From assembly GCA_965112735.1 (NCBI GenBank), contig OZ218950.1:6820001-6884000 (forward strand): a stretch of DNA of 64,000 nt, read 5' to 3'. The notes beneath the pieces are model-generated. The model had not been told where the DNA came from. It saw only the letters and a list, made by a program, of their open reading frames with translations, and searched no databases. This stretch comes from Phaeosaccion multiseriatum. Lineage: Eukaryota; Protista; Ochrophyta, other classes. A program made the translations under genes and the position numbers. This document shows positions 1 through 64,000 of the stretch, one piece after another (position 1 is the first letter of the stretch; the number at the start of each line of letters is the position of its first letter).

Positions 1-811
1 AGAGCTTCTCGTGGCCTCGAATCTCCGCCTCGTCGTGTCCATCGCTCGGAGATATCGCTTCCACGGGGCGGCGTTGGAGGACTTGATTCAGGACGGGACA
101 ATGGGTTTGATCCGGGCGGCAGAGAAGTACGACCCGACTCGAGGCTTTCGGTTCAGTACCTATGCCACGTGGTGGATCCGGCAGAGAGTGCAAATGTCGG
201 TGAAAAAGCAACGCCTCGTCAAGCTTCCCATTCGTATGCAGGACCAGTCGGAGAAGATTCGGCGGACGGGCTTGCTCGTGTGTAACGTCACGGGGGAGTA
301 TATAAGCATGGAGGAGGTGGCCGAAAGGCTCAACATCACCACGGCGAGGGTGCAGGAGGTGAAGTTAAAGATGAGGCCGCATTTCTCGCTGGACTTCCCC
401 AATCGGTCGGGTGGCATGCAGAAGGTGGCGGACAATGCCGCTGACGGGAGCCAGTCGACGGTGGGAGACAACTTGTCTTCAAGGAGTGCGTTGGCGGACG
501 TCGGTATTGACTACTCGCTCCTACGGTCTCAGCTGGAGTGTTGCATGCACGTGGAGCTCAGTCAGCTCGAGAGAGACATCGTACGGATGCGCATTGGTTT
601 GGACGATGGGCGAGCAAAGACTGCCAAGGAGCTGGCGGATGTGTTTCAGATGCCGGCGAGGGTGATTCTTCGGGAGGAGAAGGCGGCGATATCCAAGCTG
701 CGGGAGTCGCACGCCACCTTCGGGTTGAAGAGAGACTACTTTCAGAAGATTGGGATGCCGCAGCAAGAGTGGCCAACCTTCGCCGGACTACGGCCTGAGA
801 AGGCTGCCTGA
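1..811 (+). CDS. RNA polymerase sigma-70 factor, probably nucleus-encoded and plastid-targeted; 5' part lies outside the window
   Basis: Region 2 motifs [46 protein letters not shown], plus a region 4 HTH-like C-terminus ([19 protein letters not shown]...E..AISKLR). Eukaryotic context. Confidence 0.9.
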
Positions 812-1004
812 GAAGGCGGGGGCGACCACTCTTATATAAATATATATATACACACATAAATAGAGAGCTCTCATTTTCTTTTCTTCCTCCCACTTCCCAC
901 TTCCCTCCCTTACTTCCTCCGTCCTCCCACCTTCTAGTGTACAAAAACGCAAGGGGATTGACTTTACAGGAATCACCTTATAAATATATGGAAGGGAGTG
1001 AGGG

Positions 1005-1184
<180 letters not shown>

Positions 1185-1622
1185 CTGGGGCCAGCGCGGG
1201 GGGCCTGTTACTCTCCCTCTGGGTCAGGGAGAGGGAGGGCAGGACCTGCTCCGCGGTTGAGCCGGCCCAGGAAGGCGCGTTCACGCTCCGAGAGCCACAT
1301 CTGGTGACTGCAGCTGACGATCCGGCGGAGTCGGGTCAGGACGTGGCCCTTGGCGGAGGAGCCGGTGCGGCCGGTGCGAGAGACGACGTGTTCCGCGAGG
1401 GCGTGTAAGAGGGACTGCGCCTGTGAGTCGAGTCGTCTGTGCGTCTCGATGGCGAAGGTAAGTCGTAAGGCGAACTCGTGGGTCGGTAGGTGTTGAAGGT
1501 GTTGGCGTGTTGGCGTAAGGGGGGGGGGGAAACAAAACTAAAATTCAAACGCGAGCGAAACGGATTTATGAAAGAGGGAAAAATCCGTCACATAAATAAG
1601 CATAGCAGTAGCAGCAGGACGG

Positions 1623-3724
1623 ATGGGTGTAGACGAGGCTGAGAGGGGGGGAGGGGAAAGGGACTCCCTTCTTGGCGGGAGTAGGGTGATGGAGGAGCAG
1701 CAGCAGGCGCCCTTGGCAAGTGACCCCCTGGTGCACAAGAGACAACATCCCCCACAAGTCCCCACGGCAACGCCGAGCATCATAAAGCCCGGGCGAGACG
1801 ACGGGCCACCTGGAAAAAAGGGCGTGGGTGGCTATAGAGCAGCTCTGGGTGCCGCTTACATGCTCGCCATGGGCGTGTGCGGTATTGTTCTCGTCGCTCT
1901 GGGCAGCACTCTGGAGGACCTTGCTGAGAATTGCGGCAAGACTTCCACTGAGGCAAGTGGGCTAGCAAGTCAAGTCCTTTGCGCTCATACCGCTCCGTTC
2001 ATTGGCTTGTTATTCTCTTGTCTACACACGGCTTATCGACTGTCGTCCCGCGTTATGCTCCTCCCCCCCCCCCCCTTCCTTCGCTGCTCGTTACTTTTGC
2101 GCTGGCTCTCAACTGTAGGTTGCGTCGGTGTTTGTTGCGCGAGGAGTGGGAGCCATCATGGGCGCTCTCTCGTCGGCCAAGCTGTACAAATTAATGTTTG
2201 GCAACAGTGTGATGATGTGCACTCTCTCCATGCTCGCACTTGCCCTTATCTACATGCCCTTCGTCACCTCGGTGGTGACCCTGCACATTGCCTTCTTCTT
2301 CCTGGGACTGTGCACCGCAATCACAGATACGGGCTGCCAGATTATGACGCGTAAGGTTCACGGTAAAGAGGCCGGCCCGTGGCTGGGCGCCAACACCGTG
2401 GCCTTTGGCATCAGTGGTGCCCTCGTCCCGCTCATTGCCTACGTGACGGGCAGTCTGTTTGTTCAGTACTCCATCCTGGCCTGTGTTGCCACCTTGGTCT
2501 CCGTATTCCTACTCCTCATTCCGGCTCCAGAGAAGCGCATGGGAATGATCCTGGGCGGAGGACCGCCACGACCCAAGACCGGCACCGCGGTGGGGGGCGC
2601 CGCGGGCATCACCACCACCACCAACAACAACAACAACAACAAGATGACCTTCTGTGAAACATACAAGACGGAGATTGTCATCGGCTGCATGGTGTTCTGG
2701 CTCATTGGCGGCAAGGTAGCCATTACGGCCTACCTCACGCAGTACATTTCAGACACGGGCGTCATGAGTGACTCCAACGCCGATCTCCTCATTGTGGTGC
2801 TCTGGAGCGCCATCACAGTTGGCAGACTAGCCGGTCTGCAGGACCAGCGCACCCTCACCCTCGCCCGCCTCTACGAGCACTCTACGATACTCTTCATGGT
2901 CGGGGCCTCCTTCATGTTTATGGTGATCTGCTTTCCTAACAACGCGGCGGTGTTGTGGGTGTGCGTTGCTGGCTATGGCATGTTTAACGGCCCCACTGTG
3001 GGCTATTGCTACGATCTCAACAATCGACTCACCAACCCCTCCGAGACGGGCATGAGGTGAGGAGAAGGATGGCAGCAGATGGTGGATATGGCAGCAGAAG
3101 GCGTGCGTGCCTTTCATTCACTCCCTGTGTGTAGTCACACTTTTTCTATTCTTCTGGTCCCCCCCTCCCGACCTCCCTCCCTGCCTGCCTCCCTGCTTCC
3201 CTCGCTGCCTGCCTGCCTCCCTGCCTCCCTCCCTCCCTCCCTCCCTCCCTCCCTCCCTCCCTCCCTCCCTCCCTCCCTATCTCCCTCGTGACCCCTTGAC
3301 GCTGCTTTCTCATCGGCGCCCCTCGCTCTCGCTGCTGCGCTTTCTCTCCTCTCGGCTTGCCTGCCTGCCGGTGTGCTTGTCTGTCTGCCGGCCGGCCTGC
3401 CTGCCTGCCTGCCGGCCTGCCTACCTGCCTGTCTGCCTACCTGACCGTCTGCCTACCTGGCTGTCTGTCTGTCTGTCTGTCTGTCTGTCGATACGCCTTG
3501 CTGTCTGTCTGTCTGTCTGTCGTGTATACGTGTGTGCGTGCGTGCGCAGTGTGGTCATGTTCGGCCTGAACTTCGGGGCCTCCGCCATTCCCTACACCCT
3601 GGCGGGACTCTGGGACCTCTTCTCGTGGCCCTACGTGCTTATTTACACCGTGTTCCTCAGCCACATTCTGCCCTACCCTCTGATGATCAAGGCGCGCTCG
3701 ATGCATGAGAAGGATCAGCGATGA
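1623..3724 (+). CDS. MFS transporter (MFSD4/fucose-permease-like); 3 exons 1623-1952, 2119-3056, 3550-3724
   Basis: Many TM helices, with LGSTLEDLA, GLCTAITDTGCQ, AFGISGALVP and GMFNGPT motifs. Exons join in frame through a GC-AG intron (AG|GCAAGT at 1953, acceptor 2118) and a GT-AG intron (3057-3549). Confidence 0.85.
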
Positions 3725-4149
3725 GTGAGTGAGCACGCGCGCGCTCTTTCTCTCTCTCGCTCTCTTTCGTCTTCTCCTCTTTCCCACCTTACTCCTGAGC
3801 GCTGCCTTTCATGGAGTATGAAGCTTTGGCGCGCGGACGAGGAGGTGGAGACTGATTGTTTGAATTCCCTCCCTCGGAAGAGGAGGGACAGCGGCAGCTT
3901 CTGCAGCAGCAGTTGGCTCAGACAGCTCCCTTTGTTTTCATCTCCCTCTCTTGAACGAGTGGGGGAGAGGGGCTTGGGAGGCAGGGGTGGAAGGGCACCA
4001 CGGCTGCAAGCATTCATCTCTATCGTGCTGTTTATTTGGCGTAGACAGCAAGGTACATTTTTGAATTGGGCTAAAAGGGTAGCGCTATTAGGCTGAAAGG
4101 GGAGCGTGGCCGTGATGCGAGCGAGCATCGAGGCTCAAGATAAGGTCTC

Positions 4150-5262
4150 TCCATTTTTGTAATTTATATACTGTACACGATATAAGCCTACGATAGTAAC
4201 TTTTATTGCGTTTATTGCAAGCCGTTCGTGTGTTAACGGCCACATCACTCCTAGGAAGTCCGACACGGCGACGCGGTAGAGGGCGAGTTGGCAAGCCCCG
4301 CTTTCCTCGTCGGGGAAGAGATGCTGGAATTTGGCATTGACGTGGCCAATCTGCTTCTTGGTCTTTGCCAAGGTCTGCAACTGTCCAAAAGTAACGTCTC
4401 GCCGCCCCGGGGAACTTGGCCCCCCCCCCCCCGTATCCCTCTGACTCGGCAGTCCTCCCCATCGGAACAAAGTTGATACCAGCCAGGACCCTGTGTCGAA
4501 TCGATCGCTCGTGCCCGCTGGAGCGCCACAGCCAATCGCCGCCGAATGACGCAAACAGCTCTCACATAAGCCCTCATGTCCAGATGTTCGTGCCCCCCAG
4601 CCATGCCATGTGGGTGGCGAGTGTTTTCATGTTTTCATAAACATCTCAGCAGACGGACCAAAGGCGCCTTGCTGTTCCATCCCAACAGAGACGAAATGGT
4701 ACCTCGTGGGGTCATAATGGATGTCTCTACCCTGGCCTTCCATGCCTTCCCCTGGCACCCCATACTTGGTGCGCTTGGTTGCTTCAGCCTTCTTGTGGCC
4801 GCCGCGAGTGCCTCCTTCGATGCCTTGGCCCTATTGGTGATGTTGGTGGCATCAGTGAGCGTGATGTCAATCAGCAAAGACTTGTGGCCATCCCCATATT
4901 CGTGGTCGGATGGAAGCTCAAACATCCTGGGGGGAGCCACAATGTCCATCTCCATCTGTTTGGCCACGTGGGCGTCACCCCTCACGCCGTTGCTCCCCCC
5001 TCTCCCTCGTCTCGCGGTGACTGTTCTTTCCCTCATGAAGAAGGGGAGGCCGGTGTTCTGCACTATCCCTCTGCCCAGGCCCTCATTCTTCAGCCACGCG
5101 ACAAGTGCCTTCTGCACAGCGTCATGTTGGGGTGTGCCGAGCCCCGTCTTAGTGCAGGTGACGATATGCCCCTCCGTCAGCGCCTTGCCGGGGCACTTAT
5201 GGCAATCCTTGCTGTAGGTGGGGTCGATACCGAGTCGTCTCCCCGATCCTCCACCCCCCCGG
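4150..5262 (-). mobile_element. Decayed, 5'-truncated 3' end of a restriction-like-endonuclease (CRE/R2-type) non-LTR retrotransposon
   Basis: Across frameshifts it reads a CCHC knuckle (CHKC...GHIVTC...QHDAVQKAL), then MDIV and LLIDITLTD, then AEATKRTKY, FVSVGMEQQGAFGPSA and RRRLAVALQRARA. This is the canonical RLE C-terminal motif order. AATAAA signals occur on the minus strand near 4200-4217. No RT domain remains. Confidence 0.75.
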
Positions 5263-5903
5263 GCACACACACACACACCCACACACACACATTTGCAGAC
5301 ACTCCCAGTTTCAGCTTATTAGGTTAATTTCCCCCGGGCGACGCTCTATCACCAACACAGCCACAAAAGGGAATAATCCGAATCGTCGTGTGGAAGGCAC
5401 GCAATTGTTTTTACGCCCCTCGTCCTGAGCGAAGAGGGGCTTTGCCTTCTTGGGTGGTAACGATAGGACTCGCTCGCCATGTTTCCTTTTCCACACCCCC
5501 CCTTTCTTTCATACCTCTGAGATACAGAACTAGGAAAAGAAAAAAAAGGGGGGGGAAACCAAAGCCGCTTGCTCCCCGTCCTACTCTCCATTGTACGGCA
5601 GGTGCGGCGAGAACGAATCAGAGGAGAGGCGATAGTCGTGGTAAGGAGGAGCCTAGAGAGGTTTTTCGCGTGCGAGCGTAGCGAGTACGCTTTGTTTCTT
5701 TCCGTCCTTCAATCCCTCCCCCCCCCGCCCCCACCTTCCCAGACACAGATGGCACTTAAGGGGTTGTCATCTGCCCCCCTGTTCGTATGGAGTTATCTTT
5801 CGAGCCCGCTTGCTCACACAACTCTTCGCTGTCCCTATATCCCTCGCTCTCACGCCTGTGGCCTGTTATATATCTTTCCTCCATATCTTCCCCTGTGGCT
5901 TTA

Positions 5904-5984
<81 letters not shown>

Positions 5985-8917
5985 TCTCTCTTCTCTCTCT
6001 CTCCATGTCTCTCTCTCTCTCTAAGCAAGGCCAGCAGCCAGCCTGGTTGGACTCTCTCCCGTTGTCCTCCGCTTAACTCCCATTCCCTCGCTTCGCTCAC
6101 CATAATTGTTGCTACCCCAGCAAACCACGTCATTGGTGTTCCGAATCTTTGGTCGTTGGAGGGAATGGATACCAGGGCGCCTGCCTGTCTGTCTCTCCTC
6201 CTCATTGGCTTGTTTTGTTCTCTTTTGTATGTGTGTGTGTATGCTGCAGTACGGAAGGGCCGGAGACGTGCTGGAATTCAACCTAAAGGACGGCGCAGGT
6301 AGTACCTGCGCACCACTGAGTCTTACACAAACCACTGTCCTCAATGGTGTAACGGATGGTCATCCTGCGATGGGCTGCGTACCAGCCTCGTCCATTGGCG
6401 GGGCAGCATCCTGCAGCCTGCCAGGTTCGGCAACGTAGGGAGCGAATGCGTCTGGACCTACACCGTGCCTGAAGTCGGTAAGAAGGGCATAGCCCTCAGG
6501 TATGGTTCTAGTACGGTCGAGGCTCTGATCACTTTTACTGTATAGCGGCGCACGTAGCTTCAAATTGCCGTACTCTTGCTGTGCGCCCCTCCTACCACTG
6601 GGATGCCTGGTGGTGTCTCCTCCGCGCACCGCCTCAAAGCCCCTAGCTAATGACGCCAGGAATGCCACCTACTGACGTCACGAGCTCCCCTCGCTCGTTG
6701 CATGTGTGATGGCTCAGGTTGCGGTAACGTAGACGTAGTAGTGCCTACCTGCGAGCCTGGCTATAGGTTTGTAGCCCCATCCACCGCCAGCCAAATGCCC
6801 GTGTTCTGAATGCCCGGGAGGCATGTTGAGTACGGGAGGGACGACAGATGGCTGGTGAGTCAGTGGGGCCCCTGAGTTGGATTCCCTCGTTGGGTGGGGG
6901 GAGGGAGGCAACTTGAAACCTTACTTCGTCAAGCAATCGCAACTGTAAATAACGAGTGAGGGGTAAAGAGGAAGGGAAGTGGGACCGAAGAGAGGCGGCG
7001 GTGGGGGTGGGAGGAAGGCAGGAAGAAAGGGCAGATGGGAAGTAGGGCGGGAGGGAGGGGCAACTCTGGGGAGCAGGAAGGGAGGCCGGCGGGCAGGCAG
7101 GCAGGCAGGAAGGAAGGAAGGAAGGAAGGACTGAAGGAAGAGAGTGTGGCAGGGAGGAGGGAAGCGAGGTTCAGGGTGCGATGTCCGTCGATCTCCAACC
7201 AAGCCCTTGAAAGATGTTGGGTACTCTCTCGTGGGAGGAGCGCTGTAGGGAGTGTCGGGGTGCACAGAGCGCTTTGGTGTTACGTGGATGCAAGAAGCAA
7301 CAAGAAAGGGGGCTGTGCCGCGCCGCCCCTTCGCTTCATTGTCCGTCTGAAGCAGACCTTGCTTTGCATGGCCTCTTGCTTCGAGACAGCCAAGCAATGG
7401 TGTGGTATAGAAGCGCGCACACTGCCTCATGCTGCATTGAATTGCCCTTCTCCTGCTTGGTTGGCTGGGCGATCTTCATCATTCTCCCTCTTGCCTCGTC
7501 CACCCTTTTCTCCCTTCCTTCATCACCCCACAGCCTGCCTGGCCTGCCCCCCCCTCCAAGAGAGTAGCGAGCTGTTTGATGTAAAGTGCATAGCCTGTAA
7601 CTCCACGGACGGCAAGTGCTCTGCTTGCTTGTTCGACAGGACATTTCCAAGACCCTGTTGGATCAGGTGAGCGTTCATTTTCGTACCTGCTGGTGAACCT
7701 GCCTGCTTCGGGCAAGCAGGCAAGGCAGGCAAGGCAGGCAAGGCAGGCAGACAGGCACTCGTTTGACTTGCGTGAGCTCTCTGCCGCTCCAGACCCGGCC
7801 CCGGTGATGGTCAGGAGCTCACCCTCCTCTTTCCTCCTTGTCGCTTTGTCTACCTCTGCGATTCTCCTCCTCCCTCTCTGACGGACATTCGTGCATCCTG
7901 ACCCTGCCATCATCAGCATGCCGAGCCTGCACCGAGCTTCAGTCCCAGGAGGAGGCCCATTCATGTGAGTGAGAGTGGGTACCTCTGGGCAGGGTAGGAG
8001 GTCTTGCTTGTGGGTGGTCATTGCCTTGCGTAGCAGTGCCGGTGTGGAAGTGTCTCATGGGGTGGCAGACACCTCCGGCTGTGAATGCGCTGGCCTTTGG
8101 GACTTTTATCACTCTGGCGCGTGGACTTCCCCGAGTGATGGACACTAAAACTCGCTGGGCTCCTTGTGGCTGGCGCGCCCTCTGTATACTGGCTTAGCTA
8201 TGCGCCCCCCTGCCCTGCCGCAGCAGCTGACCGACCCCACCGCTTTTGCCTCCTCTGCCCATCTTGTTGTACTTGTGCTGTTTTGGTAGCTAGGCTTCAG
8301 TGGGGCCATGGGTGACCCGATGGTTATTGGATTTGGGTCCGAAACAACCTACCTCTTTACCGGCCACAGCACAACAACAACAAGTGGTACGCCGCCTTGG
8401 GTGAGGAGCATCTCCAGTCCAATTGGCGCCTGCCCGTATTCCCAACTTGTGAAGACGGTACCAAGCCGGTGAGGAGCCAGAGAGATGAGAGAGATGGTGG
8501 GGATGGATGGCCAGGAGAAGAGAGAAGAGTCGTTTGGAGCGAACTTTCCCCCTGGCTGGGCTGGTGGTGGTGGTGGTGGTGGAGGAGACAGGCCTTTTCG
8601 CCGGTCTTTGTCTTTGAAGCTTCTATTGCCTGCTTGTCTTGTGTCGTTTATTTTTGTTCTTGATTCGTGATGCATTTCCCCTCCCATGTCTTCCCCTGGA
8701 CGAGCTTGTTGGCTCACTCATGAGCTCTCTCTCTCTTCGTGTGTGTACCCCCCCCTGGCCAGAAGCTGTGCGCCCCTAATACCTTGACTGACCTTACCAC
8801 ACCACACACGCACGCACGCACACACACCCAAACATACATACACACACATACACACACACACGCACACGCACCCAGACACACAATACGGGGGCGTCCTTTA
8901 CGTTAATTCCCCACAAG

Positions 8918-9803
8918 GAAGAGGAGGAGGAGGCCGACGCAAGAGACTCGTCCTCGAACAGCAAGACCGCTTTGAGAAAGGGCGGGGGCGGCGGGGCAGG
9001 CAGACAGGGCAGCAAGAGCAAGAGCACCATCAACAAGCCGAAGAAGGTGTCGAAGGTGCTGGTAGAGGTGATCGATGACAGCAAGTACAACCCGGGGTAC
9101 ATTAAGGGCGAGGACTTGGAGCTTCGTGCAGAGCCAATCCATGGCTATGGCTCCCTCAGGGTCGGCATCGAAGGGAAGGGGTACGTTACACCAGGGCTCT
9201 ATCGCATGGCCAATGGCGGTACAGTCATGGCGTTTAACGCGTACTACGGGCCGTGCCAGGTGAAGCGGGACATACACATGATGGAGATGCTGAACCATGA
9301 GGCGAAACTCAAGGAAGCCTCTTTCCGTTGCCGCCTCTCGCAGATGGCAGAAAAGGACGACGACCTTGTAGCTCTGCTGGCCGTGGAGTCACAACTGGGC
9401 AGGGCGGAGGACAGAGCGCTCTGTGAGGAGTGGATCGCGGACAAACGCGTCAAGAGGAACCTCTACACCGAGCCGGGCTCGTGGGCCACCGTCTTTTATC
9501 TTCACAGACACGTACTCCTTTGAAGTGGACTATCGACAAGAGACTGAGCGCTGCTTCGCGTATGTGCTCGACGTGGGATTCATGCACAAGCCGAACGACA
9601 TTGGCGTGGAGCGTTGGAGCGGCATCATCGGAGAGACACAGGTGCCAAGGCTCGACGGCGAGGGCAAGCACGTCTTGAAAGAAATAGCTCTCATTCTGTC
9701 CTCCCCCAAGGACGAGGACTACGTCGTGGACGGGCCCTGGGGAACGGACTTCGTCGCAAGGCTGGACAGCGCATGGGAAGGGCCGAAGTCGCCGTCCAAG
9801 TGA
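8918..9803 (+). pseudogene. Terminal exon of an unknown protein gene carrying a 1-nt frameshift (pseudogene or assembly indel)
   Basis: Acceptor cacaag| near 8917. GC3-rich coding sequence in ORFs 8972-9523 and 9423-9803 joins into ...WATVFIFTDTYSF... if one T is removed from the TTTT at 9494-9497. No family recognised. Confidence 0.5.
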
Positions 9804-10019
9804 GAGCCGCCGTGGCCCTTGGCAGTAGCTAGTATGCTTATATAAAGAGAGAGGAAGAAGATGGAAAAGGTAGTAGTACTTACTGGGGGGGGCTTAAACT
9901 AACTCCAACTGACTTAAGCTAACTCAAGATAACTCAGTCCTGCCACCTTCAGATGAGGCCGTGGCAGAAGCGCAGGCCAACTCAGTTTTGACGCCGACTA
10001 ACTCAGATTTGTGATTTGC

Positions 10020-13000
10020 TTATCCATCTATTTCTTCGCACTCTGTTTTGTCAAACAGGTTGCAGCATAGTTCGTATCTTTGGAACGTAAAGTACGCGCT
10101 GAGGTTAAATGACTGGCAAAGCAGTTCGTCTTCGTCGTTGCAAGCCCAGAATCCAAGTTCAGTCCCGAAAGCGACATTCGTTCCTATAAGCGGGCAGTTA
10201 TCGATGTTGTCGTACTTGTACTCGAAATGAAGGAAACTCACAAAACTCTCGTAGATCTCATCCGTGCAGACAGTGGTATCACCGTACGTAAAGAATATTT
10301 CGGTCAAGGGAATTTGTATGGTGGGGCTACTGCCGTCGAAGAAACCAGGGGACCCTCCAAACAGTCCAAAAGGGGTTTGCGTTTGAACAGGAAAGTACCT
10401 CTCACTGAATTTCTCCGGATCGGGGTCTCCATTTTTTTGTGGTACGAGGCTTTCGGTTAACCCAACCCACAGGCTCACGCTGAGAAACTCGAAACACTCC
10501 GGGTAGAATTGCGTCATAGTGAGTCGAAGCGTATCCAGGGTTGGGTCCGTACCCACGTCGAAATCAACTTCAAATTCCACAATGTCAATTGGTATTCCAA
10601 AAATGTCAAATGACGACGTCGCCACGAAGAATCTATGTTGTGAGGTGAAGGCCGTGAACTTGTCTTCGGGGCACGTTGGCGAAGTCCCCGTACAATGCTC
10701 CTTCACATCAGCACGACAGCAAGTGTCCCTGCATACCTTCGTGCTCGGTTGAAAGGTATCGGGACAGCCAGGTGAAATCCCATCGCAGTAGTCCGTAACA
10801 TCGCAAGAGGCAGTTGCGCCTCGGCAAATGTTGTTCGCTGGTACATAGACATCATCGGGGCAGTCAGCTGAAGTTCCATCGCACGTCTCCGCAACATCGC
10901 AAACGCCAGCTTTGGGTCGGCATTCATCGTTGCCTGTTACAAACACATCAGCGGGGCAGCCAGCTGAAGTTCCATCGCACGTCTCGGCAACATCGCAAAG
11001 GCCAGCTTTGGGCCGGCATTCAACGTTGTCCGCTGCAAAGACATCAGCGGGGCAGTCAGCTGAAGTTCCATCGCACGTCTCGGCAGCATCGCAAAGGCCA
11101 GCTTTGGGTCGGCATTCAACGTTGCCCGCTACAAAGACATCAGCGGGGCAGCCAGCTGAAGTTCCATCGCACGTCTCGGCAGCATCGCAAAGGCCATCTT
11201 TGGGTCGGCATTCAACGTTGCCCGCTACAAAGACATCAGCGGGGCAGTCAGCTGAAGTTCCATCGCACGACTCGGCAGCATCGCAAAGGCCAGCTTTGGG
11301 TCGGCATTCAACGTTGCCCGCTACAAAGACATCAGCGGGGCAGTCAGCTGAAGCTCCATCGCACGACTCGGCAGCATCGCAAAGGCCAGCTTTGGGTCGG
11401 CATTCAACGTTGCCCGCTACAAAGACATCAGCGGGGCAGTCAGCTGAAGTTCCATCGCACGACTCGGCAGCATCGCAAAGGCCAGCTTTGGGTCGGCATT
11501 CAACGTTGTCCGCTACAAAGACATCAGCGGGGCAGTCAGCTGAAGTTCCATCGCACGTCTCGGCAGCATCGCAAAGGCCAGCTTTGGGTCGGCATTCAAC
11601 GTTGTCCGCTACAAAGACATCAGCGGGGCAGTCAGCTGAAGTTCCATCGCACGACTCGGCAGCATCGCAAAGGCCAGCTTTGGGTCGGCATTCAACGTTG
11701 TCCGCTACAAAGACATCAGCGGGGCAGCCAGCTGAAGTTCCATCGCACGACTCGGCAGCATCGCAAAGGCCAGCTTTGGGTCGGCATTCAACGTTGCCCG
11801 CTGCAAAGACATCAGCGGGGCAGTCAGCTGAAGTTCCATCGCACGTCTCGGCAACATCGCAAAGGCCAGCTTTGGGTCGGCATTCAACGTTGCCCGCTAC
11901 AAAGACATCAGCGGGGCAGTCAGCTGAAGCTCCATCGCACGTCTCGGCAGCATCGCAAAGGCCAGCTTTGGGTCGGCATTCAACGTTGCCCGCTACAAAG
12001 ACATCAGCGGGGCAGTCAGCTGAAGTTCCATCGCACGTCTCGGCAACATCGCAAAGGCCATCTTTGGGTCGGCATTCAACGTTGCCCGCTACAAAGACAT
12101 CAGCGGGGCAGTCAGCTGAAGTTCCATCGCACGTCTCGGCAACATCGCAAAGGCCATCTTTGGGTCGGCATTCAACGTTGCCCGCTACAAAGACATCAGC
12201 GGGGCAGTCAGCTGAAGTTCCATCGCACGTCTCGGCAACATCGCAAAGGCCATCTTTGGGTCGGCATACTTCACCATTCCCCTTCACCGAGCAGTCCTCA
12301 TTACAGCACTCGTGAATTCCTGGTTCACAGTCTTCTCCTAACTCGACTACACCATTGCCACAGACCGGAGCCTGCGGAGGCGGCGTCACGGGGGCGGGCG
12401 TATCCGGCGCCTGGGGGGCAGGGGTGGGAGCAGCGGTGGGGGCTGCGGGCAGTGGGGGAAGGGAAGAGGGGAAGGGGTGTATTGTGTGAGTAAGTATTAG
12501 TAGGAGTTACACTCGATAGGTTTCTCGCTCTGCTTGTGCGCGTGGAAACGAAGCCGCAAAGAGGCAGGCCACGGAGGCAAAACAAAACAAAAACTCCTAG
12601 GGGAGTGAAGGCAAGTCGAGGCGAGGGTAGACACACACACACAGAGAGAGAGAGAGATAGAGAGAGAGGATAAAGAGACTCCTCCACTCACCAAGAGTTG
12701 GGTGTGCGACGGGGGCGGGCGTAGGTGGCATCGTAGGAGCATGCGTAGGCGGTGCCGTCCAAGCGGGTGTTGGCGGTGTAACGGTGGCAGGGGTCGGATC
12801 GGGACTGCAGTCGTCCTCGGGGCAGGGCACAGGCTGGCCATCATCATCCGTCACGTCGGGACCACAGAGGCGGCAGTAGGTGCCACAACCGTGGGGGTTG
12901 CAGTCGTCGGGAACGGTGGTGTCCGTCTTCTTGCCACCCTTGTCGCTCTTCTTGTTGCCGCCTTTGTCACTCTTCGTGCCGCCCTTGGACGTCTTGGACC

Positions 13001-14370
13001 AGCTGTCTGTCTTTGAATCGCTCTTATCATCCTTCTTGGACCAGCTGGCTCCGAGTCGCCGCTCGGATTTATCGCTCTTCTTTCTGCTGGTCTTTGTTTT
13101 GCTCTTTTTGCCGCCTGATGAGGGGAGGAGCGAGTCAAAAGGAAACAATTTGTGTGTAAGGATGGAGAGAGAGAGAGAGGAGGGAGCGCGTGAACGCAAG
13201 TGCAGTGTGTGCAGAGCGAGGGTAGAGTAAGAGGGGGGGGGGGGGGGCGGGTGCGTGAATGAGAGAAGCAAGGAACTTGCTTGACCGAGCGCGCGAGCGG
13301 CCGAGCGGAGCGAGTAGTACACAGGCCCAAGATGATGACCGAAATAGCAGGACAAGAAGCAGCACAGAAGAAACTCATGGCCGACGACAACTCACCTCCC
13401 TTGGAGCCACGGCCACCGCAGTAGGCCGTGGCTGTATAGCAAGTCTCTCCGTAGGCAGCGCACTGGGCAATGCACTCGTCGGGTACGCACATGGCGGAGG
13501 GGGTGGGGCTGGCCATCCACTTCTTCTTGGAATCGTTGCTCCATGATGACTTGTCCTTGGAATCTGATGAAAGGGAGTGGAGAGGGTGAGTGGGCAGTTG
13601 TGAGTGTGTAGTGGAGAGATGAGGGAGGAGAGGAGGAGAGAGCGAGCAGTCGTCAGGGTAGAATGAAGCGACGAATAGCTACAGCTGGACAGCTGGATAA
13701 GAGAACAAAGCCGAGACCGCCATGTATCCAGCTCTGCAGCCGATAGAGCTGTCCACCACAATCAATCTGCCACAACTCACCCGATTTTTTGCCTGGGGTC
13801 TTGGTGCTCTTCTTGGAATCGTTGTTCCATGATGACTTCTTGTCCTTGGAATCTGATAAAAGGGAGTGTGGAGAGGGTGAGTGGGCAGTTGTGGCTGAGC
13901 GTGTCGGCCCGTCGCTCGTGATGGCTGAGACGGGGAGGGAGTACTACTAGAGCAGGCAGGGAGCGAGCAGAGCAGAGCAGAGTCGAGCAGAGCAGAGCAG
14001 AGTGGCTGGGGGAGAATAGAGCAGAGTGGGGGGGAGTAGAGCAGAATGAAACGACAAGTACAAAGAAGAAGAAGCTGCCATGCATGGCTGAGATGTGCGT
14101 CCACAATCAGTCTGCCACAACAAGAAGCAACTCACCCGACTTTTTGCTGGTAGTAGTAGTCTTCGACATGCTCCACTTATCATCACTCGTGCTATCGTTC
14201 CACGTTGTCTTGCCGTCTTTGGTGCCTTTATCCGACTTTTTGTCGGTGGACTTATTCTTGCTCTTCGTGGACAATCCCCGCCAGAAGTTGTAGGCTCCGG
14301 CCGGATCGACGAGGAGGAGAGCGAGGACGACCGCCGTGGAGGCGCGCCTGACTGTCATCATGGTCAACAT
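10020..14370 (-). CDS. Secreted protein: signal peptide, RxL/KxxK Lys-Ser-rich region, Cys-rich and PT-rich linkers, 17 tandem disintegrin-like modules, C-terminal globular domain; exons 14370-14136, 13852-13781, 13563-13396, 13114-12692, 12442-10020
   Basis: All four introns are GT-AG, phase 1, and give one open frame. Hydrophobic N-terminus (TAVVLALLLVDPAGA). CGNGVVELGEDC is followed by repeated CRxxxxxCDxxExCxGxSxxCPxD, the C-terminal half of an ADAM-type disintegrin domain. Confidence 0.85.
10827..12266 (-). repeat. Coding tandem repeat: 15 near-identical 96-bp (32-aa) units, followed by 2 diverged units to about 10660
   Basis: Unit consensus CRPK[A/D]GLCD[A/V]AE[T/S]CDG[T/A]SA[D/G]CPADVF[V/A]A[G/D]NVE, counted from the translation. 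Confidence 0.97.
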
Positions 14371-14423
14371 AAAAGAGAGAGGAGGATGCACTTGCTTGGT
14401 AAATGAATGCGCAGGAGGGGCAT

Positions 14424-14577
14424 TTAGGTAAGGGTTTTGAGTGTGGTTTCGTGTCGAGAGCAGCATGTGGTCGCGACATTAGCTAAGGCTTATTCGTGTC
14501 GAGAGCACGAGGGGTGGTCTCAAGTCGGAGCCACGACTGAGCGCAGGGGACAGGCTGGCGTACACGCGGATTCGAGC
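14424..14577 (+). repeat. Left inverted repeat of the KDZ element (154 bp), containing two copies of TTCGTGTCGAGAGCA (14448, 14493)
   Basis: Reverse complement of 24083-24237 with only about 6 differences. Confidence 0.95.
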
Positions 14578-14776
14578 ATCCACCATCCCCCCCCCACCCA
14601 CATAGTACTCCTTGAGAGCTCACTCGGTGTCCAGAACGATGACAGACTCGGGGCTACGGCGGTCAGAGAGAAGCGGAACGCAAGCAAGTTTAGGACGGTA
14701 TGTTCGCAACGCCGGTCCCCCCACTCAAAGGAAGGAACCTTCTCCAACGTCTGTCGCACCCCGTAATCCAAACAGC

Positions 14777-16410
14777 ATGGGAAAGGGAAAGGGAAAGGGA
14801 AAGGGAGGGAAAGGAGAACTCGCTGCGAGAGGAGGAGGAGGAGGAGGAGGAAGGAACGGAGGGGCTCCGTCACCGCCGGTAGACACAACAGCGAGGACAG
14901 GAGCGGGAAGGACACCGGCATCCGCAAGTCCGACACCAGGAGGAGCGGGAGGATTGGGAGGACCTCTGTCTGATTTCACAGATTTCACAGCATCTCCAGG
15001 AGGCGAACCGGGGACGGCGGCCGCTCCGTCATCATTACCACCACCCGCGGTAGCACCAGCGACAACAGAGGTTGAGGGAGTAGCGGGAGCAGCGATTTTT
15101 GGAGGAGAAGGGGGCGCCGCAGCAGCATCAAGGATTCCTTCTCCACCAACTACAATTGGAACAGAGGGCCTTGCGGAGGGGGCTTTGGAAAGGGGTAGCG
15201 GAGAGAGTCAAGCCGAACTTAGCAAAGCCCAGGAACATGCTGCTGCCACTGCTGCTGCCACTGCTGCCTCTGCTACTGCCTCCGGATCCGTGCTCCGAGA
15301 GGCAGGGAAGTCCACGTCAGCACTCCCTAGTGGCGCGAGAGGAGGAAAAACTAAGAGGTGAGAAGGGCCTGCCTTGTCTCGTCTTTAAAGCTTCATTCTG
15401 TCCGCCTGCTGTAACGATTTCAACACGTCTCTTCCAACACCCCTGCGCAGAACGACGCAGAAGAAAATCCTTGGGCTCCTGAAAGCCAATGCAGTGTCAT
15501 CACAGGAGAGGGAGGCGTTAAAGAAGCAGTACAGAGGCAAAATGAACGCCGCTGCGGCCATGTTGGCGGCCTGCGGCGAGAAAATTGTTATCGTTGCGGC
15601 GGAAGACAGTGAGGTCCGAAAGATTGTGACTAACAATTTCCCGAATGGCAGCGTCCTGGCTACGGCTCTGCGAGACTCCCGTGTGAATTCCATCATCCGC
15701 GAAGCTGTGAACGATATTCTTCCGAGGCAAGTGCAAACGTCTACAGCTGTTCAAGCGTCCGAACCCAGGACCCCTGAAAAGATTGTGGAGGAGGACGTGT
15801 CAGTGAAAGAGCTGCGCAAGGTCTGTGCGGTCTTGATGAAGCGCCATGCAGGAGATGTTCTGCAGGGAAAAGTCGAACAGAAGAAGCAGGAAGCCGCGCA
15901 GAGGGGGGCAGGGGGACGGCAGGAGGCCGTGGCGGACCCTGGGACAGGGGGGCGGTCAGGGATGGTCTTCACCAGCTCAACGCGAAAGGCATCGCCGACA
16001 GCGGCCACAGGTACTGCATCGGAGCGACGCCGCAACCGAAGTATTGGCAAGGTGTGACCTACAACGGCAAAGCTATGGACTGGAAGGGATTTGGAGCCTT
16101 TCTCAAAGCAAAGCACTACGCGTGTTTGAGAATTCCCGAGAGCTTGGCGCACTCTGTGGTGGTTGCGTACACGAGGCACGTGTACGCAGCGGCGGCTGGA
16201 AGCAGCGGCGACAGCAACGGCTCAAACACCACCAGGGATCGCCAGAGGATCGGATCCGAAGCCGTCGAAGGCAGTCTGCATTCATTGATCAGAGAGGGCA
16301 ACAAAGACGTCGCGGAGGCCCCACTCGACAAGGGCAGCAAGAAGCGAAAGCGGGGAGAGGCGGAGGCAACACCACCAGTATCAGTACCACCAGTAATGAC
16401 TAATGTATGA
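14777..16410 (+). CDS. KDZ-element ORF2, unknown protein with a low-complexity Gly/Ala/Pro N-terminus and basic NLS-like patches; intron 15358-15450, apparent 2-nt frameshift at about 16052
   Basis: ATG 14777 lies about 200 bp inside the left repeat. A GT-AG phase-2 intron joins ORF 14612-15361 to 15494-16057 in frame. The GGTGTGACC dinucleotide slip links to ORF 16054-16410 (GKVTYNGKAMDW...SKKRKR). Confidence 0.55.
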
Positions 16411-16417
16411 TTTAGAT

Positions 16418-19400
16418 TTAAGTCTCTCCTGCCTCCTTCCTCCGCTCCGCCTCCTTCAGCAGCATCCGCGCGATCTCATTGCGCTTCTCCCCCATGTCTT
16501 CCTCCCGCACCTCCTCCTTGAGGGACTTGCCCTCATAGATGCACCTTGCAAAGGACACAGTAAAGACTCCGCAGTCGTATCCATTCTTCTGCCAGGGGGT
16601 CGTGTCGCTGCAAGTCGGCAGGGACTGCCATCCAACCATGTCCATGGGCGCTGCAGACAGGAGGAAGAAGGGGGGGGGGGGTGGTTAATGAGAGACAGAA
16701 GACACAGCGGTGAGCTTGCCCAGACACTTACTCTTGAGCTTATCCACGTGCTCGTCCTGCAGCCAAAGCATGATAGCGTTGCGTGCGAGGTCGCCTTTGC
16801 CCCACTTGCTGTCGTAGCACTGCACTACCTTCTTCTCCATGTCAATGACCACCAAATACCAGTGATGCATGTGAATGTTGACCGGCACAGTGACCTTGCC
16901 ACACTCGAAAACGTTTCCCCCCACCACCTTTTCGCCTTGTGTCCACCTCTTCACGTTCGCGTAGACGTACTGGTCCATGCTGAGGAACTTGTCGGTGAGC
17001 TTGTGGAGGAAGTGGGAGTTGAAGAAGTGGGTCGGGCGGCGTTCGCTGTCCAGCTCACACTTCGTCTTGTCGTCCTCTGCCATAAGGTCGAGGCAGAGAT
17101 TGATCACCTCGTCGTTCAGCCACGTGAAGGACAGCAGGCACCGTAGCGTGTTCCGCGTAATCTCGGCGTTGAAGAGCGTAAAGAGAATTTCGTCCCCCTG
17201 CCCACCGTGGAAGGCCCATTGTAGGGCGGCCTCGTCACCCTCTGGCGGCAGCCCCGCCGTGTTTGCCTCTGTAGGTCGCCCCCTCTTTCGCTTGCGACTC
17301 TGCCCCTCCCCCGCCCCTGCTGTGACTCCTGCTCCCCCCTCCCCGCCTCCTTCTGATGCTCCTGCTCCTTGCCCTCTCCCTTCTGATCTCTGTGCCTCTT
17401 CCTCTCCTTCTTGTACTGCCCCCCTGGGGTCTGTATCCTCGGATTTCTCTTCCTCTACCCCTTCGTCCTCCTGCACGACGCTGCCCACCGAATCGCCCCG
17501 CGGCGACGGTTGAGGCGCCTCACGATGGAGGCCTTGGCGGAGGCCCACAAGAAGAGGGCTGGAACTGGCCTCGCCAACCTGCTCCTGGACAGGGGTGCGG
17601 CGTGAGAGGAGTAAAAAGGATGGAGGGAGGAGAGGTGGGATGGTTTTCGAGTGAGACACCCAGACGAGGTCAGCCGAAGCCTCCAAAGCCAACCAGAAAC
17701 GAACATTCTCTTCCTCCGGGCTGATGGTCTCCATGTCGGGCATGGTGACCTGTAAAGGAGAGACACACACACACACACACACACAAACATACACACACAC
17801 ATGTATCACTTTGACAAGCAAGCCTGGAAGGGGGCCAGGGTAAAGCACCTACCGCTTCGATTGCTCCTCGTGAGCCTTCCGCGGCCATGTCCTTCAGTCT
17901 CTTCTCCGCGACCATGTGTAAGAAAACGTTAACGTACATCTGAGCTGTGCGCGACGACATGTGCGCCAACTGGGAGTCCACAGGCAAGGCAGGCAGGCAC
18001 AAAAAGCAAGGAAGTGAGGAGAAAAACTTGAGTGAGCTGTAGCCCGAGACTCTCCTTCACCTGCGTGGCGATTTTGCGAACCTCCTTGTTGTTCTGCTCC
18101 GCCGCTTGGGTGTCAAGGCTTCGCAAGACGCTGAGGAAGAGACGACAATCACGACGGGGAAGGCGGCTGAGTTCTTACACTGTGGGGAAACTGAATTGCC
18201 CAGGGGAATGTACCCAATTCAAGGGTATGGGCAGGGGGCAGGAGAGAGAGGGGGGGGGGGGACTTTACCTGTACTCTTCGAACAAGAGAGGCACATTCTT
18301 CTCGTACGCTGACCGTTTCATCAAACTCAAGATGCCGTAAAGGGTGTTGCAGGCCACATGGTTGGGCAAATGAAAGCGGTCCAGGCAAAACCTGATGCGA
18401 AAAAGTAGGCGCGGGTCCCGGTACAAGATGTACTTGTGCAGCTTACACACTGGGCCAGGAGGACGAGGAGAGGAGCAACGGAGAGCAACGGAGAGCAACG
18501 CAGAGCAACGGAGAGCAGAAGTTAGGCATTTCCTTGGCAACTGCTGCATCAACCCAGCACACTCTGTTCACCGCGGAGGCAGCAGAGGGGGTACGGACGC
18601 TGCCTGCCGCACTTCCAACCCTTTTCAGTGACACTGAAGGAAATTCCAATCCCTTCGGAGGCGAAGCGGTACAGGGTTGAGGCATCGCAGAGCACTGTAG
18701 AGGCACCAACAAAGCATGAACAGGGCGTCATACACACTCTGTATCACTTCAGAAGCACCAGGAATGAGTACGGGCATTCCCCCCCCCCCCGCCCCCCCAC
18801 AACCAAAAAAAGTCAGGCCGACTAAGTCACTGAATCAGCCCCCCTACGTGACCATGGTGGACCCTTGCCACAAACCCAGCGCGCATCGCTTGCCTCTGGT
18901 GAGGCGCACAAGGAAACATGGGCCTGACCAATCTATGTACCCTGCACCAGTGACTTCACAGGTGGTCTTGGCCCTCCCCCTCTGCGTCTCAGCTTGGGGA
19001 AGATCACCACCCCTGTTACGTGTCAGCCAAGCCGGAGGTATTTTCCCGAATCTCTTTGTCAGGAGCTCAGATAAAGGATCCTCTACAATCCTACCAACCC
19101 TCAAACATGCAGCAGTCCATTCACCTCCTCTGCTTGGGCCAAACCGGCACCCAGTTTGCTCGTGCCGCCAAAGTAAGTCACTGAATCACCCCCCCTGGGT
19201 CACCATGGTGGACGCTTGGCCGAAATCTAGCGCGGATCGTTTGAGTTTGGTCAGGGCTACAAGGAAACCTAATCAGACATTGGGGTAGAAACCCACAAGG
19301 TTGACTTCACAGGTTAGCGTAGCAAATCCCTCTCATTTCTGCCCCAAAACAGGGAAAACGACCACCTGCACAGCGTTTAAGCCGGCATGACCAACTTGCC

Positions 19401-22400
19401 CCACTATTTTTGGTCTGAAGCTGCCCCTACGCATCCTCTACCCCTCTGCAGATTACTAAGCGGTGCCGCAGTCACTGATCCCCTTCCCTCCACCCAAACA
19501 CTTTCGATTCTGCTCATGTCTGACCCTGTCAGGCACCGAATCACGCCCGAGGGGGGTCACACGACAGGCACAAGTGACCAGGACTTTCTCGCAGGCCCAG
19601 CTTGACCCCTCCACACTTTTCCGACTCTTCTGGAGATGTCAGAAAGGTGTGAAGAGTATACTAGCAGTGCTGCGGAACCGTCCTTACTTGTCCCCGCGGC
19701 CTTTGAGGAGTCGAGAGGGAGTACAGGGGGCATCGGCAGCATCGCCGGACCCTCAGTACTCCTCACCGAACCCTCTAAAGACCTCGGGACGTCATAAACA
19801 CTGTACCAGCAGCACTACCAGACTCTGCACACTCCTCCCCGACCCTCGAGAGGGCCTTCACCGCTTCAAAGGCTCCACACTCATTCCCCACAAACAACCC
19901 TCAGACGCGTTAAGCTCACCGTTGTCGTAGATCCATAGCACTCTCGCGTGCTTGGAACTTGAAGCACTCCAGCGTCGAATCAGCTCAAAAGGGTACGCCA
20001 CCGACTCTGGCCTCGGCATGAACAGCTGGGCGAGCGGGAACCGATGAGAACAGAAGCATAAGAACAAGCCCGACGACATGTTGGCACAGCTGCTGCTGTT
20101 CTTGCAGCACAAGCCGTCGTCCTTGTCCACTCCGGTCTTGTTTGAGGAAGGCCCGCGGTTCTCCTCATCCTGTGCGTAGGGTCGCCTCTCCGGTCTCTGC
20201 GGTACAAGAGACGAGAAAAAGGCCCAACAACACACAAAGGCGAGAGGACAAGTAGGCGAGTTCAGGGTTGAGCCAGAAGGGCGGGGGGGAATGGTTCGAA
20301 GGCAGGAGTACGGAGCGCATGGTTTTGGACATGAGAGAAAGGAGGTGGGTGGGTGGGGGGGGGGTAGCGGGGGGTAGCGGGAGGGGAAAGGGGGGCGGAA
20401 AGCTCAGCAAGGTCACAAAGCGGGGAAGCCATGATCCCATGCGGTGCTGTCCACTTACACTTTCGAAGGTCTGCGAGCAGCAGAATCCTTGTGCCCAGTC
20501 ATCGTCCTTCGACACGACCTTCGTCTCCAAGGGGCGGTGCAGTCCCTTGTCCGCCTCGTCCATCTCCTTACACACGACTATGAAGCGGTTTCGCACCTCA
20601 TTCCTACGCTGAACATTCCCCAGAAGGAAAGTGGGTGTCTTGTGCGCAAAACACTCCTCGTGCACGAAGTGGAGCCTTCCCTCTTCAACGGCCTTCTCGT
20701 GGCGCTCCCTCAGGAGCCTATACTCCATCACTGCCATGGCAAAAAGAGGGTAGTGCCTCCAGAGGCGAGTCAAGAGCTCCGGGGGCACTCCTCCATGTCC
20801 TTCTCCAGCCAATCTGCAAGCCAAAGGTGTGTCCCGAAAATGTACCTGCCGGTGGGTGCACCGAGGCCCAGAGGAGGGACAGTTGCAGCTCAGTACAGAC
20901 AAAAAAACTGCACAGGCCGGAGCGACTTGTCCAGGCCTTCTCTGTCTCAAGGACGCACCTCTCTACCTCCTTCGAGTCCAGCACGTGCACATCGTCCTCG
21001 TGCCCCGCGTCTGGTGAGACTCCTTCGTCCTCGTCAAAAGGCCCCGTCAAAGCTGTTGAAAGTACGTCCTCCTCAACGCCTTCGACTCCTCCACTGAGCC
21101 CCGGGAGAACGTCCGACGCTCCATCCGCCGCAAAGTTCCTGCACAAGTATCTCCAGAGGGGAGGGAACACTTCCGCAGTCGGGACTCCAACGGCGGGACT
21201 TTGAATGGGAAGGGATTGAGGGGGGCAGGGGGGATATCCAGGGGGGGGGGGGCAGAGCGTTTGGACGATTGGAAGTGTAGGGTGCGGTGCAGAGTGAAAG
21301 AAGAGTTCATGATGGTGGCCTTGCCTCACCTCACGGACTCGGCCTTGTAGCCCGCGAAAGCGTCAAACCACATGAAACAGTCCTTCACCCATTCCGGTAC
21401 TTCACCGCCATTTTGCAGCTCGGTAAGCTCCTCTCTTGTCAGCTGGGGACGATGCTTCCCCTCCTTGCCGCCACTCGTTTTCACTCGTGCATACCTCAGC
21501 AGGGCACTGCGTGTAGGCTGCTGACGAGAACCAAGCTCCGTGATATCCCCGAAGTGTAAGCGCTTCAGCGGGGGGAGGTCCTTTCTGACTGAGTTGGTCG
21601 GTTCAGCCAGATTCATCAACTTTCGTTGAAGGCCTGAATCAGTGAGTGCACATGTCGCAAGCATACAGAGGCATGGGTGTGGGACGAGGGACGACGGACG
21701 TGATGCATACACGAAGTGACGTAGCGAAATCAAGGGGAGAAGGGGAAAGAAAGGGGGGGGGGGAGAAGAGGGCGGGGGGGCATATACGGAGGGAGGATCG
21801 GATCGAGGGAGGCAAGGGGTAAGGCCCCTATGGGGAGGAAGGAATACATAGGAGAGCAGCTGATACCGCGAGAGAGTAGGAGGCAGTAGGAGGGGGCAGA
21901 GAAGAAGCAGGGGCGGTGTGTAGGCAGCGAGGGAGGACGCGAACGAGGTAGGCAGGAGGGTAGGGGGGTAGGGGCGGGGGCGGTGGACAGAGAGTGAAGA
22001 GGAGGGGGTACGCAGGGGGACGGGTGGGTGGGGGGGGGGGAGCGGTGGGCAGGGAGGGAAGGGGGGGAAGAAGGGAGAACAGAGGCAGGCCAGGCGCGGG
22101 TGGGGGGGCGGGGGGAGGGAGGAAGGGAGAGAGGGATGGGAGGGATGGGAGGGATGGGAGGGATGGGAGGGAGGTAGGGAGGCTGCTCAACACTTACCCT
22201 CCATGAGACCGTCGACAACGAATGCCCACGGGTCCAGACCGTAAATAGGGCAACACGGCCAGGGGTCCAGGACGCCCTCCATATTGAGGAGGAAGGCCAT
22301 GAGGCCCTGCCTGCCCCGCGCTCTCAGAGTCTCCGCAGGGATCGTGAGCACATCTGTCAAGCCAAGTCTAGATGCTCCGTCCACGCAGCATCCTGTCCAG

Positions 22401-23899
22401 TTGGCTGCTGTAGTACCGTTGCGTCGGATTTGGTCGAGAAAGTCGAAGCCAGCTTTGTAAGCCAAGACTGTGGTATACGTGCTCCGAAAGAGGGCATGGC
22501 TGGAGGTATCCGCCAGGGCGATGTGGCCGCACCTGGGGCATTGATAGTCCACGAGCACGAGGTAGTGCGGGAAGACCGCTTCCTGTGTCCAAAGACAAGG
22601 TTGACTGTGGATGGCAGTCATGCTCGAGCCACAGCTGGCGCATATCGAAAGTGCTTCAATCCGCTGTGGGTAGGGCTTGCCGTAAAAGTAGGCCTGCATC
22701 AGCTCCACTATCTCCGAGTTGGCCCCCCTGTCGCCCTAACCATGCCACTTGACGTTGGTGCAGCGATATTGCGTCCCCATTTGTTATAGTCTCCACCATC
22801 TCTTGAATATTGCGCGTCGGCCTGTGGTGCGGCGTGTCCGAGTACTCGGGCGCCGCCGCTCTGGGTTCGTCCGAGTGTAACTCCTCCCAAGCGATGCCAT
22901 ACATGTCGTCGCCCCCCCCCCCCCAAAGTCTCCTGCCCCATCGTACACGTCTTCACTCCCTACGTCTTGAAAGAAGCCGTCCTCCCCTTCCCCCCTGTCC
23001 CCACAGCCCCCGCCCCCTCCGGAGGTGGGAAGAAGGGCGTCCCGTGACACGAGATGCGCAGCAATCTCGCACTCCCCTTGCTGGCACTCCATGCCCAGCA
23101 GACTCAGACAAGTGCCACAGGCGGGACACAAATTGCGACTGCAGAGCTCGCCACAAAGTGACTGGAAAAGTAAACGACAGCGAGCGACAGGGGATTCAGG
23201 GGGGGGGGTGTGGAGGTCAAGTGAGACCAAATCGAAGCGAAAGCGAGCTGTGTCAGACTTTTCGTCAATAGCTCCACTCCCTACCCATCGTACCTTATGA
23301 CCCACGCACTCCAAGCCTTCACGCACTGGTTCAGGAAGCTGTGCGCATCGCTCACTCCAGGAGGAAGATACGTCCCACAAGAGGGTGCTCTCGGGGAGGG
23401 GTGAAGAGAGCAGTGAGGAGGCGAGGAACTTGGCGCAACAACTCTCGGCACTGTCGATTCTTACAGCAGGGGCGGTCTCCTGGATGGACAATGAGTGCCG
23501 GCGACGGAAGGCAGTCTTGTGTGCACCGAGTCCGTGCAGCTCTCCACAGTGCAGATGGCATAACCGGTGCAAACATTCAGAGCTGCTTGGCAGCACGGAA
23601 CCATTCCACCCCTCAATGCAGTTACCAGGATGAGGACACATACTGTTGAAGACCTTGCGTTGGCCCTCAAGTGTGATACCAGACAGGGACAGCTTCGCTT
23701 TCCGCAATGTTTCTAACAATGCCTGAAAGATCAGCCATTCCTCATCAATCGCTCGTTCGGCAAACGTGTACTCGAGGCCTACGGTACTCTCAACTGCAGC
23801 ACACTCATCGTACCGTCGCTGGAGTCTATCGCCCGAAGCGCTGAGGTCGTCGAAGAGCCCGAGCATATCTCCAGTACTCTCTGCACTCGCAACAGGCAT
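16418..23899 (-). CDS. Multi-exon KDZ transposase fused to a C-terminal Ulp1/SENP (C48) SUMO protease
   Basis: Cys-cluster region (CASCG...CPRCG...CCPIYGLDPWAFVVDG), then RRPY..D...C.K....GLFLCFCSH...MPRPES, WIYDN|VCKLHKYILYRDP...LDRFHLPNHVAC and DTQAAEQNN. These give the KDZ D-D-E triad and C/H motifs. Ulp1 motifs are WLNDEVIN, FFNSHF, VPVNIHMHHW, YDS and QKNGYDCGVF. Most splice junctions were traced in frame, but the donor near 20925 is unresolved. Two frameshifts fall in G homopolymers (about 22912-22924 and 22723-22728). Confidence 0.88.
18823..19520. repeat. Diverged tandem duplication of about 351 bp inside the 1470-bp transposase intron (18450-19919)
   Basis: TAAGTCACTGAATCA..ACCATGGTGGAC..ACAAGGAAAC..TGACTTCACAGGT occurs at 18823-18963 and again at 19174-19314. 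Confidence 0.85.
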
Positions 23900-24082
23900 G
23901 GTGACGTGTGTAACTGTCTCTCACCTTGTTTCCCACCCTGAAAGGGCGCTGAAGTCTTAACGTTTGAGGACGTAAGAGCAGCCCAGTAGAGAGTGGGAAA
24001 GACAAGCAGAGGAGGGAAAAGGTCGTGTCATTACCACGCAGTGCGAAGAGGAGATCCCGAGAAGATCCAGTGTGCCCGTGCG

Positions 24083-24237
24083 GCTCGAATCCGCGTGTAC
24101 GCCAGCCTGTCCCCTGCGCTCAGTCGTGGCTCCGACTCGAGACCACCCCTCGTGCTCTCGACACGAATAAGCCTTAGGTCATGTCGCGACCACATGCTGC
24201 TCTCGACACGAAACCACACTCAAAACACCCTACCTAA
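24083..24237 (-). repeat. Right inverted repeat of the KDZ element (155 bp)
   Basis: Reverse complement of 14424-14577. Confidence 0.95.
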
Positions 24238-25079
24238 GGGCCCATGTGAGAAGGTTGGAAAGCGTAACCTCCAGGGAGAGCTGGCTCGTACTCAGCCGAC
24301 AGGGAAACATTCTGCCAATTTTCGTAATTTAGCCCCCCCCGGGCCCCAAAAAGTTTATTTACAACTATTCGAATCCTATATACCATTATACCCCTTGTTT
24401 GGCACTACTCTACAGTTGACTCCTCTCAGGCCCGGATGTCTCAGGTGCGTGCCCTCAGGTGCGTGCGTTGATTAGCACGGAAGGCAGAAAGGAACCGAGG
24501 GGGGGGGGGGGTACATGCCTGGTGACTAGGTGGGGAGGGCGCGCATTCGACTCGGAGCGAGGCAGGCAGGGGGGGGGGCAGCAATCCACCAGCCATGGCA
24601 ATCTCTGGATGTTGCTCTCTAGCTACTCCTCCGGGCCTTCTTGAGGTCTTGAAGGTTCTTCTCTGCCTGGCGAGCCTACTGACCTTCTTGAATCCCTGTC
24701 CATTCCCCTGGTGCTGTTCCTGACCCGCCCGCCCACTCCCCCACTCCCTTCGTTCTATCTACTACCACCTCTCCGACCCCTTGAACACTACATAAAGCCA
24801 TCTTGGGGGGGGGGGTGCGAGTGTGTGTGTGTGGGAGGGGGGGGTGAGTGGGCGTGTGTGTGTGCGCGCGCGTGTGTGTGTAGGTGCGTTTCAAGAGAAG
24901 CAGGTACGTGCCTTGAAACAGAAGAGGAGAAAGCCAAAATCACTCCACCCCCACGCCCACCCATTCACTTACTACCCACCCACCCATTGACATACTACCC
25001 ACCCACCCATTGACTCACTACCCACCCATTGACTTACTACCCACCCACCCATTGACTTATTACCCACCCACCCATGGAC

Positions 25080-25952
25080 GTACTTCCCACCTTCGTAAAA
25101 AGCCGGAAGCGGCAGCACTGCACAACTCGAGTATCAAGTAGCTCTCCCACACAGGGGCAGCCGCCTCAGGACTCATGTTCGCGGCACCACTCGTGTCAAG
25201 GACCCTCTCGAGCAGCACACGAAGGCTCTCCTGATAGGGGAAGTGGAGGAGGAGGAGGAGGAGGAGGAGGAGGAGGAGGGTATAGGGTATGTGAAGGGGG
25301 GATATGGTGGAGTGACGAGAGTAGTTGGTATACATTTCACCACTCAACTCTATCTATTGGATACATCCACACCCTCCAAGATAGAGGGAGAAGAGAGGGC
25401 GGGAGGGAGAAAATAGAGAGAGACAAGAGACAGAGAGAGACAGGGAGAAAATTTTGGACGTAGAGAGAGACAGAGGGAGAGAGAAAGAGAAAGATAGAGA
25501 CACAGAGAGAGATAGAGACAGAAGGAGTGAAAAGAGACAGACAGAAAGACAGAAAGACAAGCCCATCCATCCTACTCATTCTCACCTCATCGGCTTTAGC
25601 GGCAAGGAGGTCAATGTAGGCCATCACATAGGCTTGTTGCCTTATAAAGCTAGAGTGGTCACTGAGACCGAGCTCAAGTACTCTCTGCGCCACGTCGGGC
25701 TCCAGGTTGATGCGCTGCTCCATAGAGGCATGGCTGGGCTACGTACACCTGTTGGTGATATGGAGGGAGAGAGGGGCAGGGGAGGGAGGGAGGGAGGGAG
25801 GGAGGGAGGAGAGGGTGAGAGGGAGGGGACGAAGAGGGAGGGGGTGGGGTGCGGGTGTGCCGCGGGGGGGGGGGGTGGGGCAAAAGATACCAAGCGATCA
25901 CGTGATGAAAAGTCCATCAAGTCAGTCACCAAAAAAGGTGGCACCACCCACC

Positions 25953-25988
<36 letters not shown>

Positions 25989-26829
25989 CCTCTACCGGCC
26001 CTGACCCCCCCAACCCCTTCCATGTGGCGCTTCGTTTCGCTTTCGGTTTTGTTTCGTGGTGGTTTGTTTGGTTTCGCCCCGTCTTGGCCTCTCCCCTTCG
26101 TCTGCTCCTTCACTCCTCCCCTCCCCTCTTTCCTCTCTCCCCTCCCAACCCCTTCTGTGTCGCGTTCCGTTTGGCTTTCGGTTCTTTTGTTCCGTGGTTC
26201 CTGGTGATTGTCCCGTCTTCTTCCCCTCTTCTTCTTCTCCTCCTCCTCCTCCTCCTCCTCCTCCTCCTCCTCCTCCTCCTCCTCCCCCTTGTTCTTCTTC
26301 ATCTGCACTCCCCTCCTACCCTCCTTCCTCTCTCCCTTCCCGCCCTTCACCCCCCGGCCCCACTCATTTCACTTCAGCTCATTAGATGAAAACCAATAAA
26401 GCGATCCCTCCATCCAGAATATCGATCGACTCACAACATCTTCCCTAAACAAAAGTCGACATAGATATACCACATGTGTTTCTTTCTGAGCCCCTCTTCC
26501 TCCCTCCCTCCCTTCCTCGCTCGCTCCCTCCCTCCCTCGCTCCCTCCCTCCCTTCGTCGCTCCCTCCCTCCCTCCCTCCCTCCCTCCCTCCCTCCCTCCC
26601 TCCCTCCCTCCCTCCCTCCCTCCCTCCCTCCCTCCCTCCCTCCCTCCCTCCCTCCCTCCCTCCCTCCCTGCCTCCCTCCCTCCCTCACTCACTCCCTCCC
26701 TCCCTTCCTCACTCACCTCGTAGGAAAGCTTTCCCGCCCTCCTGAGATGCCTGCAGCGGCCGAACACTCTCCTCGCTGCCTCCTTCCCCTCCGTCCGCCG
26801 TACGAAGTGCTGAAACATAACCCACCCCC
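25080..26829 (-). pseudogene. CSTF3: CstF-77/RNA14/suppressor-of-forked HAT-C fragment, 5'-truncated and frameshifted; exons 26829-26717, 25748-25586, 25230-~25085
   Basis: WVMFQHFVRRTEGKEAARRVF / VYVA(H)ASMEQRINLEPDVAQRVLELGL...YVMAYIDLL / ESLRVLLERVL...VWESYLILE match the CstF-77 HAT-C region. The middle exon is 163 nt between two phase-0 junctions because of a 4-nt insertion at about 25730-25740. Confidence 0.75.
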
Positions 26830-27055
26830 CTGTGGAGTGCGCACCCCGCCCAGTCCGCCCCCCCCACACCCCCGAGCTTCGGCCCCTGACATGCTTCTGA
26901 GACAGGCCAGCCCAGAAGCAGGAAGCAGGCCGGCTGGGGCCTTGGCCGACGAGCTGGATTCGGAACTGTGATCCATCAGAGAACCAACGCACTTCCCCCC
27001 CCCTTTCACATATAATATATGATCCCCCTTTCACCGCATTTGTCGCTGTATCGCG

Positions 27056-27997
27056 ATGTATCGAGTTCCAAACGACGACTTTGCGCACTACTTGATCGGG
27101 AAGTGGAAACGAAATCTACACTGGAGGTCTTTTGGAGAGAATTTCGAGCATCTTCGAACAAGGTACAACAGGGTGGGGAGGAGAGGAAGAGGATTGGAAC
27201 AGGATGAAGGATTATATGAGATAATTTTTTTTAATTTTCCCTCTGCTTTCCTGCTGTTGGCAGCAATGCGCTTGTGCAAGTGGAGGAGTCGACGGATGCT
27301 GCGCCTGAGCCGGGCAGTCGATTCCTGGTGTGGAAGTTTGGCGCGGGCGGTGGGGAACATGGTCGAGGGGGCAGCGGCACCTCGGGAAGCCAAAGCGGGG
27401 GGGACTGGGAGCAGCTGCGCGTTGGCGTTACCATGCACTTTCTGCCGGACGAGAGAGGGAAGGAGTGCCAGCTGGAATGGCTCTACCACGGCAAGGTATG
27501 CTCTGGAGTCTTCCACCCCGCTACGAGCACGGCCACCCTCCTCTTCAATACCGAGACCAGTGTCATCAACATCACCTACAGAGCCGTCGATGACAACAGT
27601 GAGCGTGGTAAAGGATTGGGGTTCATGCTCTCGGTACTGCGATACGTGTATTGAACCTTGTCCTCAGGTTTATCTGTATGTGTATGTGTGTGTGTCCCGT
27701 CTCGGTCCCTCAGCCATTGCCCTTGTCATCGTGGATGTAGACGGGAGGGGCTCTACCCCAGTCATGCAGTACGGAACCATGTGAGTACTCCCGAAGGATT
27801 TGGTCATACAGCGCGTATTGTGGTCTACACTCACAAATGCCTTGGTCCCGACGCGTAGGCCGCTAACTCCAGCCACTCTTCGCCCACTTCCTGCCCCCCC
27901 CCCCCCACCCCCCCCACATTTCCCCTTGCCTCGCCTACCTCCCTTGCCCCGCCACCCCTGGCCTTTCTGCACGGGCAGGTGTCGCCTTCCTTCCTGA
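27056..27997 (+). CDS. Small 4-exon hypothetical protein, predicted beta-rich
   Basis: MYRVPNDDFAHYLIGKWKRNLHWRSFGENFEHLRT / SNALVQVEE...TYRAVDDN / AIALVIVDVD..MQYGTM / CRLPS*, joined by GT-AG introns. No confident family. Confidence 0.7.
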
Positions 27998-28239
27998 GCA
28001 AGAATAGTCTGGTGCCCCGCTCGAACGGTCCATCTCATGCCCCATGTGCTGGCTTCGAAGGTACTCTGATTCAAGATACCCGCGGCCTCACATCCAAACT
28101 GAAGTGCCCCCTTCCCCGCAGCTCTCTCCCCCGTCCAATCCAAGGAGGAGGAGGCGCAGAGAGAAGCCAGGACAGACGGACGGATGGATAGAGCAAGAGG
28201 CGAGGGAGAGTAAAGTGAAGGTCTAGTCTCCTCGTCCCC

Positions 28240-29861
28240 TCAGCTCGCGGGGGGGAAGGCGAACATGCTGAGGGAGCCAAGCGCTGCTCCCGTGATGTCC
28301 AAGTAGGCATCTGCGGTCTTGCTCTTGTCCACCATCTGCACCACATTGGCTTGGTACTCCTGGCGGAAGGGCTCACTGGCATAGGGCATGAGCGCTAGGG
28401 ACTTTGAGAAGAGGTGGTGAGCGGTCTTGCGAAGGTCCTGCATGACATCAGATGGCAGCGGACGGCAGAGGAGGGGAGGGGAGGGGAGGGATGGGGGGGT
28501 GCCGGACAGACAAGGGAGCGCGATGGTGTTGTTAGGCCCTCAGCAAGCGCCACGTCACTGCTGCAGCATGATGGAGGCACATGGTAGAGGCAGGGCTGTC
28601 CGGCCCCCCGCACCGCGAACTCGTCGCTCGTTATTGAAGTACTCACCAGCCGGTTTTGGCCAAGGTTGAAGAACTTGCCTAAGGGCGTTCGAGTGAGAGA
28701 AAGGCAGTGAATGAATGGCGCAGAGCGATGCATCAACGCCGGAGATGAGGATTGTGGGGAGAAGAGACAAGTTTGAGAGGGGCGGAAGAGATGAGCTTCG
28801 ACACAAGCTTTTGCGGCTCATTGCCTCCGCGGTGGTGGTGGACATGAAGGAAGTAGCAACACAGGGGAAATTACTTGGGACTTGTTGGGAGCCCAGCCTC
28901 AGCAACAGCAGCAGCCGCAGCGGCAGCAGCAGTTGGTAATGCATCAACAGGAGAGCGAGCGAGCACAAAGGATAGATATGGAGCGTCAGACTTCAGTGGT
29001 GCTCTCTCTCCCTCTCTCTCACCTGCGAACCAATCAATGTCGTTCGGCGGAATGGTGCCTTCTTTACCCATTCCTTCGCCCCCGCCCCCCGCCTTGGCCT
29101 GCCCTTTCTCTTCCACCCTGCCGCTGTTGAGTGACCTTACGAGCTGGGTAAACTCATCCACCACGTGAGTGGCCTCGTCGGTGCCGTCGCTCAGCTGCAA
29201 AGGCAAGGGGGAAGGGGGCAATATATACTTCAGCAGCCAAGACACTCAAGGAAGAGAAGATAACGTAAAAATGGAAAAAATGAAGAAATGAAAAAGGAAC
29301 AGGGGCTCACTATGCCTTATCGTATCTGCAAGCAAACAAGTGAACATGACATATGGTGCAGACTGAGGAGAGAGACGGTCGGTCAAAGTCACTCTCTCCA
29401 CCCCACTCCTTTCTCACCTGAACGAGATGCATGTACAAAGCAGCCAGCGCGTGCCCATCAAGAGGAATCTCTCTCTTGATCTGCTCCACTCGAATGGCGT
29501 AGAGCTCTTTGGCAGTGGCACTGCAGCCCAGCCATTTGTTGGCCACCTGTGGTGTGCTCAGAGGGGATGGCAGCCGAGGTGAGGGGCGATGCACAAAAGA
29601 CCGGCGTCAGAGCAGGGGCAGGGGCGAGAGCGGCGGGAGCCCCACCACCTGCGAACAAGCGAGGTTCACACCCATCCACCCACGCACACATACTCCCGCA
29701 CCCATGCACACCCACACACACCCACACACACACCCAGACACACCACCATACCCACACCCACCCACGCACACATACCCCCGCACCCACGCACACCCACACA
29801 CCCACCCACACACCCAGACACACCACCATACCCACACCCACACACACACACACCTTCCACA

Positions 29862-29903
<42 letters not shown>

Positions 29904-32900
29904 GTGCAGCAGTCGTCCAGAATGTCTTTGGGCAGCATGAGGAAGTCCGCTCTGTGCGTGTCCACGAGCTCTCGGGCCTTCTCCTTCAGCCCCAGAAAGC
30001 TCAGCACGCGCATTTGGTTCAGAAGTAGGTAAGGAGCTCAGCCGTCGCCTTCGGAGGGTCGACCTTCTTCAGGCAGTCGTGCAGCTCCCAGCCCTCCCGC
30101 ACGAGGTCAAGCATTTCCTCAGTGGCACACACTTCTTTGTTGTCCAGGGAGGAAGCAGCAGCAGCAGCACGGATTCCGCCTCCTCCACCTCCTCCTCCTC
30201 CCTCTCCATCTGCTGACCACTGACAGACCTGCTGCACTTTCCATGCCTCCGTTCGCGAAGCGAGGCCGTTGATGACGCACTTCAGCTCCGCCAGAATCAC
30301 TTCACAAGTGCGAACATCCCCCCCTCCCTTCACCTCCCCAGCACCACCAATGCTGCTACTCCTACTACTACTCAGCCGGAGTATGCAGAGACACACAGTC
30401 CAGCAGCGGGCGGTGCTCTGTAGCCACCGCACGACGTCTCTGTCACTGCAAGGAGGCAATCTCCGACTCTGCTTCTGTTGCTGAGGAGTCGTCCCCACAC
30501 GGGCCCTCTTCACCGCACGACCCTCCTCCTCCTCCTCCTCCTCCTCCTCCTCCTCCTCTTCAACCTCCTCCTTCGCGCTAAAACCACCAGCATACGTGCC
30601 GCAGTTGATGGCGAGATCATAGCACGCTCCCTCAAGAAACTGGAGAGTGTTGCTTCCTTCGGTAGTCGCAAGCACGTCGACGCCGCCACACTCCTCTGAT
30701 GAGTCGTCTTTATGCTTCTGCCAATGGGCTCGCGTCGCCCGCAGGCCTGTGATGCACAGCTCAGCGATGGCCAGCCATCGCTCGATACAGGACAGACGAA
30801 GGCGTTCCTGGTCCTGCTGCTGCGTCCCTTCTGGATTGTCTTCCTCTCGCTTTGTTGGTACCCCGACTCCGCCCCTCTGCCCGCCGCCGGTGCTCACTCC
30901 CCCGCCCACTGCGGCTCCCTGAGGCTGCTGCTGGCCACTCAGGCTACTCGAAAGGGAGGAGCAGGCGTCGAGTGAGGCATTCGAACAGATCACGAAGGCA
31001 TCCAGAATGGTGCGCTGGTCACGGTTGCCACCATGCCCTTCCTCCTCCTGCCGCCCCTCTGGCCCTTCCCTACCCCTCGCACCCTTCTTCGCACCACCAC
31101 TGGCAGCATTGGCTCCCTCTTTCTCTCTCTCCCTCTCGCTGTGATGCGAATGCCGATGCCTTCCGCCGTGGTGGTGATGACGATGCGGCACCGTCGCAGA
31201 AGTAACGGTAGAGGCAGCAGGAGGGCATGTCATCCGATCCAAGCGCTTCAGCAACAGAGGCAACCACCTCTCCAGGAGTAGCATGAGGAAGTGCAACCGA
31301 TACCCCCCCTCGCCGAGCTCATAGACGGCCAGTAGTGCCTCACGCAGAGCCTCCCCTCGAAATTCCACAAGCCTTTGCTCCTTCTCCTCCTCCTCCTCCT
31401 CCTCCTCCTTCTCCTTCTCCTTCTCCTTCTCCTTCTCCGCCTCCTCCTCCTCCTCCTCCTCCTTCTGACTCTTCGGCTGCTCCAGCCCCAGCTTCTCTTG
31501 ACGCTCCCTAGCAACAGCGGCACCGTTCTCCGCCCCTGCCAGGGCTGCATTCTCCTTCCACCCTTCGCCTCCACCTCGGCCCTTCCTCCACGGGCTCTCC
31601 AGCTCCTCCAGCAAGGCGACGAAGTCCGCCTCTGCCTTGCTAGTAGCAGTGCTGTTCTTCTCACCAATGGCCTGCCCCCCTCCTTCCTCCGCCAAATCAA
31701 CCATCACCCCCTTGCTGGTGCCATCGAAGCGTCGCATCGCACACCAAACAGGAGCCCTCCTGTTGGCCCCTTTGTTGGGCCGCACGCGGAATGCCCAGAG
31801 GAGACTCACCATGCCCTCTTCATATCGCCTGAGATGGCAAAGACAGCAACCTGATTGCCCCATACGTGGGTTGAACGTGAGCAATTGAAGCGAATAAAGG
31901 GTCGAGAAACGTCGCGTAGGTAGGAGTAAGCATCGCGTGGAGAGTCGAACTCTCCCTTGCAGGGACAGTACCAGTCAGTCTGCTCTCCTAAGTCTAGTGG
32001 AGGAGTAGGTATGCTACTGACAGGGCCACTGCGCAGTGGTCGACAGAAGGACTGCCCTCGCTGTGGCGATCCGATCCGACGGCGGCTTCGAAGCAACCCA
32101 ATCAACGAAACGTTCTCCCTCTGCTGCTGGGAGCGGTATCTACTACCGGAAAAGACACCGCAACAACACGGACTAACAACATTGAGACTTTCTCACCTCG
32201 CAGGCGGAATAGCTGTGCGATGGTATCTTCTTCTTCCTCCTCTTCTTGCGAGGGAGGCCGGAAGCCGGGCGTCCCCTCAGGCAGGGCTCGCCTCACCACG
32301 CAGAGGCGCTCCTGGCGGTCGCGCATCCTCTCCTCGAGGCAATCGCCGCTTCCGCTTGCGCTGCCGTTGTTGCTGCTGCTGCTGGGCTCGTCTCCTTGCG
32401 AGGAACGTTCTGTCAGGAAAAGGAGCGACCGCTCCGCCCAATGAGCGCACTGCAACCACGAGCCGGCCGTACACACATGCACACACACACAAGTACACCA
32501 CGCATATACACACGCACACAGTACAAGGTTAGAAACGGAAACCATGTCGTGGAACATTCTTGAGTCATGCGATGGCTTCACATCACTGTACAAGCAAAGC
32601 GCACACCTCTTTCACGCTCTCCCCAACCACCCTTTTACTCAACTCACCTCCTTCGATTGATCGGCCGCCCGGAAAAGGTCAGCAAAGGACAGCAACAGCG
32701 CTCTGAGAGACAGGCACAGCGAATAACTCTGCTGCTCCGCGGAGACTGGCGCCCCACTGCCGCTACTCGTCCTGACACCTTGTGTGAGCCCCCCTCCTCC
32801 CGCAGCCCGTCGCTGTACGAAGTCGTTCCAGCGTAGCGTGTGGGTAAGCTCGTCGCAGAGCGTCGCTGCACGTGCCCCGATAGTAGGCCGATGCGGCTGC

Positions 32901-34635
32901 TGTAACTGCGGCTGCTCTTCTCCCTTCACTACATTGCCGAAACCCTCATTCCGGCTATTGCACGCCCCCCCCTTCACATAGTCGGGCTCGCCGTGATCTC
33001 TCTTGGGGCCACCTCGTCGCTCTCGCACTGGGCTCAGCTCTCTCGACGCCGCCCGTCCGCTCTCTTCTTCCCCGCCATCTGGACGCAGCCTCAATCGCGT
33101 ATGGTACGCCTTGAGGAGCGCCATCTTGACCCTCAACTGGTACAGGCGAGGAAGCGCAGCAGACTGCCGTTGCAGAAGCCTGTCGTAGAGCCCCAAAGTC
33201 TCCTCTGTCCACTCGCAGTGATTGCCCACCGTCAGTATACATCCGAGGACCTCGTCAAAGAGGTGACCATACGCGGAGGGCACAAGAGCAGCAGCAGCAG
33301 CAGCAGCAGGAGCGGCAGTTGGTAATACAGCCGCAGAGGCCAAGCTGCTGCTGCTGCCGCCCCCTCCTTCGCCCCCTCCCCCGTCCCTCTCGCGCGAGAA
33401 AAGACTCAGGAGCTCATCCACTGTGCCTCGGACTGCTTCGTACGCCTCTCCCATTGACTTGCTCGAAGATCCAAGTCCTCCTCCACCTCCACTTGCACTC
33501 TCGCTGGCCTTGAGAGTTACCCTGATTCTGGCGGCGAGCATGTGCGCCTTTTCTAGGGAGGAGGAGCAGGGCAGAGTCTCGAGGCGCTGTAGGATAGAGA
33601 GGGCCTCGAGGGGCTGGCCGCTCTCGTTGAGGCAGTAGGACATGGAGATGTATACGCGCTGCCGTCCACGGGAGAAAGAGGGAGAGGGAGAGGGAGAGGG
33701 AGATGGAGAGGGAGAGGGAGAGGGAGAGGGAGAGGGAGAGGGAGATGAGAGAGAGTGGTGAGGGTGGTGAGATGTGCAAGTCAGAAGGGCGGCAGTAAGG
33801 AACTGGGCCATCAGCCTGGATCATAGAACAGCAGACGAGAAGAGGGGGGACTAGTAGGAGTGGGGAGAGAAGAGCAAGTAGCCACTCTTAAAGGCGAGCT
33901 AGAGTACAGAACAGAGGGTGTATGCATGGCCTGCAACCGCCACCAAAGCCCCAGACTCGCTACGCACGCACCCACGCACCTTCCGCTTGTGCAGCTCCTT
34001 TTCCCCTAAAGAGGCGAGAGCCACCTTGAGCAGCTTTACTGCCTCTCCATGCTTCCTCTTGAGGTAAAAGTGCTCCGCGTGTGTGTGTGCTTTGCTGGAC
34101 ATTCGCTCGGCAATGCCAGACAGGAATGGAGGGGCCGGGTATGGAGCCGCGGCGGAAATGACTCGATCGCACAGCGCGAAGAGGTCCTGCCAGGTAGGGG
34201 GAGGGAGGGGGGTAAGGTCAAAGCGAGGTCAGGAGACAAAGGATCGGTGAGAATTAGTCAGGGCGAGGCAGAAGGGAAGGCAGCACAGGGGGCGCGTCCA
34301 CCCTTGACCATACTCGTCCTATAAAGGTCTTGGTATTCACCTCGTAGACAGCCAAGAGCGCCGAGGCGTTGTCGTGATTCTCCTGCCGAACGGCGTCCGC
34401 CTTGAGCAAGAGGCCTTCACTCATAGTCGCGATGACATCCTCTACCAACAAGGGCATGCGACTGGCTTGAGTCGCTCCCCCCCCACCGATTGCAGCCCCA
34501 GCCGCCGCTGCTGCTGCTTCACTACCTTGCCTCAGAAATGCGTCGGAGAGGGTGGAGAAGCATCGTGCTGCATCGTCGAAGGCGGCCACAGCGGCAGCGC
34601 GGTCTTCCGCCGCGTGGCGACACAGTAGGTTGCCT

Positions 34636-34710
<75 letters not shown>

Positions 34711-36130
34711 CGTGTGTGTGTGTGTGTGTGCGTGTGTGCGTGTGTAGCCGCAGCAGAAGCGGGGAAGGGAAAGGGCAGACAAAATATGCATCAAGAGGGG
34801 GCCAGCATGGCCCCAAGAGCAAAGACTAGCTCGTCTGAGAGGGGAGGAAGGGAAGGTCCCGCCTCATTATTGCCTCAGTCCCGCTTCAACACCCCCCCGT
34901 CCGACTCGCCTGCCTTGGCGAAGCAAAGACACAGATTGGCCGCGTCCTGGTCTGTGCGCAGGGCGGGTGGGCTGAGGCTCACGAGCAGCGCTGCTGAGAC
35001 TCTGAGATAGCCCACGACCTTGGCGTTGGTGGCGGTCGTGGGAATCCTGCGCACACTGTCACGGGATAGATGGTACGGTCCGGTATGGTATCACGGTATC
35101 ACACAGGCAGACACAAGCAGCGAGGTGCGATGGGTATACCTTAAGATCATCAGCTGCAAATGGAGGCAATCATAGCGAGTGGTGTGTGGGGGGCGATATG
35201 CGGTATTTAACTGCCATTAACTGCCATAAGCAGGTACTAGGTACAGTAGGAAGGGGGGCTGGGGGGGCGGGTGGGTCCAGACCATGTTAGAGACACTTAC
35301 AGCGCGGATCAAGACAGAGAGTGGCGAGTGGATCGAGCAATAAGTTTAGAGGGACGCAAGCAAGGCAGCGCAACATCGATATAGGATTAGGAAGGGGGGG
35401 GGGCTGCGAACACACTGTCGGTTCTCCTCACCTGTTGTGGATGCTCACCCCTTGAGCCACCAACGGCTCGATGGTAACGTATTCCGCCGACTGGTCCATA
35501 TGGTGCCGCTCGCGTTGCTGATGCAGCCACTGCTGTAAGCCCTTGACTTGGCGTCGAATATCTCCAAGTACCGTGGAGGCCTGGAGGTATTGAAAGGCGT
35601 GCGATGAAGGAAGGAGGCAGGGATGCGAAGCAAAGAGAAGCGAAGCAAGACCGGCAGACGACAGACCGCCCGGACGGTAGGCGCGGGAGGAGGGGCGCAG
35701 TAACTTAGGAGGGAGAAAGAGCCTGGTGAATGATAGAGGAAGAGCGGGCACAGCTCGCGTAGAAGTGGAATGGTTTGGGTTGGGGGGGGGGGGTGGGCCC
35801 GAGTAACGCCGCGCCCCGCGCCCCGCGAGTATGATCTACCTTCTACACCTTAACTCGGAGACTAACCTGCGCGGCTAGGCTGGGATCCTTCTTCCCCCGA
35901 ATCAGAGCGTCGACGAGGCGGTTCAGGCCCCTCGTTCTGTCCCTTAAAGGCAGGATGAAGTCCTCCGCTCGAGGCTGGGGGGGGGGGGGAGCCCCCGCAT
36001 TGGCGTTTGAGGCGCCAAAAGCAGCAGCACCAGCATTTCCAGGCGGGCAACCGCCTTCCTCAACCGTGAGTGGACCAGCCGAGGGAGTGGGAGTGGCAGC
36101 TAGAGGACGCCTTTCATCCCCCCGCTCCAT
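28240..36130 (-). CDS. ZIP4: TEX11/ZIP4/SPO22-like meiotic TPR protein, multi-exon
   Basis: Helical-repeat protein. N-terminal GVSIHNR...YLRVSAALL...CFAKAG resembles the SPO22 domain. C-terminal IPPNDIDWFA|GKFFNLG...AHHLFSKSLALMPY...EYQANV resembles the TEX11 YP.EE..WL...WN.G...AL......Y tail. Some internal exon boundaries are unresolved. Confidence 0.62.
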
Positions 36131-36415
36131 TTTCTGTTGTTTTTCCTCCTCGCCGGAGCGAGTTGGCGGGATCTCGCCCCCCCTCCCACCTCTTCCCGCT
36201 GCGGCTTCCCTACTTCTTAGCCTCTTCTCTGTAGACACCCACGTCAATGTCTGGGCTTTTCCTCTCCTCAAACTCCTCCTTGAGGCTGCTTTTTCCCCCA
36301 CGTTTCGAACGCTCGGGCAGGGCAAAATTGCTTACGCTTGGGCCCTTAAGTCAATGGAAATTGCTTAGAACTGGGGAGCGAGAGCTGCCGATCCATTGAA
36401 AAAAATCAAAATCTC

Positions 36416-38213
36416 ATGGGCAAAGGAAGAAGAGGGCGCGGGAGAGGACGGGGAGGGGGAGGGGGGGGAGGCCGGGGAGGAGGTCGAGGAGGAGGTCGAG
36501 GAGGAGGTCGGGGAGGAGGCCGGGGAGGAGGTCGGAGAGGCGGGGGAGATGGGAGAGAGAGGAAGGGAACGGATGAATGGGGGCCGAAGACGCCTATCTA
36601 CCGCAACATCTCGTACGAGGCGTACTACCAAGTGCAGGGCATCGCCGAGACGGCGCAGGAGTGGAAGGACCACATGATGCGCATGAGGATGGGGCTCCCT
36701 GCGAGCTTCCGGATCAACTCGACCTGTCCCTACGCCGACTTCCTCCAAAGCAATCTGCAGCAGTTCATGGGGAAGAAGCTGCAAGTGGAGGTCAACGGGG
36801 TGGCCACGGTATGTGTGTACGTTTGTGTGCTTGCAACATGGTGTGGGGGGCACCAAGATGGGATGTGTGGCCGCTCCCCTAGCTTCTGGGAACCTGGGGG
36901 CTCTGCCGCTGCAAGCTTGCGCCTTCACACCCCCTTCTCCCTCTCCCCCACCCCCTCTATTGTGCCTTCAGGAGGTAGGGGCTGTGACCCAATTGCCGTG
37001 GTACCCTGGGGGCATTGCCTACCAGCTTGGCTGTGAACGCAGAGTCATTCGCAAGAGTCCCGAGCTGAAAGACTTTCACCAGTGGTGAGTGAGCGAGTTT
37101 GGAGGGAGGACGTATCATCATGGGCAGACAGAGATGGCGCTTGATGTGGGGTAGTTCTGTGTGCCGTCGAGTGCCATCGAGTGGGCGCTTGCGTGGGTAA
37201 TGTTACCCCCCTGAGCCTTTACTCTTCGATCGCGTCCTCTCAGCAGTACCTCCCTTCATTCCTCCCTCCCTCTCTCTCTCCCTCTTCTCGCCCCCGACTA
37301 CTCTATGTACGCTCATGACCTTCTCCCTCCCCCAACCCCCCCTCTCCTCCGCTCTCGAGCTAGGTTCATGGCCCACACCGACAGCGGTGACATCACACGC
37401 CAAGAAGCCGTGTCTATGATCCCGCCCCTCTTCCTTGACGTCCAGCCGGGCATGAGTGTGTTGGACTCTTGCGCGGCACCGGGCTCCAAGACCGTACAGC
37501 TGCTGGAAATGTGCAGCCGGGGAGAGGAGGGAGGAGGTAAGAGTGGATCGGAGAGAGGAGGGAGCAAGCAGGGGCGGGTCGGGGAGAGGATTACGTGGCA
37601 CCCCTTTTTTGGCAGAGGGGAGGAGGCGTCATACACTTTGGAAGGAGAGGCTGGGCGTGTGGTAGAATGCAAAAGGACAGCTCACGTTTGACGGTTAGTT
37701 ACATCCTTATCTCTGGCCATCCCCCCCCCCCCCCTCCCCATGTGATGTTATCCTACACTTAGGCCCCAACGGAGGCTCGGACTCCATTGCCAATTTCGAG
37801 GGTGTGGTGGTGGCGAATGACGTGAACCGGGACCGTGCGTACATGCTGCACCACCAGGCCAAGCGCATCGCCTCCCCAGCCCTCATGGTCACACACTGTG
37901 CCGCTCAGCGTATGCCCAACCTTGGACCCAAGCCCGCCCGGGTAGGAGCAGGAGCAGTTGGTGATGCAGCGGCACCGTCACCCACAACTGATCGGGGGGT
38001 GTTTGACCGTTCCCTCGCCGACGTACCATGCAGTGGTGATGGCACCCTACGCAAGTCACCCAACATCTGGGGCAGCTGGGCCACGCAGACCGGCCACTCT
38101 CTGCACCAGCTGCAGCTCCAAATCGCATGCCGCGCAGCCGCCCTCACCAAGGTCGGAGGATTTATGGTGTACTCCACATGGTGAGTCAGAGTGTACGTAT
38201 GCCTGCGTGCGTG

Positions 38214-38259
<46 letters not shown>

Positions 38260-40956
38260 TCACTGACTACCTGCCTGCCTGTCTCACTGCCTGCCTCATT
38301 GCCTGCCTCACTGCCTGTCTCACTGCCTGCCTCACTGCCTGCCTACCTTGCCACCTGCCTTGCCACACTTCAGCTCACTCAATCCCATTGAGAACGAGGC
38401 GGTGGTGGCGGAACTGTTGCGCAGGGCCGGAGGAAGCTTGGAGCTGGTGGACTCGTCTGAACGCTTTCCCCAGCTCAAGCGGAGGAAAGGCATGAGGTGC
38501 GTGCGTGCGTGCGTACGTGCGTGCGTGTGTGTGTGTGCGTGCATATGTGGCTGTGTGTGTGTAAAGCGTAGGCTGAGGGGAGGGCGGCGGCGGGGGTGAG
38601 TGCACTGATCCCTCCCTTCCCGCGGACGAAAGGGGCACAGAGAATGAGACCCGAGGAAGCCGACTTGCTCACTCACAACCTCTCCCTTCCTCCCCTCCCC
38701 CTCCTCTGCCCTCTACCCGACGCTTCGTAACGCTCTCACTCCACAGCTCTTGGCACGTGCTGACGGACCATGGAACAGTGCGTTGGTTTGGGAAGGTCAA
38801 TAAGATCGACAAGGACGAGGCTAGGGCACAGAAAGTGGCGGCGGACAAAGCGGCAGGATTAGCAGTACAGGCAGCAGGAAAAGCCGCAGAAGCTGCAGCA
38901 GTAGCAGCAGTAGTAGCAGACAGTGAAGAGGGTGACAAGGGTGGCAAGGCCTTGACGCCAGTGGGCGGAGCTACAGAGGCGGCAGGAGGAGGAGGAGGAG
39001 GAGGAGGAGGGGGAGAGGGGGGGGGCGGTGCGGAGGCGAGCATGGAGGAGGGTGGTGATGGTGGTGGTGCCGCGGCAGCTACCGCGGCTACGGCGGCTAC
39101 GGCGGTTACGGCCGCTTCGACCAACGGAGGCAACACGGAGACCACTCCTCCTCGCCAAATGCTCTCTAACGACGACGAAGTCCCCTTCCATGAGAACCCC
39201 CTTGAGCATGCTAAGAGCCTGGGCTTCACACGCTATGCCTCACACGAGGAGGTCACCGGCGTCCAGCGTAAGGTCATCAAGGCAAGCTCCTTTCCTCCCT
39301 CTGCCGAGGAAGCTAAGTGGATGCGGCTCGAGAGGTGTATGCGTTTCATGCCGAACGATCAGGACACGGGAGGCTTCTTTGTGTGTTTGCTCAAGAAGAC
39401 GGGGCCGATTGTGTCTGGGGATGGCACCGGGGGCAAACCCGGCGATCAGCCTCAGAAGAAGGTGGAGAAGAAGAAGGAGGAGGAGGAGGAGGAGGAGGAG
39501 GGGGCAGAAGTGGTGGTCGCAGAGGCAGCCGGAGGAGAGGGTGCGGCGGAAGGGGTTGCGGCAGGAGGAGAGTCCCCGAAGAAGAAGAAGATGAAGACGG
39601 ACGGCAGTGAAGAGAAGGACTTGGAGGGCAGTGAGGAGAAGTGTAAGGCGAAGGACGAGGAAGAGAAGGACAAGGAAGGCATCGAAGGGCCTTACTACAA
39701 GGATCTGTTCTACGTGCCCATGCCGGAGGAGGAAGCGAAACGGCTGTGCGGCATGTTCGGCATCGCAGTAGCGGGCAGCGACAGCACCACCGCAGGCACA
39801 AGCAGCAGTGAGAGCAGCAGTCAAGAAGCCGTGACAAAGGCGCTGGACATTGGTCGGCTGTACCAGAGGGGCAAGGGCTCCAAGGTCATCTACTGGATGA
39901 CCGAGGTTATGAAGACCCTGTATCACGACTGCGAGCCCCACCCCAATCTGCCCATTGTCACCTGCGGAATGAAGGTGTTCGAGAAGAACTACTCGAAACA
40001 GGGGGCGGGCGGGGTCGGCACGGATGCGGAGTATCGCTTCTGTCAGGACGGAACCAAGATCTTGGAGCCTTACGTAACGAGGTGGGTAGTGATGGGGAAG
40101 GGGGGAGGTGGGAGCTTTTTGCTTCTTTACTCACGTGTACGCATGACCAATTGCTGTGGCTGTATGACCAACTGATACGGCGGTTGGCGGCCGGCCGCGG
40201 TCTTGCCTCTCATCTCCCCCGCTCACGCATCCATCTGCTCCCCTCCCCTCCCTTCCCTCCCGCTCCAACCACACACACACACACAAACATACACACACAC
40301 ACGAACATGCAGACGGAAGGCCTTCCTGGACGCCCGCTCGTTCTCCGTGGCGTGCGCCGGCAACACAGTGCCCATCTCCTCCTTCAACGAGGAGGCCGCT
40401 GCCGCCCTGCTGCCCCTGGGGGCCGGTGGGGCTCTGCTGATACATGAGGTGTGTCCTAACATTCCCTCTGTCTGTCTGTCTGTCTGTCTGTCTGTGCTGA
40501 TGACACTCTCTGCCCTGGTACCCTCGCTTTCTCCGTCCTGACACTTTTTATCTGTCCTGATAATACCCTCTGTCCTGACACACACTCTCTCTGTCCTGAA
40601 GCCCCCTCTCTTTGTCTTGTCCTGTCCTGACGCGCGCTCTTTCTCTGTCGTGACATACACACACACACTCTCTCTCTCTGTCCTGACACTCCTACCAGGT
40701 GGAGGCGGGGCCTCACAAGGGGCGCAAGCTGCGGATGTCTGTGTGGCGGTGCAAGCAGCCCCTCGTCAACGTGCTTGTCGACAAAGCCACCCTGGCGGCT
40801 CTCAGGACGGAGCTCAAGGCGTTGGGCATCTACGTGGAGCCGCCGCCGCCAGTTGTGAAGGAAGCCGAGGGCAAAGCCAATATGGAAGGAGGAGAGGCAG
40901 CAGCAGCACCAGCAGCAGTAACAGTTGGTGATGCGGTGGCTGGTGGTGGAGACTGA
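36416..40956 (+). CDS. NSUN2: tRNA (cytosine-5)-methyltransferase NSUN2/Trm4, multi-exon
   Basis: [73 protein letters not shown] and [14 protein letters not shown]. Confidence 0.95.
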
Positions 40957-41289
40957 TCCACCCTTCTCATGCGGCCCTGTCCTTCCCTGCACTAAGCTTG
41001 GCTAGTGCGTGTGTCTCCACATACTCTCATGGCGATGAGGGGATGGGAGGGGAGGGGAGGAGGGAAGGATGTGCCGTTCGATGGAGTGGAGAGGAGCTGG
41101 CTTTGGGCAGGTCTCTCGGGACTCTTTAGGATTTATCTAAGGCTCATGCTTGTAGTCATATAATTAAGTAACAGGTCTTTGAAGGAAGGGGGAAGAGGGA
41201 GAGATTGAGAGTTCACGGCGTATCACCAACATGCGTACTGGAAATGGGGGCCGCACGATCTTTTTTTTCTTTGCTTCTGCAACGCGCGG

Positions 41290-42232
41290 ATGAGAGCGAC
41301 AAGTTTCTTGCCGTTGCTCGTTCTGCTGCTGTTGCGATGTAGCATTGCTGAGGGCTGGCGTCACCTCGGAAACATCCGCTGGCAGAACCAGCCCCGGTCT
41401 GCCTGGTGTCTTGCAGCGTCTGCCTCTGATGCTTCTGCTACTGCTACTGCGGTCAGGGGCGAGGATGCGATCAGTGCTTCAGTTGTAAGTTCATCTGATA
41501 CTGCCCTGCTTGGAAGGCGCCTTCCCTTGGACCTTCTCGGCGCAACCGAAAGCGATGCAACTCCTCGATTGTCTGAGACTGTCTCTCATGATCTGCGTAG
41601 GCTGGAGCATATCTTGACCAAAGACGCTAATCAAAGCGGACCGCAAGTGGGAGGAAGTACACCAAGTCATTTGCCCTGGGATGAATTGCATGAAGGCCCC
41701 CTTCTGGCCAGAAGTCTCGATATCGAGTTGAGCAAGGCCGTGAGAGCGAAGAGGTCAGCAATGAGGGCCAGGAATGCTGGCCTTCTCTCTGAACCAAGGG
41801 CAGGAGGAGGACACGTAGCCGCAGTTATCGAGGCTGAGAATGGCGAAGAAGAGCTGCCGCTTGCGCACTGCGCTACCCTGCTCTTTCTCGGGAGAGTGAC
41901 ACGCCACGTGAGAGAGCAGAAAAACGGACTCTATGCGTCCTTCAAGCATATCTGCAAGAAGAGGGGCCTGCAGCGGCACATTCGAGCCGTGGTGAGTACA
42001 CATAGAGTGGTTGCCTCTGCGATGCGAGAAACTCTTACTCCCTCAGGCTGATCATCCCGTCCAACTCCTCTCTGGTTTACACACTTGCTCACACCCACGT
42101 CACAGGAAGGGGGCTGCTACCCGAACTTGGAGACGATGATGGACACTTGGCTCGTTACTGTCGCCGTCTCCAGGAGCTTGCGCGACGCAGTGCTCCTCGT
42201 CAGCACCCACAATGCGCTGATGCAAGGAGGAG

Positions 42233-42269
<37 letters not shown>

Positions 42270-42832
42270 TGGTGATACAGCGGCAGTGGATGTACGAGAG
42301 GACTTCACTTGGGGCTTGAAACCCATACTGGAGCACTGCTCCGAGTCTCGGGAGATGATTGCTATGTACTGTGGGCTCTTTTCTACCTACTGGGGGGCCA
42401 CTCCCAACCCCCTCCTACGCCTTCCTTACAGCTCCATCAAGCGGGCCTTCCCCGGGGTGGAGAAGGAGAGGAAGAGCAGCAGGAGGAAGAAGGCGGCGAA
42501 GGCCGCTGCTGCTGGAGGCACTTCTATCGGAGCTGCCGCAGTAGAATCGAAGACGAAGCACTCCTTGTCTACTTTGCCACCCCCGACCAGCGCTGCCCTC
42601 CTGGGTGCTCGGCTGGCCTGGCCTTTGATGGTGCTTCCCTACCGATGGCACTTGAACTCGCTGGGGCCGGAAGCAGCAGCGGAGACTTCGCTCGACGACC
42701 TGGGCACTCTCCTGAGGCAGCTTATGGCGGTGAGAGTAGTGATGCCTCTGCCTTGCTTGACATTTGCTTGGCATTTGCTTGACATCTACTTTACTTGCTC
42801 GATTGCTGCGCCTGAGTCTGTGTATGTGTGTG

Positions 42833-42879
<47 letters not shown>

Positions 42880-45511
42880 CTCACGTCCCACTCGGACCCA
42901 CCGTTCCCATCGTCATGGGGGGTGCCTACCTCTCCTAAGTCGAGAGCTTTTTCAAGGCGGTGACGTGCCTGGCACCTCGTGGGAGGACCCACTTCTTCAG
43001 CCTTTCTGCTGCTCCTGTATCACCAACTGTTGCTGCTGCCGCTGCTGCTACTGCTGCTGTTGGAAAGCTGGCCAACTTGCTTTGAACTGACACAGATCGG
43101 CCCATCGCCTCTCGCGCCCCATCCTCCTCTGTGCTCTCTCTCCTCAGGCCAGCCCCAGCGGAGACAGCCTGCGAGCCATCGATAGGTGGCTCATTGAAAT
43201 GCTGAGGTAAGTAAAGGCCCCTGATCGGCCCTGACCGGGCAGAGTGCGAGTGCTCCCTTCGCTCCATTCGTCCTGGAGAGTTGCTTATTGTGCTATAGCC
43301 GAGTTGAAAGAATCGCTTAGTTCGATGGTGTGACTGACCTCCCTTCGTCCCGACCTTCCTCCATCCCCTCCCTCCCTCCCTCTCCCACACTCCCTCTTTC
43401 TCCTTCCCTCCTCACCCCCCTCCATCCCCCCCCCCCCCCTCCCTCTCCCACCCTCCTCACTCCCCTCCCCCACAAGCATGAGTGCTGAGGAGTCAGACCA
43501 ACTTGCTCCACCCGATGGAATCGACATCCTCCGCGGCGAGGGATTAACCGACACCCTCTTCCTTCAAGGCCTGGCCTCTCGCCGCGCTCGTCTATTATCC
43601 GGAGTGTCTCGAGTTGGCTTCATGTTACGCCTCATGGTAGAAGGGTGCTGTGACAGAGGCCTCACGGGGCGGGCCTTGCTGCAGCATGTGAATTGCGTCA
43701 TGCTCTTGCCGGCCTTTGTAGGGAGGCTGCCTGCCTCCAGCCCGGCGAGGCGTATGTATTATCGGGTTGTGGGGGGGGACGAGGACGAGGACGAGGAGGA
43801 GGAGGGGGAGGGGGGGGAGGGTTCCCGAGTCGAGGAGGAGTCAGCTGCTGCTGGTGGTGGTGCTGGTGGTGCTGGTGGTGCTGGTGGTGCTGGCGGTGCA
43901 TCGTTTACGTCTTTGACGGGGGAGCAAAGACTCGACCAGTTTATGGAGGTAAGCAAGCTCGCTCGAGGAAGTGTGGGGCGTATGTGGGGTCCTCGAGTAT
44001 TGCGATGAGAGGGAGGGGGTTAGGTAGCTCTTACGTACGTCAACAACCCCAACGAACCATTCGCCCTTCCGCGCTTTTGGCATGCGCCTTGCCCGCTCCC
44101 TCTTGCGTGTTTCTCGCATCCACCTCTCTGTCTCTCTCTCTGTCTCTCTCTTCTTGTGCTTCCCCTGCCCCTCACAGGTCTTCCAACTCGGTCTCGTGGA
44201 CGTTCTCGAGTGCTCTCCTGCCGACCTGGAAACCCCAGCTACCCAGGCCGCCGTGTCCTCCTTCCTCACCACATGGAAGGCCCCCCACCTCGCTATTGAC
44301 TATCTTAACATGCACCACTCACAACCCAGCGACTCACCCAATCAGGAGGAGGAGGAGGAGCACAAGGAGGAGGGAGAGGCGGGGCAAGAGGAGGAGGGGG
44401 AGGAGCGGGAGGAGCACGCTACCGTGCTTTCCACCTTCCGCCGCTGTCAAGAGAAGGACCTTCGCCGGAACCGCTTCCATCATGATGAGGACCAACCGCC
44501 GGAGGTGGGAGAGGAACATTCCGCGGTGCTGTCCCTCTTTCGCCGCTTCCTTCGGGCCTTGTTGTGCGTGTCCGGTGCCACCGGGAGGAAGGCTGAGACC
44601 ATTGAGGATATTCGCTTCCGGGACCCTGCCAACGTTGCACATCTAGCGCACTTCGACTCGGAGACCCGGCGCAAGTGGGAAGGCAAGCATCAAGTGTCGC
44701 TGCCAAGTAGTGCAGGGGTGGGTGGGTAGTGGGCTGCCGGGTTGGTTGGCTCGATGATTGGTTGGGTGGTTGGTAGGTTAATAACCCCCGTCTCCGCTCT
44801 GCCCTCCTTCCCTCCCTCCCTCCCTCCCTCCCTCCCTCCTCTCCAGACGCAGAAGGCGTGTTGGCAGGCACCACTGACGTTGAGAAGCTCTTCATGCTGG
44901 GTGAACATACCGAATCGTGCATGGGCTTCAAGGCCCAATGGCGGAGAGAGAACAGAGCTCTCTTGGCCTACCTCCTGCAGGGCAACTGCCGCCTGCTGCT
45001 CGTCGTGAAAGGCCATGACCAGGACTCTGACGATTCTGAAATCGACGTCAAGCCCAGCGCTCCCTCGCACCGTTCGGAGGAAGTTGTGCATGCCCGAGCC
45101 ATCGTTCGCCTCCTCGCGAGGAGAGACACAGGAGAGCCTGCCCTGTTCATGGAGAAGGTCTACTTTCAGCGACAGGGGCATGAGGACGAGGCCCTGCGGG
45201 CAGACATTTGGAAGCAGGCGGTGCAGCTGAGTGAGCAGATGAATGTGCCCGTGTACAGGGCCGGCAGCCGCATTCCTGCGCCTTCCTCCTCCTCCTCCTC
45301 CTCGTCTTCTCCTTCGGACGATGGTGCTGCGGTAAGAACGCACACGGAGCTGATTGAGTATGACGGCGTGTCTGACTTTGTGTGGTCGGACGGTGTCATC
45401 ACGTGCCGCAACGGAAGGTTCGCTCCCCAGTGCTTGCTCTGGCGCCAGAGAGGAAGAGGAGAGAGAGGAGAGACGCCGGCCATCGCCTTGGCCTGGCTGG
45501 CTTACTTCTAG
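41290..45511 (+). CDS. Large unknown multi-exon protein with a signal peptide (possible bipartite plastid presequence) and a C-terminal domain resembling bacterial PcfJ-like/GNAT-type hypothetical domains; the 3' end may extend to 45890
   Basis: MRATSFLPLLVLLLLRCSIAEG-W N-terminus, with GT-AG-bounded coding exons through 44690. The last large exon reads TTDVEKLFMLGEHTESCM...NRALLAYLLQGNCRLLLVVK...ARAIVRLL...PALFMEKVY. Confidence 0.6.
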
Positions 45512-45571
45512 AGACAAGAGCGGACACGCCTTGGTCTGGCTGGCTTACTTCTAGAGACAAGAGTGGACACG
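45484..45571. repeat. 43-bp tandem duplication
   Basis: CGCCTTGG(C/T)CTGGCTGGCTTACTTCTAGAGACAAGAG(C/T)GGACA begins at 45484 and at 45527. Confidence 0.9.
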
Positions 45572-46254
45572 TGGCCTCTGCCTCTCCCTCTCTCTCTCTC
45601 TCTGTGTGTGTGTCATCTCTCAAGATAGAGCGGAGAGACATCTAAACATTCCTCGCCCTTTCATTGGGGCCTGGACTGGAGCTGGAACTTCTCACTTCAT
45701 CCTTACCACGGAAGGAGCACTACGTTGTCCTACTGACAGAAAGAGGGATGGAGAAGGGACGTACCGAGGAAGGACATACACATACTCGTTCGAGCAGTGT
45801 TCTCGCATCGTCGTCGCAGCTCCTGCCATGCGAATGTGGGAGTCTGGAGAGCCAACACGTGAAGCAACGCAATCACCACGGCAGCACTAGCAGACCAAAC
45901 AAACCAACCAGGGAGTGCCATGGCGAGGACTTCTCTCATCCCCGGCACGAACCTTGGAGCTCGAGCAGGCGGGGGTGGAGGTGGGGCTGTGGTTGCGGTT
46001 GTGGCATCCTCTCCTCTCCCTTTCTGGAGATCGTCTCCCAACGACGGGAGCGATTTTCGGTCCTTGTCCGAAGGCGGCCCAACCTCCACCCCGGGGCTCG
46101 ACCTCCACTCTGGGGGGGAGGGGGCAGGCCCAAGGCACTAGCCTGCCCTATAGCTTGGACGGACCATTCCGTCGATCGCTTGAGCTCGGAAGGACCCTTC
46201 AGTCTCTGAGCAGCGGATCGGTGGAGGACAGGACAGATGGGCAAGGGCTGCTCA

Positions 46255-46386
46255 AGGACGGACAGAACAGTTCAGGACAGTTTAGGACAGTTCAGGACAG
46301 TTCAGGACAGTTCAGGACAGTTTAGGACAGTTTAGGACACTTCAGGACAGTTCAGGACAGTTTAGGACATGGGCTGCTTTAGGACG
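46255..46386. repeat. 10-bp minisatellite TT(C/T)AGGACAG, about 10-12 copies
   Basis: Directly visible. Confidence 0.95.
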
Positions 46387-47197
46387 AAAAGGACGAAGGC
46401 ATCTCCTGTCTTTTTGCGTCAAAGTAGAAGTGAGCCCATCGCACCTCCACCACGACTAATGACTGACTGACTGACTGACTGAGTGAGTGAGTGAGTGAGT
46501 GAGTGAGTGGGTGAGTGAGTGAGTGAGTGAGTGAGTGAGTGTGAGGAAGTGGGTTCGCGAGTGGTGAAGTGAGTCAGTGAGTGCGCGAGTGAGTGAGTCA
46601 GTGAGTGCGCAAGTGAGTGAGTGAGTTAGTGTGGGAGAGAGATGACTCCTCCTATGCATCATCAGAGGGGACGCGGAGGGAGGCCCTGATAGCGCGTGGC
46701 CCTGCTTCTCTTCCTTCCCATCGAGCCGGACGTAACGCCATGGTGAGCGAGTAGCTCTGTTGACAGACGTGGGGGGTTTAAATGTTTGAACGGGCCACGG
46801 CTCGACCCCTCCCTCCTTGTCGGGCGACTGGAGCGAAGCGCACAGCCACAGGCATATGGGTGGAGCGAGAGGAGCGATACTCACAGCAAGTAATTCGCAA
46901 CACCCACGGGCTTCTTTCTTGACATATTAACAGCTTTTCACTCCCTCGCTTCGACACCACAGCCCACAGCCGCCCGTTTACAGCTTTCCATTCTCCCACT
47001 CGCTCAATTCAGCCGCGCGCTCTCTCTCTGTCGCTGTCTCTCTCCGTCTCTCTCTCTCTCTCGCTGTGTGTGCTTGGGGGGGGGGCGGAGGACATACAAT
47101 ATATACAGTATCTATTATTTTCCTCTGCTGCTGCCGCTGCTGCTGCTGCTACTACTACTGCTGCTGCTGCTACTACTTCTGCTGCTGCTGCTGCTGC

Positions 47198-49303
47198 TTA
47201 CTCCTCTGTGTCCGCGGCGTCGCTCAGCTCAACCTCCTCCTCCTCCTCTCCACCTCTTCCTCCCTCACCCTCATCCTCACCCTCACCCTCGGCCTTCTTA
47301 TAACGGTACGTTTGTGCCACCCTGACAAAGACGAGGGTGCTGACCAACATGAAGCCTGCCAGGCACAACTGAAAGTACTCCAAGTGTCCTTCGTTGAGGT
47401 CCTCTGGCATCCAAGCAGAGCGAGTGGAGCCTTTAGGGGAGGAGTTGGCGAGTTTGATCAGAGGGATGGTAATCCACGCACTGAGGAAAGGAAGGGGCGG
47501 GGAGGGGAGGGGAGGGAAGGGAAGGGAAGGAAAGAGGGGGAGGGGAGGGGAGTGATGAGTGAGTGAATCTCTGCAAGTAGTCATGTGTCTGATTGAGTTG
47601 GTAAGCGCTTTCTATACTCCCTCCGCTTACATACCCGAGACTCCCTCCCTCCCTTCCTTCCTTCCTCTCTCCATCCCCCTCCCACGCTCCCTTCCACCCT
47701 CTCTCCCTCCCTTCCTCCCTCCCTCCCTCCCTCCCACCCTCCCTCCCACCCTCCCTCCCTTCCTTCCTTCCTCCCGCCCTCCCTCCCTCCCTCCCTCCCT
47801 CAACCTCCCCCATCCTTCAGCTTACTTACCCGAGGGCCGTGGTGAGGAGGTTAAGCGAGGCACTGAGACTCTTCATAGAGGCTGGAGCTTGGCTATAGAA
47901 GAACTCCATCGCTGTGACGGAGGCCAGCACCTGCAGAGGGAAGGAGGGAGGGAGCGAGGGAGGGAGGGAGGGAGGGAGGGAGGGAAGGCATCAGACTGTA
48001 AACGGTCAGTGAGCATCGCTGAGCAGATTCGAGGCAGCAGATGAAGAGAGAAGCGCCACCCCTGCCCCAAGCGATCAGAGCACCACAGCGAACAGGGGCT
48101 CTTCTCTCCCCTCCTCCCCTCCCCTCTCCTCTCCTCTCCTCCCCGCCCGTCCCCTCTCCTCCCCTCCCCTCTCCTGTCCTGTCCTCTCCTGTCCTCTCCT
48201 CTCCGCCTATCCCCTCTCCTCTCCTCTCCTCGCCTCCCCTCTCCTCTCCTCCCCTCCCCTCTCCTCTCCCCTCCTCCCCTCCCCTCTCATGCTCACGTGG
48301 CCTCATTCTCACCTCAGACGCGCCGATGACTGCGAATTGCGGTACCTGAGCATGCGAGTGAGTGGAGGTATATGGGCAGAGAGGCGAGGTGGAGGGAGGG
48401 AGTGGGGCGGTTGTGGGTGAGTGGGTGGGTGAGTGAGTTGACAAACTCGGTCGTACGCCACCACCAGTCCTATGCAGAACGGTAACCCCCCCCCTCCAAT
48501 CGCAATCCCATGGGCCATCATCACCAGTCCTATGGGCCACCATACCTGCCATAGAATGCTAAGCTCGGCTGCCTGAGGCACGTCATCACAGCGGATGCAC
48601 TCCACTCTGAGCAACCCGTCCGGGCCGAGGGAGGTACAGTCCGGCGCCAAGAGATGGCAGTGGGCGGGTTTGTCCGCCGCCTTCCCTGCCCCACCCCACA
48701 GCCTCTCCGCTGACCCCTGCTGATGCTCCTCCTCCTTCTCCTCCTGCTGCTGCTGCAGCTGCTCCTGCTGTGGCGGCTGTACAACCAACTGCTCTTGCGG
48801 CCTCTCCCCCTCCTCCCCCTCCTCCTCCTCCTCCTCCTCCTCCTCCTCCTCTTCCTCCTCCTCCTCCTCCTCCTCCTGCTGCTGCTGCTGCTGCTGCTCT
48901 CCAAGGAGCAAGGCGCGGTGCAGAAGGTCGCGACCAGCAGCAGATGCCACCTCCTGAAACTCAAACTCCTGCCCGGACCACTGCCCCCCTGCCCCCGGCT
49001 GGCGCTGCTGAAGCCGTTGTATCACCAACTGCTGCTGCTGGCGCTGCTGGTGCGGGCGGCGGGCTGCCCAGTAGAGCTGAAACTGATGAGGGTCATAGTC
49101 CTGAGGGCGTTGGCAGTTACTGATGTTGGCGATGCCCAAGGGCCACGCACCATCACCCCCCTGGGGCACGTGCTGCTTTCGAACGACTTCGAGAGCTGAG
49201 GGGGAGAGGGAGGGACGGACGGACGGACGGACGGAGAGAGGGAAGAGGAGTGGTAGACAGGAAGGAGAGAGGAACGAGGAGGAAGTGAGGGAGCAAGTTA
49301 GAG

Positions 49304-49348
<45 letters not shown>

Positions 49349-49657
49349 GTGAGTAAGTGAGGGAGTGAGGGAGTGGGTGGGTGACGGAGGGAGGGAGTGG
49401 GTCAGAAACGGAGAAGGTGAGGGAGGGAAAGAGGAAGAAACAGAAAGCGAGAGGGAGGGAGGGAAGGAGGACCCAAAATAACTACTAACACGAACACCAC
49501 CACCCCCTCTTACTCCTCCTCCCGTACCCGTACCTGCTGCCATACACATGGCTGTAGCTGCGAGGGCAAAGCCGCAGCCGATCTTCTGCAGCATGCTCAC
49601 GGCATATCCGCGCCGCCTCAGGGCTGGGTACACCATCCTGTGCCATTCGTTTGGATA

Positions 49658-49693
<36 letters not shown>

Positions 49694-50668
49694 ATATATA
49701 TATAATATATATAGAGGGGGAAGAGGGAGGGGGAAACGTTGAAACGGGTGACGAAAACCGTATCCCACACAGCAGTCGCCAGTCCACAGTCCACACCTCC
49801 CTCCTTTCCCTCCTCCCTCCCCCCCCCCGTCCCTCCCTCCTTCCTTATCGCACCTATCGAAGAGCGGCACGAGCAGCAAGATGGCTACCGTGTCGAACAA
49901 ACTCAGCGCACTCACTGGCAGCTTGAGCCCGCCAGGGAGCGTCAGTTTCATCAGACACCCCTGATTCTGAAACGACGTTGACATTTGTGAATACACGGCC
50001 CAGTACGGAACTTGCAGTGCGATGAAGGGCAGCAGCAGCAACACCTCCCTCACTGCCTCCACTTGGGAGTCCAGGAAACTTCCTCCTCGACTCCGCTTAG
50101 CCCTGTCCAGCCATCTGTACTTGACCTTGACCACCAGACCCTTCCCCTTCCCCCTAGTGCCCCCAGCCTCGGCTCCTGCTCCGGTCACTCCGGCTCCAAC
50201 CACCGCCCCCACCTCTGCCTCTGCTGCCTCTGCCGCCCCCAGTGCTACCCTCGACCACTGCTGCCCTCCTCGCTTGCCAAATGCGGCCTCACGGACAATC
50301 GCCATGGCTCTTGTGACGACGCTGCCGCTGGGAGGAGTGAAGACGTAGCCCGGTGTGCCCGCAAGAAACACGGCAATGGAGAGGGCCAGAAACACGGCAG
50401 GAATGCTGTACCCGACCGTAAAGCCTGCGTCGGGTGGGGAAGGTAGGGAGGGAGTCATATCATGTCCACGAGAGAAGCAGAGAGAGAGAGAGAGGGAGGG
50501 AGAGAGAGACAGAGAGAGGGACAGAGAGAGACAGATAGTGATAGAGAGATACAGAGACAGAGAGAGACAGTGAGAGAGAGAGACAGAGACAGAGAGAGAC
50601 AGACAGTGAGAGAGAGACAGAGACAGAGAGAGAGACAGACAGACACAGAGAGACAGACAGACAGAGAC

Positions 50669-50701
<33 letters not shown>

Positions 50702-52605
50702 GAGACAGGAGGACAGAGACGCGCACCCAGCTTTCTTAAGAGCCGTTCTGTCGTGCCTGCCTCTCCAAGAGTCACTCATTTGTGTGTGTGTACTCCCCAC
50801 CACGTCCGACTCTCCCCAAGTTGTGCCCTTTCTGCAAGGTCTCTCTCCCTCTCTCTCTCCCTGTCTCTCTCTCCTTCCCTCTCTCTCTCTCGCTTCCCTA
50901 CCGTTCTTCCCCCCCCCCCCCCCTCGCCTCTTTCTTTTTCCCTTTCTCCCTGCCCCCCCCTCGCCTCCCTCCGTTCCCTCTCTTCTCTTGCTTACCATAG
51001 TCCTTGCCGCCGAGGAAGGAGAGCCCGTACTGACACACATAGGCAATCGCCGTGTACGACACGAGGGCACCCAGGTTGATACTCCAGTAAAAGCTTAGGG
51101 TAGGGGTCGCAATTGAATAAGCAGTTGGCCATTCGGAGGGTGATAGTAGCGCGCATACGGTCCACATCAGGGTAGAGTGAGGGTGAGGGTGAGGGTGAGG
51201 TTGAGGGTAAGGGATAGGGTGAGGGTGAGGGTGGGGGTCAGAGTCAGGATGAGAGTGAGAGCGAGGGTGAGGGGGGGGGTCTCGTTCAAAGTGAGGGTGA
51301 GGGTGCGGATCAACAAGGTAAGGTTCAGGGTCAAGATCACGGTCAGGGTGAGGGTGAAGGTGAGTGTGAGGGTGAAGGTGAGGGTGAGGGTGAACGTGAG
51401 GGTGAGGGTGAGGGTCCAGGTCCCAGGAAATTGTCGAGAGACTTTTTCAAAGGCTGCAAGGGAGAGGTAAGGGGGAGGAGGTGGGCGAAAGAGGACAACT
51501 GGTTGAGAGCGACTCGACTTACAGATTGAAGAAGGAAGCCTTCTGCTTCCTTTGAATGGGGTCTGTATCACTAAACTGCTCCGCCCCAAAGGTGGAGACG
51601 TTGGGTTTAATTCCTCCGGTCCCGAGTGCAATGAGATACATTGCTGAGAAGACAAGGCCTGAGAGGGTGAGGCAAAGGACGGAAGGAGGAGGGAGTGATT
51701 ATGAGCGAGCCGGCAGTCTTTCGGGCCTAGAGAGGGGTGTGCGATGATTGTGAAACCGAAACCGAAACCGACGCGGCAGTGATGCTGCTTGGTCAGCGGC
51801 ACTAGTGCAGAGCTCTGGCAAGCATGGTGTGTCCAATTCATTCTTGTGCATGTCAATATCGTAGTGAGATGAGTGTAGGAGAGAGGCCTTCCTTTCCTCC
51901 TCGCCGATACTATCTGCCACCCTCTCCATACCTTCAGAGTTGCTGTGCGGGTTGGCGGCCCCCGTGACCATGAGCAAGCCGACTAAGTAGACGAGCGAGA
52001 GGAGGAGGATGGTCTTGAATCTGCCGAGATAGCTGTCTGCCAGCCACCCTCCCAGCAGGGGGGTTAGATAACACAGGCCCGACCAAAGTTGGAACTGAAT
52101 GTCAGCCTGGGGCATGGGTACGTGGTGTTAGAGGAGAACACGGTACGTGGCAGCGTCTCAGAGAGAGAAATCACCGGAGAAAGCGACCAGTTACCTCGCT
52201 GTCAGACAGATGGAGCCTTGTCTGAAAGAAGAGAATAAGGCTGCCGGCAAATCCGTAGTACGCGACTCTGCGTAGTACGATGGCAAGCAATGGGGGAGTC
52301 AAGAGAGACTTAGAGGAAAGAGGGGGGGTCGTATTCGGATGGCTTTCGGCTTGCAGGCAGGTATGCAAATTACTTGCGCCACTTCAAGCGACTGAGGTGC
52401 AGCTCCGGAAGGCCTGCATGGGCCCTTACCTCTCCGAGAACTCGCAAACTAAAATGGTGCCGGCCTTCTTCATCATAGTCTGGGGAGGAAGATGCTCCAC
52501 CCCCCTTTGCGGCGAGGACGACGCCGCCCCATGGTCTCCAAGCAGAGGCTCCCTACCGATATTGTCACTGCTGCTCATAAGATCATCCGCCGGTGATTCC
52601 TCCAT
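47198..52605 (-). CDS. POT/PTR (SLC15/NPF) proton-dependent oligopeptide transporter, multi-exon
   Basis: CEFSER|[89 protein letters not shown] and [10 protein letters not shown]. Confidence 0.93.
51168..51416. repeat. Degenerate (GGGTGA)n hexamer satellite within an intron of the POT gene
   Basis: Directly visible, about 40 imperfect units. Confidence 0.9.
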
Positions 52606-52752
52606 ATTTACGATGCAAAAGCGTCAACAAGAAAGAAGAGAGCTGTTCGCGTGTACGCCAACTGTTAGCCGCGGACCACCAACTCTGCACGCTTCCTTCG
52701 TCAGCTCGATCGCTCGATCCGTATCTCCGTTCGAGGAAGTCCCACCCCAACC

Positions 52753-54715
52753 ATGCAGCAGCAGCAGCCGCTAAAGCTCCTCGGTGGCAGAGTGGTAGCC
52801 TCACTGCGGCGGCGGCAGCGGGGACTTTGGACATCAGCCGCGCCGACGCGATCATTCGTATCATTCGAAGGAGCTGTCCCTCCCCAGTGGAGGAGACCAC
52901 TGAGGGAAGGCGTATGGAAGGACACCCAGCTCACTGCTGCTGCTAGAAGGGGTGGTGAGAGACTAATAACAACCCAGGCAGGAGATAAGAGCCCTAGTAC
53001 TGGAGACGAAGTGGAAGGGGACGCGCAGCTCAAAGGGGGAGGACCCGTGGGCCCGGGGGAGGAATGGAAGCTCGACTGGGACGAGGCGGTGCACGACACA
53101 CTGACAAAGGACCAGGTAATAAGAGAGAAGAGTTTCTTTGCCATCTTGGCCAGCTCCTCCCCCCCCCCCTTCTTCCTGTAGTATATTGTGGAGAGACGGT
53201 CAGGCCAATACGATTGCTCACATGTGGCCGCTCTATTCTTCGCTCCCTCCGCTCGCCTGTCTCGTCTTGGGTGCGTATCGACCGTACAGATTACCAAGAT
53301 CGGGAAGCGATCGCAGGAGGAGTGGCTGCACCACATTACACTCTCCACTCGGTTCCCCGCGAGCAGCTACGCCCCGCCAGGTGAGTATAAACCCTTGCGG
53401 TACTGAAGGTACTGAAATAGAGGTCTATTTGCGATGGTTTGGGTGGGAAAGGAGTCAGATGCTGCAGGAGCCTGAGATACTGCTCTTCCTATACGTGGGT
53501 TGCCCCTTCAGCCGCCGACGGATCCGAGGACCCCACAGACCCCATCACCGTTCGCAGGAAGCGCCTCATATACCGGAGCAAACAGAGGTGCGTTAAGGAA
53601 CGTGCTCCTTTATAAACACACATGTATAGACTGGGAAGTGATTTAGGTTTAGGAGCAGTGTTAGGCTTACTCCTTACAGACCCTCAACTACGCACCATAC
53701 CATACTAAACTGAAACCTTCACGTGCTCCGTCCTGCTCCGACGTGCTGCTGTGATTCGCACACACATCCATTGTCCTGGGCGAGTTTGGTTCGCCTCCTC
53801 AGCACCCCCCCCACACATGACGCACTGACTCCCGCTGCTCCCCTCTGCTCCCCTCCCCCCCCCCCACCCCGCGTGCCCGGCTGCCCTCCCCATAGGGGTT
53901 GGTTGGAAGTTGATCTTCTCCTGGGCAGCTGGGCGCAGCAGCATGTGCACGGGCTCACTGTCGAGCAGATGGACGAGTACGAGGTACGCTCGCTCGCACA
54001 CACGAACGCACACACGCATGTCCGCCCTCGGCCCACCACCACCACCGTTACCTCACCTCTGCACCCGTATGCCCCGGCTCCTGCTCTGCCCCTGACCTGT
54101 TGGTCCTCCACCCCTGCTCTATCTGCTCTTGGATGCACCTCCTCTGTCTGCTCGACGTACCCTCGTCTGTTCCCCCCTCCTTTGCCTCCTCTTTCTGCTC
54201 TACCTGCTCCTGCCTGCCCCCTTTCCGTCTCCTGGGAGGCAGGCTATCCTGAACTGCGAGACTGTGGACATCTACAACTTCATTTGTGGAGCGCAACAAG
54301 TGCCTGACAGGTGAGTGAATCTGGTGGTCCAGTCATATGGGCCAGGAGCAGACAAGCGATGATCCAATTTCCCAGATTCAGACCCATTCTTTAAAGCATA
54401 TAGGGGGGGCGGCACGGAAGAGTGGCTGCCGAGTCCTCTGCCAGTTGAGCGCTTGTTGGAGACCAACCTGCCCTGCTCTCCGGCCCTGAAGTGAGACCCT
54501 CCTCCCCTCTCTCCCCTCTCCCCTCTCCTCTCTCCTCTCTCTCCTCTCTTTTCTTTGTCTTCTCTCTCTGGATGGGGGCCCTCCCCCCTCTCTTGCCTCT
54601 TAGGTTCAACACGTCCGTGATGAAGACTCTTCAGTCCTATGCCCTCGAATCCCCGGTGGGCGCGGCGTCCCCCAAGGCCTATGCCGCCGCCAAACGGAGA
54701 CTCAACCTCACATAA
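52753..54715 (+). CDS. SDHAF2: Succinate dehydrogenase assembly factor 2 (Sdh5/SdhE family), mitochondrial, multi-exon
   Basis: RRKRLIYRSKQR|GWLEVDLLLGSWA...QMDEYE|AILNCETVDIYNFI, with an Arg-rich amphipathic N-terminus. Confidence 0.92.
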
Positions 54716-55722
54716 CCTCACGTAACCTCACGTAGTCTCCCGTAACCTCGTAGGCTTGGTTGTTGGGCTGGTCAGTTGCCCAATTGGATGTGGAGACGGT
54801 TGGAAAGTACTGCTGTTGATACCACATTTTGACCGTCACGTCGAGGAATAATCGAATAGCATGGTGGTGTATGTGGGCCGGAGTAACGTGTTGCTGCTGC
54901 CCCACTATGCTGTGCCTCAGTAGAAGGAGGAGCCCAGCGGGGAGAGGACGATCCGAGGCTTTGTGGCTGCCTGCCATCGCTGTCGCTCAGGGAGAGGGGA
55001 TGACGGCGATGATGACGGTGAAGAGAAGCAGAAGGAGTGGGTGGTGCTGGAGGAGAGCATGGTAGCGGCGAGGGAGAAGAAGAGGCGCGGACGGAAGGCG
55101 CTGCGAGCGTGGGAGCATGTGGAGAGTCCTGCTGCTGATTCTTCAGGACTTGAGCCTTAGTGACTGGATCGTGACCGGAGAACTTCCCGCCTACCGTCCT
55201 CCCTACCTCCCTCCCTTTCCCCCTTGGTCCCTCTGGGGGAAGCTTATGAGTATGGCAACAAGCAAATTGCACCACCACCACCAAGCCAGGTATATAATAT
55301 GTTCAATTAATTTAATTTTATAATTCAAACACTCGATATGGTATCGCAGCGGGGGCCCGAACAGTCATGTCGACGACTTGGGCGGTGTATGCACGTGGCG
55401 GTGTATGCACATGCCGTGGGGTTTGCAGGGGGGCAGTGGGGTGAGATGACTGTGATATATTACAGTGTTAAGTGCCATCTGTACTGAGGTACCGGATCAA
55501 TCACAGGACTCAGGCGGGGAGTCAACTCTATGCCCATATGCCCATGGCTAGATCGGCTGAGAGCGACGTTTCCGTCAAGGGGCGGTGGTCAGCGAGACAC
55601 TCCTCGAACGTGTACTCAGTGTACAGCTGGCGAAGTGCCCGTTTCCCTGAGGTCGAGCCATCGCCATAGCTAGAGCTCTCAGAGCTACAAAGCAAGTCCG
55701 CCTAGATGCTGCAGGCACTCAC

Positions 55723-58476
55723 TCACTGAAGCGCCCTGCGGTCTGCCCCGTCGTTCTTCTTGTTGCTGTTCCTAGCAGTAAGAGCAGCAGCCTGAGCAGG
55801 CGTAATCCACTTGCGCAGCGGGCGGCTCGCAGGACGCTGCTGCCTCGCCCTTGCGGGCGCTGATGAGGCAGTTGGTGATACAGCGTCCACCTTCCGTGGA
55901 GCTCTCATGAATGCCCCTCCTCCCCTGCCTCCGCGACCTCTCCCAGCTCTCCCCTTCTCCTCCTCCCCGACCTCCGACCACCGCCGCCCGTGCTGCTCCC
56001 GGCCCCTGCTCTGTCTGTGTCCCGCCCCAGCCGCCCCCTTGGTGGGGGGAGCGTTCCCCGGCCGCGGATCGGTCGCGAATCTCTTTGCCCACCCAAATGT
56101 GCCCGCAAAGCGCCCTCTCGCCCGACCTTGCCGCTGCCCCTGCCGCTGCCCCTGCTGCTGCCGCCGCTGCTGCGTCCGAGGCGAATACCATGCGTTGAGC
56201 GAGGTCTCCTCCTCCTCCTCCTCCTCCTCCTCCCCCTCCCCCTCCCCCTCCTCCTCCTCGTCCTCGTCGGCTCGGAAGCCACCCCCCCCCCGGCCCTGCC
56301 GATAACCCAATGGAGCCCTTCGCGTGCCTGGAGAGCAGAAACCTGTATCTGCGGGCAGGCGAGGGTTGTAGTCAGCAGGGCCCGGGGGGGCGTCGCCTTG
56401 CACCCTCACGGTGGACTCAAACTCGCTCCCCTGGGCCCACAGCCAGCTGCCCAGGCCTCTGAACTTGGGGACGTCGGGGTGCGGTGACTGCCAGTGGTGC
56501 TTGCGTGGGCCTTCACGTACTGCTGCTGCTGCTGTGTCATCAACTGCTGTTGTTACATGCGCTGCTGCCGCTCCCTCTGCCTGTTCCGCCACCAACGTAT
56601 CGCCCTCCGACTCTTCGTCCTTCCCTTTCCTCGCCTCTTTTCTCCTCTTTTCCTGGGCCACTTTGTTTTCCTTCTTGTCCTTTCGCCCCACACCCACCGC
56701 AGCTGGTGCCTCTATTGCTCCTTTCCCCCTCTCGCTTGAAGCACCCCTGCCCTTTCCTCCTCCTCCTCCCGTCCTCTCGCTCGAAGCCGCCCCGCCCTCT
56801 GAAGGATGGCACTCAATGGCTGGACTCACAACACGTCCTCTCGCCTCAGACGTCGTCGCCATTCGTGGGTTGTCACCGAAGGAGCTGGAGCACGGATGGG
56901 CAGACTGTCTGCAGAAGCGTTGAACCTGAGCCCGGACAGTCAGCTCAAACAGAAACCTTTGTCTCCCCGCCTCTCCGGCCCCGGCCCTCTCCTCTTCCTG
57001 CTGCGGCTGCTGCGGCTGCGGCTGCGGCTGCTGCGGCTGCTGCTGCGTGCCTGGGCTGCCCTGTCTCCCCTTGCTGGTCTCTCTCCTCTCCTCTTGCACC
57101 ACCCGCTGCTGCTTCTCCCCCTCCCCCTCCCCCTTCCCCTTCCCCTCTCCCTCTCCCTTCCCCTCCACAGTCACCCCAGCACACAACTTCGCCCCACCAG
57201 TGCGAAACCAAGAGGCCCCGGGGGGCGGCGCTGGGATGTCACCATCGTACGCCCCTGGCCCAGGACTCAGACGGGCTTCGAGAGGTGGCTCGTAAGGAGC
57301 TGGTTCGTGGAAGAGACGACCGGAGAGGGGCGGCGGTCGAGTCGTGCTCCTCGGGACGGTTTCACCGGCCTTGATGTACTTGCCCGGCCCAACGCGGGGG
57401 TGCGTGGCGCTGTAGGGCCTGGGTGAGAAGCGAGGGGATGTGCTTATCAGGGCGCTCACCCCTCCTGCTTTCTTCGTTCTGAGGTGCAGTGGTGAGAGAC
57501 AGAGGGAGAGAGGCACGGGGGGAAGGGGGGGGGGGGGAAGGAAGAGAGGGGGGGGGGGAGAGACGGAGGTAGAGATAACAGACAAAGCGAGCGAGGGAGA
57601 AAATGTGGTGAGGAAGACTCGGAAGAAGGCGTATTGTTTATAGCGGTCGGTACCGTCCCCCTCGGTCAGCTTCACAATTCTTGTGCCAGCTCAGCTCATA
57701 TCCACATATCCACACGTGCACGGCATTCATAGACTTACGAATAGGCGGAAATGGGCAGCTGCGGCTTGTAACTCTGTGGGCTCGGCCGCTCTTCTTCCTC
57801 ATTCCAGTCGCCCTCGTCCTCCTCCTCCTCGCCCCTCACCCCCTCTCCGACGCCGCCCCTGAAGGAAAAGCTCGGAGCGGATTTTTCGAGGGCGGAGCTC
57901 GTTGGGTAGCTCCCGGGGCCTATCCCCTCCCCACCGCCCCCCAGGTAAGCTGGCCCTGCCTGGTCAGCCCCCACCCTCTTCCGAAGACTCGCTCTGTCTA
58001 TTTCCCCTTCGAAGCCGTGTTTCATCATCACTGCGGAGCAAGGCGCGCGACGAGACCGCGGCATGAAGTCTGCTGGTGATGGGCCCCTCCCTCCTCCTCC
58101 TTCTCCTACTCTTCCTCTTTGTCCTCCTCCCCTTCCCCCCGGTCTACACCGCTTTCGAGGCGCGTTCTTTACTCGTCCCGGCCGACGCACGAAGCAAGCA
58201 AGGGCCGGGGTGGGAACAGCGCGCCATAGCTCCGGCTCCCCCGCCCCTGCTCTCCCACTCTCTCCCCATCTCCTGGTGTGGTACGTGCCAGGCCCGCACG
58301 CATCTGAAGGGAAGGGATGTGCCAAAGGCAAGGAGTCCAACAAGTAAAGCCACGGCGTGAGTCGTATGTTTGCGCCGCCCGCCCTCTCCATTTTCAGCAT
58401 CCTTACACCAACCTGAAGGAGGTTTAACGGCAAACCAAGCCGGGGCGTTTCCCATCTCTACGCTCAGCTGCGCCAT
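55723..58476 (-). CDS. SHIPPO-1/ODF3-like (sperm-tail PG-rich repeat) axonemal protein; start codon uncertain
   Basis: Repeated GPGTY, GPSPADF, GPGSY, PSPQSY, VGPGKY, PGPGAY and PGPADY motifs, each followed by SF-type spacers. Confidence 0.7.
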
Positions 58477-58866
58477 ACTCGCTCGAATTGCTAATGGATG
58501 CCCCCTCAACTATATCCTCCTCTCTTCTTTGCAGTGAGCAGCAGTTGATCTCCTGCACCACTCTCAGTCTGCTCCTCCTTCACCACTTTGATTCAATTAC
58601 TCCTTCCTCCTCGCTACCCTATGTTTCCCATTCAATTTCGCGCCAATAGAAATCTCAGCGAGAGGGGAGGGAGGGTAAGCCAATGAAACCCAGCCCGTAG
58701 GACCCCAAATGCGTAACTGTTGCCTCAGCGATCCACAAGGGACTGCTTTCCAAGCCATGGGCCTCACGGATCGATCCCCATAACAAGTGTATACCTCCAT
58801 CATATCTAAGAGGAGCGGCGGCAGTACGAGGAGCAGGAGAGAGAGAGAGAGAAGTGGAGAGAAAAT

Positions 58867-61800
58867 ATGGATTCTTCCAGCCCCAATGCGGAAGGCGAGG
58901 AATGGACACTGGACGTTGTTCTCGGCGTACTGGAGAGCCCTGCATGGGATCTCGCTGTCATGGGCTTCATCGATGAGAACTGCTGCATCTTCGACAACGG
59001 CGAGGAGAACAAATTCAGCTACACGGACTGCCACAGAGACTTTAAGGAATTGGTAAGCAAGGGCGTGGACTGTGACCAAAGTAGGATCCTCCTAGTGATG
59101 CTGGCCGCTGCAGTAGCTAGGTAGATATGTGGCTGGCGCAGCGTATCTTCACGTACGGGAGGCTTTGTGTCGCCCCACCCAGCCACAGGCCACACACACT
59201 CTTTGCGCTCCCAGCAAGCAGAATGCCAGCCACAGTTGTCCTGACTTCCCTCGTCACCTCGCTCCTTTTGCTCCTCGCTCCTCCTCCTCTTTCCTCTCCT
59301 GTCTCCCTCCCCCCCAAGGTGGAGACGCTCATCTCGTCGAGCTTGGCGGAGGTGGGAGCCTCGTCTGACTCGCTCGTGGAGGCCATGACTCGCAGCCACG
59401 GCTCGCAGAGGGGCGTCGACTCCGCTGTCAACACCGCCGTGCTCGAGCAGATCGTCGCTCTCGACGACTTCCTCACATTTAAGAAGCTCATGGTGAGTGA
59501 GGACGGTACTCGGGGGGGGATGGAGCACACCTCTTCCTCCTCCTCCTCCTCCTCCTCCTCCTCCTCCTCCTCCTCCTCCTCTCTGCTCACTCTCCTATGC
59601 AGCCTCTCACCCTCCTACCTCTCTCCCATCTCCCTCCCCCTTCCATCCCCTCCCCTCGCCCTGTCCCCTCGTCTTCCTCCTGCCTCTCTCACTTCCCCCT
59701 CTCCTTCCATGGCCTCTCCCCTTCCCCTCATATCTCCCCCTCTCCCTCCCCCCTCCCTCTCTCCACACCCTCCCCTCGCTCCTCTCTTATCTCTCCCTCC
59801 CCCTCCCCCTCCCTCCTCCGTCCTCCCTCGCACACATCTCAGGTGAAGCGCAACATGGAGCTTGAACTTGAAGCTGTCCGCGCTCTGCAGAGAGAGGGCA
59901 CCCCCTTCACGGCGGCGCACAGTAGCAAAGAAGCCAGGCAGGACTTCGAGATGATGCTCAAGGCAAGTGAGAGGAAGTAGGAGTGCATGCAGAGAGCAAT
60001 GGAGGTAGAGGGGAGGGGAAGGTGCATATGGAGAGAGAGGCTGATAGACAGGTAGGGGGAGGACGAGAGAGAGCAACGGAGAGGGAGAGAAGACGCATAT
60101 AGAAAGAGACATACACAGATAGACAGATAGACGGACAGAGAGAGAAAGGGAGTGAGAGAAGGAGGGAGGGAGATCCGGATATGGAGGGTCGGGCCAAATG
60201 GATAAGGGGATCGGGTCTAATCCACTGTCTTCCTTGCCTTCCCACCCGGGGCCCGGCCACATCTGCTCACTCACAATACACAGATGGCAGACGACGAGCG
60301 TATAGAAGGCGAAGAAGAGAGAGGCACCCCCCTCGGGACAGACGAAGACTCAGAAGAAGGAGAGAGCAAAGAGGGCAGGCTCGAGGGAGCAGAGCTGGAT
60401 CAACAGCTCAGGGCGGTGAGTGGTGTAGCGAGGTCGAAATCGATACAGTCGATAGTAACCGAGGCCAACAAACTGAAACTGACGCTGCATCTGAACCCTT
60501 CCCCATACATCCCTCCTCCTCCTCCTCCATTCACTGCCATCCTCAGGCCATGGACGCGAACCTTATGGAGATGGAACTGATGCACAGACAGGAGGAGATG
60601 GAGCAGCTCGAGCTGGAGCAGGCCCTCGCCCTCTCACTGGCCGTCGAGGTAAGTTTAAGGAGTCAGTCAGCCAGTCAGTCTGTTGGTCGGTCAGTCCGTA
60701 CCTGGTGTCGGTCAATCAAGTCAGTTGGTCGCTCAGTCAGTACCGGGTGTCAGTCAGTCAGTCAGTCAGTCAGTCAGTCAGTCAGTCAGTCAGTCAGTCA
60801 GTAGGTAAGTGTCAGTCGACCCCCGCGCTCGACTTACTTAAAGCCGTTCTCCTCGCGTCCCTCTCCCCCCCCTTTGGGCTTTGTCTGTGCGTGTAGGAGG
60901 AGCGTCTGGCCAACGCTTCGAAAGAGTCAGGCCAGCCGCCCTCCGGGGGACGCAGCAGCAGCAATAGGAACGACAGCAGCAGCAGTAGTAGTAGTAGCAG
61001 CAGCAGCAGCTTAGAAGCGGCCGCTGCTCTGAGGGAGAGTCTGGATGAGGCCAAGCAGAGAGAGAGAGACGCAAGGGCCGAGCTAGCGGAGCTGGCGGAC
61101 GCTGCCGACGCTGGGGAAAGTAAGGTGAGCAGGTGCTTACATCCGCTGTCAGGGGGGGTTTGTATGGGGCTTTCATTGCATACGATAGGGCTTTCGTTGC
61201 ATAGGGCAGGGCTTTCGTTGCACTAGGGCAGCGGCGCCACCGAGGGAGGAGGAAGGGGAGGGGGGGGAGACAGGCTGAAGGAGGCTTTTTGTCTTGCATT
61301 GGTCGTTGAGAGGACGGAATGAGGCAGTGACTACGTGGAGGCATGTTCACAATCTCTCTCACCTTGTTCTGTCCTCCGTCGTTATCTTCGTTTCCCTCTC
61401 TCTCTATCTTTGCTGTCTTAAGGGAGGTGGTTCCGGGGCGGAGGAGCGGCAGGCAGCGGCAAGGCGGAAGATGCAGGAGGCAGTGCGTGCTCGACAAGAC
61501 CTGGAGGAGGAGGAGCGAGCCAGGCAACAGGGGCAGCTAGGTCCACAGCGGCGAAGCTTGGGAGGGGGCAGCGAGAGCAAGGTAAGAGGGAGGGGAGGGC
61601 GATTGCATAGGTTTCTTTAGTAGTAGGGTCAGACCAACTCTCGCTCACCCACCCACCCACTTACTCACTCCTTCACTCACCCACCCACTTACTCACTCCT
61701 TCACTCACCCACCCACTTACTCACTCCTTCACTCACCCACCCACTTACTCACTCCTTCACTCACCCACCCACTTACTCATTCCTTCACTCACCCACCCAC

Positions 61801-62046
61801 TTACTCACTCACTTCACTCACCCACCCACTTACTCACTCCTTCACTCACCCACCCACTTACTCATTCCTTCACTCACCCACCCACTTTCTTACTCACTTT
61901 ACTCACCCACCCACTTACTCACTCTGTCACTCCCCCACTCACATACTTACTCATTCTCTGCTCCGGTCCTGCCCGCCACTGGCAGGAGGAGGGACGCGTC
62001 GGTGGGGAGGAGGCGAAGGGCCTGAGACCACTTCAGGTACGGTGTT

Positions 62047-62121
<75 letters not shown>

Positions 62122-62305
62122 ATATGTGTGTGTGCGTATCTACGTGTGAGCGTGAGAGCCCTCGTGCCTCGAACTCAAAAGAGAGCTTTACTTGCTCGTG
62201 GTCTACTTCGTGTTTGCGCCTCGCTCGTCGTCTCTTGCTTACCTTACATTGCCTGCGTGAAACTCTTACTTATACGAAAGGTTACGTATTCTACTTGCCT
62301 TGCCA

Positions 62306-62342
<37 letters not shown>

Positions 62343-62454
62343 TGGCAGGGTCGATTGGGTAGTGCCTCGGGGGCGCTGCTGCCCAAACTGGAGCACTTGC
62401 AGATTCAGATGGACGACCGACGGGACCACGCACAAGCAGCCTTCAAGAAGCATC

Positions 62455-62494
<40 letters not shown>

Positions 62495-62495
62495 G

Positions 62496-62535
<40 letters not shown>

Positions 62536-63576
62536 TGTATGTGTATGTGTGTGTGTGGGTGGGTGTGCGTGTGCGTGTGCGTGTGTGTATCTGGCTGTGT
62601 GGCTGTGTTTGTCCGCGTGTGTGCGCGTGCGTGTATGTGCGTGTATGTATGTATGTATGTATGTATGTATGTATGTATGTATGTATGTATGTATGTATGT
62701 ATGTATGTATGTATGTACGTATGTATATTCGTTTGTCTGTGTGTATAAGCTACGGAGAGACTGACTGACCTACGGGAGGCAGGGGACTGTTTAAGACTTA
62801 CTCTTATATTATTTTGCTAAGGCCCACCTTGTATCGCCATATGTGTTGACTGTGAACCTCTCTCAACAAGGCCCATTAACCACGCTTTCACTGCCATACT
62901 TTGCACCCCTCCCACACCTCCACCACTCGCCCCTCCCCTCCCCCTCCCTCCCTCCCTACCTCAACAAACAGGCTCTCCTGGCCGAACAGCGGCAAGCGCA
63001 AACTCTCTTTCGAGCCGAGGCCGAGGTTTCCGCGTCCGACGTGGAGCAGCGCACCGAACACCTTAAGGCAATGAGAGACAAGATCGTGGCGGGCAAGAGG
63101 AGGGAGAGGGAGAGGGCCAGCGAGAAGGCCGACAAGCGCAAGCCTATCAGCTTGAAGGGAGGCAGCGGCGGCACCAAGGGTGAGAAGGGGGAGGGCAGCC
63201 GCTACTTTTTCATCAGGGGAGGGAGGGGGGGGTGTTGGCGTGGTAGGGTCTAGGGAAAATGTGAACCCGAAAACACACACCGGCGTGCTTCCGTCCTTGC
63301 CTCCTTTCCTCTCCCCCCTCCCTCCCCACCGCCCCTTCTGTTGAACTTAACATCACCCTTGCCACTGCGTGTGTATATGTCCCCTTCATCGGACCGTGTG
63401 CCATGTCCCACAGGCGGGGGAGAGGCCAAGTGTAACGGCAACCCGCCGTCGGAGAGCAAGGATGCGGCAGAGGAGCAGCGCTACGCCATGCGAGTGGCCC
63501 TTGCCCGGAGGATGAAGCAGGACCTTCTCGACAGCGAGGATAGGAAGGGCAGTGGGGTACGTGTCTCTGTGTGCGC

Positions 63577-63654
<78 letters not shown>

Positions 63655-64000
63655 GCGTGTGTGTTGTAGGCGTGTGTGTATGTGTGTGCAGCATGTGTGT
63701 GTGTTGTGCGTGCGTGCGTGCGTGCGTAAGTCGGACCGACTTGCTCCCGCCCTCACTCCCTCACTCACTCACTCACTCACTCACTCGCTCACTCTCACTC
63801 TCACTCCCTCACCCAGTCATTCACTCTCTCACTCCCTCCCTCACCTACTCCCCCACCCCCCAGGCGCACGAGAGCCAGCTGGCAGATCTCGACCGCAAGC
63901 TCATGCTTGTCGAGCAGACACGCGAGGAGAATCGCCTCAAGGAGATGGAGCTCACTGAGGACATCCGACGGCGGCAAGCCACGAGAGCCAAGAACATCTC
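58867..64000 (+). CDS. CFAP36: Cilia- and flagella-associated protein 36 (BART domain), multi-exon, running off the window end
   Basis: [41 protein letters not shown]|VETL...[17 protein letters not shown]|[11 protein letters not shown], then a UIM-like [10 protein letters not shown] and a coiled-coil tail. Confidence 0.9.
61645..61955. repeat. 28-bp intronic minisatellite (CACCCACCCACTTACTCACTCCTTCACT), about 10 copies
   Basis: Directly visible. Confidence 0.92.

Follow-up and report, generated by a model that had tools for sequence, protein, structure and literature searches.

What kind of transposon occupies positions 14421-24237 of the window, the 64,000-nucleotide stretch of the Phaeosaccion multiseriatum genome analyzed here, and to which superfamily does its transposase belong? 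A sequence-only reading had proposed a two-gene KDZ/Zisupton-type element with MuDR-like architecture. We examined the ends, copies, genes and homologies of the element. The interval 14421-24237 is one copy of a very recent, genuine cut-and-paste transposon.

Ends, copies and age of the element

The element is bounded by terminal inverted repeats of ~155 nt, located at 14421-14577 (plus strand, starting 5'-CATTTAGG and 100% identical in all six copies) and 24083-24237 (minus strand). The full-length repeats differ by four mismatches and one indel (~96-97% identity), with gap-free arms (14434-14577 and 24083-24226) that are 98% complementary over 144 nt. Each repeat contains two subterminal copies of a 15-nt motif, TTCGTGTCGAGAGCA, a candidate transposase binding site, at 14448-14462 and 14493-14507 on the plus strand and at 24153-24167 and 24198-24212 on the minus strand. 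These are exactly the four occurrences in the window, against 0.2 expected by chance, and they agree with the sequence-only reading of 154/155-bp repeats, about 96% identical, with two 15-bp motifs each. The element termini read 5'-CA...TC-3' (CATTTAGG...CCTAAATC).

The family comprises six full-length copies of 9.81-9.83 kb, each embedded in different flanks and all six retaining the same 9.8-kb content. A genome search confined the repeat sequence to these copies and two fragments; a relic is present on contig 12. A 7-bp target-site duplication accompanies four of the six copies, three perfectly and one at 6/7 positions. At the equivalent spot in the window, the left flank carries the 7-mer GGAGGGG (14414-14420), the presumed duplication copy. 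A real repeat-bounded element, as had been proposed, is thus confirmed by six full copies and by the duplication in four of them. A larger 14.5-kb composite element was rejected because the left flanks of the other copies differ.

Substitutions among the six copies amount to 0.03-0.12% (~99.9% identity), and the element is young on this basis. The earlier argument for youth, drawn from the high identity of the two repeats, reached the right conclusion by the wrong route: the left-versus-right differences are fixed across all copies, so repeat identity provides no clock for the element. Only 52 bp separate the window copy from the ATG of the secreted-protein gene that follows it, and the contig 13 copy lies 32 bp upstream of the start of uroporphyrinogen decarboxylase, placing at least two copies immediately upstream of start codons.

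Two convergent genes

The large minus-strand gene is predicted to span multiple exons. Exon 1 (22199-23899, ATG at 23899) is rich in Cys/His clusters and ends in C-x2-C-x9-VVDG, which supplies the proposed first Asp (VVDG at 22219-22208); it forms a single 577-aa frame in the contig 13 copy, the best copy and our reference for frameshifts, and is broken by two indels (~22721 and ~22911) in the window copy. Further minus-strand exons run from LQRKLMNL to FAGYKAE (21338-21631), up to CCSQTF...QHRMG (20435-20838, out of frame when compared with the contig 13 copy) and across G-x5-C-x-H, PE and WIYDN, the proposed second Asp (19920-20169, YDN at ~19929). A 1.47-kb GT-AG intron (18451-19919) separates WIYDN from VCKLHKY; its sequence is confined to the six copies and includes a 95-nt direct repeat (18823-18917 and 19174-19268). 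We rejected a nested repeat within this intron, as the region occurs in the six copies only. Downstream of the acceptor CAG (18453-18451), the exon beginning with VCKLHKY (18346-18450) carries FHLPNHVAC (H-x3-H-x2-C), a motif restricted to element copies within the 360 kb of DNA examined. Short exons (17922-18120), assigned at the motif level only, hold DTQAAEQNNK, the proposed third acidic residue (AEQ within 18120-18070), followed by a helix-like stretch.

The resulting order, C-x2-C-x9-VVDG, CCSQTF, G-x5-C-x-H with PE, WIYDN-VC, FHLPNH-x2-C ~30 residues on, and AEQ, places Cys/His and acidic motifs in sequence, as expected for a DDE enzyme. As a lead, it also agrees with the KDZ domain consensus, where FHLPxH..C lies ~30 residues beyond YDxxC. 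AEQNN, the proposed third acidic motif, is unlike the GE..ER.W of KDZ, and the D1-D2 spacing is ~360 residues if VVDG is the first Asp, far above the usual. The VVDG, YDN and AEQ motifs described in the sequence-only reading as retained KDZ catalytic residues are present on the minus strand but come with no KDZ profile match in exon-by-exon searches. A single-sequence AlphaFold model of the 577-aa frame (mean pLDDT 36) was too poor for fold searches.

The plus-strand gene comprises two exons. Exon 1 (14639-15357), with its ATG at 14639, codes for a basic N-terminus of low complexity that is rich in Gly, Ala and Pro; an in-phase intron read from the sequence (15358-15449, GTGAG...CAG, with the GTGAG donor at 15358) leads to exon 2 (15450-16410), which contains a conserved region, a KKRKRG nuclear-localization-like motif and the stop codon. 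The product is predicted to be a nuclear-looking accessory protein. Exon 2 has one paralogue, 28% identical, on contig 3 at 1.604 Mb; modeling the plus-gene frame in AlphaFold together with this paralogue gave a mean pLDDT of 41, again too poor for fold searches.

Both genes point inward, and their stop codons, TGA at 16408-16410 on the plus strand and TAA at 16420-16418 on the minus strand, lie 7 bp apart, exactly as had been read from the sequence. The two ATGs lie 62 and 184 bp inward of the inner edges of the repeats. Since the genes start at most 220-340 bp from the element ends, promoters are expected in or beside the repeats, and the geometry fits the proposal that each repeat may itself act as a promoter. 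The 7-bp spacing of the stops implies that the 3' ends of the two transcripts would overlap, which may permit antisense self-regulation.

Besides the indels in exon 1, comparison with the contig 13 copy reveals minus-gene frameshifts at ~20384 and ~20780 and a plus-gene frameshift at ~15946, in exon 2. The window copy also lacks the final three nucleotides (ATC) present at the right end of the other copies, and its target duplication is not intact. On account of the terminal deletion and the frameshifts, this copy is probably immobile and non-coding.

A Ulp1/SUMO-protease domain at the predicted C-terminus of the minus gene

The predicted C-terminus of the minus gene is a Ulp1/SUMO-protease domain, intact by sequence and putatively fused to the proposed transposase exons. 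Its N-terminal part (16688-17217, minus strand), with the triad His and Asp in HWYLVVID, matches PF02902 (Peptidase_C48) across profile positions 2-143 (E 1.9e-15, 57.7 bits), and its C-terminal part, in the last exon (16418-16684, minus strand), matches positions 160-214 (E 1.3e-8, 35.4 bits), both above the cut-off of 20.7 bits. The last exon supplies the active-site Cys motif, Q.NGYDCG, so that the His, Asp, Gln and Cys of the catalytic site can all be read.

Word-based searches with the Ulp1 part returned only distant sentrin proteases (33-35% identity). Within the genome, the Ulp1 exon is 71.5% identical at the nucleotide level to a single-copy gene on contig 5. Because the two have an intron position in common, the domain was probably taken from the cellular gene at the DNA level.

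Searches for transposase homology

Pfam scans covered all open frames of at least 70 aa on both strands of two copies, the window and contig 13 copies, trimmed exons included, and only Ulp1 matched. At E≤10, no PF18758, CxC or other transposase model matched any exon-bearing frame, in exon-by-exon searches that are weak for a putative catalytic domain spread over at least five exons. The 577-aa first exon, despite its Cys/His clusters, matched none of CxC1-CxC7 and gave generic zinc ribbons at sub-threshold scores only. A phmmer search with a 343-aa frame against 1.84 billion proteins returned 0 matches, the 182-aa and 577-aa frames gave no match in word-based searches, and phmmer against PDB sequences, solved transposase structures included, found no match. 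Metagenome scans yielded no relative, and an exact-protein lookup yielded no record. The KDZ profile match on which the earlier assignment was to be checked was thus not obtained.

A six-frame PF18758 search of the genome produced no candidates, and its controls were silent as well. A search for a canonical KDZ element in the same genome through exonuclease-domain matches was set aside, as only a retrotransposon family emerged.

Comparison with known KDZ elements

Judged from its sequence features, the element most likely belongs to a very divergent KDZ-type (Kyakuja/Dileera/Zisupton) superfamily branch, an assignment that follows from how long the element and its repeats are, from the 7-bp duplication and from motif order, and not from a significant profile match. 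Target duplications are 7 bp in Kyakuja, which also has 5'-CA termini, and 8 bp in Zisupton and Dileera (PMC12730594); the 7 bp found here falls within this KDZ-type range and differs from the 8 bp of Zisupton. Its 9.81-9.83 kb and ~155-nt repeats likewise correspond to the large-element, long-repeat organization (~9 kb or more) of the Zisupton/Dileera type. Agaricomycetes Kyakuja shares the 7-bp duplication and the 5'-CA terminus, but it is without terminal inverted repeats, ends in TG where the present element ends in TC, and often carries a TET/JBP gene that is absent here (PMC12730594).

KDZ1-3 of Cryptococcus neoformans measure 9.2-11 kb, with repeats of 139-241 bp and duplications of 4-8 bp (10.1101/2025.05.19.654958), and resemble our element in size (~9-11 kb), long repeats, low copy number and recent mobility. 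The Pfam models KDZ and CxC1 recognize their transposases, but neither recognizes ours when tested exon by exon; no Ulp1 domain and no convergent second gene are described for them, whereas our element has both.

Zisupton genes are multi-exonic (PMC9297572), and Zisupton elements of fish, nematodes and Chlamydomonas, together with Ectocarpus KDZ elements, are by description similar to ours in their large multi-exon transposase gene and terminal inverted repeats. These groups occur in algae, including stramenopiles, and some of their families carry accessory genes, as here; the described algal KDZ elements are often far larger, at 15-31 kb (PMC9297572; 10.1101/2022.05.23.493040; PMC12477816). 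The brown alga Ectocarpus is rich in KDZ elements, with eight families catalogued (PMC12477816), and active families are known from Chlamydomonas (10.1101/2022.05.23.493040), which weakens the suggestion that this locus represents an undescribed stramenopile KDZ family.

Alternative assignments

Taking these observations together, we favor, with some reserve, a young, low-copy, autonomous-type cut-and-paste family whose minus gene is the transposase, most likely of a very divergent KDZ type. The layout raises the question of a Mutator-like element. Maize MuDR has ~200-bp terminal repeats, two convergent genes that start near them and a preference for gene 5' ends, with 9-bp duplications and a MULE/IS256-type transposase, and plant KI-MULEs carry a captured Ulp1 domain. 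The present element is like MuDR in layout and in gene 5'-end insertion and has the long repeats and the Ulp1 domain of a Mutator candidate, but its duplication is 7 bp (versus 8-11 bp), its stops lie only 7 bp apart, its proposed second Asp is followed by H-x3-H rather than C-x2-H, and no MULE (PF10551), DBD_Tnp_Mut or SWIM model matched an exon-bearing frame at E≤10. The MuDR-like architecture read from the sequence therefore holds for the layout and not for the MULE signature, and we consider Mutator membership very unlikely. It is also very unlikely that neither gene encodes a transposase and that a non-autonomous, gene-carrying element was moved in trans. Neither gene has detected transposase homology, as that scenario would predict; against it, the restriction of the repeats to six copies and two fragments leaves no partner element with the same ends, the ordered Cys/His and acidic motifs of the big gene are those expected of a DDE enzyme, and all six copies have kept the same 9.8 kb of content.

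P elements generate 7-8-bp target duplications, which would suit the 7 bp seen here. Elements of the CMC/EnSpm-Plavaka group, in contrast, have 2-4-bp duplications and CAC.../TGT... termini (PMC12730594), versus 7 bp and a CATTTAGG start; with no Pfam match to Transposase_21/24 or THAP9-like models and an empty phmmer search of PDB, membership in the CMC group or the P superfamily is highly improbable. A real transposon whose transposase stems from a new or unclassified DDE lineage, not KDZ, is an unlikely reading. In its favor, the CMCT clade is described as having C(2)C and H(3-4)H motifs (PMC12730594). The lack of a profile or sequence match for any exon and the unusually long proposed D1-D2 spacing point in the same direction. 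So does the proposed E motif, which departs from the KDZ form. Set against this lineage are a size, repeat length and 7-bp duplication close to those of known KDZ elements, the weakness of exon-by-exon searches for a domain divided among five or more exons, and the order of YDxxC and FHLPxH..C, which is that of KDZ. A bolder proposal, which we hold to be doubtful, is that the transposase founds a deep, lineage-restricted DDE branch (a new superfamily or a new major KDZ clade), unmatched among 1.84 billion public proteins and still active in this alga, which would unite 7-bp duplications, long repeats bearing motifs, a SUMO protease of host origin and gene 5'-end targeting.

Proposed mechanism and implications

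Under the favored KDZ-type reading, the large multi-exon minus gene would encode the transposase. By recognizing the paired 15-nt motifs, this protein would draw the two element ends to each other, cut the element out and insert it anew at a staggered cut of 7 bp, preferably in open chromatin at gene 5' ends. The Ulp1 domain may strip SUMO from chromatin or repair factors, favoring transposition or resisting silencing.

Six near-identical copies, at least one of them apparently intact, make this family a candidate for ongoing transposition in a stramenopile alga that has received little study, a possible insertional-mutagenesis tool and a mark of ongoing genome change at gene promoters. With its intron position in common with a cellular gene, the Ulp1 domain would provide a clean example of a transposon gaining a SUMO protease, an acquisition that recurs in unrelated transposon groups. 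If the transposase is truly without relatives, it would widen the known range of eukaryotic DDE transposases; should it prove a divergent KDZ enzyme, it would add one more family to a group with catalogued members in both brown and green algae.

A young six-copy family with long inverted repeats

The two arms of the element (window 14434-14577 and 24083-24226) are 98% complementary over a gap-free 144 nt; aligned out to the extreme ends, the repeats span ~155 nt with 4 mismatches and 1 indel. The 64-kb window holds four copies of the 15-nt motif TTCGTGTCGAGAGCA, all of them within the repeats, against a chance expectation of 0.2. These values bear out the sequence-only reading, which had described ~96%-identical repeats of 154/155 bp, each carrying two 15-bp motifs. 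The genome-wide repeat search proposed in that reading, run with the left repeat against the 67-Mb assembly, returned 13 full-length matches and one 47-nt fragment. Pairing these matches gives six elements of 9,811-9,826 bp, located on contigs 1, 2, 3, 12 (two copies) and 13, and defines the element ends. The left terminus 5'-CATTTAGG is common to all copies, and the right terminus ...CCTAAATC-3' to all but the window's. Four copies are flanked by 7-bp direct duplications, three perfect (GGGGGGC, GCTGGCC and TTCTTCT) and one matching at 6/7 positions (GTACGAC/GTACGAG); none was found flanking the contig 2 copy. In the window copy, GGAGGGG stands to the left and CCTAA-GGG-CCCATG to the right, as would be expected had a 7-nt deletion taken ATC and GGAG.

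Contig 2 also carries a 615-bp right-end fragment, 99.8% identical (L032:4927-5541, ~5.3766 Mb), and a 48-nt left-end scrap (L014:1500-1547, ~4.989 Mb), possible leftovers of insertions that were aborted or deleted. Also abundant in this genome is a retrotransposon of Ty3/gypsy type whose one frame spans 2,652 aa (L045:14-7969, contig 1, ~1.30 Mb; ~30 or more further loci). Its 3'-5' exonuclease domain (PF01612, E 1.2e-20) lies between the RNase H and integrase zinc-binding/core domains.

An alignment of the six copies over 9.8 kb has 72 variable columns, most of them reflecting changes in G or C run length (window 15946, 16670-16672, 18250, 18778, 20384, 20780, 21240, 21753, 22030, 22061, 22721, 22911 and 23199). 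The differences between left and right repeats are identical in every copy and therefore predate the burst, so dating should use between-copy identity. The youth previously read from high repeat identity is upheld by substitution differences of just 0.03-0.12% between copy pairs, and the repeats themselves are discarded as a clock. Homopolymer indels shift reading frames from copy to copy, so that run lengths determine which copies look intact. Of the six, the contig 13 copy (L027) has the most open frames: 577, 286, 343 and 387 aa on the minus strand, 251 and 340 aa on the plus strand. The window copy has its 577-aa minus frame broken into 378 and 182 aa, and its 343-aa minus frame and 340-aa plus frame are each split. 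These length differences are either long-read assembly errors or real mutations in genuinely unstable runs.

Two convergent genes

Exons were read from the DNA. The minus-strand gene, encoding the putative transposase, opens with an exon running from ATG 23899 to ~22199 and ending in C-x2-C-x9-VVDG, followed by exon-bearing frames at ~21338-21631, 20435-20838 and ~19920-20169, the last terminating in WIYDN. WIYDN is linked in phase to VCKLHKY...FHLPNHVAC across a canonical intron whose donor is G|GTGAG (19919) and whose acceptor is CAG| (18451). Short exons at 18120-17922 encode DTQAAEQNNK and a further stretch, and the last two exons (~17217-16688 and 16684-16418) contain the Ulp1 domain. The 1.47-kb intron holds a 95-nt direct repeat (18823-18917 and 19174-19268; 80% identity, 351 nt apart), seen in the genome in element copies alone. 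A diverged relic on contig 12 (2985227-2986047) shares 41-44% identity with two parts of the N-terminal exon, with no detectable catalytic exons nearby.

The plus-strand gene extends from ATG 14639 to 16410 and contains one 92-nt, in-phase intron (15358-15449, GTGAG...CAG). Its TGA (16408-16410) is separated from the minus-gene TAA (16420-16418) by 7 bp, the spacing originally noted, so the two mRNAs are predicted to overlap at their 3' ends. Measured from the element ends, the plus-gene ATG is at 218 bp and the minus-gene ATG at 338 bp, a geometry that alone predicts self-contained promoters in or right beside the repeats; nearly identical sequence would then serve both genes.

The plus gene yielded no family match in the window and contig 13 copies, and AlphaFold gave no usable model of its protein. 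Its one paralogue, a single-copy 415-aa minus-strand frame on contig 3 (L069:1207-2451; 1604270-1605514), is 28% identical over the full length (E 2e-29) and has an acidic Glu run; a C-terminal KKRK-type basic motif is common to both proteins. No recognizable element lies within 3.8 kb of this frame; it may be a host progenitor, a copy since domesticated or what is left of a sister element.

An Ulp1 domain with a cellular-type relative

Peptidase_C48/Ulp1 is the sole significant family match in the element (E 1.9e-15 and 1.3e-8 for the window's two exons; 7.1e-16 in the contig 13 copy), and both its His/Asp stretch and its Q..DCG Cys motif are intact. Its closest relative is a single-copy, minus-strand 482-aa frame on contig 5 (L056:1462-2907, ~1.95 Mb), with 58% protein identity; beyond this genome, the only relatives are distant sentrin proteases at 33-35% identity. 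Identity between the element and contig 5 DNA is 71.5% across 495 nt and 68% across 212 nt, and a non-homologous gap at the matching place in both indicates a shared intron position. Together, the DNA identity and intron position favor either acquisition at the DNA level from a gene of cellular type or shared descent with such a gene.

Affinity of the putative transposase

The element had been assigned to the KDZ (Kyakuja/Dileera/Zisupton) group. Its anatomy agrees: 9.8 kb, ~155-nt repeats and a 7-bp duplication resemble those of Cryptococcus KDZ1-3 (length 9.2-11 kb, repeats 139-241 bp, duplications 4-8 bp; 10.1101/2025.05.19.654958). Kyakuja elements make 7-bp duplications and start with CA, Zisupton and Dileera make 8-bp duplications (PMC12730594), and Zisupton genes are multi-exonic (PMC9297572). 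The minus gene presents, in order, C-x2-C...hhDG; CS.F; G-x5-C-x-H...E; hYD..C; ~30 residues; FH.P.H..C; and an acidic motif. This order agrees with what we take to be the KDZ consensus. Within 360 kb of this genome, the H-x3-H and hhYD patterns are confined to element copies, which shows their rarity and is no proof of KDZ identity. The D/D/E-like motifs (VVDG, WIYDN and AEQ) of the original assignment are present; a KDZ profile match was not obtained, and no exon matched the Pfam KDZ, CxC, MULE, hAT, CACTA, P or PIF models even at E<=10. Word-based homology searches with the putative transposase frames, PDB searches and metagenome scans were empty, and phmmer with the 343-aa frame found 0 matches at E<=0.001 among 1.84 billion representative proteins. 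Searches were run exon by exon, and a match in that library must reach 45 bits; with the domain cut into short exons, these are weak tests for KDZ.

On anatomy and motif order, we lean toward a KDZ transposase in the broad sense. Against it, the D1-D2 spacing (VVDG to WIYDN) would reach ~360 residues, the third acidic motif (AEQ) is atypical in look, and H(3-4)H is also a trait of CMC/Transib (PMC12730594). The 7-bp duplication and non-CAC termini make CMC unlikely, and a Mutator-like, CMC, P or non-autonomous origin, taken jointly, is improbable. A new or unclassified lineage is likewise doubtful.

Insertion sites and neighboring genes

Flanks are unrelated from copy to copy, so the secreted repeat gene adjoining the window copy is no cargo of the element; the idea of a 14.5-kb composite element carrying this gene is contradicted by the sequence to the left of the element, which is different in the other five copies. 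The gene is on the minus strand (window 14107-14466), and its ATG at 14370, which opens a signal peptide, has the element's left end 52 bp upstream. A second in-frame ATG (14466) lies upstream, inside the left repeat, from which read-out transcripts could give the protein an N-terminal extension. The contig 13 copy has its right end 32 bp ahead of the start of a uroporphyrinogen decarboxylase gene (L013:1689-2285; PF01208, E 2.7e-14), whose N-terminus resembles a signal or transit peptide, and the copy on contig 2 sits upstream of a gene of the lyase family. Outward-pointing ATG frames of at least 80 aa start 50-137 bp from the left end in five of the six copies; by a rough post-hoc estimate, the chance of this pattern is <1%, but only two of these frames are verified as genes.

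An algal KDZ element has precedents. KDZ transposons had been placed mainly in fungi and animals, a view corrected by Ectocarpus, with eight families accounting for 1.8% of its genome (PMC12477816), and by Chlamydomonas, where a 31.7-kb Zisupton excised in mutation-accumulation lines (10.1101/2022.05.23.493040). What is unusual here is the combination of a putative transposase without detectable relatives, a convergent second gene, an Ulp1 domain with a traceable origin, and a 7-bp duplication with long repeats.
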